A stretch of DNA of 33,246 nt, taken from contig CALVVN010000012.1 in NCBI GenBank assembly GCA_944363865.1, positions 1 to 33,246 on the forward strand. The letters are read 5' to 3'. Made by a program: the position numbers and the translations under genes. The stretch is from an uncultured Bacilli bacterium (GTDB lineage: Bacteria; Bacillota_I; Bacilli_A; RF39; UBA660). Under the pieces are notes generated by a model. That model searched no databases. It was given only the letters and a program-made list of their open reading frames with translations, and was not told where the DNA came from. This document shows, piece after piece, positions 1 to 33,246 of this stretch. Numbering within the stretch: the first letter of the stretch is position 1; each line of letters opens with the position of its first letter.

Positions 1-753
1 GTAAAAATTCCGGCTGATGGAAATGTTTTAGTGAGTACAGAAATTTCAACATACAATGGAAAAACGATTACAAGTTCAGTATCAGGAAAAATATTAGGAA
101 GTAGTAATGTATATTTAAATAATAAGCTAATAAACGCTATAGCGATAGAAAATGATTTTAGAGATTTAAAAAGAGAAATTGTAAAAACAAAATCATTTTT
201 TGATTATGGAAAAAATGATATAAAAAATATCGTTAAAGAAAATAAATTAGAAAAATCTAAAATGAGTCCATTAGTGTTAAAAATAAAATACATAAAAAAT
301 TATGATGAAAGCGATTACTTACTAGTAAACGAATTCGCGCATGACATACTTGATACGCTTGATAAAATAGCATACGGCTATGAAATAAAAGATATATATG
401 TAATAATAGATAAAAAAGATAAATTAGTTAGAAATGAAATACTAAATTATGTGGGTATTTATCCAAAAATTCAAATAGTGAAAAAATTAAAGGAAGAATA
501 TTCAAGTTTTAGTGTTGAAGAAATTGTTGCATTAAATAATATATTCAAACAAAAAGCTAGAAGTAGATATATTTACTTGACGATAAACAACAAAGGAGAA
601 ATATATTTAATTAAAACAAAAAAATATGTTACTTTAAAAGAACTTCTTTTAGCGCTTAAAATACAATCAATTAACGTGTATGATATAAATAAAAATAAAT
701 TAAATGAATTAGAAGTACTAAATGGTGACATTAGAACAATAATTATTAAGTAG
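1..753 (+). CDS. C-terminal part of a cysteine-free RnfC-like protein (barrel-sandwich plus SLBB-like domains); function unknown
   Basis: Frame 1 is open from base 1 (VKIPADGNVLV precedes the track Met at 31), so the gene starts upstream of the window. SSVSGKILG...AIAIEND and DYLLVNEF resemble the RnfC N-domain / IEND / IINGAECEP layout. There is no Cys in the ~250 visible residues, so no 4Fe-4S sites. Confidence 0.4.
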   Translation, partial: VKIPADGNVLVSTEISTYNGKTITSSVSGKILGSSNVYLNNKLINAIAIENDFRDLKREIVKTKSFFDYGKNDIKNIVKENKLEKSKMSPLVLKIKYIKNYDESDYLLVNEFAHDILDTLDKIAYGYEIKDIYVIIDKKDKLVRNEILNYVGIYPKIQIVKKLKEEYSSFSVEEIVALNNIFKQKARSRYIYLTINNKGEIYLIKTKKYVTLKELLLALKIQSINVYDINKNKLNELEVLNGDIRTIIIK

Positions 754-762
754 GTGATATTT

Positions 763-1695
763 ATGTACTTAATATATGGTAACAGCCAAATAGAAATACA
801 AGAAAAAATAAATGAAATAATACAAGAAAACAATTCTAATAATGTAATTAAATATAGTTATATAGAAAATGAATTATTAGATATATTAGAAGATGCAAGT
901 TACATTAGTATGTTTGAAGAAAAAAAAATAATAGTTATAAGTGAGTGCATATTTTTAACAAGCAAGGACACTAAAGACGTAACAAGTCTACTTAGATGTA
1001 TTAATAATCCAAATGAATCTACAATTATAATATTTACATTAAATGAAGAAAAGTTGGATGAAAGAAAAAAAATTACTAAAGAGTTAAAAAGCAAATGTGA
1101 AGTATATACTTACAATATAAAAGAAAATAAAAATCTTGTAACCATTATAAGCGATAATTTTAAAAGAGATAACTATAAAATTGATTTAGACTCTATAAAG
1201 AAAATAATAGAATTAACTGAGAATAATAAAGATACAATTATTAACGAAATTGATAAACTTAAAATGTATAAAATAAATGACAAAATTATAACACTAAACG
1301 ATGTTATAGAAGTAGTACCAAAATCACTTGAAAACAACATGTTTAAACTTACCGAAGCAATAAATCAAAAAGACAAAGACAAAGTTTTTAAAATATATAA
1401 GGAACTTATAAATAATAGAATTGAAGAAACTGTAATACTAAACTTATTAGCAAACCAATTTAGATTATACTTATCAATCAAAATACTTTTAGAAGATAAT
1501 AAAAATAAATATGAAATAAATAATATATTAAAAGAACATCCATATAGAATAGAATTAGGTATAAAAGAATCATCTAACTATAAGAAAAAAGAATTAGTGG
1601 GTTACTTAAAAAAACTATATGAAATTGATAAAAGTATAAAAACAGGTGAAATTACCTTAAATAATTCATTAGAAATGTTTTTAATAGAAATGTGA
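763..1695 (+). CDS. holA: DNA polymerase III delta subunit
   Basis: N-terminal YLIYGNSQ and C-terminal EHPYRIELGIKES...LYEIDKSIKTGE are typical of HolA. AGGTGA lies 5 nt upstream of ATG 763. The track start at 754 is a GTG inside that SD. Confidence 0.85.
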   Translation: MYLIYGNSQIEIQEKINEIIQENNSNNVIKYSYIENELLDILEDASYISMFEEKKIIVISECIFLTSKDTKDVTSLLRCINNPNESTIIIFTLNEEKLDERKKITKELKSKCEVYTYNIKENKNLVTIISDNFKRDNYKIDLDSIKKIIELTENNKDTIINEIDKLKMYKINDKIITLNDVIEVVPKSLENNMFKLTEAINQKDKDKVFKIYKELINNRIEETVILNLLANQFRLYLSIKILLEDNKNKYEINNILKEHPYRIELGIKESSNYKKKELVGYLKKLYEIDKSIKTGEITLNNSLEMFLIEM

Positions 1696-1702
1696 GGTGA
1701 AA

Positions 1703-2359
1703 ATGACAAAAATAGATAAAATAGAAATACCAAAATATAGTATTTCAGAAGAAATAATGAATGGAATCACTCATGGTATAGGTAGTTTATTATCAGTTGC
1801 AGCATTAGTGCTTACAGTTGTTTTTAGTGCAATACATGGAAACCCTTGGGCAGTAGTTGCATCATCAATATATGGATCAACATTAATAATTTTATATACA
1901 ATGTCAACTATATATCATTCATTAAAAAGAAATAAAGGAAAAAAAGTTTTAAGAATTGTAGATCACTGCAGCATATATCTTTTAATCGCAGGAACGTATA
2001 CACCATATACTTTAGTTACACTTAATGGTGCTTTAGGTTGGACTTTTTTTGGAATAGTGTGGGGTAGTGCAATAATAGGAATTATCCTTAATTTAATAGA
2101 TATAAAAAAATACAAAAAAATATCAATGGCAATGTATCTATTGATGGGATGGGTAATAATTGCCGCGATTAAACCTTTGTATGAATCATTAGACATTCGA
2201 GGACTATGGCTATTACTATGCGGCGGAATAATATATACTTTAGGTGCAATATTTTATGGGCTGGGAAAAAAGCATAAATATATGCATGGCATATTTCATT
2301 TGTTCGTACTAGCTGCTAGTATTTTACATTTTTTTTCAATACTACTATACGTTATATAA
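1703..2359 (+). CDS. hemolysin III / PAQR family integral membrane protein
   Basis: EIMNGITHGIG, DHCSIYLLIAGTYTP and HLFVL motifs with about 7 hydrophobic spans. GAGGTG SD precedes ATG 1703. Confidence 0.8.
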   Translation: MTKIDKIEIPKYSISEEIMNGITHGIGSLLSVAALVLTVVFSAIHGNPWAVVASSIYGSTLIILYTMSTIYHSLKRNKGKKVLRIVDHCSIYLLIAGTYTPYTLVTLNGALGWTFFGIVWGSAIIGIILNLIDIKKYKKISMAMYLLMGWVIIAAIKPLYESLDIRGLWLLLCGGIIYTLGAIFYGLGKKHKYMHGIFHLFVLAASILHFFSILLYVI

Positions 2360-2378
2360 AGTTAAGGAGTTGATTTAG

Positions 2379-2849
2379 ATGAAAAAAATAATTACATGTT
2401 TTATATTAATATGTACTGTTTTTATATTAACCGCGTGTGAAAAAAAAGACATAACATATAATGTTGAAAGTGATATGGGTGAACTTATTAATGAAACAAT
2501 GAAACAAAAATTAAATAACACTTCATATATAGTATTAGAAACATATGATAAAGAAATTACTATAAACGATAAAATTGAAATCAGTAAAATAATAAATACA
2601 TTATCTGATAGTAGAGCAAAAATAAGCGATGATATAGCTTGGGTTGAATCTTTGTTATGGATGCATTTATATGATGACGAAAATATACTTATAACTTCTA
2701 TAAACCTTTATTTAATTATTGAAAATAGTGATACATATGGATACGCATACTATAAAAATTTATCTAGCGATATTTCATCTAACGAGTACTATTATATAGA
2801 AACAAAAGATTTAAAAGAAATATTAGAAAATTACGATATAAAATATTGA
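2379..2849 (+). CDS. lipoprotein, function unknown
   Basis: Signal peptide ends in the lipobox ILTAC (MKKIITCFILICTVFILTAC). AAGGAG SD lies upstream. Confidence 0.6.
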   Translation: MKKIITCFILICTVFILTACEKKDITYNVESDMGELINETMKQKLNNTSYIVLETYDKEITINDKIEISKIINTLSDSRAKISDDIAWVESLLWMHLYDDENILITSINLYLIIENSDTYGYAYYKNLSSDISSNEYYYIETKDLKEILENYDIKY

Positions 2850-2888
2850 TTTTAAAAATTACAGCATAAAATTATTAAAGTGGAACAA

Positions 2889-2917
2889 TTGACAAATACT
2901 ACCGAATTCGGTATAAT
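2889..2917 (+). promoter_or_regulatory. Consensus sigma-A promoter TTGACA-17-TATAAT with an embedded 12-bp perfect palindrome, upstream of the HTH-Fic gene
   Basis: TTGACA at 2889-2894 and TATAAT at 2912-2917, with a 17-nt spacer. ACCGAATTCGGT at 2901-2912 is a perfect palindrome inside the spacer. Confidence 0.6.
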
Positions 2918-2934
2918 TATTAGGGGTGATAAAT

Positions 2935-3861
2935 ATGAACTATATGACTACAAAAGAGGCTGTAGAAAAATGGAACATTAGTGAACGAAGAATTAGACAA
3001 CTATTATCTGAAGGTAGAATTGAAGGTGCAGTTAAAGTTGGAAATAGTTGGAATATTCCTGTTGACGCTGATAAACCAGATGATAAAAGAATAATTAAAC
3101 CTGATGATAATAATGTTATTATTGATTTAGATGATAATTATTTTGATGAAGTAGATAACTTAAAAAAAGAAGTAGATAGTAAAAGACCAATCTCTAAAGA
3201 AACTTTAAAATCATTAAAAGAAACTATTAATTTAGAATGGACTTATAATAGTAATGGAATTGAAGGAAATACTTTAACATTAAAGGAAACTCAAGTTGTT
3301 TTAGAAGGTATTGCTGTAGGTGGAAAGTCTATTAAAGAGCATTTAGAAGCAATTAATCATGAAAAAGCAATTTTATATTTAGATGATTTGGTAAAAGATA
3401 AAAATCCAATAACTGAATGGAATATTAAGAATATTCATCAGTTAATTTTAAAGGATATAGATAATGAAAATGCTGGTAGATATAGAAGGGAAAACGTAAC
3501 TATAAAAGGTGCAACTCATATTCCACCGGATTATATTAAAATTCCTGAATTAATGGGAAAATTAATACTTAATTATAGTAGTTGGAGTAAATATCATCCA
3601 ATAATTAAAGCTGCATTATTACATGGGGAATTAGTTAAAATACATCCATTTGTTGATGGTAATGGAAGAACATCAAGATTACTTATGAATTTAGATCTTA
3701 TGAATAGTGGATATAATCCAGTTATAATAAAAAAAGAATTAAGATTAAAATATTATGAAGCATTAGATAAAGCGCATACTACTGGTGATTATACTGATTT
3801 TGTTAAGTTAGTTACTAAATTAGAAGTAGATATGTTAAAAAAATATTTAGAAATGATGTAA
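2935..3861 (+). CDS. Fic-family protein (probable AMPylase) with an N-terminal excisionase/MerR-type HTH
   Basis: Fic motif HPFVDGNGRTSR. Inhibitory-helix-like SNGIEGN ([ST]xxxE[GN]). N-terminus MTTKEAVEKWNISERRIRQLLSEGRI is HTH-like. GGGGTGA SD precedes ATG 2935. Confidence 0.85.
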   Translation: MNYMTTKEAVEKWNISERRIRQLLSEGRIEGAVKVGNSWNIPVDADKPDDKRIIKPDDNNVIIDLDDNYFDEVDNLKKEVDSKRPISKETLKSLKETINLEWTYNSNGIEGNTLTLKETQVVLEGIAVGGKSIKEHLEAINHEKAILYLDDLVKDKNPITEWNIKNIHQLILKDIDNENAGRYRRENVTIKGATHIPPDYIKIPELMGKLILNYSSWSKYHPIIKAALLHGELVKIHPFVDGNGRTSRLLMNLDLMNSGYNPVIIKKELRLKYYEALDKAHTTGDYTDFVKLVTKLEVDMLKKYLEMM

Positions 3862-3866
3862 TATTT

Positions 3867-4634
3867 ATGAATAAGAAAAATAACTTGTTTAATAAATATT
3901 TTAAAATTGGCTCTTTAAATAAGTTAGATAAATATGAAATATACTATCTAAATTGTATAAAAAAATTTATAATTGATTATTATGAAAAAATTGGTGTTAC
4001 TTTTGATAATGAAATAAGATATATATTGAAAACGCAATTTTCATCTCCAAAATTTGTTTTTAAGTCACAAAACCAAGGCATTGAAAATGAACTAATATTA
4101 CTATCAGTCGAAAAATATTCGTTTTGGTGTCAAGTTATTTATCAATTATCTCATGAGATTACCCATTGCTTCATACATTGTAATAATAAGGATGAAACTT
4201 TTAAAGCCAGTTGGATTGAGGAAACAATTTGTGAAGCACTGTCATTATATTTTTTAAAGTTATTTTATAAATTTTGGCAAGATTGTGATTTAAGTAAATT
4301 AAATAATAATTATAATGATTCTATAAAAAAATATTTAGATGATATATTGCAAAAAGATAATGGGACAAATAGACTATATGATTGTAAAAATATAAATGAA
4401 CTATTAATTATAAACGCATATTCTCAAGAAAAAAGAAATGATAGATATAATGAAATGATAGATTTATATAATAAAATTAACAAAAATAATATTATAGGCT
4501 TAATAAAATATAAAGACTATATTATTAAAAATACAATTTTATTAAATACTGAAGAATACAAAATGGCATATAAAAACAATGAAGCCGTAGTATTGATATG
4601 TGATATACAAGATAAAATTTTGACTACACAATGA
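3867..4634 (+). CDS. hypothetical protein with HExxH motif (putative zinc metallopeptidase)
   Basis: QLSHEITHCF followed about 20 aa later by WIEETICEA (HExxH...E). Starts 5 nt after the fic stop with no obvious SD, which suggests coupling. No family recognised. Confidence 0.5.
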   Translation: MNKKNNLFNKYFKIGSLNKLDKYEIYYLNCIKKFIIDYYEKIGVTFDNEIRYILKTQFSSPKFVFKSQNQGIENELILLSVEKYSFWCQVIYQLSHEITHCFIHCNNKDETFKASWIEETICEALSLYFLKLFYKFWQDCDLSKLNNNYNDSIKKYLDDILQKDNGTNRLYDCKNINELLIINAYSQEKRNDRYNEMIDLYNKINKNNIIGLIKYKDYIIKNTILLNTEEYKMAYKNNEAVVLICDIQDKILTTQ

Positions 4635-4643
4635 CTATCCCAA

Positions 4644-4930
4644 GGTGGCGATGGTGAGGAAGTAATCCGTGTATTACGTAATGATAGTAAGTTATCATCT
4701 AAAATATTAAATGAAATAGAAAAGGAAGGTCAAATATAAGAAAATACTATCAGTAAAGATTGCCTAGTAATCCTTCAAAAGATTATTATTTTATATATAG
4801 AGATACTCCTAATACTGAGGCAATAATTGTTGAGTATGATTTTTTGAATAGTCCAAAAGATGAAAAACCAATCGATTTAAAAACATTAAAAGAAAAATAT
4901 GGCTTTGCCTCCTCAAAGTTATTCACATGA
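4644..4930 (+). pseudogene. remnant of the C-terminal part of an N-acetylmuramoyl-L-alanine amidase (Amidase_3-like)
   Basis: GGDGEEVIRVLRNDSKLSSKILNEIEKEGQ / NIRKYYQ*RLPSNPSKDYYFIYRDTPNTEAIIVEYDFLNSPKD. There is a frameshift at the A-run near 4732-4734 and an in-frame TAA at 4754-4756. No N-terminal half is present. Confidence 0.6.
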
Positions 4931-5072
4931 AGAAAGATTCAAGAAACTTACAAGTGACAAACAAATTGCTTAAGAACTTATTATATATTTTTTTAAACCA
5001 ACTGCACATTAAATTGTGCACTTTCAATAAAAATCTACAATATTGATTTTACCACATTCTATATGCCCAAAC

Positions 5073-5101
5073 TTTACATTAAGTGTTAATTATAGTATAA
5101 T
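5073..5101 (+). promoter_or_regulatory. sigma-A-type promoter TTTACA-17-TATAAT upstream of the decayed Fic gene
   Basis: TTTACA at 5073-5078 and TATAAT at 5096-5101. GAGGGG SD precedes ATG 5126. Confidence 0.45.
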
Positions 5102-5125
5102 ACATCAGAAAAAGAGGGGTTTAAT

Positions 5126-6011
5126 ATGGAATTACAAAAACATTTTGATTTGGAAGAATATGTATCACGAATAAAATTATCTGATAATGTGTTATATCAT
5201 TTACAAGATACATCACAATCATTTGAAGAATATTTTAAAGTATTGTCTAATTATGGAAATTATGCCATATATTTTTGGATTGATTCATTATATAGAGAAT
5301 TAGCAGCAAGTTCTAAAATGGAAGGCGATTTTGTTTCTTTTGCTCAATTTCAAAATGATTTATATTTTTCAAGATTAGACATTTCACATAATAGAATTCA
5401 TGAATTACATAATATATTTGTGCCTACAGAAAAAAAGAATATAGAAACTGTGAAGTGAAAATATCAGGATTAGAATATGGAAAAGAAAAAATACATTAGT
5501 GGGGAGTAGATCATAGTGATGTTCCACAATTTATGAATGATTTTATTGATTTTTATAGACAAACTTCAGTTGATTTAAAATATTCTAACCCATTCATAAA
5601 GCTGCATTAGTGCATTTAATTTTTGTAAGAATTCACCCATACAGAGATGGAAACGGAAGAACTGATAGATTATTGCAAAATATAAAGTTTGTTCAATTAA
5701 TAAATAATATTTATGGTTCGAGATTAAAAATATCACCACTAAACATATTAGAAAACATATTGATAAATAAACCGACATATGTCAAATGGTTAAATGCCAT
5801 GAATTTTAATGGTGTCGACGATGATAATGATGCAATAAATCATTTTATAAATTTTATTTTAAATATGACTGACGAACAACTATTTTATGCTACAAATAAA
5901 CTAAGATCATACCAAAGAATGCTTGATAACTGGGAAACTATGTATGTTGATGAAGAACTAGAAAAAGACGCTGAAATTATGAAATTGAAAAGAATATTTA
6001 GACATAAATAA
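5126..6011 (+). pseudogene. second Fic-family gene, disrupted
   Basis: The three frames join into one Fic protein: SSKMEGD, then EVKISGLEYGKEKIH*WGVDHSDVPQFMNDFIDFY...NPFIK, then AALVHLIFVRIHPYRDGNGRTDRLL. The lesions are a frameshift near 5450, an in-frame TAG at 5497-5499 and a frameshift near 5596-5600. Confidence 0.75.
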
Positions 6012-6024
6012 AACGATAATACAC

Positions 6025-6053
6025 TTGCTGTTTTACCATTTTAAATATATAAT
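6025..6053 (+). promoter_or_regulatory. sigma-A-type promoter TTGCTG-17-TATAAT for nusB-xseA-xseB
   Basis: TTGCTG at 6025-6030 and TATAAT at 6048-6053. Confidence 0.5.
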
Positions 6054-6069
6054 GTAATTGGTGATACAT

Positions 6070-6480
6070 ATGAAGCTTAATAGGACTTTACTTAGAGAGA
6101 AAATAATGACAATTTTATATCAAATATACATATATAGAAAAGATAATATTCCATATGAAACAGAAAATATAATTAAAGAAAATCTTGAAATAGAAAATAA
6201 ATTCGTAAGAGACATAGTAAACGGAGTAACAGAAAAAGAAAAAGAACTTGACCAAATTATTGATAAATATATGATAGGTTGGACAACTAGTAGATTAGGG
6301 AATATTGATCAAGCGATATTTAGAATGAGTGTTTACGAATTATTATATTATGAAACTCCAAATATCGTATGTATAAATGAAGGCATTGAATTATCAAAGA
6401 AATATAGTGATGAAAAAGTCACTGGTCTTTTAAATGGTGTTTTAGACAAAATATATGACTTAGAGGTAAAAGATGAATGA
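6070..6480 (+). CDS. nusB: transcription antitermination factor NusB
   Basis: RTLLREKIMTILYQ...IDQAIFRMSVYELLY...INEGIELSKKYS...LLNGVLDKI is typical of NusB. GGTGAT SD precedes ATG 6070. The track start at 6058 is TTG. Confidence 0.85.
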   Translation: MKLNRTLLREKIMTILYQIYIYRKDNIPYETENIIKENLEIENKFVRDIVNGVTEKEKELDQIIDKYMIGWTTSRLGNIDQAIFRMSVYELLYYETPNIVCINEGIELSKKYSDEKVTGLLNGVLDKIYDLEVKDE

Positions 6481-7798
6481 TAAAGTACTAAGTGTAACTG
6501 ATATTAATAGATATATAAAAGATTTATTTACAGTTGATAGTTTTTTAAATAATGTAACAGTAAAAGGTGAAATAAGTAATTTAAAAATACATGGTAGAGG
6601 ACACTTGTACTTTAGTTTAAAAGATGAAAATAGCAAAATAAACTGTGTAATGTTTAATTATGCTCCAAAAGTTAATTTTGAACTTAACGATGGAATGAGC
6701 GTTCAAGTAAAAGGAAGAATAAATGTTTACGAAGCAAGCGGAAGTTACCAAATATACGTTAACGAAATGGTAAATGATGGAATAGGCAATCTCTATCAAT
6801 TATATGAAGAATTAAAGAAAAAATTGAGTAGTGAAGGTTTGTTCAATGAAGATCATAAAAAAAAATTACCACGGATACCAAAAAAAATCGGGGTTATAAC
6901 TGCACCTACAGGTGCTGCCGTAAAAGATATAATTAGTACAATTAATAAACGATATCCACTATGTGAAATAATTATATTTCCTACACTTGTACAAGGTGAT
7001 GGTGCTAAAGAAAATATAGTTAAAATGATAGAAAAAGCAAACGAAACAGACGTAGATGTAATAATATTAGGCCGTGGCGGTGGCTCCATAGAAGATTTAT
7101 GGGCATTTAACGAAGAAATTGTAGCAAGAAGTATATTTGATAGCAAAATACCAATCGTAAGCGCGGTTGGACACGAAATTGATTTTACAATAAGTGATTT
7201 TGTTGCAGATTTAAGAGCCCCAACACCCACAGGTGCAGCACTGTTGGTAGTTCCGGACCAATTTGAAATAATGAGATATTTAAACGAATACGAAGGAAGA
7301 CTAAATAGTGTATTGAACACAAAAATAAAAAGATATTCTGAAAAATTAAACATATATAAAAACAGTTTTATTTTAAAAAATATATCAAGTATATATGCAC
7401 CAAAAGAACAAAAACTAGATATAATTATTGATAAACTAAATAGCATTCTTAACAATAAAATAATTGCTAAGGCAAACGAACTTAATCAACTAAGTACTAA
7501 AATTAAAAGTTTAAAAATAACAAATCAAATAAATTATTACAAAGATAAAATCACATCTTTTGATAGTAGATTAAAAAATGCATTAATTAATACAATAAAA
7601 TTTAAAACAAATGAGTTAAATAATATAAATATAAAATTAGAACTATCAAACCCAAAAAATATATTAAAAAAAGGTTATTCAATAACAAAATGTGGTAGTA
7701 GAATTATTAAAAGTATAAAAGAAATAAAAGAAAAAGATACAATATCAATAACATTAAATGATGGTATAATAGAAAGTGAAGTTAAAGGAGTGAAATAA
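6473..7798 (+). CDS. xseA: exodeoxyribonuclease VII large subunit
   Basis: VLSVTDINRYIKDLF, GEISNLKIHGRGHLYFSLKD, ITAPTGAAVKDI, GRGGGSIEDLWAFNEE, SAVGHEIDFTISDFVADLRAPTPT. It overlaps nusB by 8 nt (ATGAATGA). Confidence 0.9.
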   Translation: MNDKVLSVTDINRYIKDLFTVDSFLNNVTVKGEISNLKIHGRGHLYFSLKDENSKINCVMFNYAPKVNFELNDGMSVQVKGRINVYEASGSYQIYVNEMVNDGIGNLYQLYEELKKKLSSEGLFNEDHKKKLPRIPKKIGVITAPTGAAVKDIISTINKRYPLCEIIIFPTLVQGDGAKENIVKMIEKANETDVDVIILGRGGGSIEDLWAFNEEIVARSIFDSKIPIVSAVGHEIDFTISDFVADLRAPTPTGAALLVVPDQFEIMRYLNEYEGRLNSVLNTKIKRYSEKLNIYKNSFILKNISSIYAPKEQKLDIIIDKLNSILNNKIIAKANELNQLSTKIKSLKITNQINYYKDKITSFDSRLKNALINTIKFKTNELNNINIKLELSNPKNILKKGYSITKCGSRIIKSIKEIKEKDTISITLNDGIIESEVKGVK

Positions 7799-7981
7799 AT
7801 GGAAAACGAAACATTTGAAAGTGCATTATTAAAATTAGAAAACATAATTAGAGAACTAGAAAGTGGAGAAATTGATCTAGAAAAAAGTTTAAATAAGTAT
7901 AAAGAAGCTACTGAATTAGTTAATTTCTGTAGTGATAAACTTAAAAATGCACAAGAAACAGTAAATAAAATATTAAAATAA
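7799..7981 (+). CDS. xseB: exodeoxyribonuclease VII small subunit
   Basis: FESALLKLENIIRELESGEIDLEKSLNKYKEA. Its ATG directly abuts the xseA stop. Confidence 0.85.
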   Translation: MENETFESALLKLENIIRELESGEIDLEKSLNKYKEATELVNFCSDKLKNAQETVNKILK

Positions 7982-8030
7982 GATGGCTCGCTAGATAACT
8001 TTGAAGCAAATGAATAAATGGTAAAAATTG

Positions 8031-8064
8031 CTAATACTAATATTTCCAAAGTATTAGTTTTTTT
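8031..8064 (+). terminator. candidate rho-independent terminator after xseB
   Basis: CTAATACT (8031-8038) pairs with AGTATTAG (8050-8057), followed by T7. The stem is AT-rich with an 11-nt loop. Confidence 0.45.
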
Positions 8065-8096
8065 ATTGTAAATATTAATAATGAGGTGTTAAAAAA

Positions 8097-9071
8097 ATGA
8101 AGAAGTATATCTTAACATTATTAATTTCACTCATAATACCTTTAGAATTATTTGCATATTCTGAATATATAATTCCAGGCGGAGAAAATATAGGAATAAC
8201 AATAAATTCTAAAGGTTTAACTGTAGTAGGGTTTTATAAAGTAAATGATAAATTCATTGGAAAAGAAACATTAAAAGTAGGAGATATAATAACAAAAATA
8301 AATGGAATAGATGTAGAATCAATAAACGAAATGAGTGATTTAATTGCTCAAGAATTAGAAAATGGCAAAGTAAGTATAACAATAGAAAGAAACAACAAAG
8401 AAATAGAAACAGATTTGAACATAATTAAAGAGAATAATATATATAAGACGGGACTATATATAAAAGAAAAAATTAACGGAGTAGGTACACTTACATATAT
8501 AGATCCAGTAACTAAAATATATGGTGCATTAGGGCACGAAATCACAATGAATGAGACAAATAAAATTGTTGAAGTGAGAAACGGTAATATATATGAAAGT
8601 TATGTAAATAGTATAGATAGAAGTGCAGACGGGACAGTAGGTAGTAAAAACGCAACAATAGATTTTAAAAGCACTTTAGGAACCATCAAAGAAAATACAA
8701 AGAAAGGAATATTTGGTAATTATCAAGTAGATTTACCTAACACAGAAGTAGTTAAAGTTGCAAGTTTTAATGAAATTGATCTTGGAAAAGCTTATATCTA
8801 TACAACAGTAGACGGAGAAAACAAAGAAAAATTCGAAATTGAAATACTAAAAAAAGAAGAAAAAAGTATTGATACATCAAAAGCAATAAGTTTCAAAATA
8901 ACAGACACCAAATTATTAGAAGAAACGGGCGGAGTAGTGCAAGGCATGAGTGGAAGCCCAATAATACAAGATGATAAAATAATTGGCGCAGTAACACATG
9001 TTGTAGTAGATGATGTAACAAAAGGTTACGCTATATTTATTAGAACAATGTTAGAAGAGGGAGAAAATTAA
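8097..9071 (+). CDS. spoIVB: SpoIVB peptidase (S55 family, PDZ domain)
   Basis: GVGTLTYIDPVTKIYGALGHEI, SIDRSADGTVGSK and the catalytic-Ser context GGVVQGMSGSPI. PDZ-like LKVGDIITKINGIDVESI. N-terminal signal/anchor. Confidence 0.85.
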   Translation: MKKYILTLLISLIIPLELFAYSEYIIPGGENIGITINSKGLTVVGFYKVNDKFIGKETLKVGDIITKINGIDVESINEMSDLIAQELENGKVSITIERNNKEIETDLNIIKENNIYKTGLYIKEKINGVGTLTYIDPVTKIYGALGHEITMNETNKIVEVRNGNIYESYVNSIDRSADGTVGSKNATIDFKSTLGTIKENTKKGIFGNYQVDLPNTEVVKVASFNEIDLGKAYIYTTVDGENKEKFEIEILKKEEKSIDTSKAISFKITDTKLLEETGGVVQGMSGSPIIQDDKIIGAVTHVVVDDVTKGYAIFIRTMLEEGEN

Positions 9072-9081
9072 TTCTCCTTTT
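9060..9081 (+). terminator. candidate terminator overlapping the spoIVB stop
   Basis: GGAGAA (9060-9065) pairs with TTCTCC (9072-9077), followed by TTTT. Confidence 0.4.
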
Positions 9082-9126
9082 AAATTGTAAACTAAGTGTA
9101 TAGTAAGTAAAAAAAGTAATAAAATA

Positions 9127-9135
9127 TGGTATAAT
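9127..9135 (+). promoter_or_regulatory. extended -10 element TGGTATAAT upstream of uppS
   Basis: TGnTATAAT at 9127-9135, about 20 nt upstream of the AAGGAG SD of uppS. No good -35 element. Confidence 0.4.
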
Positions 9136-9157
9136 ATACGAGCAAAGGAGTTATATT

Positions 9158-9868
9158 ATGAACGAATATAAAATACCTAATCACGTAGGCATTATAATGG
9201 ATGGTAATGGTCGTTGGGCGACTAAAAGAGGTTTAAAAAGAAGTGCAGGTCATAGTGCTGGATATAAAACTTTAAAAAAACTAGCAGTTCACATATTAAA
9301 TAAAGGAGTAAAATATCTCTCAGTTTATGCATTTTCAACTGAAAACTTTAAAAGAGACACGGAAGAAGTTAATTATTTAATGAACTTATTTGTAAGTAAG
9401 TTTAAAGAAGAAAAAGACTTTTTTATGAAAAAGAATATAAAGGTTGTTTTTTCGGGATTAAAAGAACCACTTAGAAGTGATGTATGGGAAAGTATGCAAG
9501 AAATAAGTAAAATGACTAAAGATAACACTGGTGGAACATTTAATATTTTATTAAATTACGGAGGACAAAGCGAAATAGTTGAAGCAGCAAAAAAAATAGT
9601 GAAAGATGTTATAGACAAAAAATTAAATATAAACGAATTAAACACTGAGAACTTTAATAAATACTTATTTCAAGACCTACCCCCAATAGATTTTATGATT
9701 AGAACTAGTGGAGAAGTAAGAATTAGTAATTTTATGCTTTATCAAGTTGCTTATGCTGAAATGTATTTTCCAAAAGTATATTTTCCAGATTTTAATGAAA
9801 AAGAATTTGATATTGCATTAGATGTATATAACAAAAGAGATAGAAGATTTGGTGCAATAAAAAAATAG
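9158..9868 (+). CDS. uppS: isoprenyl transferase (undecaprenyl diphosphate synthase)
   Basis: HVGIIMDGNGRWA, SVYAFSTENFKR, IRTSGEVRISNFMLYQVAYAEMYF. Confidence 0.9.
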   Translation: MNEYKIPNHVGIIMDGNGRWATKRGLKRSAGHSAGYKTLKKLAVHILNKGVKYLSVYAFSTENFKRDTEEVNYLMNLFVSKFKEEKDFFMKKNIKVVFSGLKEPLRSDVWESMQEISKMTKDNTGGTFNILLNYGGQSEIVEAAKKIVKDVIDKKLNINELNTENFNKYLFQDLPPIDFMIRTSGEVRISNFMLYQVAYAEMYFPKVYFPDFNEKEFDIALDVYNKRDRRFGAIKK

Positions 9869-9889
9869 TATATTATTCATACTATTTTT
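9861..9889. terminator. bidirectional hairpin between uppS and a convergent small ORF
   Basis: Perfect 11-bp inverted repeat: AAAAATAGTAT (9861-9871) and ATACTATTTTT (9879-9889), with a 7-nt loop. The A-run and T-run allow termination in both directions. It overlaps the uppS stop. Confidence 0.5.
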
Positions 9890-9899
9890 ATTATATAAA

Positions 9900-10007
9900 C
9901 TAAATAAAGAACAACATAATTATACTAGAAAGCATACCTAATGTTAAAAGAAGTACAAAACTCCATGCAAGTATTCTTAATAAAGTCTTTTTTGTCTTTT
10001 TTTTCAT
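9900..10007 (-). CDS. 35-aa single-pass membrane microprotein (below the ORF-track cutoff)
   Basis: Hand translation gives MKKKTKKTLLRILAWSFVLLLTLGMLSSIIMLFFI*. GGTGAT lies 3-4 nt upstream of ATG 10007. The stop is 10 nt from the bidirectional hairpin. Confidence 0.4.
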   Translation of the reverse strand: MKKKTKKTLLRILAWSFVLLLTLGMLSSIIMLFFI

Positions 10008-10070
10008 AAAATCACCAATATAATTATAATATATTTTGCATAGATTTTAAATACTTAAATATAATTAAGT

Positions 10071-10658
10071 ATGAAAAAAATAATAAATAAAAAATTCAAT
10101 TTACCAGTAACAATAATTTTTTTAATAGGAGTAATATTTGGAATACTATTTTTATTTTTTATAAGTGAAGTGGACAAACTAATAATAAAGACAGAAATAG
10201 AAGAGTACTTATCATTAATAAGTAGTTCAAAAAATTCAGTATCATCAATAATTACTAGTTTTAAAAACAATATATTTTATCTAACATTAATATGGGCCTC
10301 ATCAATCACTATCGTATTTACACCACTAGTATTTTTCATAATATTTTATAAAGGATTTCTTATAGGATTTTTAATAAGCAGTTTTATAATGATATTTGGA
10401 GTTAAAGGATTCATATATAGTGGACTATTCATATTTCCACATGAAATAATAAATACAATTTGTTTAATAGTATTTGCCATAATAATGTTATCTGTTAGTT
10501 TTAAAATAATGAAATCAGTATATAATAACGATAATATTAATTTAAGAATATTTTGCAAAAAAGTATTAATAATATACATTATATTTGTAATAATTGAACT
10601 AATTAGTAGTATTTTAGAGATATATTTAAATCATTTTATATTAGGCATTTTTTTCTAA
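10071..10658 (+). CDS. spoIIM: stage II sporulation protein M-like membrane protein (SpoIIM/DUF95 family)
   Basis: About 195 aa with 5-6 TM spans and a FPHEIIN motif like the PHGIxE of SpoIIM. It sits near xerD/deoB, as in Bacillus. No SD before the ATG. Confidence 0.6.
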   Translation: MKKIINKKFNLPVTIIFLIGVIFGILFLFFISEVDKLIIKTEIEEYLSLISSSKNSVSSIITSFKNNIFYLTLIWASSITIVFTPLVFFIIFYKGFLIGFLISSFIMIFGVKGFIYSGLFIFPHEIINTICLIVFAIIMLSVSFKIMKSVYNNDNINLRIFCKKVLIIYIIFVIIELISSILEIYLNHFILGIFF

Positions 10659-10687
10659 ATATGGTATACTTTTTTTGGGTGGTTAAA

Positions 10688-11779
10688 GTGAAAGTTGTTG
10701 TTGGAATTAGTGGTGGAGTAGACAGCGCCGTTGCAGCTTATTTGCTTTTAAAAGAAGGGTACGATGTAGTAGGCTTATTTATGAAAAACTGGGATAGTAA
10801 TATTAATAATGATCCCGAAGGAATTACCGAGGACATTTGCCCTCAAGAACAAGATTACATTGATGCAAAAGAAGCGTGTGATATTTTAGGAATACCTTTA
10901 TATAGAGTAGATTTCATTAAGGAATATTGGGATAACGTATTTTCATATTTTTTAAAAGAGCTTGAAAAAGGTAGAACTCCTAATCCAGACATCATGTGTA
11001 ACAAATATATTAAATTTGATTTATTTTTAAAAGAAGCAAAAAAATTAGGTGCTGACAAGATAGCAACCGGTCATTACGCACGAAAAGAAGGAAATAAATT
11101 ATTAAGAGGTATAGATTTAAATAAAGACCAAACTTACTTTTTATCACAGGTAAAAGTTGATAACTTTAAAGACGTATTATTTCCAATCGGAGACTTAACT
11201 AAAGCACAAGTTCGTGAAATAGCTAAAAAAATCGGATTAAATGTTGCTGAGAAAAAAGATAGTACAGGAATATGCTTTATTGGAGAAAGGCATTATCAAC
11301 AATTTGTACAAAATTATTTAAAAGGAAGAGAAGGGGACATTATAGATATAAGAACTAATGAAGTTATTGGAAAACATCAAGGGCTAATGAACTATACTAT
11401 CGGTCAAAGAAGAAATGTTGGTTTAAGTGGCGATAAACAAAGACATTATGTTTGTGGCAAAAATGTAAAAGATAATATTTTATACGTTGCCTTTGGAGAA
11501 GATAGCGAATACCTAATAAGTGATGAAGCCGTAATAGAGGATATGAATTATATAAGTAGTAATAAACCTACATTTGCAACATGTAAGTTTAGATATAGGG
11601 GAGAAGATGTTCCAATAAGAATTGAGTATATTAGTGATAAAGAAATAATAGTAAAATATGACTCAGCAAAATCAGTTACACCTGGACAAGCATGTGTTAT
11701 ATATCTTGGAAATGAATGTATAGGTGGAGGAATAATAAAAGAAGTTAGAAAACAAGGAAAAAAACTTTGGTATTTATAA
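10688..11779 (+). CDS. mnmA: tRNA 2-thiouridine(34) synthase
   Basis: KVVVGISGGVDSAVAAYLL (PP-loop), FMKNWD, TPNPDIMCNKYIKF, ATGHYAR, KDQTYFL, DSTGICFIGE. GTG 10688 follows a GGGTGG SD. The track ATG at 10661 has no SD. Confidence 0.9.
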   Translation: MKVVVGISGGVDSAVAAYLLLKEGYDVVGLFMKNWDSNINNDPEGITEDICPQEQDYIDAKEACDILGIPLYRVDFIKEYWDNVFSYFLKELEKGRTPNPDIMCNKYIKFDLFLKEAKKLGADKIATGHYARKEGNKLLRGIDLNKDQTYFLSQVKVDNFKDVLFPIGDLTKAQVREIAKKIGLNVAEKKDSTGICFIGERHYQQFVQNYLKGREGDIIDIRTNEVIGKHQGLMNYTIGQRRNVGLSGDKQRHYVCGKNVKDNILYVAFGEDSEYLISDEAVIEDMNYISSNKPTFATCKFRYRGEDVPIRIEYISDKEIIVKYDSAKSVTPGQACVIYLGNECIGGGIIKEVRKQGKKLWYL

Positions 11780-11787
11780 AAATGTAA

Positions 11788-11824
11788 ATTGACACTTGAC
11801 ATGTAATTGTCAAGTGTTTTATAA
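11788..11824 (+). promoter_or_regulatory. promoter TTGACA-18-TATAAT overlapped by a 9-bp inverted repeat; candidate operator and also the mnmA terminator hairpin
   Basis: TTGACA at 11795-11800 and TATAAT at 11819-11824. CACTTGACA (11792-11800) and TGTCAAGTG (11807-11815) are separated by 6 nt and followed by TTTTAT. Confidence 0.55.
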
Positions 11825-11851
11825 TGTAAATAGTAAAGAGGTTAGAGATAA

Positions 11852-12637
11852 ATGAAAAAATTAAATGATTTATTACAAGAAGCCGGAATTTCTAAAGTGA
11901 AATTAGCTAAATATTTAGGAGTTTCAAGACAAATGGTCTATAATTATTTAGAATTAAATACTATTGAAAGCTGGCCAAGTGAAAAAAGAATATTGATTTG
12001 TAAATTATTAGGAATAAGCGAAGAAAAACCTGATGAAGCTTTAGAAAAGCTAAAAGTTACAGCTGAATTTATAGAAGATATAGAAACTAGATTAGATGCT
12101 GCTAATAGAAATAACGATAACAATGAAATATACTTCAATATGAATAATCTTACAAAAGAAGAACACACTTTAATAAATGATTTAGTATTTTTAATTAAAG
12201 AAAAGTTTAGTGACGAAAAAAACAAAGACACTTATTATGAATTTCTATACTTATATCATATATTACAGTCTGTTGATAACATTCCAGAAATAAAATATAT
12301 TTTTGCATATTTAAGCAAAACATTAGGTTTCACTGATCCTAATGAATATAAATTCGATGAAAATGCTCAGTTTATATTAGAAAGCATTATATTTACTGCT
12401 ATGAATCTATATAATAATGGGGGAGCAACAAAAAGTAAGTTAATTGCTTCACATGAAAGGTTTGTACAAGAAATTGAAAGCAAAAAAGAAGAAACTTTAA
12501 GTAGAACACAACAAATCAATAGCATAAAATTACAAGCATTAAGAGAACTTGGATATACAGCATTAACTAGTGATAATGCACAAGAAGTTTTAAACAAAAT
12601 AGCTGAAATAGAAACAAGAAAAGTGGTTAATAAATAA
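11852..12637 (+). CDS. XRE-family helix-turn-helix protein with a long uncharacterised C-terminal region
   Basis: LLQEAGISKVKLAKYLGVSRQMVYNYLE is a typical HTH_XRE. AGAGG SD upstream. Confidence 0.7.
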   Translation: MKKLNDLLQEAGISKVKLAKYLGVSRQMVYNYLELNTIESWPSEKRILICKLLGISEEKPDEALEKLKVTAEFIEDIETRLDAANRNNDNNEIYFNMNNLTKEEHTLINDLVFLIKEKFSDEKNKDTYYEFLYLYHILQSVDNIPEIKYIFAYLSKTLGFTDPNEYKFDENAQFILESIIFTAMNLYNNGGATKSKLIASHERFVQEIESKKEETLSRTQQINSIKLQALRELGYTALTSDNAQEVLNKIAEIETRKVVNK

Positions 12638-12648
12638 GCCACTTTTTT
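12619..12648. terminator. candidate bidirectional terminator between the HTH gene and zupT
   Basis: AAAAGTGG (12619-12626) pairs with CCACTTTT (12639-12646), followed by TT. The loop contains the HTH gene stop codon. Confidence 0.4.
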
Positions 12649-12692
12649 CTCAATTTATATGTTCCGATAATATATATTATGTTAAGTTATAT

Positions 12693-13442
12693 TTAAAATA
12701 CAAAATGATTAATTGCTACTAGTACTACCCCTGCTATTAAACCTAAGTTAATTTGTGTTTTATAGTTATACTTTATTGCTTCGGGATAAAGTTCATTTAT
12801 AGAAATTGTTATCATAATTCCTGCAACTATTATTAAAACACAACTTATTGTTAGCATGTTTATATAGCTTTTCAAAAACATATATGCTACTATAGCGCCA
12901 AATGGTTCAGCTAAAGCTGATATAAAAGTATAAAGTATCCCCCTCCCCTTTTTACCAGTTGAATAGTAGAGTGGAACAGCTATACTTATTCCTTCTGGTA
13001 TATTGTGCATCATAATAGCCAAACTGAGACTAATTCCTATATTCAAATCACTGTATGACGTCATAAATGTAGCAATTCCTTCGGGAAAATTGTGTAACAT
13101 TAAAGCAAACATATTCAAAATACCCAATTTAAATAAATTAGAATTATTACTTTTTTTAACTTTTATATTTTTATCTAACACATAAACTAAAACCCCACCT
13201 ACTACAAATAAAATACAAGTTATTGTGATACTTTTAAGCAAATCATAATGATTATTTAACTCAATAAAAGAAGCAGGAATTAGGTCTAAAATAGATAAAG
13301 AAATCATTACACTTAATGAAAAACTTAAACAAAAAGAGATAAACTTTTCCTTATTTTTAATCTTAAAGAAGACTATACATCCACCTATCACAGTAGATAG
13401 TCCTGCTATAGTTGTAATAATTAATGCAATAAACTCTTTCAT
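12693..13442 (-). CDS. zupT: ZIP-family zinc transporter
   Basis: HNFPEGIATF and HNIPEGISIAVP motifs with 8 TM spans. Confidence 0.85.
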   Translation of the reverse strand: MKEFIALIITTIAGLSTVIGGCIVFFKIKNKEKFISFCLSFSLSVMISLSILDLIPASFIELNNHYDLLKSITITCILFVVGGVLVYVLDKNIKVKKSNNSNLFKLGILNMFALMLHNFPEGIATFMTSYSDLNIGISLSLAIMMHNIPEGISIAVPLYYSTGKKGRGILYTFISALAEPFGAIVAYMFLKSYINMLTISCVLIIVAGIMITISINELYPEAIKYNYKTQINLGLIAGVVLVAINHFVF

Positions 13443-13478
13443 ATTAAATATTATTATAATAATAAAAAGAAAATGCTA

Positions 13479-16073
13479 TTAATCGTCTTTAAACTTTTTT
13501 ACTAAAAACGGTTTAATTAACTCTATTGCAATAAAAGAGATAATATTAATGCCAATTACGTATAAAAACTGAGTAAAGTTTATTATAACCAGGCCGAACA
13601 ACTTACCTACTGGTGTAAAAAACACTAAAACTTGTACAATTAATAAAGCAAATATACCAATATTTAAATACTTATTAGTAAATATCCCCCTTTTATGAAC
13701 TTGTTCTTTTAAACTTCTACAGTTATAAGCAAATATAAACTCATTTACAACAACGCTTAGTAAAGCTAAAGTCTGCGCAATATCTTTACCGTAATCACTA
13801 AAATGATAATAAACTATTAAACTAATACCTGCTTCCAAGATAACAGAAACAATTAAAAACGCAGTAAAAAATCTAGTAAATATTTTCTTATCTAAACCAT
13901 TAGGTTTTCTGTTCATGATATCTTTGGACGCACCTTCAAATGCGAGTGTAATAGAAGGAATAGTGTCAGCAATAAGATCAATATATAAAACATGAATTGC
14001 AGTGATGATAGTATTACCTGTAAGCATTCCAAAAAGTATGATAACTATTTCAGTGAAGTTACTTGATAAATTATATAAAATATTTGTAATAACATTATCG
14101 TATATTCTTCTACCTTCACTAACTGCAGTAGTTATAGTATTATAACTATCATCTAATAAAATTATATCAGAGACGTCTTTAGTTACATCCGTTCCTGTTT
14201 TTCCCATTCCAATTCCGACATTGGCAAGTTTAATAGCAGGAGCATCATTCACTCCATCCCCTGTCATTGCAACTACTTTTCCCTCACTTTGAATAGCTTT
14301 TACTATTTTAAGTTTATGGCTAGGACTAACTCTTGCAAACACAGAATACTTTTTTACATATTCTAATATTTCTTTATCAGATAAATTATCTAATTGTGAA
14401 GCATTAATGCACTCATCTTCCCTACTACAAATACCAACTTCTTTAGCAATACTAGTAGCAGTTTCTAGATTATCACCAGTTAACATAATCGGGCGAATAT
14501 TAGCATTTTTACAAGTAGTAATAGCTTCTTTAATGTTAGGTCTAACAGGATCTTTTAACCCTACTAAACCGACAAATATTAAATCATCTTCTTCTGCTTG
14601 ATATTCTTTAATATCTTTTAACTCTTTATATGCAAATGCTAAAACCTTTAAAGATTCTTTAGCCATATTATCATGTATTTCAGTATAACTTTTTTTAATA
14701 TCACTTGTAAGTTTTTTAACTTTACCTTCAATTAAAACCCTATTACACTTTAAAATAACAGATTCAAAACTTCCCTTTGTAAAAATATATTTTTTTGAAT
14801 CTAAATCACAAAAAACACTCATCATTTTTCTATCTGAATCAAAAGGGAGTTCGTACAATTTCTCATAGTCATTAATACTTAATTTTCTATTTTTTAAATA
14901 GCATCTAATAGCAACGTCTACTGAATCTCCAACATATTCGTTTTTATCATTAAGTATTGCCGTATTGCAAACACTCATATTTTGAATAAGTTTTTCATAA
15001 TTACTAAGATTATCTTTAATTTCCAAACCATCAGCCCAAAGTTCAATAACTTCCATTTTATTTTCAGTTATAGTACCAGTTTTATCAGTACATATGACAT
15101 TAGTCGCACCTAACGTTTCAATAGCTGCTAAGTTTCTAACAATAGATTTTTTCTTAGCCATCTGACTAACACCAATAGATAAAGTTGCAGTTATCGCAAT
15201 TGGAAGACATTCTGGAACACTTGCTACAATCATAGAAATACAAAGCATAACGACATTTAACACAGTATAATCATTAATTAGCCCATAAACAAGTACAAAA
15301 GTTACTAATATACTGGCGATTATAGTAATAAACTTACTAATTTTCTCAACTTTAACTTGTAAAGGAGTCAAAGGTTCTTCATCAGTGTCAATGACTTTTG
15401 CTATTTTACCTAATTCAGTATTCATGCCTATTGATGTAACTACAGCAGTTAACTTACCAGAAACAAGTATAGTTCCACTATAAATCATATTTTTTCTATC
15501 AGATATTGCAACCTTTTTAGAAATATCACAAACCATTTTATCAATGTTTTGACTTTCACCAGTCAAGATAGATTCATCACTTTTAGCATTAAAACTTTCA
15601 ATTATTCTCGCATCTGCCGGGATTTTATCGCCTGCTTCAAGAACGATAATATCTCCTACTACTAGATTTTTAGAGTCAATTCTTTTAAACTTATTACTCC
15701 TTTTTACTGTCACATAATTAGTAGTATATTTTTTTAATTTACTAATAGCATCTTCTGCTTTAGATTCTTGTAAAAATCCCATAAAACAATTTATTAGAGA
15801 AGTCCCTAAAATAACTATCGGTTCTAAAAAATCACTTTTATTAATAATTGCATATATCAAAGACATTACGCCAACTACTAATAATAAAATAATCATAATG
15901 TTTTTAAATTGTTTTAAAAAAAGTTCAATTTTACTCTTTTTATTACTCTCTATTAAAGTATTTTTACCATATAATTTTTGTAATTTTTTTACTTCTTGTT
16001 GACTTAAACCACGATTAGAAGTACTAAACTCTTTAAATATTTCATCAATGCTTTTTTGATATGTTTCTTTCAT
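13479..16073 (-). CDS. cation-transporting P-type ATPase, Ca2+ (type II) subfamily
   Basis: LTGESQ, CTDKTGTITENKM, MLTGDNLETA, MTGDGVNDAPAIK, with N-terminal cation-ATPase-N-like GLSQQEVKKLQKLYGKN. Confidence 0.9.
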   Translation of the reverse strand: MKETYQKSIDEIFKEFSTSNRGLSQQEVKKLQKLYGKNTLIESNKKSKIELFLKQFKNIMIILLLVVGVMSLIYAIINKSDFLEPIVILGTSLINCFMGFLQESKAEDAISKLKKYTTNYVTVKRSNKFKRIDSKNLVVGDIIVLEAGDKIPADARIIESFNAKSDESILTGESQNIDKMVCDISKKVAISDRKNMIYSGTILVSGKLTAVVTSIGMNTELGKIAKVIDTDEEPLTPLQVKVEKISKFITIIASILVTFVLVYGLINDYTVLNVVMLCISMIVASVPECLPIAITATLSIGVSQMAKKKSIVRNLAAIETLGATNVICTDKTGTITENKMEVIELWADGLEIKDNLSNYEKLIQNMSVCNTAILNDKNEYVGDSVDVAIRCYLKNRKLSINDYEKLYELPFDSDRKMMSVFCDLDSKKYIFTKGSFESVILKCNRVLIEGKVKKLTSDIKKSYTEIHDNMAKESLKVLAFAYKELKDIKEYQAEEDDLIFVGLVGLKDPVRPNIKEAITTCKNANIRPIMLTGDNLETATSIAKEVGICSREDECINASQLDNLSDKEILEYVKKYSVFARVSPSHKLKIVKAIQSEGKVVAMTGDGVNDAPAIKLANVGIGMGKTGTDVTKDVSDIILLDDSYNTITTAVSEGRRIYDNVITNILYNLSSNFTEIVIILFGMLTGNTIITAIHVLYIDLIADTIPSITLAFEGASKDIMNRKPNGLDKKIFTRFFTAFLIVSVILEAGISLIVYYHFSDYGKDIAQTLALLSVVVNEFIFAYNCRSLKEQVHKRGIFTNKYLNIGIFALLIVQVLVFFTPVGKLFGLVIINFTQFLYVIGINIISFIAIELIKPFLVKKFKDD

Positions 16074-16216
16074 ATATATACCTTCCTATAATTATTATTA
16101 TACTATAAAATAAAAGTATTAACAAACAATAATCCAAATATTGCCATAGATAATCAAAAAAACTGAGTATTATTACCCTCATTATGAAAATAATAATAAC
16201 AGGTGGTGATTATATA

Positions 16217-16366
16217 ATGGCTAAAAGCAGAAATACAAGTAGAAACAGTTCTAGAAATTCTAGTAGAAATACAAGCAGAAACAGTGCTAGAAACACTAGT
16301 AGAAATAGTGCTAGAAATACAAGTAGAAACAGTTCTAGAAATTCTAGTAGAAATACATCTAAATAG
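16217..16366 (+). CDS. 49-aa highly basic protein made of 11 tandem [S/A]-R-N-[S/T] tetrapeptides
   Basis: MAK-(SRNT SRNS SRNS SRNT SRNS ARNT SRNS ARNT SRNS SRNS SRNT)-SK. AGGTGGTGA SD at 16201-16209 lies 7 nt before ATG 16217. A hairpin terminator follows. The track start at 16184 has no SD. Confidence 0.55.
   Translation: MAKSRNTSRNSSRNSSRNTSRNSARNTSRNSARNTSRNSSRNSSRNTSK
16226..16357 (+). repeat. 11 x 12-nt in-frame tandem repeat (NNN AGA AAY NNN)
   Basis: Exact 12-nt periodicity. The 36-nt block at 16238-16273 is repeated identically at 16322-16357. Confidence 0.9.
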
Positions 16367-16373
16367 TCAAAAT

Positions 16374-16408
16374 AAAAGAGACGGTTATTATTTGATAATG
16401 TCTCTTTT
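16374..16408. terminator. bidirectional rho-independent terminator shared by the repeat-protein gene and deoB
   Basis: AAAAGAGAC (16374-16382) pairs with GTCTCTTTT (16400-16408). Flanking A/T runs are present. It abuts the deoB stop at 16409-16411. Confidence 0.6.
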
Positions 16409-17575
16409 TTAATGCAACAATTCAAGAAAACTAGTGCCAGTATTAAGCGTATCGTTAATATCATAGTTATCAATTATAGTCGCACCTATATCAGCTAAAG
16501 TGTTTCTGTTATCCAGTTTACCAGAATCTTTCATTTTAGTACTATAAACAATCAAAGGAACATTTTCTCTAGTATGATCAGTTCCCGAATAGGTAGGATC
16601 ATTACCATGATCAGCAGTAAAAATAACTAAATCAGTAGATTTAAGCCTATTTAAAAATATTGGTAAATAATAATTAAGTTCTTCTAATGCTCTCAAGTAA
16701 CCATCTCTATCTCTTCTATGACCATATAAAGTATCAAAATCATTTAGATTTACAAAACATAATCCTTTAAAGTTACTTTTAGCAACATCAATAAGTTTCA
16801 TTAGCCCATCAATGTTATTAGATGTTTTAATAGATGTAGTTATACTTTTATTTGCAAAAATATCTCCAATTTTACCAATTCCTAGAACTTCAACACCATT
16901 TCTATATAACAAATCCAAATAATTTTCCTTAGGAACAACAGTAAAATCTTTGCGTCTAGGTGTTCTTACAAAATCTCCAACTTTACCAACAAATGGTCTT
17001 GCAATGACCCTACCAATTTTATATTTTTCAGTTAAAACAATTTCGCTTATTTTTTTACAAATATTATATAATTCTTCAACTGGAATAACAGATTCATGCG
17101 CGGCAACCTGTAAAACAGAGTCCGCTGAAGTATAAACAATTATTGCCCCAGTTTTTATATGCATTTCGCCCAATTCTTCTATAATTTTTGTGCCTGAAGC
17201 AACAACATTACCAATTACTTCTCTATTTACAGCACGTTGTATTTCACTAATTAATTCAAGTGGAAAACCATCAGGATATGTTTGAAAAGGTTTTTTTTCA
17301 ATTAACCCCATCATTTCATAATGACCATTTAAAGTATCTTTAGCAAGGTTTTTAGGTTCAATAATAGCCCTATAACCAATTGTCCTTTCTTTATTAACAC
17401 CAACTAAATTCAAAAAACCTAACTTTTCTAAAATATTAAGATTATAGTTTCCTTTTTCAATTATATGTCCAAGCGTATTTGCCCCATCATCACCATACTT
17501 ATGAGCATCTTTAGCAGCACCAACACCCAAACTATCCAAAACCACCAAAAAAACTCTATCATACATAACTATCAC
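16409..17575 (-). CDS. deoB: phosphopentomutase
   Basis: VFLVVLDSLGVGAAKDAHKYGDDGANTLGHI, NLNDFDTLYGHRRD, TADHGNDPT. Confidence 0.9.
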   Translation of the reverse strand: MIVMYDRVFLVVLDSLGVGAAKDAHKYGDDGANTLGHIIEKGNYNLNILEKLGFLNLVGVNKERTIGYRAIIEPKNLAKDTLNGHYEMMGLIEKKPFQTYPDGFPLELISEIQRAVNREVIGNVVASGTKIIEELGEMHIKTGAIIVYTSADSVLQVAAHESVIPVEELYNICKKISEIVLTEKYKIGRVIARPFVGKVGDFVRTPRRKDFTVVPKENYLDLLYRNGVEVLGIGKIGDIFANKSITTSIKTSNNIDGLMKLIDVAKSNFKGLCFVNLNDFDTLYGHRRDRDGYLRALEELNYYLPIFLNRLKSTDLVIFTADHGNDPTYSGTDHTRENVPLIVYSTKMKDSGKLDNRNTLADIGATIIDNYDINDTLNTGTSFLELLH

Positions 17576-18438
17576 TTACCTTTCCTACTTCTGTTATGAA
17601 ATGCAATATAATTATTTTTTAATTCATTATTAACGATATGAGTATAAACATTAGTTGTATTTATATTCTCATGACCTAGCAATAACTGAATACTCCTTAA
17701 ATCAGCTCCACCTAATAATAAATGAGTAGCAAAACTATGGCGAAGTACATGTGGAGTTAAATAAGAATCAATCTTACATTTTAGTTTTAATTCATTCAAT
17801 ATATAATTAAAACCATTTCTAGTCATTTTTTTACCTTGATTATTAGGATACAATTCATCAATCAAATTATTTTTCAAAATATTCTTTCTATATTGTTCTA
17901 TATAAATCTTATTATATTTTAATGCAACAGAACCAACTGGGATAATTCTTTCCTTACTACCCTTACCTAATACTTTCAAAGTACACATTTCAAAATCAAG
18001 ATCATTTACTTTAATATTAACTAGTTCACTTACTCTAATACCTGTTGCATAAATTAATTCAAGCATTGCCTTGTTTCTATAATCTAAAGGTGTAATAAGT
18101 TTAAAATTAAGTAATCTATCTACTTCTTCTTTTGTCAAATATTTAGGTAAACTTTTATTAAGTTTCATTAAGTCTATATCTTTCACAACTTCAAGCATAT
18201 TGTGAAAAGAAAAAAATTGGCGAAGAATAGTAATTTCATGATTAATAGACTTAGGAGAATGACTATTTTTATTAGATAACAATATTTTTTTTAAATCATC
18301 TTTTGTACATTTAATTAGTTCTTTACCAGATGCAAATTCAATTAATTTTAAAGTATAAGTATAACTTGATATAGTATTAACGCTCATCTTTCTCTCAATT
18401 TTTAAATAGTCTAAAAACTCTATAATCCCTTTACTCAT
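17572..18438 (-). CDS. xerD: tyrosine site-specific recombinase XerD/XerC family
   Basis: FLDYLKIERKMSVNTISSY, ATGIRVSELVNIKVNDLD, HVLRHSFATHLLLGGADLRSIQLLLGHENINTTNVYTHI. It overlaps the deoB start by 4 nt. The XerD assignment rests on the Bacillus-like ripX-drm neighbourhood. The start is ATG 18438; the track GTG at 18462 is possible. Confidence 0.75.
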   Translation of the reverse strand: MSKGIIEFLDYLKIERKMSVNTISSYTYTLKLIEFASGKELIKCTKDDLKKILLSNKNSHSPKSINHEITILRQFFSFHNMLEVVKDIDLMKLNKSLPKYLTKEEVDRLLNFKLITPLDYRNKAMLELIYATGIRVSELVNIKVNDLDFEMCTLKVLGKGSKERIIPVGSVALKYNKIYIEQYRKNILKNNLIDELYPNNQGKKMTRNGFNYILNELKLKCKIDSYLTPHVLRHSFATHLLLGGADLRSIQLLLGHENINTTNVYTHIVNNELKNNYIAFHNRSRKGK

Positions 18439-18535
18439 ATCTACCCTACTTAAATATAACACAAATACTTGTTTTTATCAAATTGTTATTCTTTAGTTTA
18501 CGTTTTTATGTTAAAATATTATTGAGGAGTTAATT

Positions 18536-19735
18536 ATGGATTTACTACAAAATGAGTTAAGACCAAAAACGTTAAACGATGTAATAGGACAAAAACATCT
18601 AATAGGTAACGGGAAAATATTAAGTAATTTAGTTAAAAATAAAAAATTATTTAATGTAATTTTATATGGAAAAAGCGGTATTGGTAAAACTACTATTGCT
18701 TTATGTTTAGTAAATGATTTAGGCTTTAGGTATAGAATGCTTAATGCAACAATTAATAGTAAAAAGGATTTTGAAGTAGTTTTTGAAGAAGCAAAAATGT
18801 ATGGAGAATTAGTTTTAATTGTAGATGAAATCCATAGAATGAATAAAGATAAACAAGATTTGTTATTAAGCTATATAGAAAGTGGTGTAATAATTTTAAT
18901 TGGTTTAACTTCATCAAATCCATTTCATAGCATTAACCCCGCGATTAGAAGTAGATGCCAATTATTAGAACTTAAAGACATAGAAGAAAACGATATAATC
19001 GAAGCAATAACTAAAATAAGAAACATTTATAAGGATTTAAACATAGATGATAAAACAATAAAACACATCGCACATATTTCAAATGGAGATCTGCGCAGTG
19101 CATACAACTTAGTTGAGTTTTGTTATTATAGTTTTGGTCCATATTTTACAGTAGAAAACATTGAAGAAGTTAACTCAAACGCAAAGTTTTACTATGACAA
19201 AAACGAAGATGGGTATTATGATGTATTAAGCGCTTTTCAAAAAAGTATACGTGGTAGTGATGTAAATGCAGCACTGCATTATCTAGCTAGATTAATTGAA
19301 GTTGGCGATTTTGATATTTTATACAGGCGAATGCTTGTTATAGCATATGAAGATATAGGACTTGCTAACCCTAGTTTACCACCGAGAGTTTTATCAGCTA
19401 TTGAAGCAAGTGAAAGATTAGGACTACCAGAATTATATAAACCTCTTGCATGCGTAGTAATTGATATGGCATTAAGTCCAAAAAGCAATTCAGTAGAAAC
19501 CTCTATGAATAACGCTCGTGCTGAATTAAATAAAGGCGGAATAGATCGCGTCCCAAGACATATTACAACTACAAGTAAAGATTATAAATATCCTCATAAC
19601 TATAAAAATCACTGGATAAAACAACAATACTTGCCGGACAATATTAAAAATAGTGTGTACTATATTCCAGGAGATAATAAATATGAAACTGAACTAAATA
19701 ATTATCACAAGAAAAGAATACAAAATCAAAAATAA
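18536..19735 (+). CDS. rarA: replication-associated recombination protein A (AAA+ ATPase)
   Basis: LRPKTLNDVIGQKHLIG, LYGKSGIGKTT, LIVDEIHRMNK, SNGDLRSAYN, QKSIRGSDVNAALHYLARL. GAGGAG SD upstream. Confidence 0.85.
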   Translation: MDLLQNELRPKTLNDVIGQKHLIGNGKILSNLVKNKKLFNVILYGKSGIGKTTIALCLVNDLGFRYRMLNATINSKKDFEVVFEEAKMYGELVLIVDEIHRMNKDKQDLLLSYIESGVIILIGLTSSNPFHSINPAIRSRCQLLELKDIEENDIIEAITKIRNIYKDLNIDDKTIKHIAHISNGDLRSAYNLVEFCYYSFGPYFTVENIEEVNSNAKFYYDKNEDGYYDVLSAFQKSIRGSDVNAALHYLARLIEVGDFDILYRRMLVIAYEDIGLANPSLPPRVLSAIEASERLGLPELYKPLACVVIDMALSPKSNSVETSMNNARAELNKGGIDRVPRHITTTSKDYKYPHNYKNHWIKQQYLPDNIKNSVYYIPGDNKYETELNNYHKKRIQNQK

Positions 19736-19758
19736 AATAGGTATTAATTACCTATTTT
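19734..19758. terminator. bidirectional hairpin spanning the convergent rarA and tcdA stops
   Basis: AAAATAGGTA (19734-19743) pairs with TACCTATTTT (19749-19758), with a 5-nt loop. Confidence 0.55.
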
Positions 19759-20421
19759 TAATGTGTCTTTAACAATAATGTTACAAATTAGGAAACCAGC
19801 AATTGCAGGGACATATACAACTGACCCAAGTTCCTTTATACTGCTTGGTTTTTCTTCACTATAAACTACTTTTACATATTTTTGTTCCAAGATTGATAAC
19901 TCTTTTCTAATTTTTCTAGCTAATGGACAATATTTGGTTTTATCAAGTGTAGATATTTTTAAAAGTGTGCCATCTATTTTTTTAGCTGTTCCCATTGAAG
20001 AAATAATTTTAATATTAGAGTTATAACAATACTTTATTAAAGCAATCTTTGTATTTAATGTATCGCAAGCATCAATAACGTAATCAAAGTTATCATTAAT
20101 ATAATCGCGTACATTTTCTTTATCTAAAAATACATTAATAGTAGCAACTTGAACTGAAGGATTAATCATTAACGCACGTTTTCTTGCTTCTTCTACTTTT
20201 AAATTACCAATATTTGTACTATTAGAAATAATCTGTCTATTTAAATTAGTACTATCAATAACATCAGAATCAATAATAGTTATTTTTTTTACTCCTAGGC
20301 GAACTAAACCTTCTAGAGTGTACCCACCTACTCCACCTACACCAATTAAACAAATATTTAATGATGAAATATAACGAGCATTATCTTTTCCAATTAATTT
20401 TTCTAATCTATCTAAATTCAC
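19744..20421 (-). CDS. tcdA: ThiF/MoeB-fold E1-like enzyme, tRNA threonylcarbamoyladenosine dehydratase (YrvM/TcdA-like)
   Basis: LIGVGGVGGYTLEGLVRLGVKKITIIDSDVIDSTNLNRQ. Its position next to rarA matches Bacillus yrvM-yrvN. The start is uncertain. GTG 20421 follows GGTGAG (20431-20426). The track TTG at 20442 would overlap the 3' end of the upstream RNA. Confidence 0.75.
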   Translation of the reverse strand: MNLDRLEKLIGKDNARYISSLNICLIGVGGVGGYTLEGLVRLGVKKITIIDSDVIDSTNLNRQIISNSTNIGNLKVEEARKRALMINPSVQVATINVFLDKENVRDYINDNFDYVIDACDTLNTKIALIKYCYNSNIKIISSMGTAKKIDGTLLKISTLDKTKYCPLARKIRKELSILEQKYVKVVYSEEKPSSIKELGSVVYVPAIAGFLICNIIVKDTLKIGN

Positions 20422-20444
20422 AAAACTCACCAATCCAAACAAAA

Positions 20445-20615
20445 ACCCAAAGATACGACTGCCGTTTAAATAAATCTCGCCACAGACGAGGTGGTAGGCA
20501 ACATAATGCCATTAGGATTCTTAGTAAAACTAAGCATTCAACACAGCACATTAATTATGCCCCCAAGAATATAAAATAGTCGGTTTATTTGTGACGACAA
20601 TCATTATCTTCAGGT
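20445..20615 (-). ncRNA. ssrS: candidate 6S RNA (bsrA/ssrS-like), about 171 nt
   Basis: A GC-enriched island in an otherwise AT-rich intergenic region. TGGTATAAT lies 7 nt upstream of A20615. The 5' and 3' ends pair into a long closing stem: ACCUGAAGAUA 20615-20605 with UAUCUUUGGGU 20455-20445, GAUUG with CAGUC, and AAAUAAA with UUUAUUU. A central asymmetric loop carries a 3'-side hairpin (20490-20476). An apical hairpin sits at 20534-20520. A U-run follows. The slot is syntenic with B. subtilis 6S-1 RNA. Confidence 0.6.
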
Positions 20616-20621
20616 AATTTT

Positions 20622-20630
20622 ATTATACCA
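20622..20630 (-). promoter_or_regulatory. extended -10 promoter TGGTATAAT for the candidate 6S RNA
   Basis: The minus strand reads TTTGTGGTATAAT, with TATAAT at 20627-20622. The -35 element is weak. Confidence 0.5.
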
Positions 20631-20673
20631 CAAAATCATAAAAAATATACTAAAAGCGTAAAGACTTTACAAA

Positions 20674-21447
20674 TTATTTCTTATTGATATAACTAATAAT
20701 TGTGTTTAAATTAACTCCTTTAGTACTATTCATAATATTTATATCAGCGCCTTTATAATAACTATTTAATAGTTTAATGAGTTCTTTCATCTCTTTTCTT
20801 TTTCCCATTTGTTTTTCTGTCACTTTGCAAGCACAATCAATAAACTTTAAATTATTATAATTTGCCCAAGAAATAATGTCTTTTTCTCTAACGTAATATA
20901 AAGGCCTGATTAATTCTAAAGGTTTGAAATTAACTGAAGAAAGTTTTGGCATCATAGTTTTAAACTCACCATTATAAATCATTGACATCAGTATTGTTTC
21001 AACAACATCATCAAAATGATGGCCAAGTGCAATTTTATTACAGCCTAACTTCTTTGCTTCACTATAAAGTGCTCCCCTTCTTTTCCTAGCACATAAATAA
21101 CAAATATCTTTTTCCCCTTTAATCACGTCAAAAATATTACTATTAAAAATGTGAAGATTGATATCTAAAATATCAGCATTTTTTAAAATTAGCTCTTTAT
21201 GATTTTCTTTATAGCCTGGGTCCATCAAAATAAAACATAATTCAAATTTCATTTTTCCGTGTATTTGAAGTTCTTCCATACATTTTGCGAGTAAAAATGA
21301 ATCTTTTCCCCCACTTATACAAACAGCAATTTTATCGCCATCAGAAACAAGCTCATATTCTTCTATACTTTTAATAAAACTGCGCCATATCTCTTTCCTA
21401 TATTTTTTTATTATACTATTTTGAATCTTCTGCTTCTCTTCTTTCAT
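20674..21447 (-). CDS. ttcA: PP-loop ATPase, TtcA-like tRNA 2-thiocytidine synthase family
   Basis: VCISGGKDS (SGGxDS), CYLCARKRRGALY, IALGHHFDD, CACKV (Cys motifs for Fe-S). Confidence 0.7.
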   Translation of the reverse strand: MKEEKQKIQNSIIKKYRKEIWRSFIKSIEEYELVSDGDKIAVCISGGKDSFLLAKCMEELQIHGKMKFELCFILMDPGYKENHKELILKNADILDINLHIFNSNIFDVIKGEKDICYLCARKRRGALYSEAKKLGCNKIALGHHFDDVVETILMSMIYNGEFKTMMPKLSSVNFKPLELIRPLYYVREKDIISWANYNNLKFIDCACKVTEKQMGKRKEMKELIKLLNSYYKGADINIMNSTKGVNLNTIISYINKK

Positions 21448-21539
21448 GTTTTTCCCTTTTTCTCAATTCCAACCTACCTACTTGTTCATCTTCATCGACA
21501 AGATCTAAAGCCCCAACATTAGAAGTATTATCAAACACA

Positions 21540-22142
21540 TCATATAAAACATCTTCTACATCTCCACTTTCTTATCTGAGCATCTTGAGAAATAACTTCA
21601 GATTTTATTCCTTCATACAATTCGCTAATTTTTATTGGCTTATTATCAGCATTTTCTTTTAGTTCACTATCAGCAGAAGACTCAGCAAAGATTTCACTTA
21701 ATCTTACAACTATAACATCTAGCATTTCTCTTTCAGTTTTTAACGCACTAATTTGTTCTTCAATATTAGGGTACCGTATAAAAAAATCATCATCTTCACT
21801 CAAGTCATCAGTATTATACTCTTCAAACTCAAACTTTTTTTCTGCTAAATTAAAAGATGCAATAATAATTTGTTTTTTACTATTTGCAACAAACCTTATT
21901 AAAGACTCTTTTAAATTAACAGAATTAATTATGCTTGAAATATTTCTTACATTACCAAATGCTACATCTAATTCCAAACATAAACAATCATTAATATTAG
22001 GAAAAATAAAATTAGATAAATAATCATAAAACATATTTTCTTTAGGCATATATTCTCCAATACAGAGCCTCATTGGTAAAAAAACTATTTTATTTTCTAA
22101 AACAATTTTATTAAATAACATAGCACAGCTGATTTTTTTCAT
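21540..22142 (-). CDS. hypothetical protein coupled to aspS; the 3' end may be frameshifted
   Basis: GGGGG SD lies 6 nt before ATG 22142, and the ATG is 9 nt after the aspS stop. No family recognised. See the finding on the open alternative frame at 21415-21572. Confidence 0.5.
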   Translation of the reverse strand: MKKISCAMLFNKIVLENKIVFLPMRLCIGEYMPKENMFYDYLSNFIFPNINDCLCLELDVAFGNVRNISSIINSVNLKESLIRFVANSKKQIIIASFNLAEKKFEFEEYNTDDLSEDDDFFIRYPNIEEQISALKTEREMLDVIVVRLSEIFAESSADSELKENADNKPIKISELYEGIKSEVISQDAQIRKWRCRRCFI

Positions 22143-22151
22143 TATAACCCC

Positions 22152-23861
22152 CTAAAATTTAATACCTAGTTCTTTAAGTTGTTTTTCACTAGCTTTGCTT
22201 GGAGCATTAGTCATTAGGCAAGATGCACTTTGAGTTTTTGGAAAAGCAACTACATCTTTTATATTATCTGTTCCACAAAGAATCATAGTAATTCTATCTA
22301 ATCCTGGGGCAATACCGCCATGAGGAGGTGCGCCATATTTAAATGCTTCTAAAAGATATCCAAACTTTCTTTGTGCTTCTTCTTCGCTTATTCCTAACTT
22401 CTCAAAAACTTTACTTTGAATATTTCTATCATGAATTCTAATACTTCCACTTGCGAGTTCATAACCATTTAAGACAATATCATAACTTCTAGCATAACAA
22501 TTTTCTGGGTCATCTAACATATTTACATCTTTAGGCATAGTAAATGGATGATGAGCAGAAACATATCTATTTTCTTCTTCACTCCACTCAAACATTGGAA
22601 AATCAGTGATCCATAAGAAATTATAAATATCTTTATTAATTATATCTAAATATTTTGCAACACTAAGTCTTAATGCCCCTAAAGCTTGCAATACTTGTTT
22701 TTTAGTTCCAGCAACTATAAAAACAATATCTCCATTTTTCAAATTAAGACTATTAATTAGAGATTCTTTCTCTTCTTCGCTTAAACTATTTGCAACATTT
22801 CCTGTAAAACCATTGTTGTATTTAACAAAGAACAAATTATCAACTTTAAAGTTTTTAAGCAATACTGCAAATTCATCTACTTTTTTTCTAGAAAATTGTG
22901 CTTCAGAGTTTCTACCAACTATTGCACCAATGAATTCTTTCTGTAACAAAGATAACTGATTATTTTTTAAAACACTAGATATGTCACTGATTAACATATC
23001 AAAACGTGTATCAGGTTTATCAGTTCCATAATTATTTATCGCTTCATCATATGTCATTCTTGGAAAAGGAAGAGGCAAATCTATATTTTTAACATCTTTT
23101 AAAATCTGCTTAAACATTCCTTCAACAGTACTAAATATATCTTCTTCGTTTACAAAAGACATTTCAATATCTATTTGTGCAAATTCTGGTTGTCTATCTG
23201 CTCTTAAATCTTCATCACGAAAACATCTCGCAATTTGATAGTATTTTTCAAAACCCGCAACCATAAGCAACTGCTTAAATAACTGAGGTGACTGAGGCAA
23301 AGCATAAAAACTACCATTTTGAATTCTAGATGGAACTAAATAATCTCTCGCTCCTTCTGGACTAGTAGCAGTCAAAATTGGAGTTTCTACTTCAACAAAC
23401 CCTAAAGAATCCAAGTACTTTCTTGTACTTTGAGTAACTTTATGTCTAGTCATTAAATAATTTTGCAATTCTTCTTTTCTTAAATCTAAATATCTGTATT
23501 TTAGCCTTAATTCTTCGCTTACATTTTCACTTTTAATATCAAAAGGCAAAGGATTAGAAATATTTAAAATGTCAATATCAATAACTTCAATCTCAATTTC
23601 TCCACTAGGAATTTCCTTATTCGGACTACTCCTTTTAATAACCTTACCTTTTACTTTTAAAACATATTCGTTTTTAATTTCTAAAACTTTTTCATAGTTT
23701 TCATTATCACTATTTACTACCAACTGAACAATTCCGGATCTATCTCTTAAATCAATAAAAACCAAATTACCAAGTTTTCTTATCTTGCTTGCCCATCCAT
23801 ACACTTCAACAATTTCATCAGTATTATTCGAATTTAATTCTGCATTATTTATTTTTTTCAT
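22152..23861 (-). CDS. aspS: aspartate--tRNA ligase
   Basis: GWASKIRKLGNLVFIDLRDRSGIVQLV, FYALPQSPQLFKQLLM, QIARCFRDEDLRADRQPEF, GGIAPGLDRI. The GGAGG SD overlaps the hisS stop. Confidence 0.92.
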   Translation of the reverse strand: MKKINNAELNSNNTDEIVEVYGWASKIRKLGNLVFIDLRDRSGIVQLVVNSDNENYEKVLEIKNEYVLKVKGKVIKRSSPNKEIPSGEIEIEVIDIDILNISNPLPFDIKSENVSEELRLKYRYLDLRKEELQNYLMTRHKVTQSTRKYLDSLGFVEVETPILTATSPEGARDYLVPSRIQNGSFYALPQSPQLFKQLLMVAGFEKYYQIARCFRDEDLRADRQPEFAQIDIEMSFVNEEDIFSTVEGMFKQILKDVKNIDLPLPFPRMTYDEAINNYGTDKPDTRFDMLISDISSVLKNNQLSLLQKEFIGAIVGRNSEAQFSRKKVDEFAVLLKNFKVDNLFFVKYNNGFTGNVANSLSEEEKESLINSLNLKNGDIVFIVAGTKKQVLQALGALRLSVAKYLDIINKDIYNFLWITDFPMFEWSEEENRYVSAHHPFTMPKDVNMLDDPENCYARSYDIVLNGYELASGSIRIHDRNIQSKVFEKLGISEEEAQRKFGYLLEAFKYGAPPHGGIAPGLDRITMILCGTDNIKDVVAFPKTQSASCLMTNAPSKASEKQLKELGIKF

Positions 23862-23870
23862 ATTTTCCTC

Positions 23871-25124
23871 CTAATAATAAGTATTTAAATACTCAATAAC
23901 CTCTTCTATTTTAACTTTATTTTGTTCTTTTGTTTTATTATCTTTTATAGTAACATAACCATTATTTATTTCATCTTCTCCGATTATAAAAACAAAACTA
24001 GGATTTAATTCATCTACAATCTTCCACTGACTTTTCATGTTTTTTTCTTCATAATTAATTTCAGTGATATATCCATTTTCTCTTAAGTCATTATTTAGTT
24101 TATATGGTAGATAATCATTCACCAAATTCATAATATAAACATCTATTGAATCTGATAATATACTATTATTATCTTTTTCAAGAATCGTTATAATTCTTTC
24201 AATTCCAAGTGCAAACCCTACAGCTGGGTTATCAGGACCATCTAGCACACTCACTAAGTTATCATATCTACCACCGCCACAAATAGTACTTGCTAACCCT
24301 AAATCATCAGTATCAGATACTATTTCAAAAACAGTATGAGTATAATAATCTAGTCCTCTAACTAACGTTGTATCAACTTCATAATTAACACCTAAAGTTT
24401 CTAAAGCACTTTTAACATCATTAAAATAATTTATACTTTCTTCATTCAAATAGTCAATTGTTTTAGGCGCGTTCTTTATATAATCTCGATTTCCATCATA
24501 TTTACAATCAAGGATTCTTAAAGGATTTCTTTCAAATCTATCTTTACATAAATCGCAAAGATTTTCATAATCTTTTGAAATATAATCTTTTAAAATCTCT
24601 TTATATTTATTTCTACTATCATTATCTCCTAAAGTATTAATCTTAATTTTTAAATTCTTAATCCCAAGACCCCCTAGATATTTATAAGCCATATAGATTA
24701 TATCAGCATCTAATTTAGCACTTTTTACACCAATAACTTCTACACCAAATTGAGTAAACTCTCTTAACCTTCCACTTTGAGGTCTTTCATATCTAAAACA
24801 AGAGCCAAAATAATAATATTTTTTTAATCTATTATAAGAATACTCCTTGTTTTCAATATAACTTCTAACCACACCAGCAGTAAACTCCGGTCTAAGCGTC
24901 ATCTCCCTATTACCTTTATCAAAAAAGTCATAAGTTTCTTTATTTACAATATCAGTACTCTCTCCTACACCTCTTTTAAACAAACCACTTGTTTCAAACA
25001 TAGGAACTTTAACAAACTCAAAATTATATAATTCCATAAAATCATGAGTATACATTTCAATATTTTTAAATATCTTTCCTTTTTGCCCAAATAAATCAAT
25101 AGTTCCTTTAGGTTTTTGTATCAT
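23871..25124 (-). CDS. hisS: histidine--tRNA ligase
   Basis: KPKGTIDLFG, MTLRPEFTAGVVR, YYFGSCFRYERPQSGRLREFTQFGVE, GGGRYDNL, GFALGIERI. AGGAG lies 9 nt before ATG 25124. The track GTG at 25133 sits in the spacer. Confidence 0.92.
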   Translation of the reverse strand: MIQKPKGTIDLFGQKGKIFKNIEMYTHDFMELYNFEFVKVPMFETSGLFKRGVGESTDIVNKETYDFFDKGNREMTLRPEFTAGVVRSYIENKEYSYNRLKKYYYFGSCFRYERPQSGRLREFTQFGVEVIGVKSAKLDADIIYMAYKYLGGLGIKNLKIKINTLGDNDSRNKYKEILKDYISKDYENLCDLCKDRFERNPLRILDCKYDGNRDYIKNAPKTIDYLNEESINYFNDVKSALETLGVNYEVDTTLVRGLDYYTHTVFEIVSDTDDLGLASTICGGGRYDNLVSVLDGPDNPAVGFALGIERIITILEKDNNSILSDSIDVYIMNLVNDYLPYKLNNDLRENGYITEINYEEKNMKSQWKIVDELNPSFVFIIGEDEINNGYVTIKDNKTKEQNKVKIEEVIEYLNTYY

Positions 25125-25148
25125 AGTTATCACTCCTAAACTAGAAAT

Positions 25149-25177
25149 ATTATAACATCTACGTATTAATAAGTAAA
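25149..25177 (-). promoter_or_regulatory. promoter TTTACT-17-(TGT)TATAAT for hisS-aspS, with a very short leader
   Basis: On the minus strand, TTTACT is at 25177-25172 and TATAAT at 25154-25149, preceded by TGT. Only about 20 nt remain before the SD. Confidence 0.5.
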
Positions 25178-25186
25178 TTAAATAAA

Positions 25187-25281
25187 AAATATATTTTAAA
25201 GCACTAACAAGTTTAAATATGATTAAATTCTTTAGGTTTCATACTAAGAATAATTATTTTTAGAAATCCGAGTACAAAGAC
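25187..25281 (+). repeat. degenerate second copy of the spoVB promoter-proximal region and 5' coding end
   Basis: 25187-25227 matches 26804-26846 at 38 positions out of 41/43, including the ATG. 25229-25281 matches 26913-26966 at about 75-80 percent. The 66 nt at 26847-26912 are missing from this copy. Confidence 0.65.
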
Positions 25282-25308
25282 GTGTGATAACATTATTTAC
25301 TTTTTGTT

Positions 25309-26680
25309 CTATTTTTGCATTTTATAAACTAGATTAGATAGTGGATTTATATTTTTTGAATTATTTTGATTTTCTTGCATAGAATATTTATTAGATGATG
25401 TATCAGAATTGACATTTTCGTTAATTTGTGGTACATTATCAGTAGTTAAAGGAACTGACTTTTTATTTATAAGTGACATACTATTATTAGTATCAAGTAC
25501 TTTGGTGTCAGTTCCTTTTTCTATGCTCAAATTTTCTAAACTTAAATCATAAAAAATATTATCATTTTGAGCTTTTCCTACTCTAGCAATATACCTAAAC
25601 ATATTATCATCTATTTTAACTTGACCTTGATAATTATCAAATCCTTGCTTAAATAATTTATTATTATATAGTAATTTTGATTACTTAACTTTTGAGCGTT
25701 TGTTCCATAAATATATTCTCGAGCAGATATTCGCCTAAATTGCACTTCTTTTCCATCTATTTTATCTATTATTTCCTTAAAATTATTATTACCATTTAAT
25801 ATATAATCGAAAGCTTTTTCGCGTAAAGTTTTTCGATTTTTTATATTATTAAATATATCTTTATTTGTTTTAACTTGCCAGTAACTACCAAATTTTTTGC
25901 TTGTTTCTATTGCATATTTTGTATCACCCAAACTATTAATTACCTGTTCAGTAGCCATTGTTCTATAAACCTCTCTCCATTTTGTTTCTAAATCTTGAAC
26001 AAAATTTCTATATCTACCATTTTCTGTTAATGTATTTAATAGTCTTTTGATGCTTTCGTAAATTGTTTTAATAAGATGTACTGTATTTTGCGTAGTAAGA
26101 CTATTGATAAATTCTTGATTACCAAATAATTGTCCAGAAATATCCGCTAAGACTTCACTATTCACATCACTAGTTCTATAAGTTTGTTTTAAACTTTCTA
26201 ATGCTGTATTAAACTCTGGATTCTTACTAGCGAAATCTAACACTAATTTTTTCATATTGCTAGTTTCAATTCCATGTGTAACTTCATGAACTAATAAAAA
26301 CTCTCCTGCGCGTGAAGAGTTAGGATTTATTTTTATCTCAATTTCACTATTATTTGAACTAATTTGAGCATTAACCGATACACCATTTTCGTTTTTAATT
26401 GTATCGTCAAAAACCACATTATAATCTTTGTCAGTTATCACTTTTTATATATTGATATCTATTTGGATTAACTAAGTTGCCTTCATCGTTCACAACAGGC
26501 ACGTTTGTTTTGTTTAACAACATAGAGTTTACGCTGTTATTGTTTATATCTTGAACCGCATTAACATAATTAATTGCTTTATCAATATTATTTAATGTTT
26601 TCTTATCTTTTATTGTATTTTTTTATTATTTTCACTATTTGGCATAGAATAACTAAGTAATGTGTATCTAATTTGATTTT
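25309..26680 (-). pseudogene. decayed fragment of a large phage/conjugative-element protein with an HExxH metallopeptidase domain (polyvalent-protein-like)
   Basis: The fragments join across frames: ...SMPNSENNKK / TIKDKKTLNNIDKAINYVNAVQD...RYQYIK / VITDKDYNVVFDD...GEFLLVHEVTHGIE...AQKLSNQNYY / NNKLFKQGFDNYQGQVKIDDNMFRYIARVGKAQNDNIFYDLSLE. The frameshifts are at A-runs near 26620 and 26445 and at an AT slip near 25680. No start codon or N-terminus is present. Confidence 0.55.
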
Positions 26681-26709
26681 ATTGTTAGTTAGTGATATAT
26701 TATTTAGAG

Positions 26710-26765
26710 AAAGAGGCCCATTGGCGCCGTTATTAACGGAAGAGCCACTAATTATGGGTCTTTTT
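26710..26765 (+). other. orphan GC-rich nested hairpin, terminator-like on the plus strand
   Basis: The outer 12-bp stem pairs 26710-26721 with 26754-26765 and includes 2 G-U pairs. The inner stems are TGGC/GCCA and CCGTT/AACGG. T-rich sequence follows. The G-U pairs make the fold better on the plus strand. Confidence 0.4.
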
Positions 26766-26837
26766 CTTTACTCTAATGCATTATTATTCAAATTACCTAA
26801 AATAAATATATTTTAAAGTACTAACATATATTTAAAT

Positions 26838-28142
26838 ATGATTAAAAGTATGTTTAAAAATAAGTTTTTTATATCAACATTTATACTACTTACAGGAGGA
26901 TTCTTATCAAAGTTTTTAGGATTTATACTAAGAATAATAATATCTAGAAATCTAGGTACGGAAGGACTTGGATTATATAGTTTATTAATGCCAACATTTT
27001 CACTATTTATAGTCATTGCAACACTATCATTTCCAGTTGCAATAAGTAAACTCGTAGCAACTCCAAATAGAAGTAGTAAAAAAATAATATTTTCGATTAT
27101 TCCTGTATCTATAATATTTAATATATTTACAATATTAATACTATTTTTAATATCAAAACCACTTGCAACTATTTTCTTAAAAGAAGAAAGACTAATTTAC
27201 CCTATAATTTGTATTGGTTTTACTCTTCCATTTATAGGTCTATCGAGCATTATAAAAGGTTATTTTTGGGGTAAACAAAGAATGTTACCATATATACTAT
27301 CAAATATAAGTGAGCAAATATTAAGATTATCTATTTTAATTATATGTATTCCAAAATGTATTGAGATAAGCATAGAACTAACAATTTCAGTAATAATCCT
27401 AGTAAATATATTAAGTGAAAGTTTTTCAATAATAGTAATGCTTTTAGGCCTACCAAAAGGTGTAAAAATTAAAAAAGAAGATATTAAACCAAACACACGT
27501 GAGATCAAAGATGTATTAAATATTAGTATTCCTTCAACTTCAAGCAAAATAATTGGAAGTTTAGCTCACTTCTTTGAACCAATAATTCTTACAAACATAT
27601 TACTTTATGTCGGTTACACAAGTGACTATATAATTACAGAGTATGGTGTAATAAATGGTTATGTATTAGGGTTATTACTAATACCACAGTTTTTCACACA
27701 GTCAATATCCACTGCTTTAATACCTGAACTTTCAAAATACTTTTCATTAGGCAACAAGAAAAAATGTATAATTAGAATTAAACAAATAGTCGCATTAAGT
27801 TTACTAATAGGTTTAGTTTCAACAACAGTCATATGTCTATTTCCAAAATATTTTCTAAATATCATATATAACACTAACCTAGGTATAAACTATATAAAAG
27901 TTCTAGCCCCTTTTATGCTTATGTATTTTATTGATATGCCACTTTCAAATTCACTCCAAGCATTAGATAAATCTAAAGAAAGCATGTATATTACTGTAGG
28001 TAGTTCTGCAATAAAATTATTAGTAATAACTATATTTTCATTTTTTCAAATAGGAATGTATTCTCTTATAATATCAATCATTATAAGTTTAAGTTTTAGT
28101 ACAATATGTTATATAAAGTCAATTAAAAAAGTTCTATATTAG
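26838..28142 (+). CDS. spoVB: stage V sporulation protein B (MOP/MurJ-like flippase family)
   Basis: FISTFILLTGGFLSKFLGFILRIIISRNLGTEGLGLYSLLMP matches the SpoVB N-terminus. About 12 TM spans. At 434 aa it is shorter than Bacillus SpoVB. No SD. Confidence 0.75.
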   Translation: MIKSMFKNKFFISTFILLTGGFLSKFLGFILRIIISRNLGTEGLGLYSLLMPTFSLFIVIATLSFPVAISKLVATPNRSSKKIIFSIIPVSIIFNIFTILILFLISKPLATIFLKEERLIYPIICIGFTLPFIGLSSIIKGYFWGKQRMLPYILSNISEQILRLSILIICIPKCIEISIELTISVIILVNILSESFSIIVMLLGLPKGVKIKKEDIKPNTREIKDVLNISIPSTSSKIIGSLAHFFEPIILTNILLYVGYTSDYIITEYGVINGYVLGLLLIPQFFTQSISTALIPELSKYFSLGNKKKCIIRIKQIVALSLLIGLVSTTVICLFPKYFLNIIYNTNLGINYIKVLAPFMLMYFIDMPLSNSLQALDKSKESMYITVGSSAIKLLVITIFSFFQIGMYSLIISIIISLSFSTICYIKSIKKVLY

Positions 28143-28792
28143 AACCTCATTAAATCACTTTTCTTAATAACATAAGCTTTTTTATTTTTATAAAATGCAT
28201 AAAAAACATCTTCTACTCTAACATTTTCATTTTTAATTAAATCTTTTAACCAAGTTTCACTCTTCTTAATATATTTTAAAGTGTCATGCTGTATAATCCC
28301 ATCAAGAATAAGTGGAAAAGGATTATCACTTTTCATTTTCAAAAAGTTATATTTAAATACACTTAAATTACCATTATTTTCAAGTATTGCATATTCAACA
28401 TCATTTATAGATTTAATATCTTTACTACGTAGATGCACTAATAAATCATCTAAAGTATATCTCTGTTTTACCATTTCTTTAAAATTAATCTTGCCTTGAT
28501 TTATAATTAAAGATGGCTTACCCTCCATAATATTTCTAAACTTATTACATTTTAATGATACAAAAGCAGCACCCAGTTCAAATATAACTAAAATAAGTAT
28601 AGGAATAACGGTCAAAGTTAAACTTTCTTCAATTTCTTCTATACTTATAGCAACAAGTTCAGCAATCAATATACTTACAACTAAATCAAGCACGCTTAAT
28701 TGACCAACTTCTCTTTTGCCCATTATTCTAAATATAATTAAAATAAAAATATAGAAAAAAACCGTTCTATAAATAACTATTAATAAATCCAT
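28139..28792 (-). CDS. DUF421 (YetF/YrbG-like) membrane protein
   Basis: IFRIMGKREVGQLSVLDLVVSILIAELVA, then a soluble C-terminal domain. AGGTGA SD precedes ATG 28792. Its stop overlaps the spoVB stop by 4 nt (convergent). Confidence 0.75.
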   Translation of the reverse strand: MDLLIVIYRTVFFYIFILIIFRIMGKREVGQLSVLDLVVSILIAELVAISIEEIEESLTLTVIPILILVIFELGAAFVSLKCNKFRNIMEGKPSLIINQGKINFKEMVKQRYTLDDLLVHLRSKDIKSINDVEYAILENNGNLSVFKYNFLKMKSDNPFPLILDGIIQHDTLKYIKKSETWLKDLIKNENVRVEDVFYAFYKNKKAYVIKKSDLMRF

Positions 28793-28873
28793 AAATATCA
28801 CCTATAACTATTATGGTAATATTCATATTTTTTTAAACAATAAATATTATTAAATTAGAAAGAAGGTAAATTG

Positions 28874-29233
28874 ATGCCAAACTATAAATATATTTTAAAA
28901 AGTTTCTCATATTTTTTAATATCAGTACTATTAACATTGATATTACTTAGCACACTAAATTATTTTAATATAATTAGTTATAAAGTAGTATATATCATAT
29001 CTTTTATCAGTGTAATTGCATCAATGTTTTTTAGTGGATATTATTTAGCAAAACATAGTACAAAAAAAGGATATTTAATTGGACTTTTAATAGGATTAGC
29101 ATTAGTATTATTTATGATGATCTTATCTTTAATAATTTATAAAATTAGTTGGATAAGTTTAATCTATTATCTAATTTTATTAGTATCTTGTATAACTGGA
29201 GGAATATTTGGAATAAATAAAAATAAAAATTAA
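28874..29233 (+). CDS. small 4-TM membrane protein (YrzE / TIGR04086-like)
   Basis: Four hydrophobic spans, and the position matches Bacillus yrzE. GAAGGT SD precedes ATG 28874. Confidence 0.5.
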   Translation: MPNYKYILKSFSYFLISVLLTLILLSTLNYFNIISYKVVYIISFISVIASMFFSGYYLAKHSTKKGYLIGLLIGLALVLFMMILSLIIYKISWISLIYYLILLVSCITGGIFGINKNKN

Positions 29234-29242
29234 GCATTAAAC

Positions 29243-30668
<1,426 letters not shown>

Positions 30669-30723
30669 TTACTCACCAAGAATATAATACCAAAAATAAA
30701 ATAATATTACAATTTATCATATA

Positions 30724-31602
30724 CTATAATTTTTTTAATTCTAAACTTAATCTATGTAATAATCTTCTATTGGTATTTAACCTTCTAGTTCTACCCGGGA
30801 CAGAATTTACTTCACAAACGTAATATTCTTTTCCATCATACAATATATCAACTGCACAGTACCATAGTCCAACAGCGTTAGCTGCATCTACAGCTAATTT
30901 TCTAACTTTTTCGTCTCTTTCTTTTAATCTTAATACTTTCGCGCCTAAACTATAATTTGTTCTAAAATCATTTTCATTTACTCTAATTGCTGAACCTTGA
31001 TATAAACCATTAATTACATAACTTCTTAAATCTTTCCCCTTTGATGTATCAATAAACTCTTGAAACATACATATTCCTTTAAATTGTGACAAGGCCATAT
31101 TAAAATCACTAGAATTATTTACTAAATATATATCTTTACCTTTAGAGCCAAATGAAGGTTTTATTACAAACTTCTTACTTCCCATTAATAATACAACATC
31201 TACATAATCAAAATCTTTTCTATTTACGCCACAAGAAAAATATATAGTCTTAGGTATTTTAATATTATTTTTAGTAAGTACTTGATAAGTTTTAAGTTTA
31301 TTTCTCGAAATAGCCATAGACTCACTATTATTAAACACTTTTATTCCTAATAATTCAAATTGTCTTGCTAAATATAAGTCATATTTCTTAAAAAATACTA
31401 TTTTAGGGAATTTTTTTATTTCTTCTTTATTTAAATAAATTTTATTAGTTGCCCCATCTGTTATAATACTAAAAGATGAATCTGATAAATATCTGACATC
31501 TATATTAAGTTTATTTTTAGCATAATTAACTAATGTATTTATTGTCCCTTTTTTTAATTTTTTTTCATACATTTCTTTGCTATAAATTACCCAAATATCC
31601 AT
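30724..31602 (-). CDS. RimK-family ATP-grasp ligase (alpha-L-glutamate-ligase-like)
   Basis: It aligns by eye with RimK along its whole length: ARQFELLGIKVFNNSESMAISRNKLKTYQVL, FVIKPSFGSKGKDIYLV, FQEFIDTSKGKDLRSYVING, NDFRTNYSLGAK, AVDILYDGKEYYVCEVNSVPG. Its SD (AGGAG) lies in the last codons of the upstream ORF. Confidence 0.8.
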   Translation of the reverse strand: MDIWVIYSKEMYEKKLKKGTINTLVNYAKNKLNIDVRYLSDSSFSIITDGATNKIYLNKEEIKKFPKIVFFKKYDLYLARQFELLGIKVFNNSESMAISRNKLKTYQVLTKNNIKIPKTIYFSCGVNRKDFDYVDVVLLMGSKKFVIKPSFGSKGKDIYLVNNSSDFNMALSQFKGICMFQEFIDTSKGKDLRSYVINGLYQGSAIRVNENDFRTNYSLGAKVLRLKERDEKVRKLAVDAANAVGLWYCAVDILYDGKEYYVCEVNSVPGRTRRLNTNRRLLHRLSLELKKL

Positions 31603-31603
31603 A

Positions 31604-33175
31604 TTATTCTCCTATATCTTTTTTAATTTCTTTTACCAATTGTTCATTTGGAATTATTATATCAGCGGTTTTGTTATTAAATCCTATTATTACAAAACCA
31701 TTTTTATTTAATTCATCAAATACTTTATCATTTTTTACTTTATCTATAGCAGTGTCATATATTTTATTAAGGGTTACAAAAGCTTTATAATCAAATTCTT
31801 GTTGATTCTTATCATAATAAAGTGCATTTAAAATTTTCTTTATTAACTCAACTAGTTCAATAGAATTTAATCTAGTTTTAACATTTCTAACTTCGACTAA
31901 TTTTTTATCTAAATAATTAACCCAAAGATATTTACTACTAATAGTTCTTTGATATTTACAATATTCTTCAAAATCCCAAATAAACTTATATTGCTTGTAT
32001 ATATTTTCTTCAAAATAACTTTCTTTTTCGCTTAATAAAGCCATTAATTTTTTGTGAGATTCAATAGGATTTGTTATGTCGTATTGATTAAAATTCATAT
32101 GTATACCACAATTCTTTTCTGGAGATACTTGTATTAAGCCTTTAGAAAAAATCATTATTTCTTGTAAATTATTCCAAAACTCATAGATTTCTTCTACTTT
32201 TAAAGGGTCTAAAACTATTTCAAATGAATAATCCCCAATAATAGTACCGTCTTTAACAAAATATCCATTTTCGCCTACTAATTCTTTTATATTTGCAAGT
32301 AACTTTTTTGTAAACGAATATTTATCTCTTTCAAGAGTAACTGATACTTCTATTTCTAATCCTACTTCATCATAATCAATTTTATCTTTTAATTTTCTTT
32401 CATAACCAAACGCTGGTTTTATATCTAATACTTTATCAAATTTTGCTTCATAGTCAAATTTGTTCTTTTTAGTATTTCTGGATATTACTTTCTTACCTTT
32501 CTTATCTTTAAAAATAACTGATGTAAATTTAGATTTATTTTCTAAATAATTTATAACACCAAGTATGGCGTTTATTAAATTTGATACTTGTGATTTATCC
32601 TTATGAAAATTTCTATTCTTTTGTCCAATTTCTAGTTGAATTGATTTTACACCAGTATCTTTATGGATTCTAGAACATATAGTTTTATTATAGGATTTAT
32701 ATATTTTATCTACTGTGATTATTCCTAAATTATGTTTATTTAATTCCTTAATTATATCTTTCATGAGTATTCTATCATTATTTACATTTTTATAGTTATT
32801 TACACCTATATCTAAATCAGTAATTTCATTTATAGCTAAAGAATGAATATCAATAACATAATCAATATTATTACTTCTCACATATTTTTTTAAATATTCA
32901 TAATAAAAATTATTTTCTTTATCATAGTTTGGGTCATAATCAATCTCTTTATTAATATACATAACATGGCAATTTGATAATTCCGAAATTACTCTTATTA
33001 AAGAATATGTCAAATAATCTTTGCTTTTATTTTCACCATTTTTTTCGTAAGTAAAAGTATGAGGCGCTGACAACAAAATATTATTTGTTCCTTTTTTACA
33101 GTTTATTTCCTCAAATTTTACTAAATTTTTATCTTTTCTATGACTTTTTAAAAGTTTTCTAAATTCTTTTAGCAT
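31604..33175 (-). CDS. fusion protein: N-terminal FGase / poly-gamma-glutamate-hydrolase-like zinc amidohydrolase domain plus C-terminal GS-like amidoligase (Amidoligase_2-like) domain
   Basis: N-terminal half (track numbering): ILLSAPH42T, IDYDPNYD 81-88, VIDIH114S, IQLE185IG. C-terminal half: GLEIEVS 275-281, KDGTIIGDYSFEIVLDP 311-327, CGIHMNFN 359-366. AGGAG lies 9 nt before ATG 33175. The track ATG at 33184 is too close to that SD. Confidence 0.6.
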   Translation of the reverse strand: MLKEFRKLLKSHRKDKNLVKFEEINCKKGTNNILLSAPHTFTYEKNGENKSKDYLTYSLIRVISELSNCHVMYINKEIDYDPNYDKENNFYYEYLKKYVRSNNIDYVIDIHSLAINEITDLDIGVNNYKNVNNDRILMKDIIKELNKHNLGIITVDKIYKSYNKTICSRIHKDTGVKSIQLEIGQKNRNFHKDKSQVSNLINAILGVINYLENKSKFTSVIFKDKKGKKVISRNTKKNKFDYEAKFDKVLDIKPAFGYERKLKDKIDYDEVGLEIEVSVTLERDKYSFTKKLLANIKELVGENGYFVKDGTIIGDYSFEIVLDPLKVEEIYEFWNNLQEIMIFSKGLIQVSPEKNCGIHMNFNQYDITNPIESHKKLMALLSEKESYFEENIYKQYKFIWDFEEYCKYQRTISSKYLWVNYLDKKLVEVRNVKTRLNSIELVELIKKILNALYYDKNQQEFDYKAFVTLNKIYDTAIDKVKNDKVFDELNKNGFVIIGFNNKTADIIIPNEQLVKEIKKDIGE

Positions 33176-33246
33176 TTTCACCATCTCCTATTTTATCTGT
33201 AATAAACATCGCATCACCAAAGCTAAAAAATCTGTAATTATTCTTT
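33159..33246 (-). CDS. queA: 3' end of S-adenosylmethionine:tRNA ribosyltransferase-isomerase
   Basis: Hand translation gives KNNYRFFSFGDAMFITDKIGDGENAKRI*. YRFFS[YF]GDAM[FL]I is the conserved QueA C-terminus. The gene continues beyond the window. Confidence 0.7.
   Translation of the reverse strand, partial: KNNYRFFSFGDAMFITDKIGDGENAKRI

What the first reader, a model, noticed from the sequence alone, without database searches (positions are those of the whole stretch)
16141..16410. Stand-alone gene for a 49-aa protein made of 11 tandem [S/A]-R-N-[S/T] tetrapeptides
A strong SD (AGGTGGTGA) and a clean bidirectional terminator frame an ORF encoding MAK-(xRNx)11-SK. It has 11 Arg and 2 Lys, and no acidic, aromatic or aliphatic residues other than Met1, Ala2 and two repeat Ala. 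The 12-nt period is exact and in frame. Units 2-4 and 9-11 are nucleotide-identical (36-nt block 16238-16273 = 16322-16357). The central units differ at positions that keep the R-N core, which points to constraint on the peptide as well as recent repeat expansion. I do not recognise this as a described family. Three ideas, all inference: a protamine-like nucleic-acid or ribosome binder; a nitrogen-rich storage or spore-core protein analogous in logic to repeat-containing gamma-type SASP (the organism carries spoIVB, spoIIM and spoVB); or a substrate for Arg/Ser modification. The repeat should also be prone to copy-number variation.
Basis: seen in the sequence. Interest (0 to 1): 0.6.

Follow-up and report, generated by a model that had tools for sequence, protein, structure and literature searches.

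The report
Candidate new small basic spore protein
A real, conserved 49-residue gene for a very basic Arg/Asn/Ser repeat peptide carries the same promoter layout as spore DNA-protecting protein genes and occurs only in gut Bacilli that lack those proteins, so it may be their replacement.

Summary
16217..16366(+) encodes a 49-aa peptide of 11 in-frame xRNx units, with a Shine-Dalgarno site and a terminator.

It is a real gene. It occurs in 5 of 5 genus-mates. Differences from the closest one are all synonymous, and one relative has a one-unit (12-nt) deletion. It is the only frame open in all 9 first homologs.

It belongs to a fast-evolving family of 28-55 aa N/S/R/A/K-rich basic proteins (the 30 tabulated: net charge +7 to +13). 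Family members lie convergent to xerD(-deoB) in many genera of one family of uncultured, about 1-Mb gut Bacilli. Pfam and NCBIfam do not match it.

Two results point to a spore role.
- The promoter has a -35-like pentamer, exactly 17 nt, a CATAATA-like -10, and a TT[AT]CCA box upstream. This matches the alpha/beta-SASP genes of sister genera and the spoVA operon of this genome.
- The gene was found only in genomes without alpha/beta SASP (PF00269). These genomes keep Spo0A, SpoIVA, SpoVA and GPR. The gene was never found in SASP-bearing genomes.

Best reading: a forespore-expressed, protamine-like substitute for SASP. Expression and DNA binding are untested. This scan earlier noted a comparable Asn/Gln mini spore protein in another genome.

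The parts
16141..16146 (+). Upstream box, here the variant TTGCCA, 20 nt before the -35-like element
   Evidence: A TT[AT]CCA/TAACCA box lies 9-12 or 19-22 nt upstream of the -35 in 19 of 29 distinct family promoters. It lies 10-11 nt upstream in 16 of 20 alpha/beta-SASP promoters of sister genera. Background is 26 of 847 ORFs. G000's own variant was read from the sequence and does not match the regex.
16167..16171 (+). -35-like element GTATT
   Evidence: The same pentamer class, G[ACT][AG]TN, sits 17 nt before the -10 in 25 of 29 family promoters and 17 of 20 SASP promoters.
16189..16195 (+). -10-like element AATAATA (CATAATA in most other genera)
   Evidence: The spoVAC promoter of the same genome has GTATG-N17-CATAATA.
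16201..16209 (+). Shine-Dalgarno sequence AGGTGGTGA
   Evidence: ACAGG(A/T)GGTGA is shared with the SASP genes of sister genera.
16217..16366 (+). CDS of the 49-aa basic repeat protein (P0001), stop codon included
   Evidence: It is present and in frame in 5 of 5 genus-mates. It is the only frame open in all 9 first homologs. Against G005 there are 5 synonymous and 0 non-synonymous codon differences.
16226..16357 (+). Array of 11 in-frame 12-nt units (xRNx)
   Evidence: There is a one-unit indel between G003 and G001.
16374..16408 (.). Terminator hairpin between the small gene and the convergent deoB
   Evidence: Equivalent hairpins with different stem sequences occur in relatives.
16409..17575 (-). 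deoB (phosphopentomutase), a convergent neighbour and synteny anchor
   Evidence: NF003766, 480.8 bits.
17572..18462 (-). xerD-like tyrosine recombinase, a synteny anchor; where deoB is absent the small gene lies directly after it
   Evidence: synteny.

Best explanation
The gene encodes a small, intrinsically unstructured, strongly basic protein. I propose that it is made late in the forespore from a sigma-G-type promoter, together with the same upstream regulator site that serves alpha/beta-SASP genes in sister genera. It would be a new, sequence-unrelated kind of small acid-soluble spore protein. In this SASP-less lineage it would coat and protect the spore chromosome by electrostatic, protamine-like binding through Arg and Lys, with Asn and Ser keeping it soluble and hydrogen-bonding. 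At germination it would be degraded and would yield nitrogen-rich amino acids.

Shown here:
- The gene is real and conserved.
- Its composition, size, position and promoter layout are conserved.
- Its distribution complements that of alpha/beta SASP.
- It co-occurs with sporulation genes.

Inferred, not shown:
- transcription in the forespore
- abundance in spores
- DNA binding
- degradation at germination

I put about 0.65 on 'sporulation/forespore protein' and about 0.4 on 'DNA-binding substitute for alpha/beta SASP'.
For: 1. It is a real gene.
- It is in frame in 5 of 5 genus-mates.
- It is the only frame open in all 9 first homologs.
- Against G005 there are 5 synonymous and 0 non-synonymous codon differences.
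- G001 differs from G003 by an in-frame 12-nt indel, while the flanks differ at 1 of 140 and 10 of 600 positions.

2. It belongs to a family.
- A profile of 8 members hit 19 of 401 family genomes. Of these, 17 were bona fide, 1 was false (G392) and 1 was doubtful (G450).
- A 17-member profile added 9 of 80 genomes.
- A search by position after xerD found 20 more members in 27 profile-negative genomes.
- The 30 tabulated members are 35-55 aa with net charge +7 to +13. Composition is N 26%, S 24%, R 16%, A 12%, K 9%.

3. The promoter matches spore-gene promoters.
- 25 of 29 distinct family promoters have a -35-like pentamer, exactly 17 nt, then a [CA]A..TA heptamer. 19 of 29 have a TT[AT]CCA-type box one or two helical turns upstream.
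- Of 20 alpha/beta-SASP genes fetched from sister genera, 17 have the same -35/N17/-10 layout and 16 have the same box. Only 26 of 847 (3.1%) background ORFs have the box.
- spoVAC of this genome has GTATG-N17-CATAATA and then the Shine-Dalgarno sequence.
- A SpoIVB-like gene (my reading of its N-terminus) in G023 has the same -10 and Shine-Dalgarno sequence.

4. The distribution complements SASP.
- In 401 genomes, PF00269 SASP is in 246 and SpoVAC/EB in 354. 109 genomes are SpoVA+ and SASP-.
- All 17 first-profile members are among those 109.
- Second profile: 9 of 80 SASP- genomes against 0 of 80 SASP+ genomes.
- Position test: 20 of 27 SASP- genomes against 0 of 29 SASP+ genomes.
- PF00269 finds nothing even at E<=10 in 5 carriers.

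5. Carriers keep sporulation genes.
- Spo0A is in 5 of 5.
- SpoIVA is in 5 of 5 above cut-off.
- GPR is above cut-off.
- A SpoVT-like gene is in 5 of 5.

6. Literature. Alpha/beta SASP is present in 75 of 76 spore formers. For the one exception, the nature of its SASPs 'remains enigmatic' (bioRxiv 10.1101/2022.02.25.481979, passages read).
Against: - There is no expression evidence of any kind.
- The promoter call rests on sequence alone. CATAAT is also a 5-of-6 match to a housekeeping -10.
- In this genus the -10 starts with A rather than C. The fifth -35 base is T, where the recalled sigma-G consensus has a purine.
- Genome-wide, the loose sigma-G consensus is not enriched: 34 observed against about 52 in shuffles.
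- Basic residues make up only about 25% of the protein, far below protamines.
- Sequence divergence is extreme. That fits a composition-only role such as storage as well as it fits DNA binding.
- 7 of 27 profile-negative SASP-less genomes show no such gene at the locus.
- GPR is retained, yet the protein has no acidic residue and so no canonical GPR site.
- A single-gene XerD quick tree does not resolve whether carriers form one clade (at least 2 groups). The number of independent events behind the complementary pattern is therefore unknown and may be one.
- All genomes are MAGs of uncultured organisms, so spore formation itself is unproven.
- AlphaFold gives no confident fold (pLDDT 54).
Confidence: 0.5

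Rival explanations
1. It is a spore protein that does not bind DNA. It would be a gamma-SASP-like reserve or core 'filler' whose only constrained property is its nitrogen-rich, hydrophilic composition (Arg, Asn, Ser). It would be degraded at germination to feed outgrowth.
For: The promoter and phyletic evidence is the same as for the best explanation. Only composition and length are conserved, and the sequence diverges very fast. Repeats are present, as in gamma-type SASP. GPR is retained.
Against: It does not explain why the gene is found only where alpha/beta SASP is missing. Gamma-type SASP coexists with alpha/beta SASP in Bacillales (recalled). A consistently high positive charge (+7 to +13) is not needed for storage. 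The protein has no GPR-type site.
Confidence: 0.2
2. It is a vegetative or stress-induced polycation that binds RNA, ribosomes or the nucleoid. It would be transcribed by the housekeeping sigma factor and be unrelated to sporulation.
For: CATAAT is a 5-of-6 match to TATAAT. The Shine-Dalgarno sequence is strong. Small basic ribosome-associated proteins exist in other bacteria (recalled).
Against: The -35 is poor for the housekeeping factor. The promoter shares an exact 17-nt spacer and an upstream box with ssp genes. The gene was never found in 80 (profile) or 29 (position) SASP-bearing genomes. It was found in only 2 of 15 SpoVA-negative genomes. Both of those are under 90% complete and have SpoVA-positive genus-mates.
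Confidence: 0.12
3. It is not a functional protein. It could be a hypervariable simple-sequence tract, a regulatory RNA, the antisense hydrophobic frame, or a decaying remnant of an ssp gene.
For: Three other frames are also stop-free in the window. The repeat evolves faster than its flanks. Promoter, Shine-Dalgarno sequence and the N/S/K-rich N-terminus resemble those of ssp genes.
Against: Only the annotated frame stays open in all 9 first homologs; the antisense and +2 frames acquire stops. Start codon, Shine-Dalgarno sequence and terminator are kept in more than 40 genomes of many genera. All 5 codon differences from the closest relative are synonymous. Indels keep the frame.
Confidence: 0.05
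4. It is a dedicated substrate for post-translational modification, for example Arg or Ser phosphorylation, or Asn glycosylation at the many N-x-S/T sequons.
For: 9 of the 11 units in the window form N-x-S/T (read). Ser and Thr are abundant.
Against: No modifying enzyme is linked to the gene, and the neighbours are xerD, deoB and a P-type ATPase. The sequon pattern is not kept in divergent members. No test was run.
Confidence: 0.03

Closest known systems
[quoted passage not shown]
   Same: Both are small and hydrophilic. Their genes are stand-alone and monocistronic with a strong Shine-Dalgarno sequence and their own terminator. The promoter layout is the same as that of the SASP genes of sister genera: an upstream TT[AT]CCA box, a G.AT. 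pentamer, 17 nt, and a CA..TA heptamer. The N-terminus is N/S/K-rich. The proposed role is to protect spore DNA.
   Different: There is no sequence similarity: PF00269 does not match. The protein has no hydrophobic or acidic residues and no conserved helical DNA-binding core or GPR site. It is low-complexity and diverges very fast, whereas alpha/beta SASPs are highly conserved. It lies at a different locus. It was never found in the same genome as PF00269 in the samples searched.
Gamma-type SASP (SspE) of Bacillales
   Same: Both are low-complexity and repeat-containing, rich in amide residues, presumably unstructured, and candidates for an amino-acid reserve.
   Different: Pfam shows no match. 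This protein is strongly basic rather than Gln-rich and has no TEFASEF-type GPR sites. Gamma-type SASP coexists with alpha/beta SASP and is restricted to Bacillales (recalled, and passages).
Protamines and protamine-like nuclear basic proteins
   Same: Both are short, unstructured Arg- and Ser-rich polycations. Their sequences evolve fast under constraint on composition. The proposed role is compaction and protection of dormant DNA.
   Different: Arg plus Lys make up about 25% here, against 50% or more in protamines (recalled). Asn is the commonest residue. This protein is bacterial, and no homology is implied.
Asn/Gln-only 63-aa mini spore protein noted earlier in this scan (e1-2352573, another genome)
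   Same: Both are very small low-complexity proteins written by in-frame short repeats. According to that note, the earlier one sits behind a sigma-G-type promoter in a gut Firmicute.
   Different: That protein is Asn/Gln-rich and not basic, and it comes from a Clostridium. I did not re-examine it.

Membership tests
Alpha/beta-type SASP (PF00269) | Significant match to the PF00269 profile | tested here: not met
   Pfam scan of P0001 at E<=10 gave only a chance hit to PF14999 (E 0.31). NCBIfam gave 0 families.
Alpha/beta-type SASP (PF00269) | Conserved core with a GPR cleavage motif (acidic and hydrophobic residues) | tested here: not met
   The protein has no Asp, Glu, aromatic or aliphatic residues apart from Met1.
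Alpha/beta-type SASP (PF00269) | Forespore (sigma-G) promoter | tested here: inconclusive
   By sequence, the layout is the same as that of 17 of 20 SASP genes of sister genera and of spoVAC in this genome. No transcript data exist.
Alpha/beta-type SASP (PF00269) | Binds double-stranded DNA and is abundant in the spore core | not testable with these tools
   This needs biochemistry on spores or on the peptide.
Gamma-type SASP (SspE) | Match to the family profile and TEFASEF-type GPR sites | tested here: not met
   No Pfam or NCBIfam match. There are no acidic residues.
Gamma-type SASP (SspE) | Low-complexity, repeat-containing, amide-rich small protein | tested here: met
   Eleven tandem units with 22% Asn. 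The family mean is 26% Asn.
Minor SASPs (SspH, I, K-P, Tlp) | Match to any of their Pfam or NCBIfam models | tested here: not met
   Searches list none.
Protamine-like proteins | Arg content of about half the residues or more (recalled criterion) | tested here: not met
   11 Arg in 49 residues (22%). The family mean is R 16% plus K 9%.
Type I toxin (antisense hydrophobic ORF 16210..16473, minus strand) | Conserved open frame with its own start signals | tested here: not met
   The antisense frame acquires stops in G353 and G019. No Shine-Dalgarno sequence or start codon was seen for it.

The most novel reading that the evidence does not exclude
This family may be the functional replacement for alpha/beta-type SASPs in endospore formers that have lost them. 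It would be a protamine-like, low-complexity polycation that protects the dormant chromosome, under the same forespore promoter and upstream regulator site as ssp genes. It may have arisen by expansion of the N/S/K-rich N-terminal tail of an ssp gene. If so, spore DNA protection would not require the conserved SASP fold. Similar unannotated mini-genes may explain other SASP-less spore formers, such as [Clostridium] innocuum, whose SASPs Galperin et al. call enigmatic.
Probability: 0.35. Interest if true: 0.85.

Novelty: new variant of a known kind. Interest (0 to 1): 0.72.

Why it matters
Alpha/beta-type SASPs are treated as a near-universal signature of endospore formers and as the main protectant of spore DNA. 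One review found them in 75 of 76 spore formers and called the SASPs of the single exception enigmatic.

In this family of uncultured gut Bacilli with about 1-Mb genomes, 109 of 354 SpoVA-bearing genomes sampled lack a detectable SASP. Most of those examined carry this unannotated mini-gene instead, behind an ssp-like promoter.

If the reading is right, three things follow.
- It gives a concrete, synthesisable candidate for an alternative way to protect dormant DNA.
- It makes the open question directly testable by peptide-DNA binding, complementation of a Bacillus subtilis SASP-less strain, and a promoter reporter.
- It shows that gene callers and tryptic proteomics would both miss such proteins, because a basic residue recurs about every fourth position.

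It also defines a conserved cis-element upstream of ssp promoters in this group.

Tried and rejected
- **Word-indexed protein search with P0001.** 943 candidates were collected and none scored, not even the protein itself. This is uninformative for this low-complexity query.
- **ESM Atlas.** It holds the exact sequence. The nearest clusters score 0.79-0.80 and are unnamed hypothetical proteins. This is a lead only.
- **Exhaustive profile search of 1.84 billion representatives with the 17-member alignment.** 8 hits at E<=0.001, all in proteins of 142-1001 aa, which are low-complexity stretches. No small family member was among them.
- **Degenerate DNA pattern over genome contigs.** Nearly all were unrelated simple repeats, and only L122 was a true member, identical to G005's protein.
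- **Four-unit pattern in 401 family genomes.** 35 genomes matched, mostly an unrelated GGAATTGAACAA-type repeat. True members were only G000, G003, G004 and G353.
- **Sequencing runs.** No RNA holder was listed. The DNA holders are mostly chicken gut metagenomes.
- **Laying contigs of 4 runs.** The contigs break inside the repeat, so nothing could be learned about strain copy number.
- **deoB query in 5 SASP-less genomes.** Nothing matched. deoB is simply missing at that locus there.
- **AlphaFold2 on the alignment.** pLDDT was 54 with one long low-confidence helix. No fold search was made.
- **Ideas considered and dropped.**
  - A TRAP- or Hfq-type RNA repeat target: the ARN codon pattern follows from the Arg, Asn and Ser codons used, and the protein-level conservation explains it.
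  - An antisense hydrophobic peptide: that frame is broken in relatives.
  - A leader peptide: the gene has its own terminator and its neighbour is convergent.
- **Genome-wide scan of G000 for the loose sigma-G consensus.** No enrichment: 34 against about 52 in shuffles. Only spoVAC and two small ORFs have it in a promoter-like position.
- **Literature searches.** Two found no paper describing such a protein: innocuum + small acid-soluble + spore (2 papers) and SASP + protamine + forespore (2 papers). A search for the consensus strings GHATR/CATXHTA returned only unrelated papers.
Full report
**1. The observation**

Window 16217-16366 (+) translates to 49 residues: Met-Ala-Lys, eleven xRNx tetrapeptides, Ser-Lys. 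Tandem Repeats Finder reports the period-12 array at 16229-16356, with nested periods of 24, 36 and 48. These are the top-scoring repeats in the window.

A Shine-Dalgarno sequence AGGTGGTGA (16201-16209) precedes the ATG. A hairpin at 16374-16408 follows the stop codon: -12.2 kcal/mol, z = -3.8, and 0 of 200 shuffles fold as well.

The gene lies between a divergent P-type Ca-ATPase gene (13479..16073, minus strand) and the convergent xerD-deoB pair (16409..18462, minus strand).

Because the DNA is repetitive, frames +2, -1 and -2 are also stop-free inside the CDS. The open frame alone therefore proves little.

**2. It is a real gene**

The window is contig 12 of an 859-kb, 67%-complete MAG. 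A contig of a genus-mate that holds the identical protein is titled 'uncultured Bacilli bacterium'. Runs that hold the DNA are mostly chicken gut metagenomes.

- The protein is found in frame in 5 of 5 genus-mates.
- Against the closest one (G005), 5 codons differ and all differences are synonymous.
- G003 and G001 have nearly identical flanks (1 of 140 and 10 of 600 differences). Their repeats differ at 19 positions and by one 12-nt unit.
- Across the first nine homologs, only the annotated frame is open in all of them. The +2 frame and the antisense frames acquire stops.

**3. The family**

Pfam and NCBIfam do not match the protein.

- A profile of 8 members hit 19 of 401 genomes of the same taxonomic family. 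The sample was limited to genomes at least 85% complete. On inspection, 17 hits in 10 genera were bona fide, 1 was false (G392, inside a larger ORF) and 1 was doubtful (G450).
- A 17-member profile found 9 more among 80 further genomes. The 7 not already known were all bona fide on inspection.
- The sequence diverges so fast that profiles miss most members. Looking instead directly downstream of xerD found a gene of 28-52 aa in 4 of 5, and then 16 of 22, profile-negative genomes. These genes have the same composition, the same Shine-Dalgarno sequence and the same upstream motif.
- The 30 members tabulated are 35-55 aa with net charge +7 to +13. Composition is Asn 26%, Ser 24%, Arg 16%, Ala 12% and Lys 9%, with almost no hydrophobic residues. 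21 of 30 have at least one Cys.
- The strict four-residue period is confined to this genus and its close relatives. Elsewhere only composition, size, position and signals are kept.
- AlphaFold2 gives no confident fold (pLDDT 54, one long helix).

**4. The promoter looks like that of spore-protein genes**

- In 25 of 29 distinct family promoters, a G[ACT][AG]TN pentamer lies exactly 17 nt before a [CA]A..TA heptamer. The heptamer is CATAATA in most genera and AATAATA here (16167-16171 and 16189-16195).
- 19 of 29 also have a TT[AT]CCA or TAACCA box 9-12 or 19-22 nt further upstream, which is one or two helical turns. In the window the box is the variant TTGCCA at 16141-16146, 20 nt upstream.
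- I fetched 20 alpha/beta-SASP genes from SASP-bearing sister genera. 17 of 20 have the same -35/N17/-10 layout, and 16 of 20 have the same box 10-11 nt upstream.
- In the background, 26 of 847 (3.1%) ORFs of this genome have such a box at a comparable distance.
- The spoVA operon of this genome lies directly after a sigma-factor gene. That gene's identity is my reading of its C-terminus, not a scan. The spoVA promoter has GTATG-N17-CATAATA and then the Shine-Dalgarno sequence.
- A 326-aa protein in G023, which I read as SpoIVB-like from its N-terminus, has the same -10 and Shine-Dalgarno arrangement.
- The sigma-G consensus GHATR-N17/18-CATXHTA is recalled. I could not find it in print. Saujet et al. 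[quoted passage not shown]
- CATAAT is also close to a housekeeping -10. The assignment therefore rests mainly on the likeness to the local ssp and spoVA promoters.

**5. The gene occurs where alpha/beta SASP is missing**

In the 401-genome sample, PF00269 is found in 246 genomes and SpoVAC/EB in 354. Of these, 245 have both and 109 have SpoVA but no SASP.

| Test | SASP-less, SpoVA+ | SASP-bearing | SpoVA-negative |
|---|---|---|---|
| First profile (8 members) | 17 of 109 | only G392, which is false | 0 hits |
| Second profile (17 members) | 9 of 80 | 0 of 80, from 80 genera | not run |
| Position after xerD | 20 of 27 | 0 of 29 | 2 of 15 |

The sources are for the first profile, for the second, and for the position test.

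- The two carriers among SpoVA-negative genomes are 88-89% complete, and both have SpoVA-positive genus-mates.
- PF00269 gives nothing even at E<=10 in five carriers.
- Carriers keep Spo0A (5 of 5 above cut-off), SpoIVA (5 of 5) and a SpoVT-like gene (5 of 5, below cut-off).
- They also keep a shortened GPR protease (TIGR01441, 181 bits against a cut-off of 120) in 4 of 5.

Results against the reading are these.
- 7 of the 27 profile-negative SASP-less genomes show no such gene at the locus. In four of them I read the DNA after deoB and found none. One had no downstream DNA available.
- On a quick XerD tree, three of these seven sit inside SASP-bearing groups, so they may simply have an unassembled ssp gene.
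- The same tree puts the carriers in at least two groups and does not settle how many events underlie the pattern (56 rows, the careful search was not finished).

**6. Interpretation**

The gene is best read as a new, sequence-unrelated small spore protein. It would be made in the forespore under the same control as ssp genes. It would be strongly basic and unstructured, and it would stand in for alpha/beta SASP on the spore chromosome in the manner of a protamine. As a nitrogen-rich protein it would probably also serve as a reserve at germination.

The gene, the family, the shared promoter layout and the complementary distribution are shown. Forespore expression, abundance, DNA binding and degradation are inferred.

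The main rival is a gamma-SASP-like reserve without DNA binding. A vegetative RNA or ribosome binder, a non-functional repeat and a modification substrate are less likely, for the reasons given in their sections.

**7. Comparison with what is known**

- It is not a member of the alpha/beta, gamma or minor SASP families, because the profile matches fail.
- It is not a protamine by composition.
- Galperin et al. (bioRxiv 10.1101/2022.02.25.481979; abstract and passages read) report alpha/beta SASP in 75 of 76 spore formers. They call the SASPs of the one exception, [Clostridium] innocuum, enigmatic, and they describe Gpr as universal in spore formers.
- A study of Mycoplasmatales-related Bacilli (PMC10868615; abstract and passages read) predicts mixtures of sporulating and non-sporulating species in the uncultured orders RF39, RFN20 and ML615J-28. 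That fits this group, but I did not verify which order it belongs to.
- Two literature searches found no description of such a protein.
It is a parallel lead that I did not check.

**8. Verdict**

The finding is a new sequence family within a known functional kind.

Interest is high because it offers a testable answer to how SASP-less spore formers protect their DNA. It remains without any expression or biochemical evidence.

Noticed in passing
G001, G003, G004, G353, G130 (whole genomes); G000 contigs C49 and C56: Genomes of only about 0.8-1.3 Mb (90-95% complete) carry Spo0A, SpoIVA, SpoVAC/EB, a SpoVT-like gene and GPR. These would be very small genomes for endospore formers.
   Followed up: partly
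L195:1384-2121 (G001); also G003, G004, G130: A GPR endopeptidase (TIGR01441, 181 bits, cut-off 120) is kept although no alpha/beta SASP is detectable. It is short: 246 aa, matching profile positions 10-232 of 306. Its substrate in these genomes is unknown. It was not found in G353.
   Followed up: partly
L221-L240 and L183-L187 (upstream of SASP genes of sister genera): A conserved AAATT(A/T)CCA box lies 10-11 nt upstream of the -35 of alpha/beta-SASP genes in 16 of 20 genomes. It is a candidate binding site for an unidentified forespore regulator. It is absent from the spoVAC promoter of G000.
   Followed up: partly
G000:C24, ORF starting 15 nt after the motif at 43938-43967 (+): A 48-aa ORF sits 15 nt behind a perfect match to the recalled sigma-G consensus. 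It has no NCBIfam match and may be another small forespore protein.
   Followed up: partly
window 16210-16473 (-): The antisense frame of the repeat reads as an 87-aa Leu/Phe-rich hydrophobic ORF. It is a by-product of the repeat and is broken in G353 and G019.
   Followed up: yes
window 2926-3861 and 5610-6011 (+): Two Fic-domain-like ORFs, with weak NCBIfam hits to mobile mystery protein B and Fic adenylyltransferase models. The second is short and may be a fragment.
   Followed up: no
window 31604-33184 (-): A 525-aa ORF without an NCBIfam match lies next to tgt and a RimK-like ligase.
   Followed up: no
L011, L014, L018, L021, L030, L033, L035 (several family genomes): A recurrent 12-nt GGAATTGAACAA-type repeat is present in many genomes of the family, often near contig ends. 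It is unrelated to this finding.
   Followed up: no
30 family members tabulated: 21 of 30 members contain one to three Cys in an otherwise Cys-poor composition, often near the C-terminus. The window's own protein has none. The meaning is unknown.
   Followed up: no

What the first reader, a model, noticed from the sequence alone, without database searches (positions are those of the whole stretch)
31604..33184. Unusual single-polypeptide fusion of a hydrolase-like and a ligase-like domain
The N-terminal ~210 aa carry the His/Asp/His/Glu pattern I associate with the N-formylglutamate amidohydrolase / phage poly-gamma-glutamate hydrolase clan: SAPH42T, DYDPNYD, VIDIH114S, LE185IG. After a Lys-rich linker (aa ~215-270), the C-terminal ~250 aa carry the three signature strands of GS-like carboxylate-amine ligases of the Amidoligase_2 type: GLEIEVS, DG..(x)..FEIVLDP and CGIHMNFN. 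As I recall it, Amidoligase_2 genes in Firmicutes usually neighbour an AIG2-like cyclotransferase. In Proteobacteria they usually neighbour a GATase-like peptidase. I do not recognise a covalent fusion to an FGase-like domain next to an ATP-grasp as a described architecture. Making and breaking an amide bond in one protein suggests editing or turnover of a conjugate, or a salvage step followed by re-ligation.
Basis: partly seen in the sequence, partly recalled or inferred. Interest (0 to 1): 0.7.

Follow-up and report, generated by a model that had tools for sequence, protein, structure and literature searches.

The report
Hydrolase–ligase enzyme inside queuosine operon
This gene encodes a real, unannotated two-domain enzyme, one half built to cut an amide bond and the other to make one with ATP; in a group of uncultured gut Bacilli it is wedged between the two genes that install the tRNA base queuosine, which suggests an undescribed step in that pathway.

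Summary
Window 31604-33184 (-) is a 526-aa gene. Its N-terminal domain is an FGase/poly-gamma-glutamate-hydrolase-type amidohydrolase (invariant H42, D112, H114, E185). A disordered Lys-rich linker joins it to a minimal glutamine-synthetase-like ligase whose closest structural matches are phage 'Amidoligase' proteins (invariant ExE, E, H, ExR). The window protein itself fails Pfam thresholds. The domain calls rest on confident AlphaFold models, fold searches and transitive homology.

The window's last 88 bases are the 3' end of queA, overlapping this gene. RimK and tgt follow with no terminator. Of 28 species-level genomes carrying the family (all uncultured low-GC Bacilli), at least 20 have the module between queA and tgt. 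In 14 of them the hydrolase is fused to QueA instead of to the ligase. All relatives are 'hypothetical', and I found no literature on the module.

Best reading, inferred rather than shown: reversible glutamyl-type amide conjugation on a queuosine-pathway intermediate, most plausibly the aminomethyl group of preQ1, with the hydrolase unmasking it for QueA. The main rival is gamma-glutamyl metabolism unrelated to queuosine; six species carry the fusion away from queA/tgt.

Verdict: new variant of known enzyme kinds in a new context. Interest 0.66.

The parts
33159..33246 (-). 3' end of queA (last 28 codons plus stop; the window cuts off the rest). It overlaps the start of the fusion gene by 26 nt.
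   Evidence: The translation KNNYRFFSFGDAMFITDKIGDGENAKRI* is identical to the C-terminus of QueA in L007, the 92 %-identical locus. QueA identity in L007 comes from tblastn.
31604..33184 (-). Whole fusion gene, 526 aa: hydrolase domain, linker, ligase domain, tail.
32540..33184 (-). N domain (aa 1-215): FGase/PghP-type metallo-amidohydrolase fold with invariant H42, D84, D112, H114, E185.
   Evidence: Fold hits 3a9l, 2odf, 5onj. Invariant residues. 36/60 relatives hit Pfam FGase. PghP catalytic residues from PMC6506827.
32435..32539 (-). Lys-rich linker (aa 216-250; net charge +8), predicted disordered at aa 220-241. It contains an insertion specific to the window's subclade.
31820..32434 (-). 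C domain core (aa 251-455): minimal glutamine-synthetase-like / Amidoligase_2-type carboxylate-amine ligase with E277-x-E279, R286, E322, H362-x-N364, E431-x-R433.
   Evidence: Model pLDDT 89.9, pTM 0.82. PDB hits are GS and GmaS. BFVD hits are phage amidoligases. Invariant residues.
31607..31819 (-). C-terminal tail (aa 456-526): small acidic alpha/beta extension, lower pLDDT, absent from the short C-domain clade. Role unknown.
30724..31602 (-). RimK-family alpha-L-glutamate-ligase-type ATP-grasp, 292 aa. It starts 1 nt after the fusion gene's stop. pI 9.7.
   Evidence: Present in the module in about 20 of 28 species.
29538..30665 (-). tgt (queuine/preQ1 tRNA-ribosyltransferase), 375 aa, with canonical TDSGGYQ, FDEC and GGVSVGE motifs.
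   Evidence: Pfam TGT 1.3e-154. Motifs. No terminator between the fusion gene, rimK and tgt.

Best explanation
The gene encodes a bifunctional enzyme. The C domain is an ATP-dependent carboxylate-amine ligase of the glutamine-synthetase-like, Amidoligase_2 type. The N domain is a metal-dependent amidohydrolase of the FGase / poly-gamma-glutamate-hydrolase type. Together with a RimK-type glutamate ligase it forms a module co-transcribed between queA and tgt.

Proposed mechanism:
1. The C domain activates a glutamate-type carboxylate as an acyl-phosphate. It couples this to a primary amine of a queuosine-pathway intermediate. The only such amine is the 7-aminomethyl group of preQ1, either as the free base or already on tRNA position 34.
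2. RimK, where present, extends the conjugate with alpha-linked glutamate.
3. The N domain hydrolyses the amide and regenerates the free amine, which QueA then ribosylates. This would explain why the hydrolase is fused to QueA in half of the species.

The net effect would be a reversible glutamyl 'cap' that stores, retains or gates the Q precursor.

Shown: the gene is real. Both folds are supported. The catalytic residue sets are conserved. The gene lies in the queA-tgt operon. The alternative fusions exist.

Inferred: metal dependence, ATP use, glutamate as the acyl donor, preQ1 as the amine, and the order of steps.

Rough likelihoods: hydrolase plus ligase enzymology about 0.85; a functional link to the queuosine pathway about 0.55; the specific glutamyl-preQ1 cycle about 0.25.
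For: - Domain identities: fold searches on models with pLDDT 85-90; recurrent or transitive Pfam hits to FGase, Gamma_PGA_hydro and Amidoligase_2.
- Catalytic competence: H42/D112/H114/E185 are invariant in 60 diverse relatives and in every architecture. ExE...E...H...ExR is invariant in all live C domains and lost in the paralogues. H...H...E corresponds to the PghP zinc ligands His40 and His103 and catalytic Glu165 (PMC6506827).
- Operon: the queA 3' end overlaps the gene by 26 nt, rimK follows after 1 nt, tgt after 58 nt, with no terminator between them.
- Conserved linkage despite rearrangement: queA|N::C|rimK|tgt (window, L007-9); queA|N::C|tgt (L001, L010); QueA::N|C|rimK|tgt (14 species); queA|C|N::deadC|rimK|tgt (L018, L020); queA|N alone (L040).
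- The hydrolase is tethered in turn to QueA, to the ligase, to a dead ligase copy or to RimK (P0060). This argues that these proteins act together.
- Chemical logic, from established knowledge: GS-like enzymes with known substrates activate a glutamate gamma-carboxylate for attack by an amine (GS, GmaS, PuuA, GCS2, PafA). FGase-clan enzymes cleave N-acyl-Glu/Asp or gamma-glutamyl amides. RimK-family enzymes add glutamate to a carboxylate.
- GmaS is among the fold hits.
- Phage amidoligase genes sit in nucleobase-hypermodification clusters (PMC8989533).
Against: - No biochemical data exist for any member.
- Six of 28 species (L011-L016) carry N::C away from queA, tgt and rimK, next to unrelated genes.
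- A short C-domain clade sits by dtd and tadA without any N domain.
- All carriers are related Bacilli, in which ruvAB-queA-tgt...relA-dtd-hisS-aspS is an ancestral chromosomal region. Some of the linkage may therefore be inherited position rather than function.
- No preQ1 riboswitch or Q-precursor transporter lies next to the module.
- TGT has the ordinary small preQ1 pocket, so a bulky conjugate is unlikely to be inserted into tRNA. A cap-then-uncap cycle on tRNA looks futile unless it is regulatory.
- The window protein has Tyr at position 46, where more than 90 % of its family has His.
- The second zinc ligand of PghP (Glu45) has no obvious equivalent. Assigning that role to D112 is a guess.
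- I could not inspect model coordinates to confirm that the residues cluster.
Confidence: 0.4

Rival explanations
1. The module writes and erases a new hypermodified wobble base. After QueA has acted, the ligase(s) attach glutamate (amide or ester) to oQ/Q on tRNA. This would be functionally analogous to glutamyl-queuosine made by GluQRS in Proteobacteria. The hydrolase would trim or remove the group.
For: The same operon and fusion evidence as the main explanation. RimK and the N domain are strongly basic, compatible with tRNA binding. ATP-grasp enzymes can form esters as well as amides (established knowledge: VanA, microviridin ligases). Phage amidoligases occur in nucleobase-hypermodification clusters.
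Against: Q and oQ have no primary amine or carboxylate, so a GS-like amide ligase has no obvious handle. Fusing the eraser to QueA is less easily explained than fusing an unmasking step. Basic charge would equally suit polyglutamate binding.
Confidence: 0.15
2. The enzyme has nothing to do with queuosine. It makes and trims a gamma-glutamyl or oligoglutamyl compound, such as a small peptide, a cofactor tail or a polyamine conjugate. It sits between queA and tgt only because an ancestral insertion in that well-expressed operon was inherited.
For: Six species have N::C in unrelated contexts without rimK. The short C clade lies next to dtd. The wider N-domain family is large (793 representatives at E<1e-10). 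It pairs with other glutamate ligases outside any Q context: the N::RimK fusion P0060, and a member next to a FolC-type Mur ligase in L041. All carriers belong to one bacterial class.
Against: The position between queA and tgt survives at least five independent rearrangements of the module itself. The QueA::N fusion is kept across lineages whose fusion proteins are in separate 50 %-identity clusters (P0038, P0054) and is present in 14 species. Gene overlaps indicate translational coupling with queA.
Confidence: 0.25
3. It is a Pup-like protein-tagging system. RimK adds C-terminal glutamates to a protein. The GS-like ligase joins that glutamate's gamma-carboxylate to a lysine, as PafA does. The hydrolase acts as the de-conjugase, as Dop does.
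For: PafA and Dop are GS-like carboxylate-amine ligases, and RimK glutamylates the C-terminus of a protein (established knowledge). The C domain has a GS-like fold.
Against: No small tag-like ORF is conserved in the module. No proteasome or other partner is nearby. The best structural matches are phage amidoligases, not PafA/Dop.
Confidence: 0.05

Closest known systems
Amidoligase_2 (Pfam PF12224) proteins of phages and bacteria
   Same: These are the best structural matches of the C domain (E to 2.8e-8, probability 1.00, TMq about 0.5). Both are minimal GS-like cores of about 200-250 aa with an ExE / E / H / ExR residue pattern. Both are associated with other amide-handling enzymes. In phages they sit in nucleobase-hypermodification clusters (PMC8989533).
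   Different: Sequence similarity is below Pfam's cut-off (no hit for the window protein; best relative 20.5 bits against 22). The context is queA-tgt. There are no viral relatives by sequence. I found no Amidoligase_2 member with a known substrate to compare with.
Poly-gamma-glutamate hydrolases PghP / PghL / YndL (MEROPS M86) and N-formylglutamate amidohydrolase family (PF05013; e.g. Atu2144, 2odf)
   Same: These are the top fold matches of the N domain. They share the His...His...Glu catalytic pattern. Relatives of the N domain pass the Pfam FGase threshold.
   Different: Identity is only 11-16 %. The early Glu zinc ligand of PghP (Glu45) is not conserved, while an invariant Asp precedes the second His (D112-x-H114). 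The protein is cytoplasmic and fused to a ligase or to QueA. It is not a secreted or phage-borne capsule depolymerase.
Glutathionylspermidine synthetase/amidase (E. coli Gsp; from my own knowledge)
   Same: One polypeptide carries an N-terminal amidase and a C-terminal ATP-dependent ligase that break and make the same kind of amide bond. It is the classic precedent for this logic.
   Different: The folds are unrelated (CHAP cysteine amidase plus ATP-grasp), and so are the substrates and the context.
Gamma-glutamylation pathways for primary amines: GmaS, PuuA/PuuD (from my own knowledge; GmaS 7cql is among the fold hits)
   Same: A GS-like ligase caps a primary amine with glutamate and a dedicated hydrolase later removes it.
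   Different: Those are catabolic pathways using full-size GS homologues and GATase-type hydrolases. The amine proposed here is a 7-deazaguanine.
Glutamyl-queuosine synthetase GluQRS (YadB), and ArcS/RaSEA in archaeosine synthesis (from my own knowledge)
   Same: They set a precedent for attaching an amino acid to a 7-deazaguanine base on tRNA, either as a final modification (GluQ) or as a transient intermediate (preQ0-lysine).
   Different: The enzyme families are entirely different (aaRS paralogue; TGT paralogue plus radical SAM). No homology to the proteins here.
LysX / LysW / LysK amino-group carrier system (from my own knowledge; LysX model TIGR02144 scores 93 bits on the neighbouring RimK, below its cut-off)
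   Same: A RimK-family ligase attaches an amine substrate to a glutamate carboxylate as a protecting group, and a metallo-hydrolase releases it at the end.
   Different: No LysW-like carrier ORF is present here. The hydrolase family differs. A GS-like ligase is present in addition.

Membership tests
FGase / Gamma_PGA_hydro clan (PF05013, PF05908) | The protein itself scores above Pfam's gathering threshold | tested here: not met
   FGase E=0.14, 12.7 bits against 28.9, residues 109-189 only. The N domain alone gets no hit at E<=0.01.
FGase / Gamma_PGA_hydro clan (PF05013, PF05908) | Transitive homology: clear relatives of the domain are themselves family members | tested here: met
   36/60 relatives (which match the A1 profile at about 1e-30 to 1e-51) hit FGase, best 1.8e-9. 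Three hit Gamma_PGA_hydro, best 1.3e-7. P0106 and P0122 exceed the FGase cut-off.
FGase / Gamma_PGA_hydro clan (PF05013, PF05908) | Same three-dimensional fold | tested here: met
   Top PDB matches are 3a9l PghP (E 9.8e-6, TMt 0.57), 2odf (TMt 0.54-0.56), 5onj YndL and 21dc.
FGase / Gamma_PGA_hydro clan (PF05013, PF05908) | Zinc-binding His/Glu/His plus catalytic Glu (PghP His40, Glu45, His103, Glu165; PMC6506827) | tested here: inconclusive
   H42, H114 and E185 are invariant and in the right order. No conserved acid lies 4-5 residues after H42. Invariant D112 may substitute.
FGase / Gamma_PGA_hydro clan (PF05013, PF05908) | Amide hydrolase activity | not testable with these tools
   Needs an enzyme assay.
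Amidoligase_2 (PF12224) / GS-like carboxylate-amine ligases | Scores above Pfam's gathering threshold | tested here: not met
   No hit for the window protein. 7/30 family members hit weakly, best 0.0059. The best relative, P0043, scores 20.5 bits against 22. The short clade gets no hit.
Amidoligase_2 (PF12224) / GS-like carboxylate-amine ligases | Same fold as annotated amidoligases and as the glutamine synthetase catalytic domain | tested here: met
   In BFVD, 35 matches at E<=0.001, mostly proteins named 'Amidoligase enzyme', best 2.8e-8. In the PDB the top hits are GS type I and III and GmaS, probability 1.00.
Amidoligase_2 (PF12224) / GS-like carboxylate-amine ligases | GS-type metal and ATP residues on the core strands (ExE, E, H, ExR) | tested here: met
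   E277/E279, E322, H362 and E431/R433 are invariant in all live members and replaced in the paralogues. Assigning roles by analogy with GS is an inference.
Amidoligase_2 (PF12224) / GS-like carboxylate-amine ligases | ATP-dependent amide formation | not testable with these tools
   Needs an enzyme assay.
RimK family (neighbouring gene) | Passes the curated family model | tested here: met
   TIGR00768 143.7 bits against 143.4. Pfam RimK 1.4e-28. No equivalog (MptN, LysX, RimK, CofF) reaches its cut-off.
Queuosine biosynthesis / salvage pathway | Conserved operon linkage or fusion with signature Q genes | tested here: met
   At least 20 of 28 species loci lie between queA and tgt; two truncated loci (L023, L034) show only the tgt side; 14 have the QueA::N fusion; six do not fit.
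Queuosine biosynthesis / salvage pathway | Acts on a 7-deazaguanine substrate or changes tRNA position 34 | not testable with these tools
   Needs biochemistry or genetics. No preQ1 riboswitch supports it.
Glutathionylspermidine synthetase/amidase-type bifunctional enzymes | CHAP amidase plus ATP-grasp synthetase domains | tested here: not met
   The domains here are FGase-like and GS-like. The resemblance is in logic only.

The most novel reading that the evidence does not exclude
A clade of uncultured gut and rumen Bacilli runs an undescribed branch of the queuosine pathway. In it, a 7-deazaguanine intermediate (preQ1 free or on tRNA, or oQ/Q) is transiently or permanently conjugated to glutamate(s) by a GS-like amidoligase and a RimK-type ligase. 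It is de-conjugated by an FGase-like hydrolase that is often physically fused to QueA. That would mean either a new wobble-base derivative or a new precursor-storage or gating mechanism, and it would give the first substrate for an Amidoligase_2-type enzyme.
Probability: 0.35. Interest if true: 0.85.

Novelty: new variant of a known kind. Interest (0 to 1): 0.66.

Why it matters
Queuosine is a micronutrient-like tRNA modification whose precursors are exchanged within gut communities. Recent comparative genomics states that Q metabolism genes remain to be found (PMC11130926). That kind of survey relies on Pfam-labelled neighbours and fusions. It would probably miss this module, because none of its hydrolase or ligase proteins carries a Pfam domain.

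If the module acts on a Q intermediate, it adds a new enzymatic step or a new wobble-base derivative to a pathway thought to be complete in bacteria. I found no Amidoligase_2-type ligase with an established substrate, so it could also supply the first substrate for this large family, which is common in phage DNA-hypermodification clusters.

The QueA::hydrolase fusion gives a concrete, testable handle. Even if the module proves unrelated to Q, it defines two unannotated protein families. One is the ligase family: 96 clusters, restricted to Bacilli. The other is an FGase-like hydrolase family with about 800 representatives that repeatedly partners with glutamate-adding ligases.

Tried and rejected
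- **PDB by sequence:** profile or single-sequence searches with the whole family (A1), the C domain alone and the broad N-domain profile (A3) gave only spurious hits, namely glucanases, a reductase and a polymerase fragment.
- **NCBIfam, PHROGs, PADLOC:** nothing for the fusion protein, so a phage or defence-system origin is rejected.
- **Viral contigs:** 261 pattern matches, but none is a relative.
- **Rfam on ten loci:** only tRNAs, and no preQ1 or other riboswitch. The tRNAs near L016 are Gln, Pro, Met and Leu, not Q-tRNAs.
- **Second profile search with the C domain at E<=10:** it enlarged the family to 96 clusters but reached no protein labelled PF12224.
- **Short C-domain clade:** it gave no better Pfam bridge.
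- **600-680-aa proteins carrying the N domain:** their remainder is not related to the C domain by hhalign (probability 0.2).
- **422-aa neighbour in 'Mycoplasma sp. P36-A1':** an unrelated membrane protein, not an N::deadC paralogue.
- **Context of the N::RimK fusion P0060:** uninformative.
- **Charge and pI analysis:** it cannot separate tRNA binding from polyglutamate binding.
- **Iyer et al. 2009 amidoligase paper:** the PMC id I recalled is not held, so statements about that paper rest on memory.
- **Considered and rejected:** a sequencing-frameshift artefact for the fusion (about 30 independent full-length homologues argue against it), and an enlarged TGT pocket that could accept a bulky conjugate (the motifs are canonical).
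Full report
**1. The observation**

Window 31604..33184 on the minus strand is an ATG-initiated ORF of 526 aa. The gene is real. 38 further 90 %-identity clusters match it (E from 0 to 1e-24), and about 30 are full-length proteins of 456-527 aa with the same two-domain layout. A scan of one genome per species found the family in 28 species. The next gene on the same strand (30724..31602) is a RimK-family ATP-grasp (Pfam RimK 1.4e-28; TIGR00768 143.7 bits against a cut-off of 143.4). After it comes tgt (29538..30665; Pfam TGT 1.3e-154).

**2. What the two halves are**

A direct Pfam scan is nearly silent. FGase scores E=0.14 (12.7 bits, cut-off 28.9), there is nothing for Amidoligase_2, and NCBIfam gives nothing. 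Scanned member by member, the commonest weak hits across the 30 family members are:
- Gamma_PGA_hydro: 8 members, best 0.003
- Amidoligase_2: 7 members, best 0.0059
- FGase: 4 members, best 0.0071

An AlphaFold2 model built on the family alignment is confident (mean pLDDT 85.3). It shows two folded domains separated by a disordered segment at residues 220-241.

*N domain.* Foldseek against the PDB ranks these first for the N-terminal half: phage poly-gamma-glutamate hydrolase PghP (3a9l, E 9.8e-6, TMt 0.57), the FGase-family protein Atu2144 (2odf) and YndL (5onj). An exhaustive HMM search of 1.84 billion representatives found 1213 proteins at E<=0.001 and 793 at E<=1e-10. Most of those listed are relatives of the N domain alone, typically stand-alone proteins of about 210 aa. 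Of 60 such relatives, 36 match Pfam FGase on their own (best 1.8e-9), and some exceed its cut-off. The only invariant residues across those 60 sequences (21-34 % identity to the window domain) are H42, D112, H114 and E185. In PghP/PghL the zinc ligands are His40, Glu45 and His103, and Glu165 is catalytic (PMC6506827). H42, H114 and E185 fit that order. The early Glu is not conserved here, and I suggest that D112 replaces it, which is an inference.

*C domain.* A second model of the C-terminal 281 residues is better still (pLDDT 89.9, pTM 0.82). Its PDB matches are almost exclusively glutamine synthetases of types I and III and gamma-glutamylmethylamide synthetase (E from 2.9e-4, probability 1.00). 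Against predicted viral structures the matches are overwhelmingly proteins named 'Amidoligase enzyme' (best E 2.8e-8, TMq about 0.5; 35 matches at E<=0.001). Residues E277-x-E279, R286, E322, H362-x-N364 and E431-x-R433 are invariant in all intact members. From established knowledge, this is the pattern of metal and ATP ligands on the core strands of GS-like ligases.

By Pfam's own thresholds, however, the protein is a member of neither family.

**3.

The 88 bases at the window's edge (33159-33246, minus strand) encode KNNYRFFSFGDAMFITDKIGDGENAKRI*. This is identical to the C-terminus of QueA in the 92 %-identical locus L007, and it overlaps the fusion gene's ATG by 26 nt. rimK starts 1 nt after the fusion gene's stop and tgt follows 58 nt later. 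No terminator-like site lies between them. The window therefore reads queA-[N::C]-rimK-tgt.

I mapped QueA, the N domain, the C domain, RimK and TGT on all 28 species loci plus L001. The arrangements are:
- (A) queA | N::C | rimK | tgt: the window, L007, L008, L009.
- (B) queA | N::C | tgt, without rimK: L001, L010.
- (C) N::C alone among unrelated genes (ffh, thyA-folA, glycosyltransferases): L011-L016.
- (D) QueA::N fusion | separate C (about 285 aa) | rimK | tgt: 14 species.
- (E) queA | C | N::dead-C | rimK | tgt: L018, L020.

Two further loci, L023 and L034, are cut off on the queA side and show only C followed by tgt. A further contig has ruvB-queA followed by a stand-alone N gene (L040). 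Junctions are mostly overlaps or gaps under 15 nt.

The N-domain catalytic residues are intact in every architecture, including QueA::N and an N::RimK fusion found elsewhere (P0060). The C-like domain fused behind N in class E has lost the ligase residues (K, N, L, S, T, R in place of E, E, R, E, H, N), while the neighbouring stand-alone C keeps them.

The hydrolase is thus tethered in turn to QueA, to the ligase, to a dead copy of the ligase or to RimK. This is what one expects of proteins that work together.

**4. Distribution and annotation**

All carriers are metagenome-assembled genomes labelled Bacilli, Bacillota or 'Tenericutes'. Several records titled Muribaculaceae have the same low-GC Bacilli gene content and are probably mislabelled. 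A profile search with the C domain alone found 96 clusters. None has a Pfam domain and every name given is 'hypothetical protein'.

These include a second clade of about 235-aa C-domain proteins, one of them in the complete genome CP168083.1 ('Mycoplasma sp. P36-A1'). In that clade the gene overlaps the start of dtd and follows a tadA-like deaminase, with no N domain nearby. There are no viral relatives by sequence, no PHROGs or PADLOC matches and no riboswitch. Full-text searches combining queuosine with amidoligase, ATP-grasp, RimK or formylglutamate amidohydrolase found nothing relevant.

**5. How it probably works**

*Shown:* two catalytically intact domains of known chemistry classes, in one operon with queA, a RimK-type ligase and tgt.

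*From established knowledge of the families:*
- GS-like ligases with known substrates phosphorylate a glutamate gamma-carboxylate and let an amine attack it (NH3, methylamine, putrescine, cysteine, a lysine side chain).
- FGase-clan enzymes hydrolyse N-acyl-Glu/Asp or gamma-glutamyl amides.
- RimK-family enzymes add glutamate to a carboxylate.

All three enzyme types handle glutamate-type amide bonds.

*Inferred:* the only primary amine in the pathway between TGT and QueA is the 7-aminomethyl group of preQ1, which is also the atom QueA ribosylates. I therefore propose three steps. The C domain makes a glutamyl amide on preQ1 (free or tRNA-bound). RimK extends it. The N domain removes it just before QueA acts, which would explain the QueA::N fusion.

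TGT in these loci keeps the canonical FDEC and GG[V/T]SVGE motifs. To my knowledge these are the Cys158 and Val233 positions of Z. mobilis TGT. So TGT probably does not insert a bulky conjugate. The cap would sit either on the free base, as a form of storage or retention comparable to folate polyglutamylation, or on tRNA after insertion, as a form of gating.

I give about 0.85 to the hydrolase-plus-ligase enzymology, about 0.55 to a true link with queuosine and about 0.25 to this specific cycle.

**6. Rivals**

- (a) A GluQ-like hypermodification of Q or oQ, with the hydrolase as eraser (0.15). Q has no amine or carboxylate handle for a GS-like enzyme.
- (b) Gamma-glutamyl or oligoglutamyl metabolism unrelated to queuosine, with the operon position merely inherited (0.25). 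This is supported by the class C loci, the clade next to dtd, the restriction to a single bacterial class, and the wider N family's partnerships with RimK and a FolC-type ligase outside Q contexts. It is weakened by the position persisting through at least five rearrangements of the module and by the widely retained QueA fusion.
- (c) Pup-like protein tagging (0.05). There is no tag ORF, and the best structural matches are phage amidoligases, not PafA/Dop.

**7. Comparison with what is known, and novelty**

The domains are divergent members of known fold classes. The architecture has a precedent in logic, but not in fold, in glutathionylspermidine synthetase/amidase. The capping logic resembles GmaS, PuuA/PuuD and LysX/LysK. 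Attaching amino acids to 7-deazaguanines has precedents in GluQRS and ArcS/RaSEA.

Three things appear to be new:
- the pairing of an FGase-like hydrolase with an Amidoligase_2-like ligase;
- its embedding in the queA-tgt operon;
- the QueA::hydrolase fusion.

I class this as a new variant of known kinds. It has a realistic chance (about 0.35) of marking an undescribed step or derivative in the queuosine pathway.

**8. Limits**

- There is no biochemistry for any member.
- I could not read model coordinates to confirm that the residues cluster.
- I could not survey whole genomes for the other que genes.
- The carriers are phylogenetically close, so synteny counts overstate independence.
- The residue roles in GS and TGT, and the comparisons with Gsp, Puu, LysX, GluQRS and ArcS, come from my own knowledge, not from tool results.

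Noticed in passing
window 33159-33246 (-): The window's edge holds the last 28 codons and stop of queA, overlapping the fusion gene's start by 26 nt. The sequence is identical to the QueA C-terminus in L007.
   Followed up: yes
window 33047-33049 (-), residue 46 of the fusion protein: The window protein has Tyr where more than 90 % of its own family has His (HxxxH). The 92 %-identical P0001 has His. The position is not invariant in the wider N-domain family, so the consequence is unclear.
   Followed up: partly
L018 6872-8167, L020 6867-8162, L005 8878-10176; also P0047, P0059, P0153, P0183 and the middle domain of P0040: Catalytically dead paralogues of the ligase domain exist. In class E loci, N is fused to a dead C while a live stand-alone C sits next door, suggesting a hetero-oligomer that recruits the hydrolase.
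   Followed up: partly
L037 10001-10717 (CP168083.1, 'Mycoplasma sp. P36-A1'); L038 8001-8726: A short (about 235 aa) clade of the ligase domain lacks the C-terminal tail. Its gene overlaps the start of dtd (D-aminoacyl-tRNA deacylase), downstream of a tadA-like deaminase. This is another tRNA-related neighbourhood, with no N domain nearby.
   Followed up: partly
L041 6001-9162; proteins P0078, P0092, P0094 etc. (alignment A5): The wider N-domain family includes many 600-680-aa proteins: N domain, an unknown middle region and a faint CDC48_N-like tail. In L041 a split version lies between spoVID and a FolC-type Mur ligase. Function unknown. These proteins are not related to the amidoligase domain.
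   Followed up: partly
L035 4362-5852 (P0060): An N-domain::RimK ATP-grasp fusion sits in an unrelated, uncharacterised context, flanked by paralogous genes of unknown function.
   Followed up: partly
window 1697-2359 (+): A hemolysin-III family (PF03006) membrane protein. A Bifidobacterium breve member of this family was shown to transport preQ0/preQ1 (PMC11130926). Whether this copy belongs to that subgroup was not examined. It lies about 27 kb from tgt.
   Followed up: no
window 29243-29590 (-): A 115-aa single-pass membrane ORF overlaps the 3' end of tgt. ORFs of similar size follow tgt in L001 (117 aa) and L003 (102 aa). It occupies the place where yajC usually lies in Bacilli, but has no Pfam match.
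   Followed up: no
window 19744-21447 (-): A ThiF-family gene and a PP-loop (ATP_bind_3) gene lie close together, with hisS-aspS just beyond and mnmA at 10661-11779. The window is rich in tRNA-related genes, as is typical of this chromosomal region in Bacilli.
   Followed up: no
window 8097-9071 (+): A SpoIVB-type peptidase S55 is present, so the organism is probably a spore-former despite its 25 % GC and its 'Tenericutes'-like relatives.
   Followed up: no
L008-L010, L015, L017-L020, L022, L027, L028, L033 (record titles): Several GenBank TPA MAG records carrying this low-GC Bacilli-type locus are titled 'uncultured Muribaculaceae bacterium'. This is probably a taxonomic mislabel.
   Followed up: no
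P0039 (440 aa): A distant relative combines an N-terminal region containing an HExxH motif with a C-terminal FGase-like domain that passes Pfam PF05013 in the precomputed annotation.
   Followed up: no
window 30573-30591: The only terminator-like hairpin in the operon region lies inside the tgt coding sequence and scores on both strands. It is probably a chance match.
   Followed up: no
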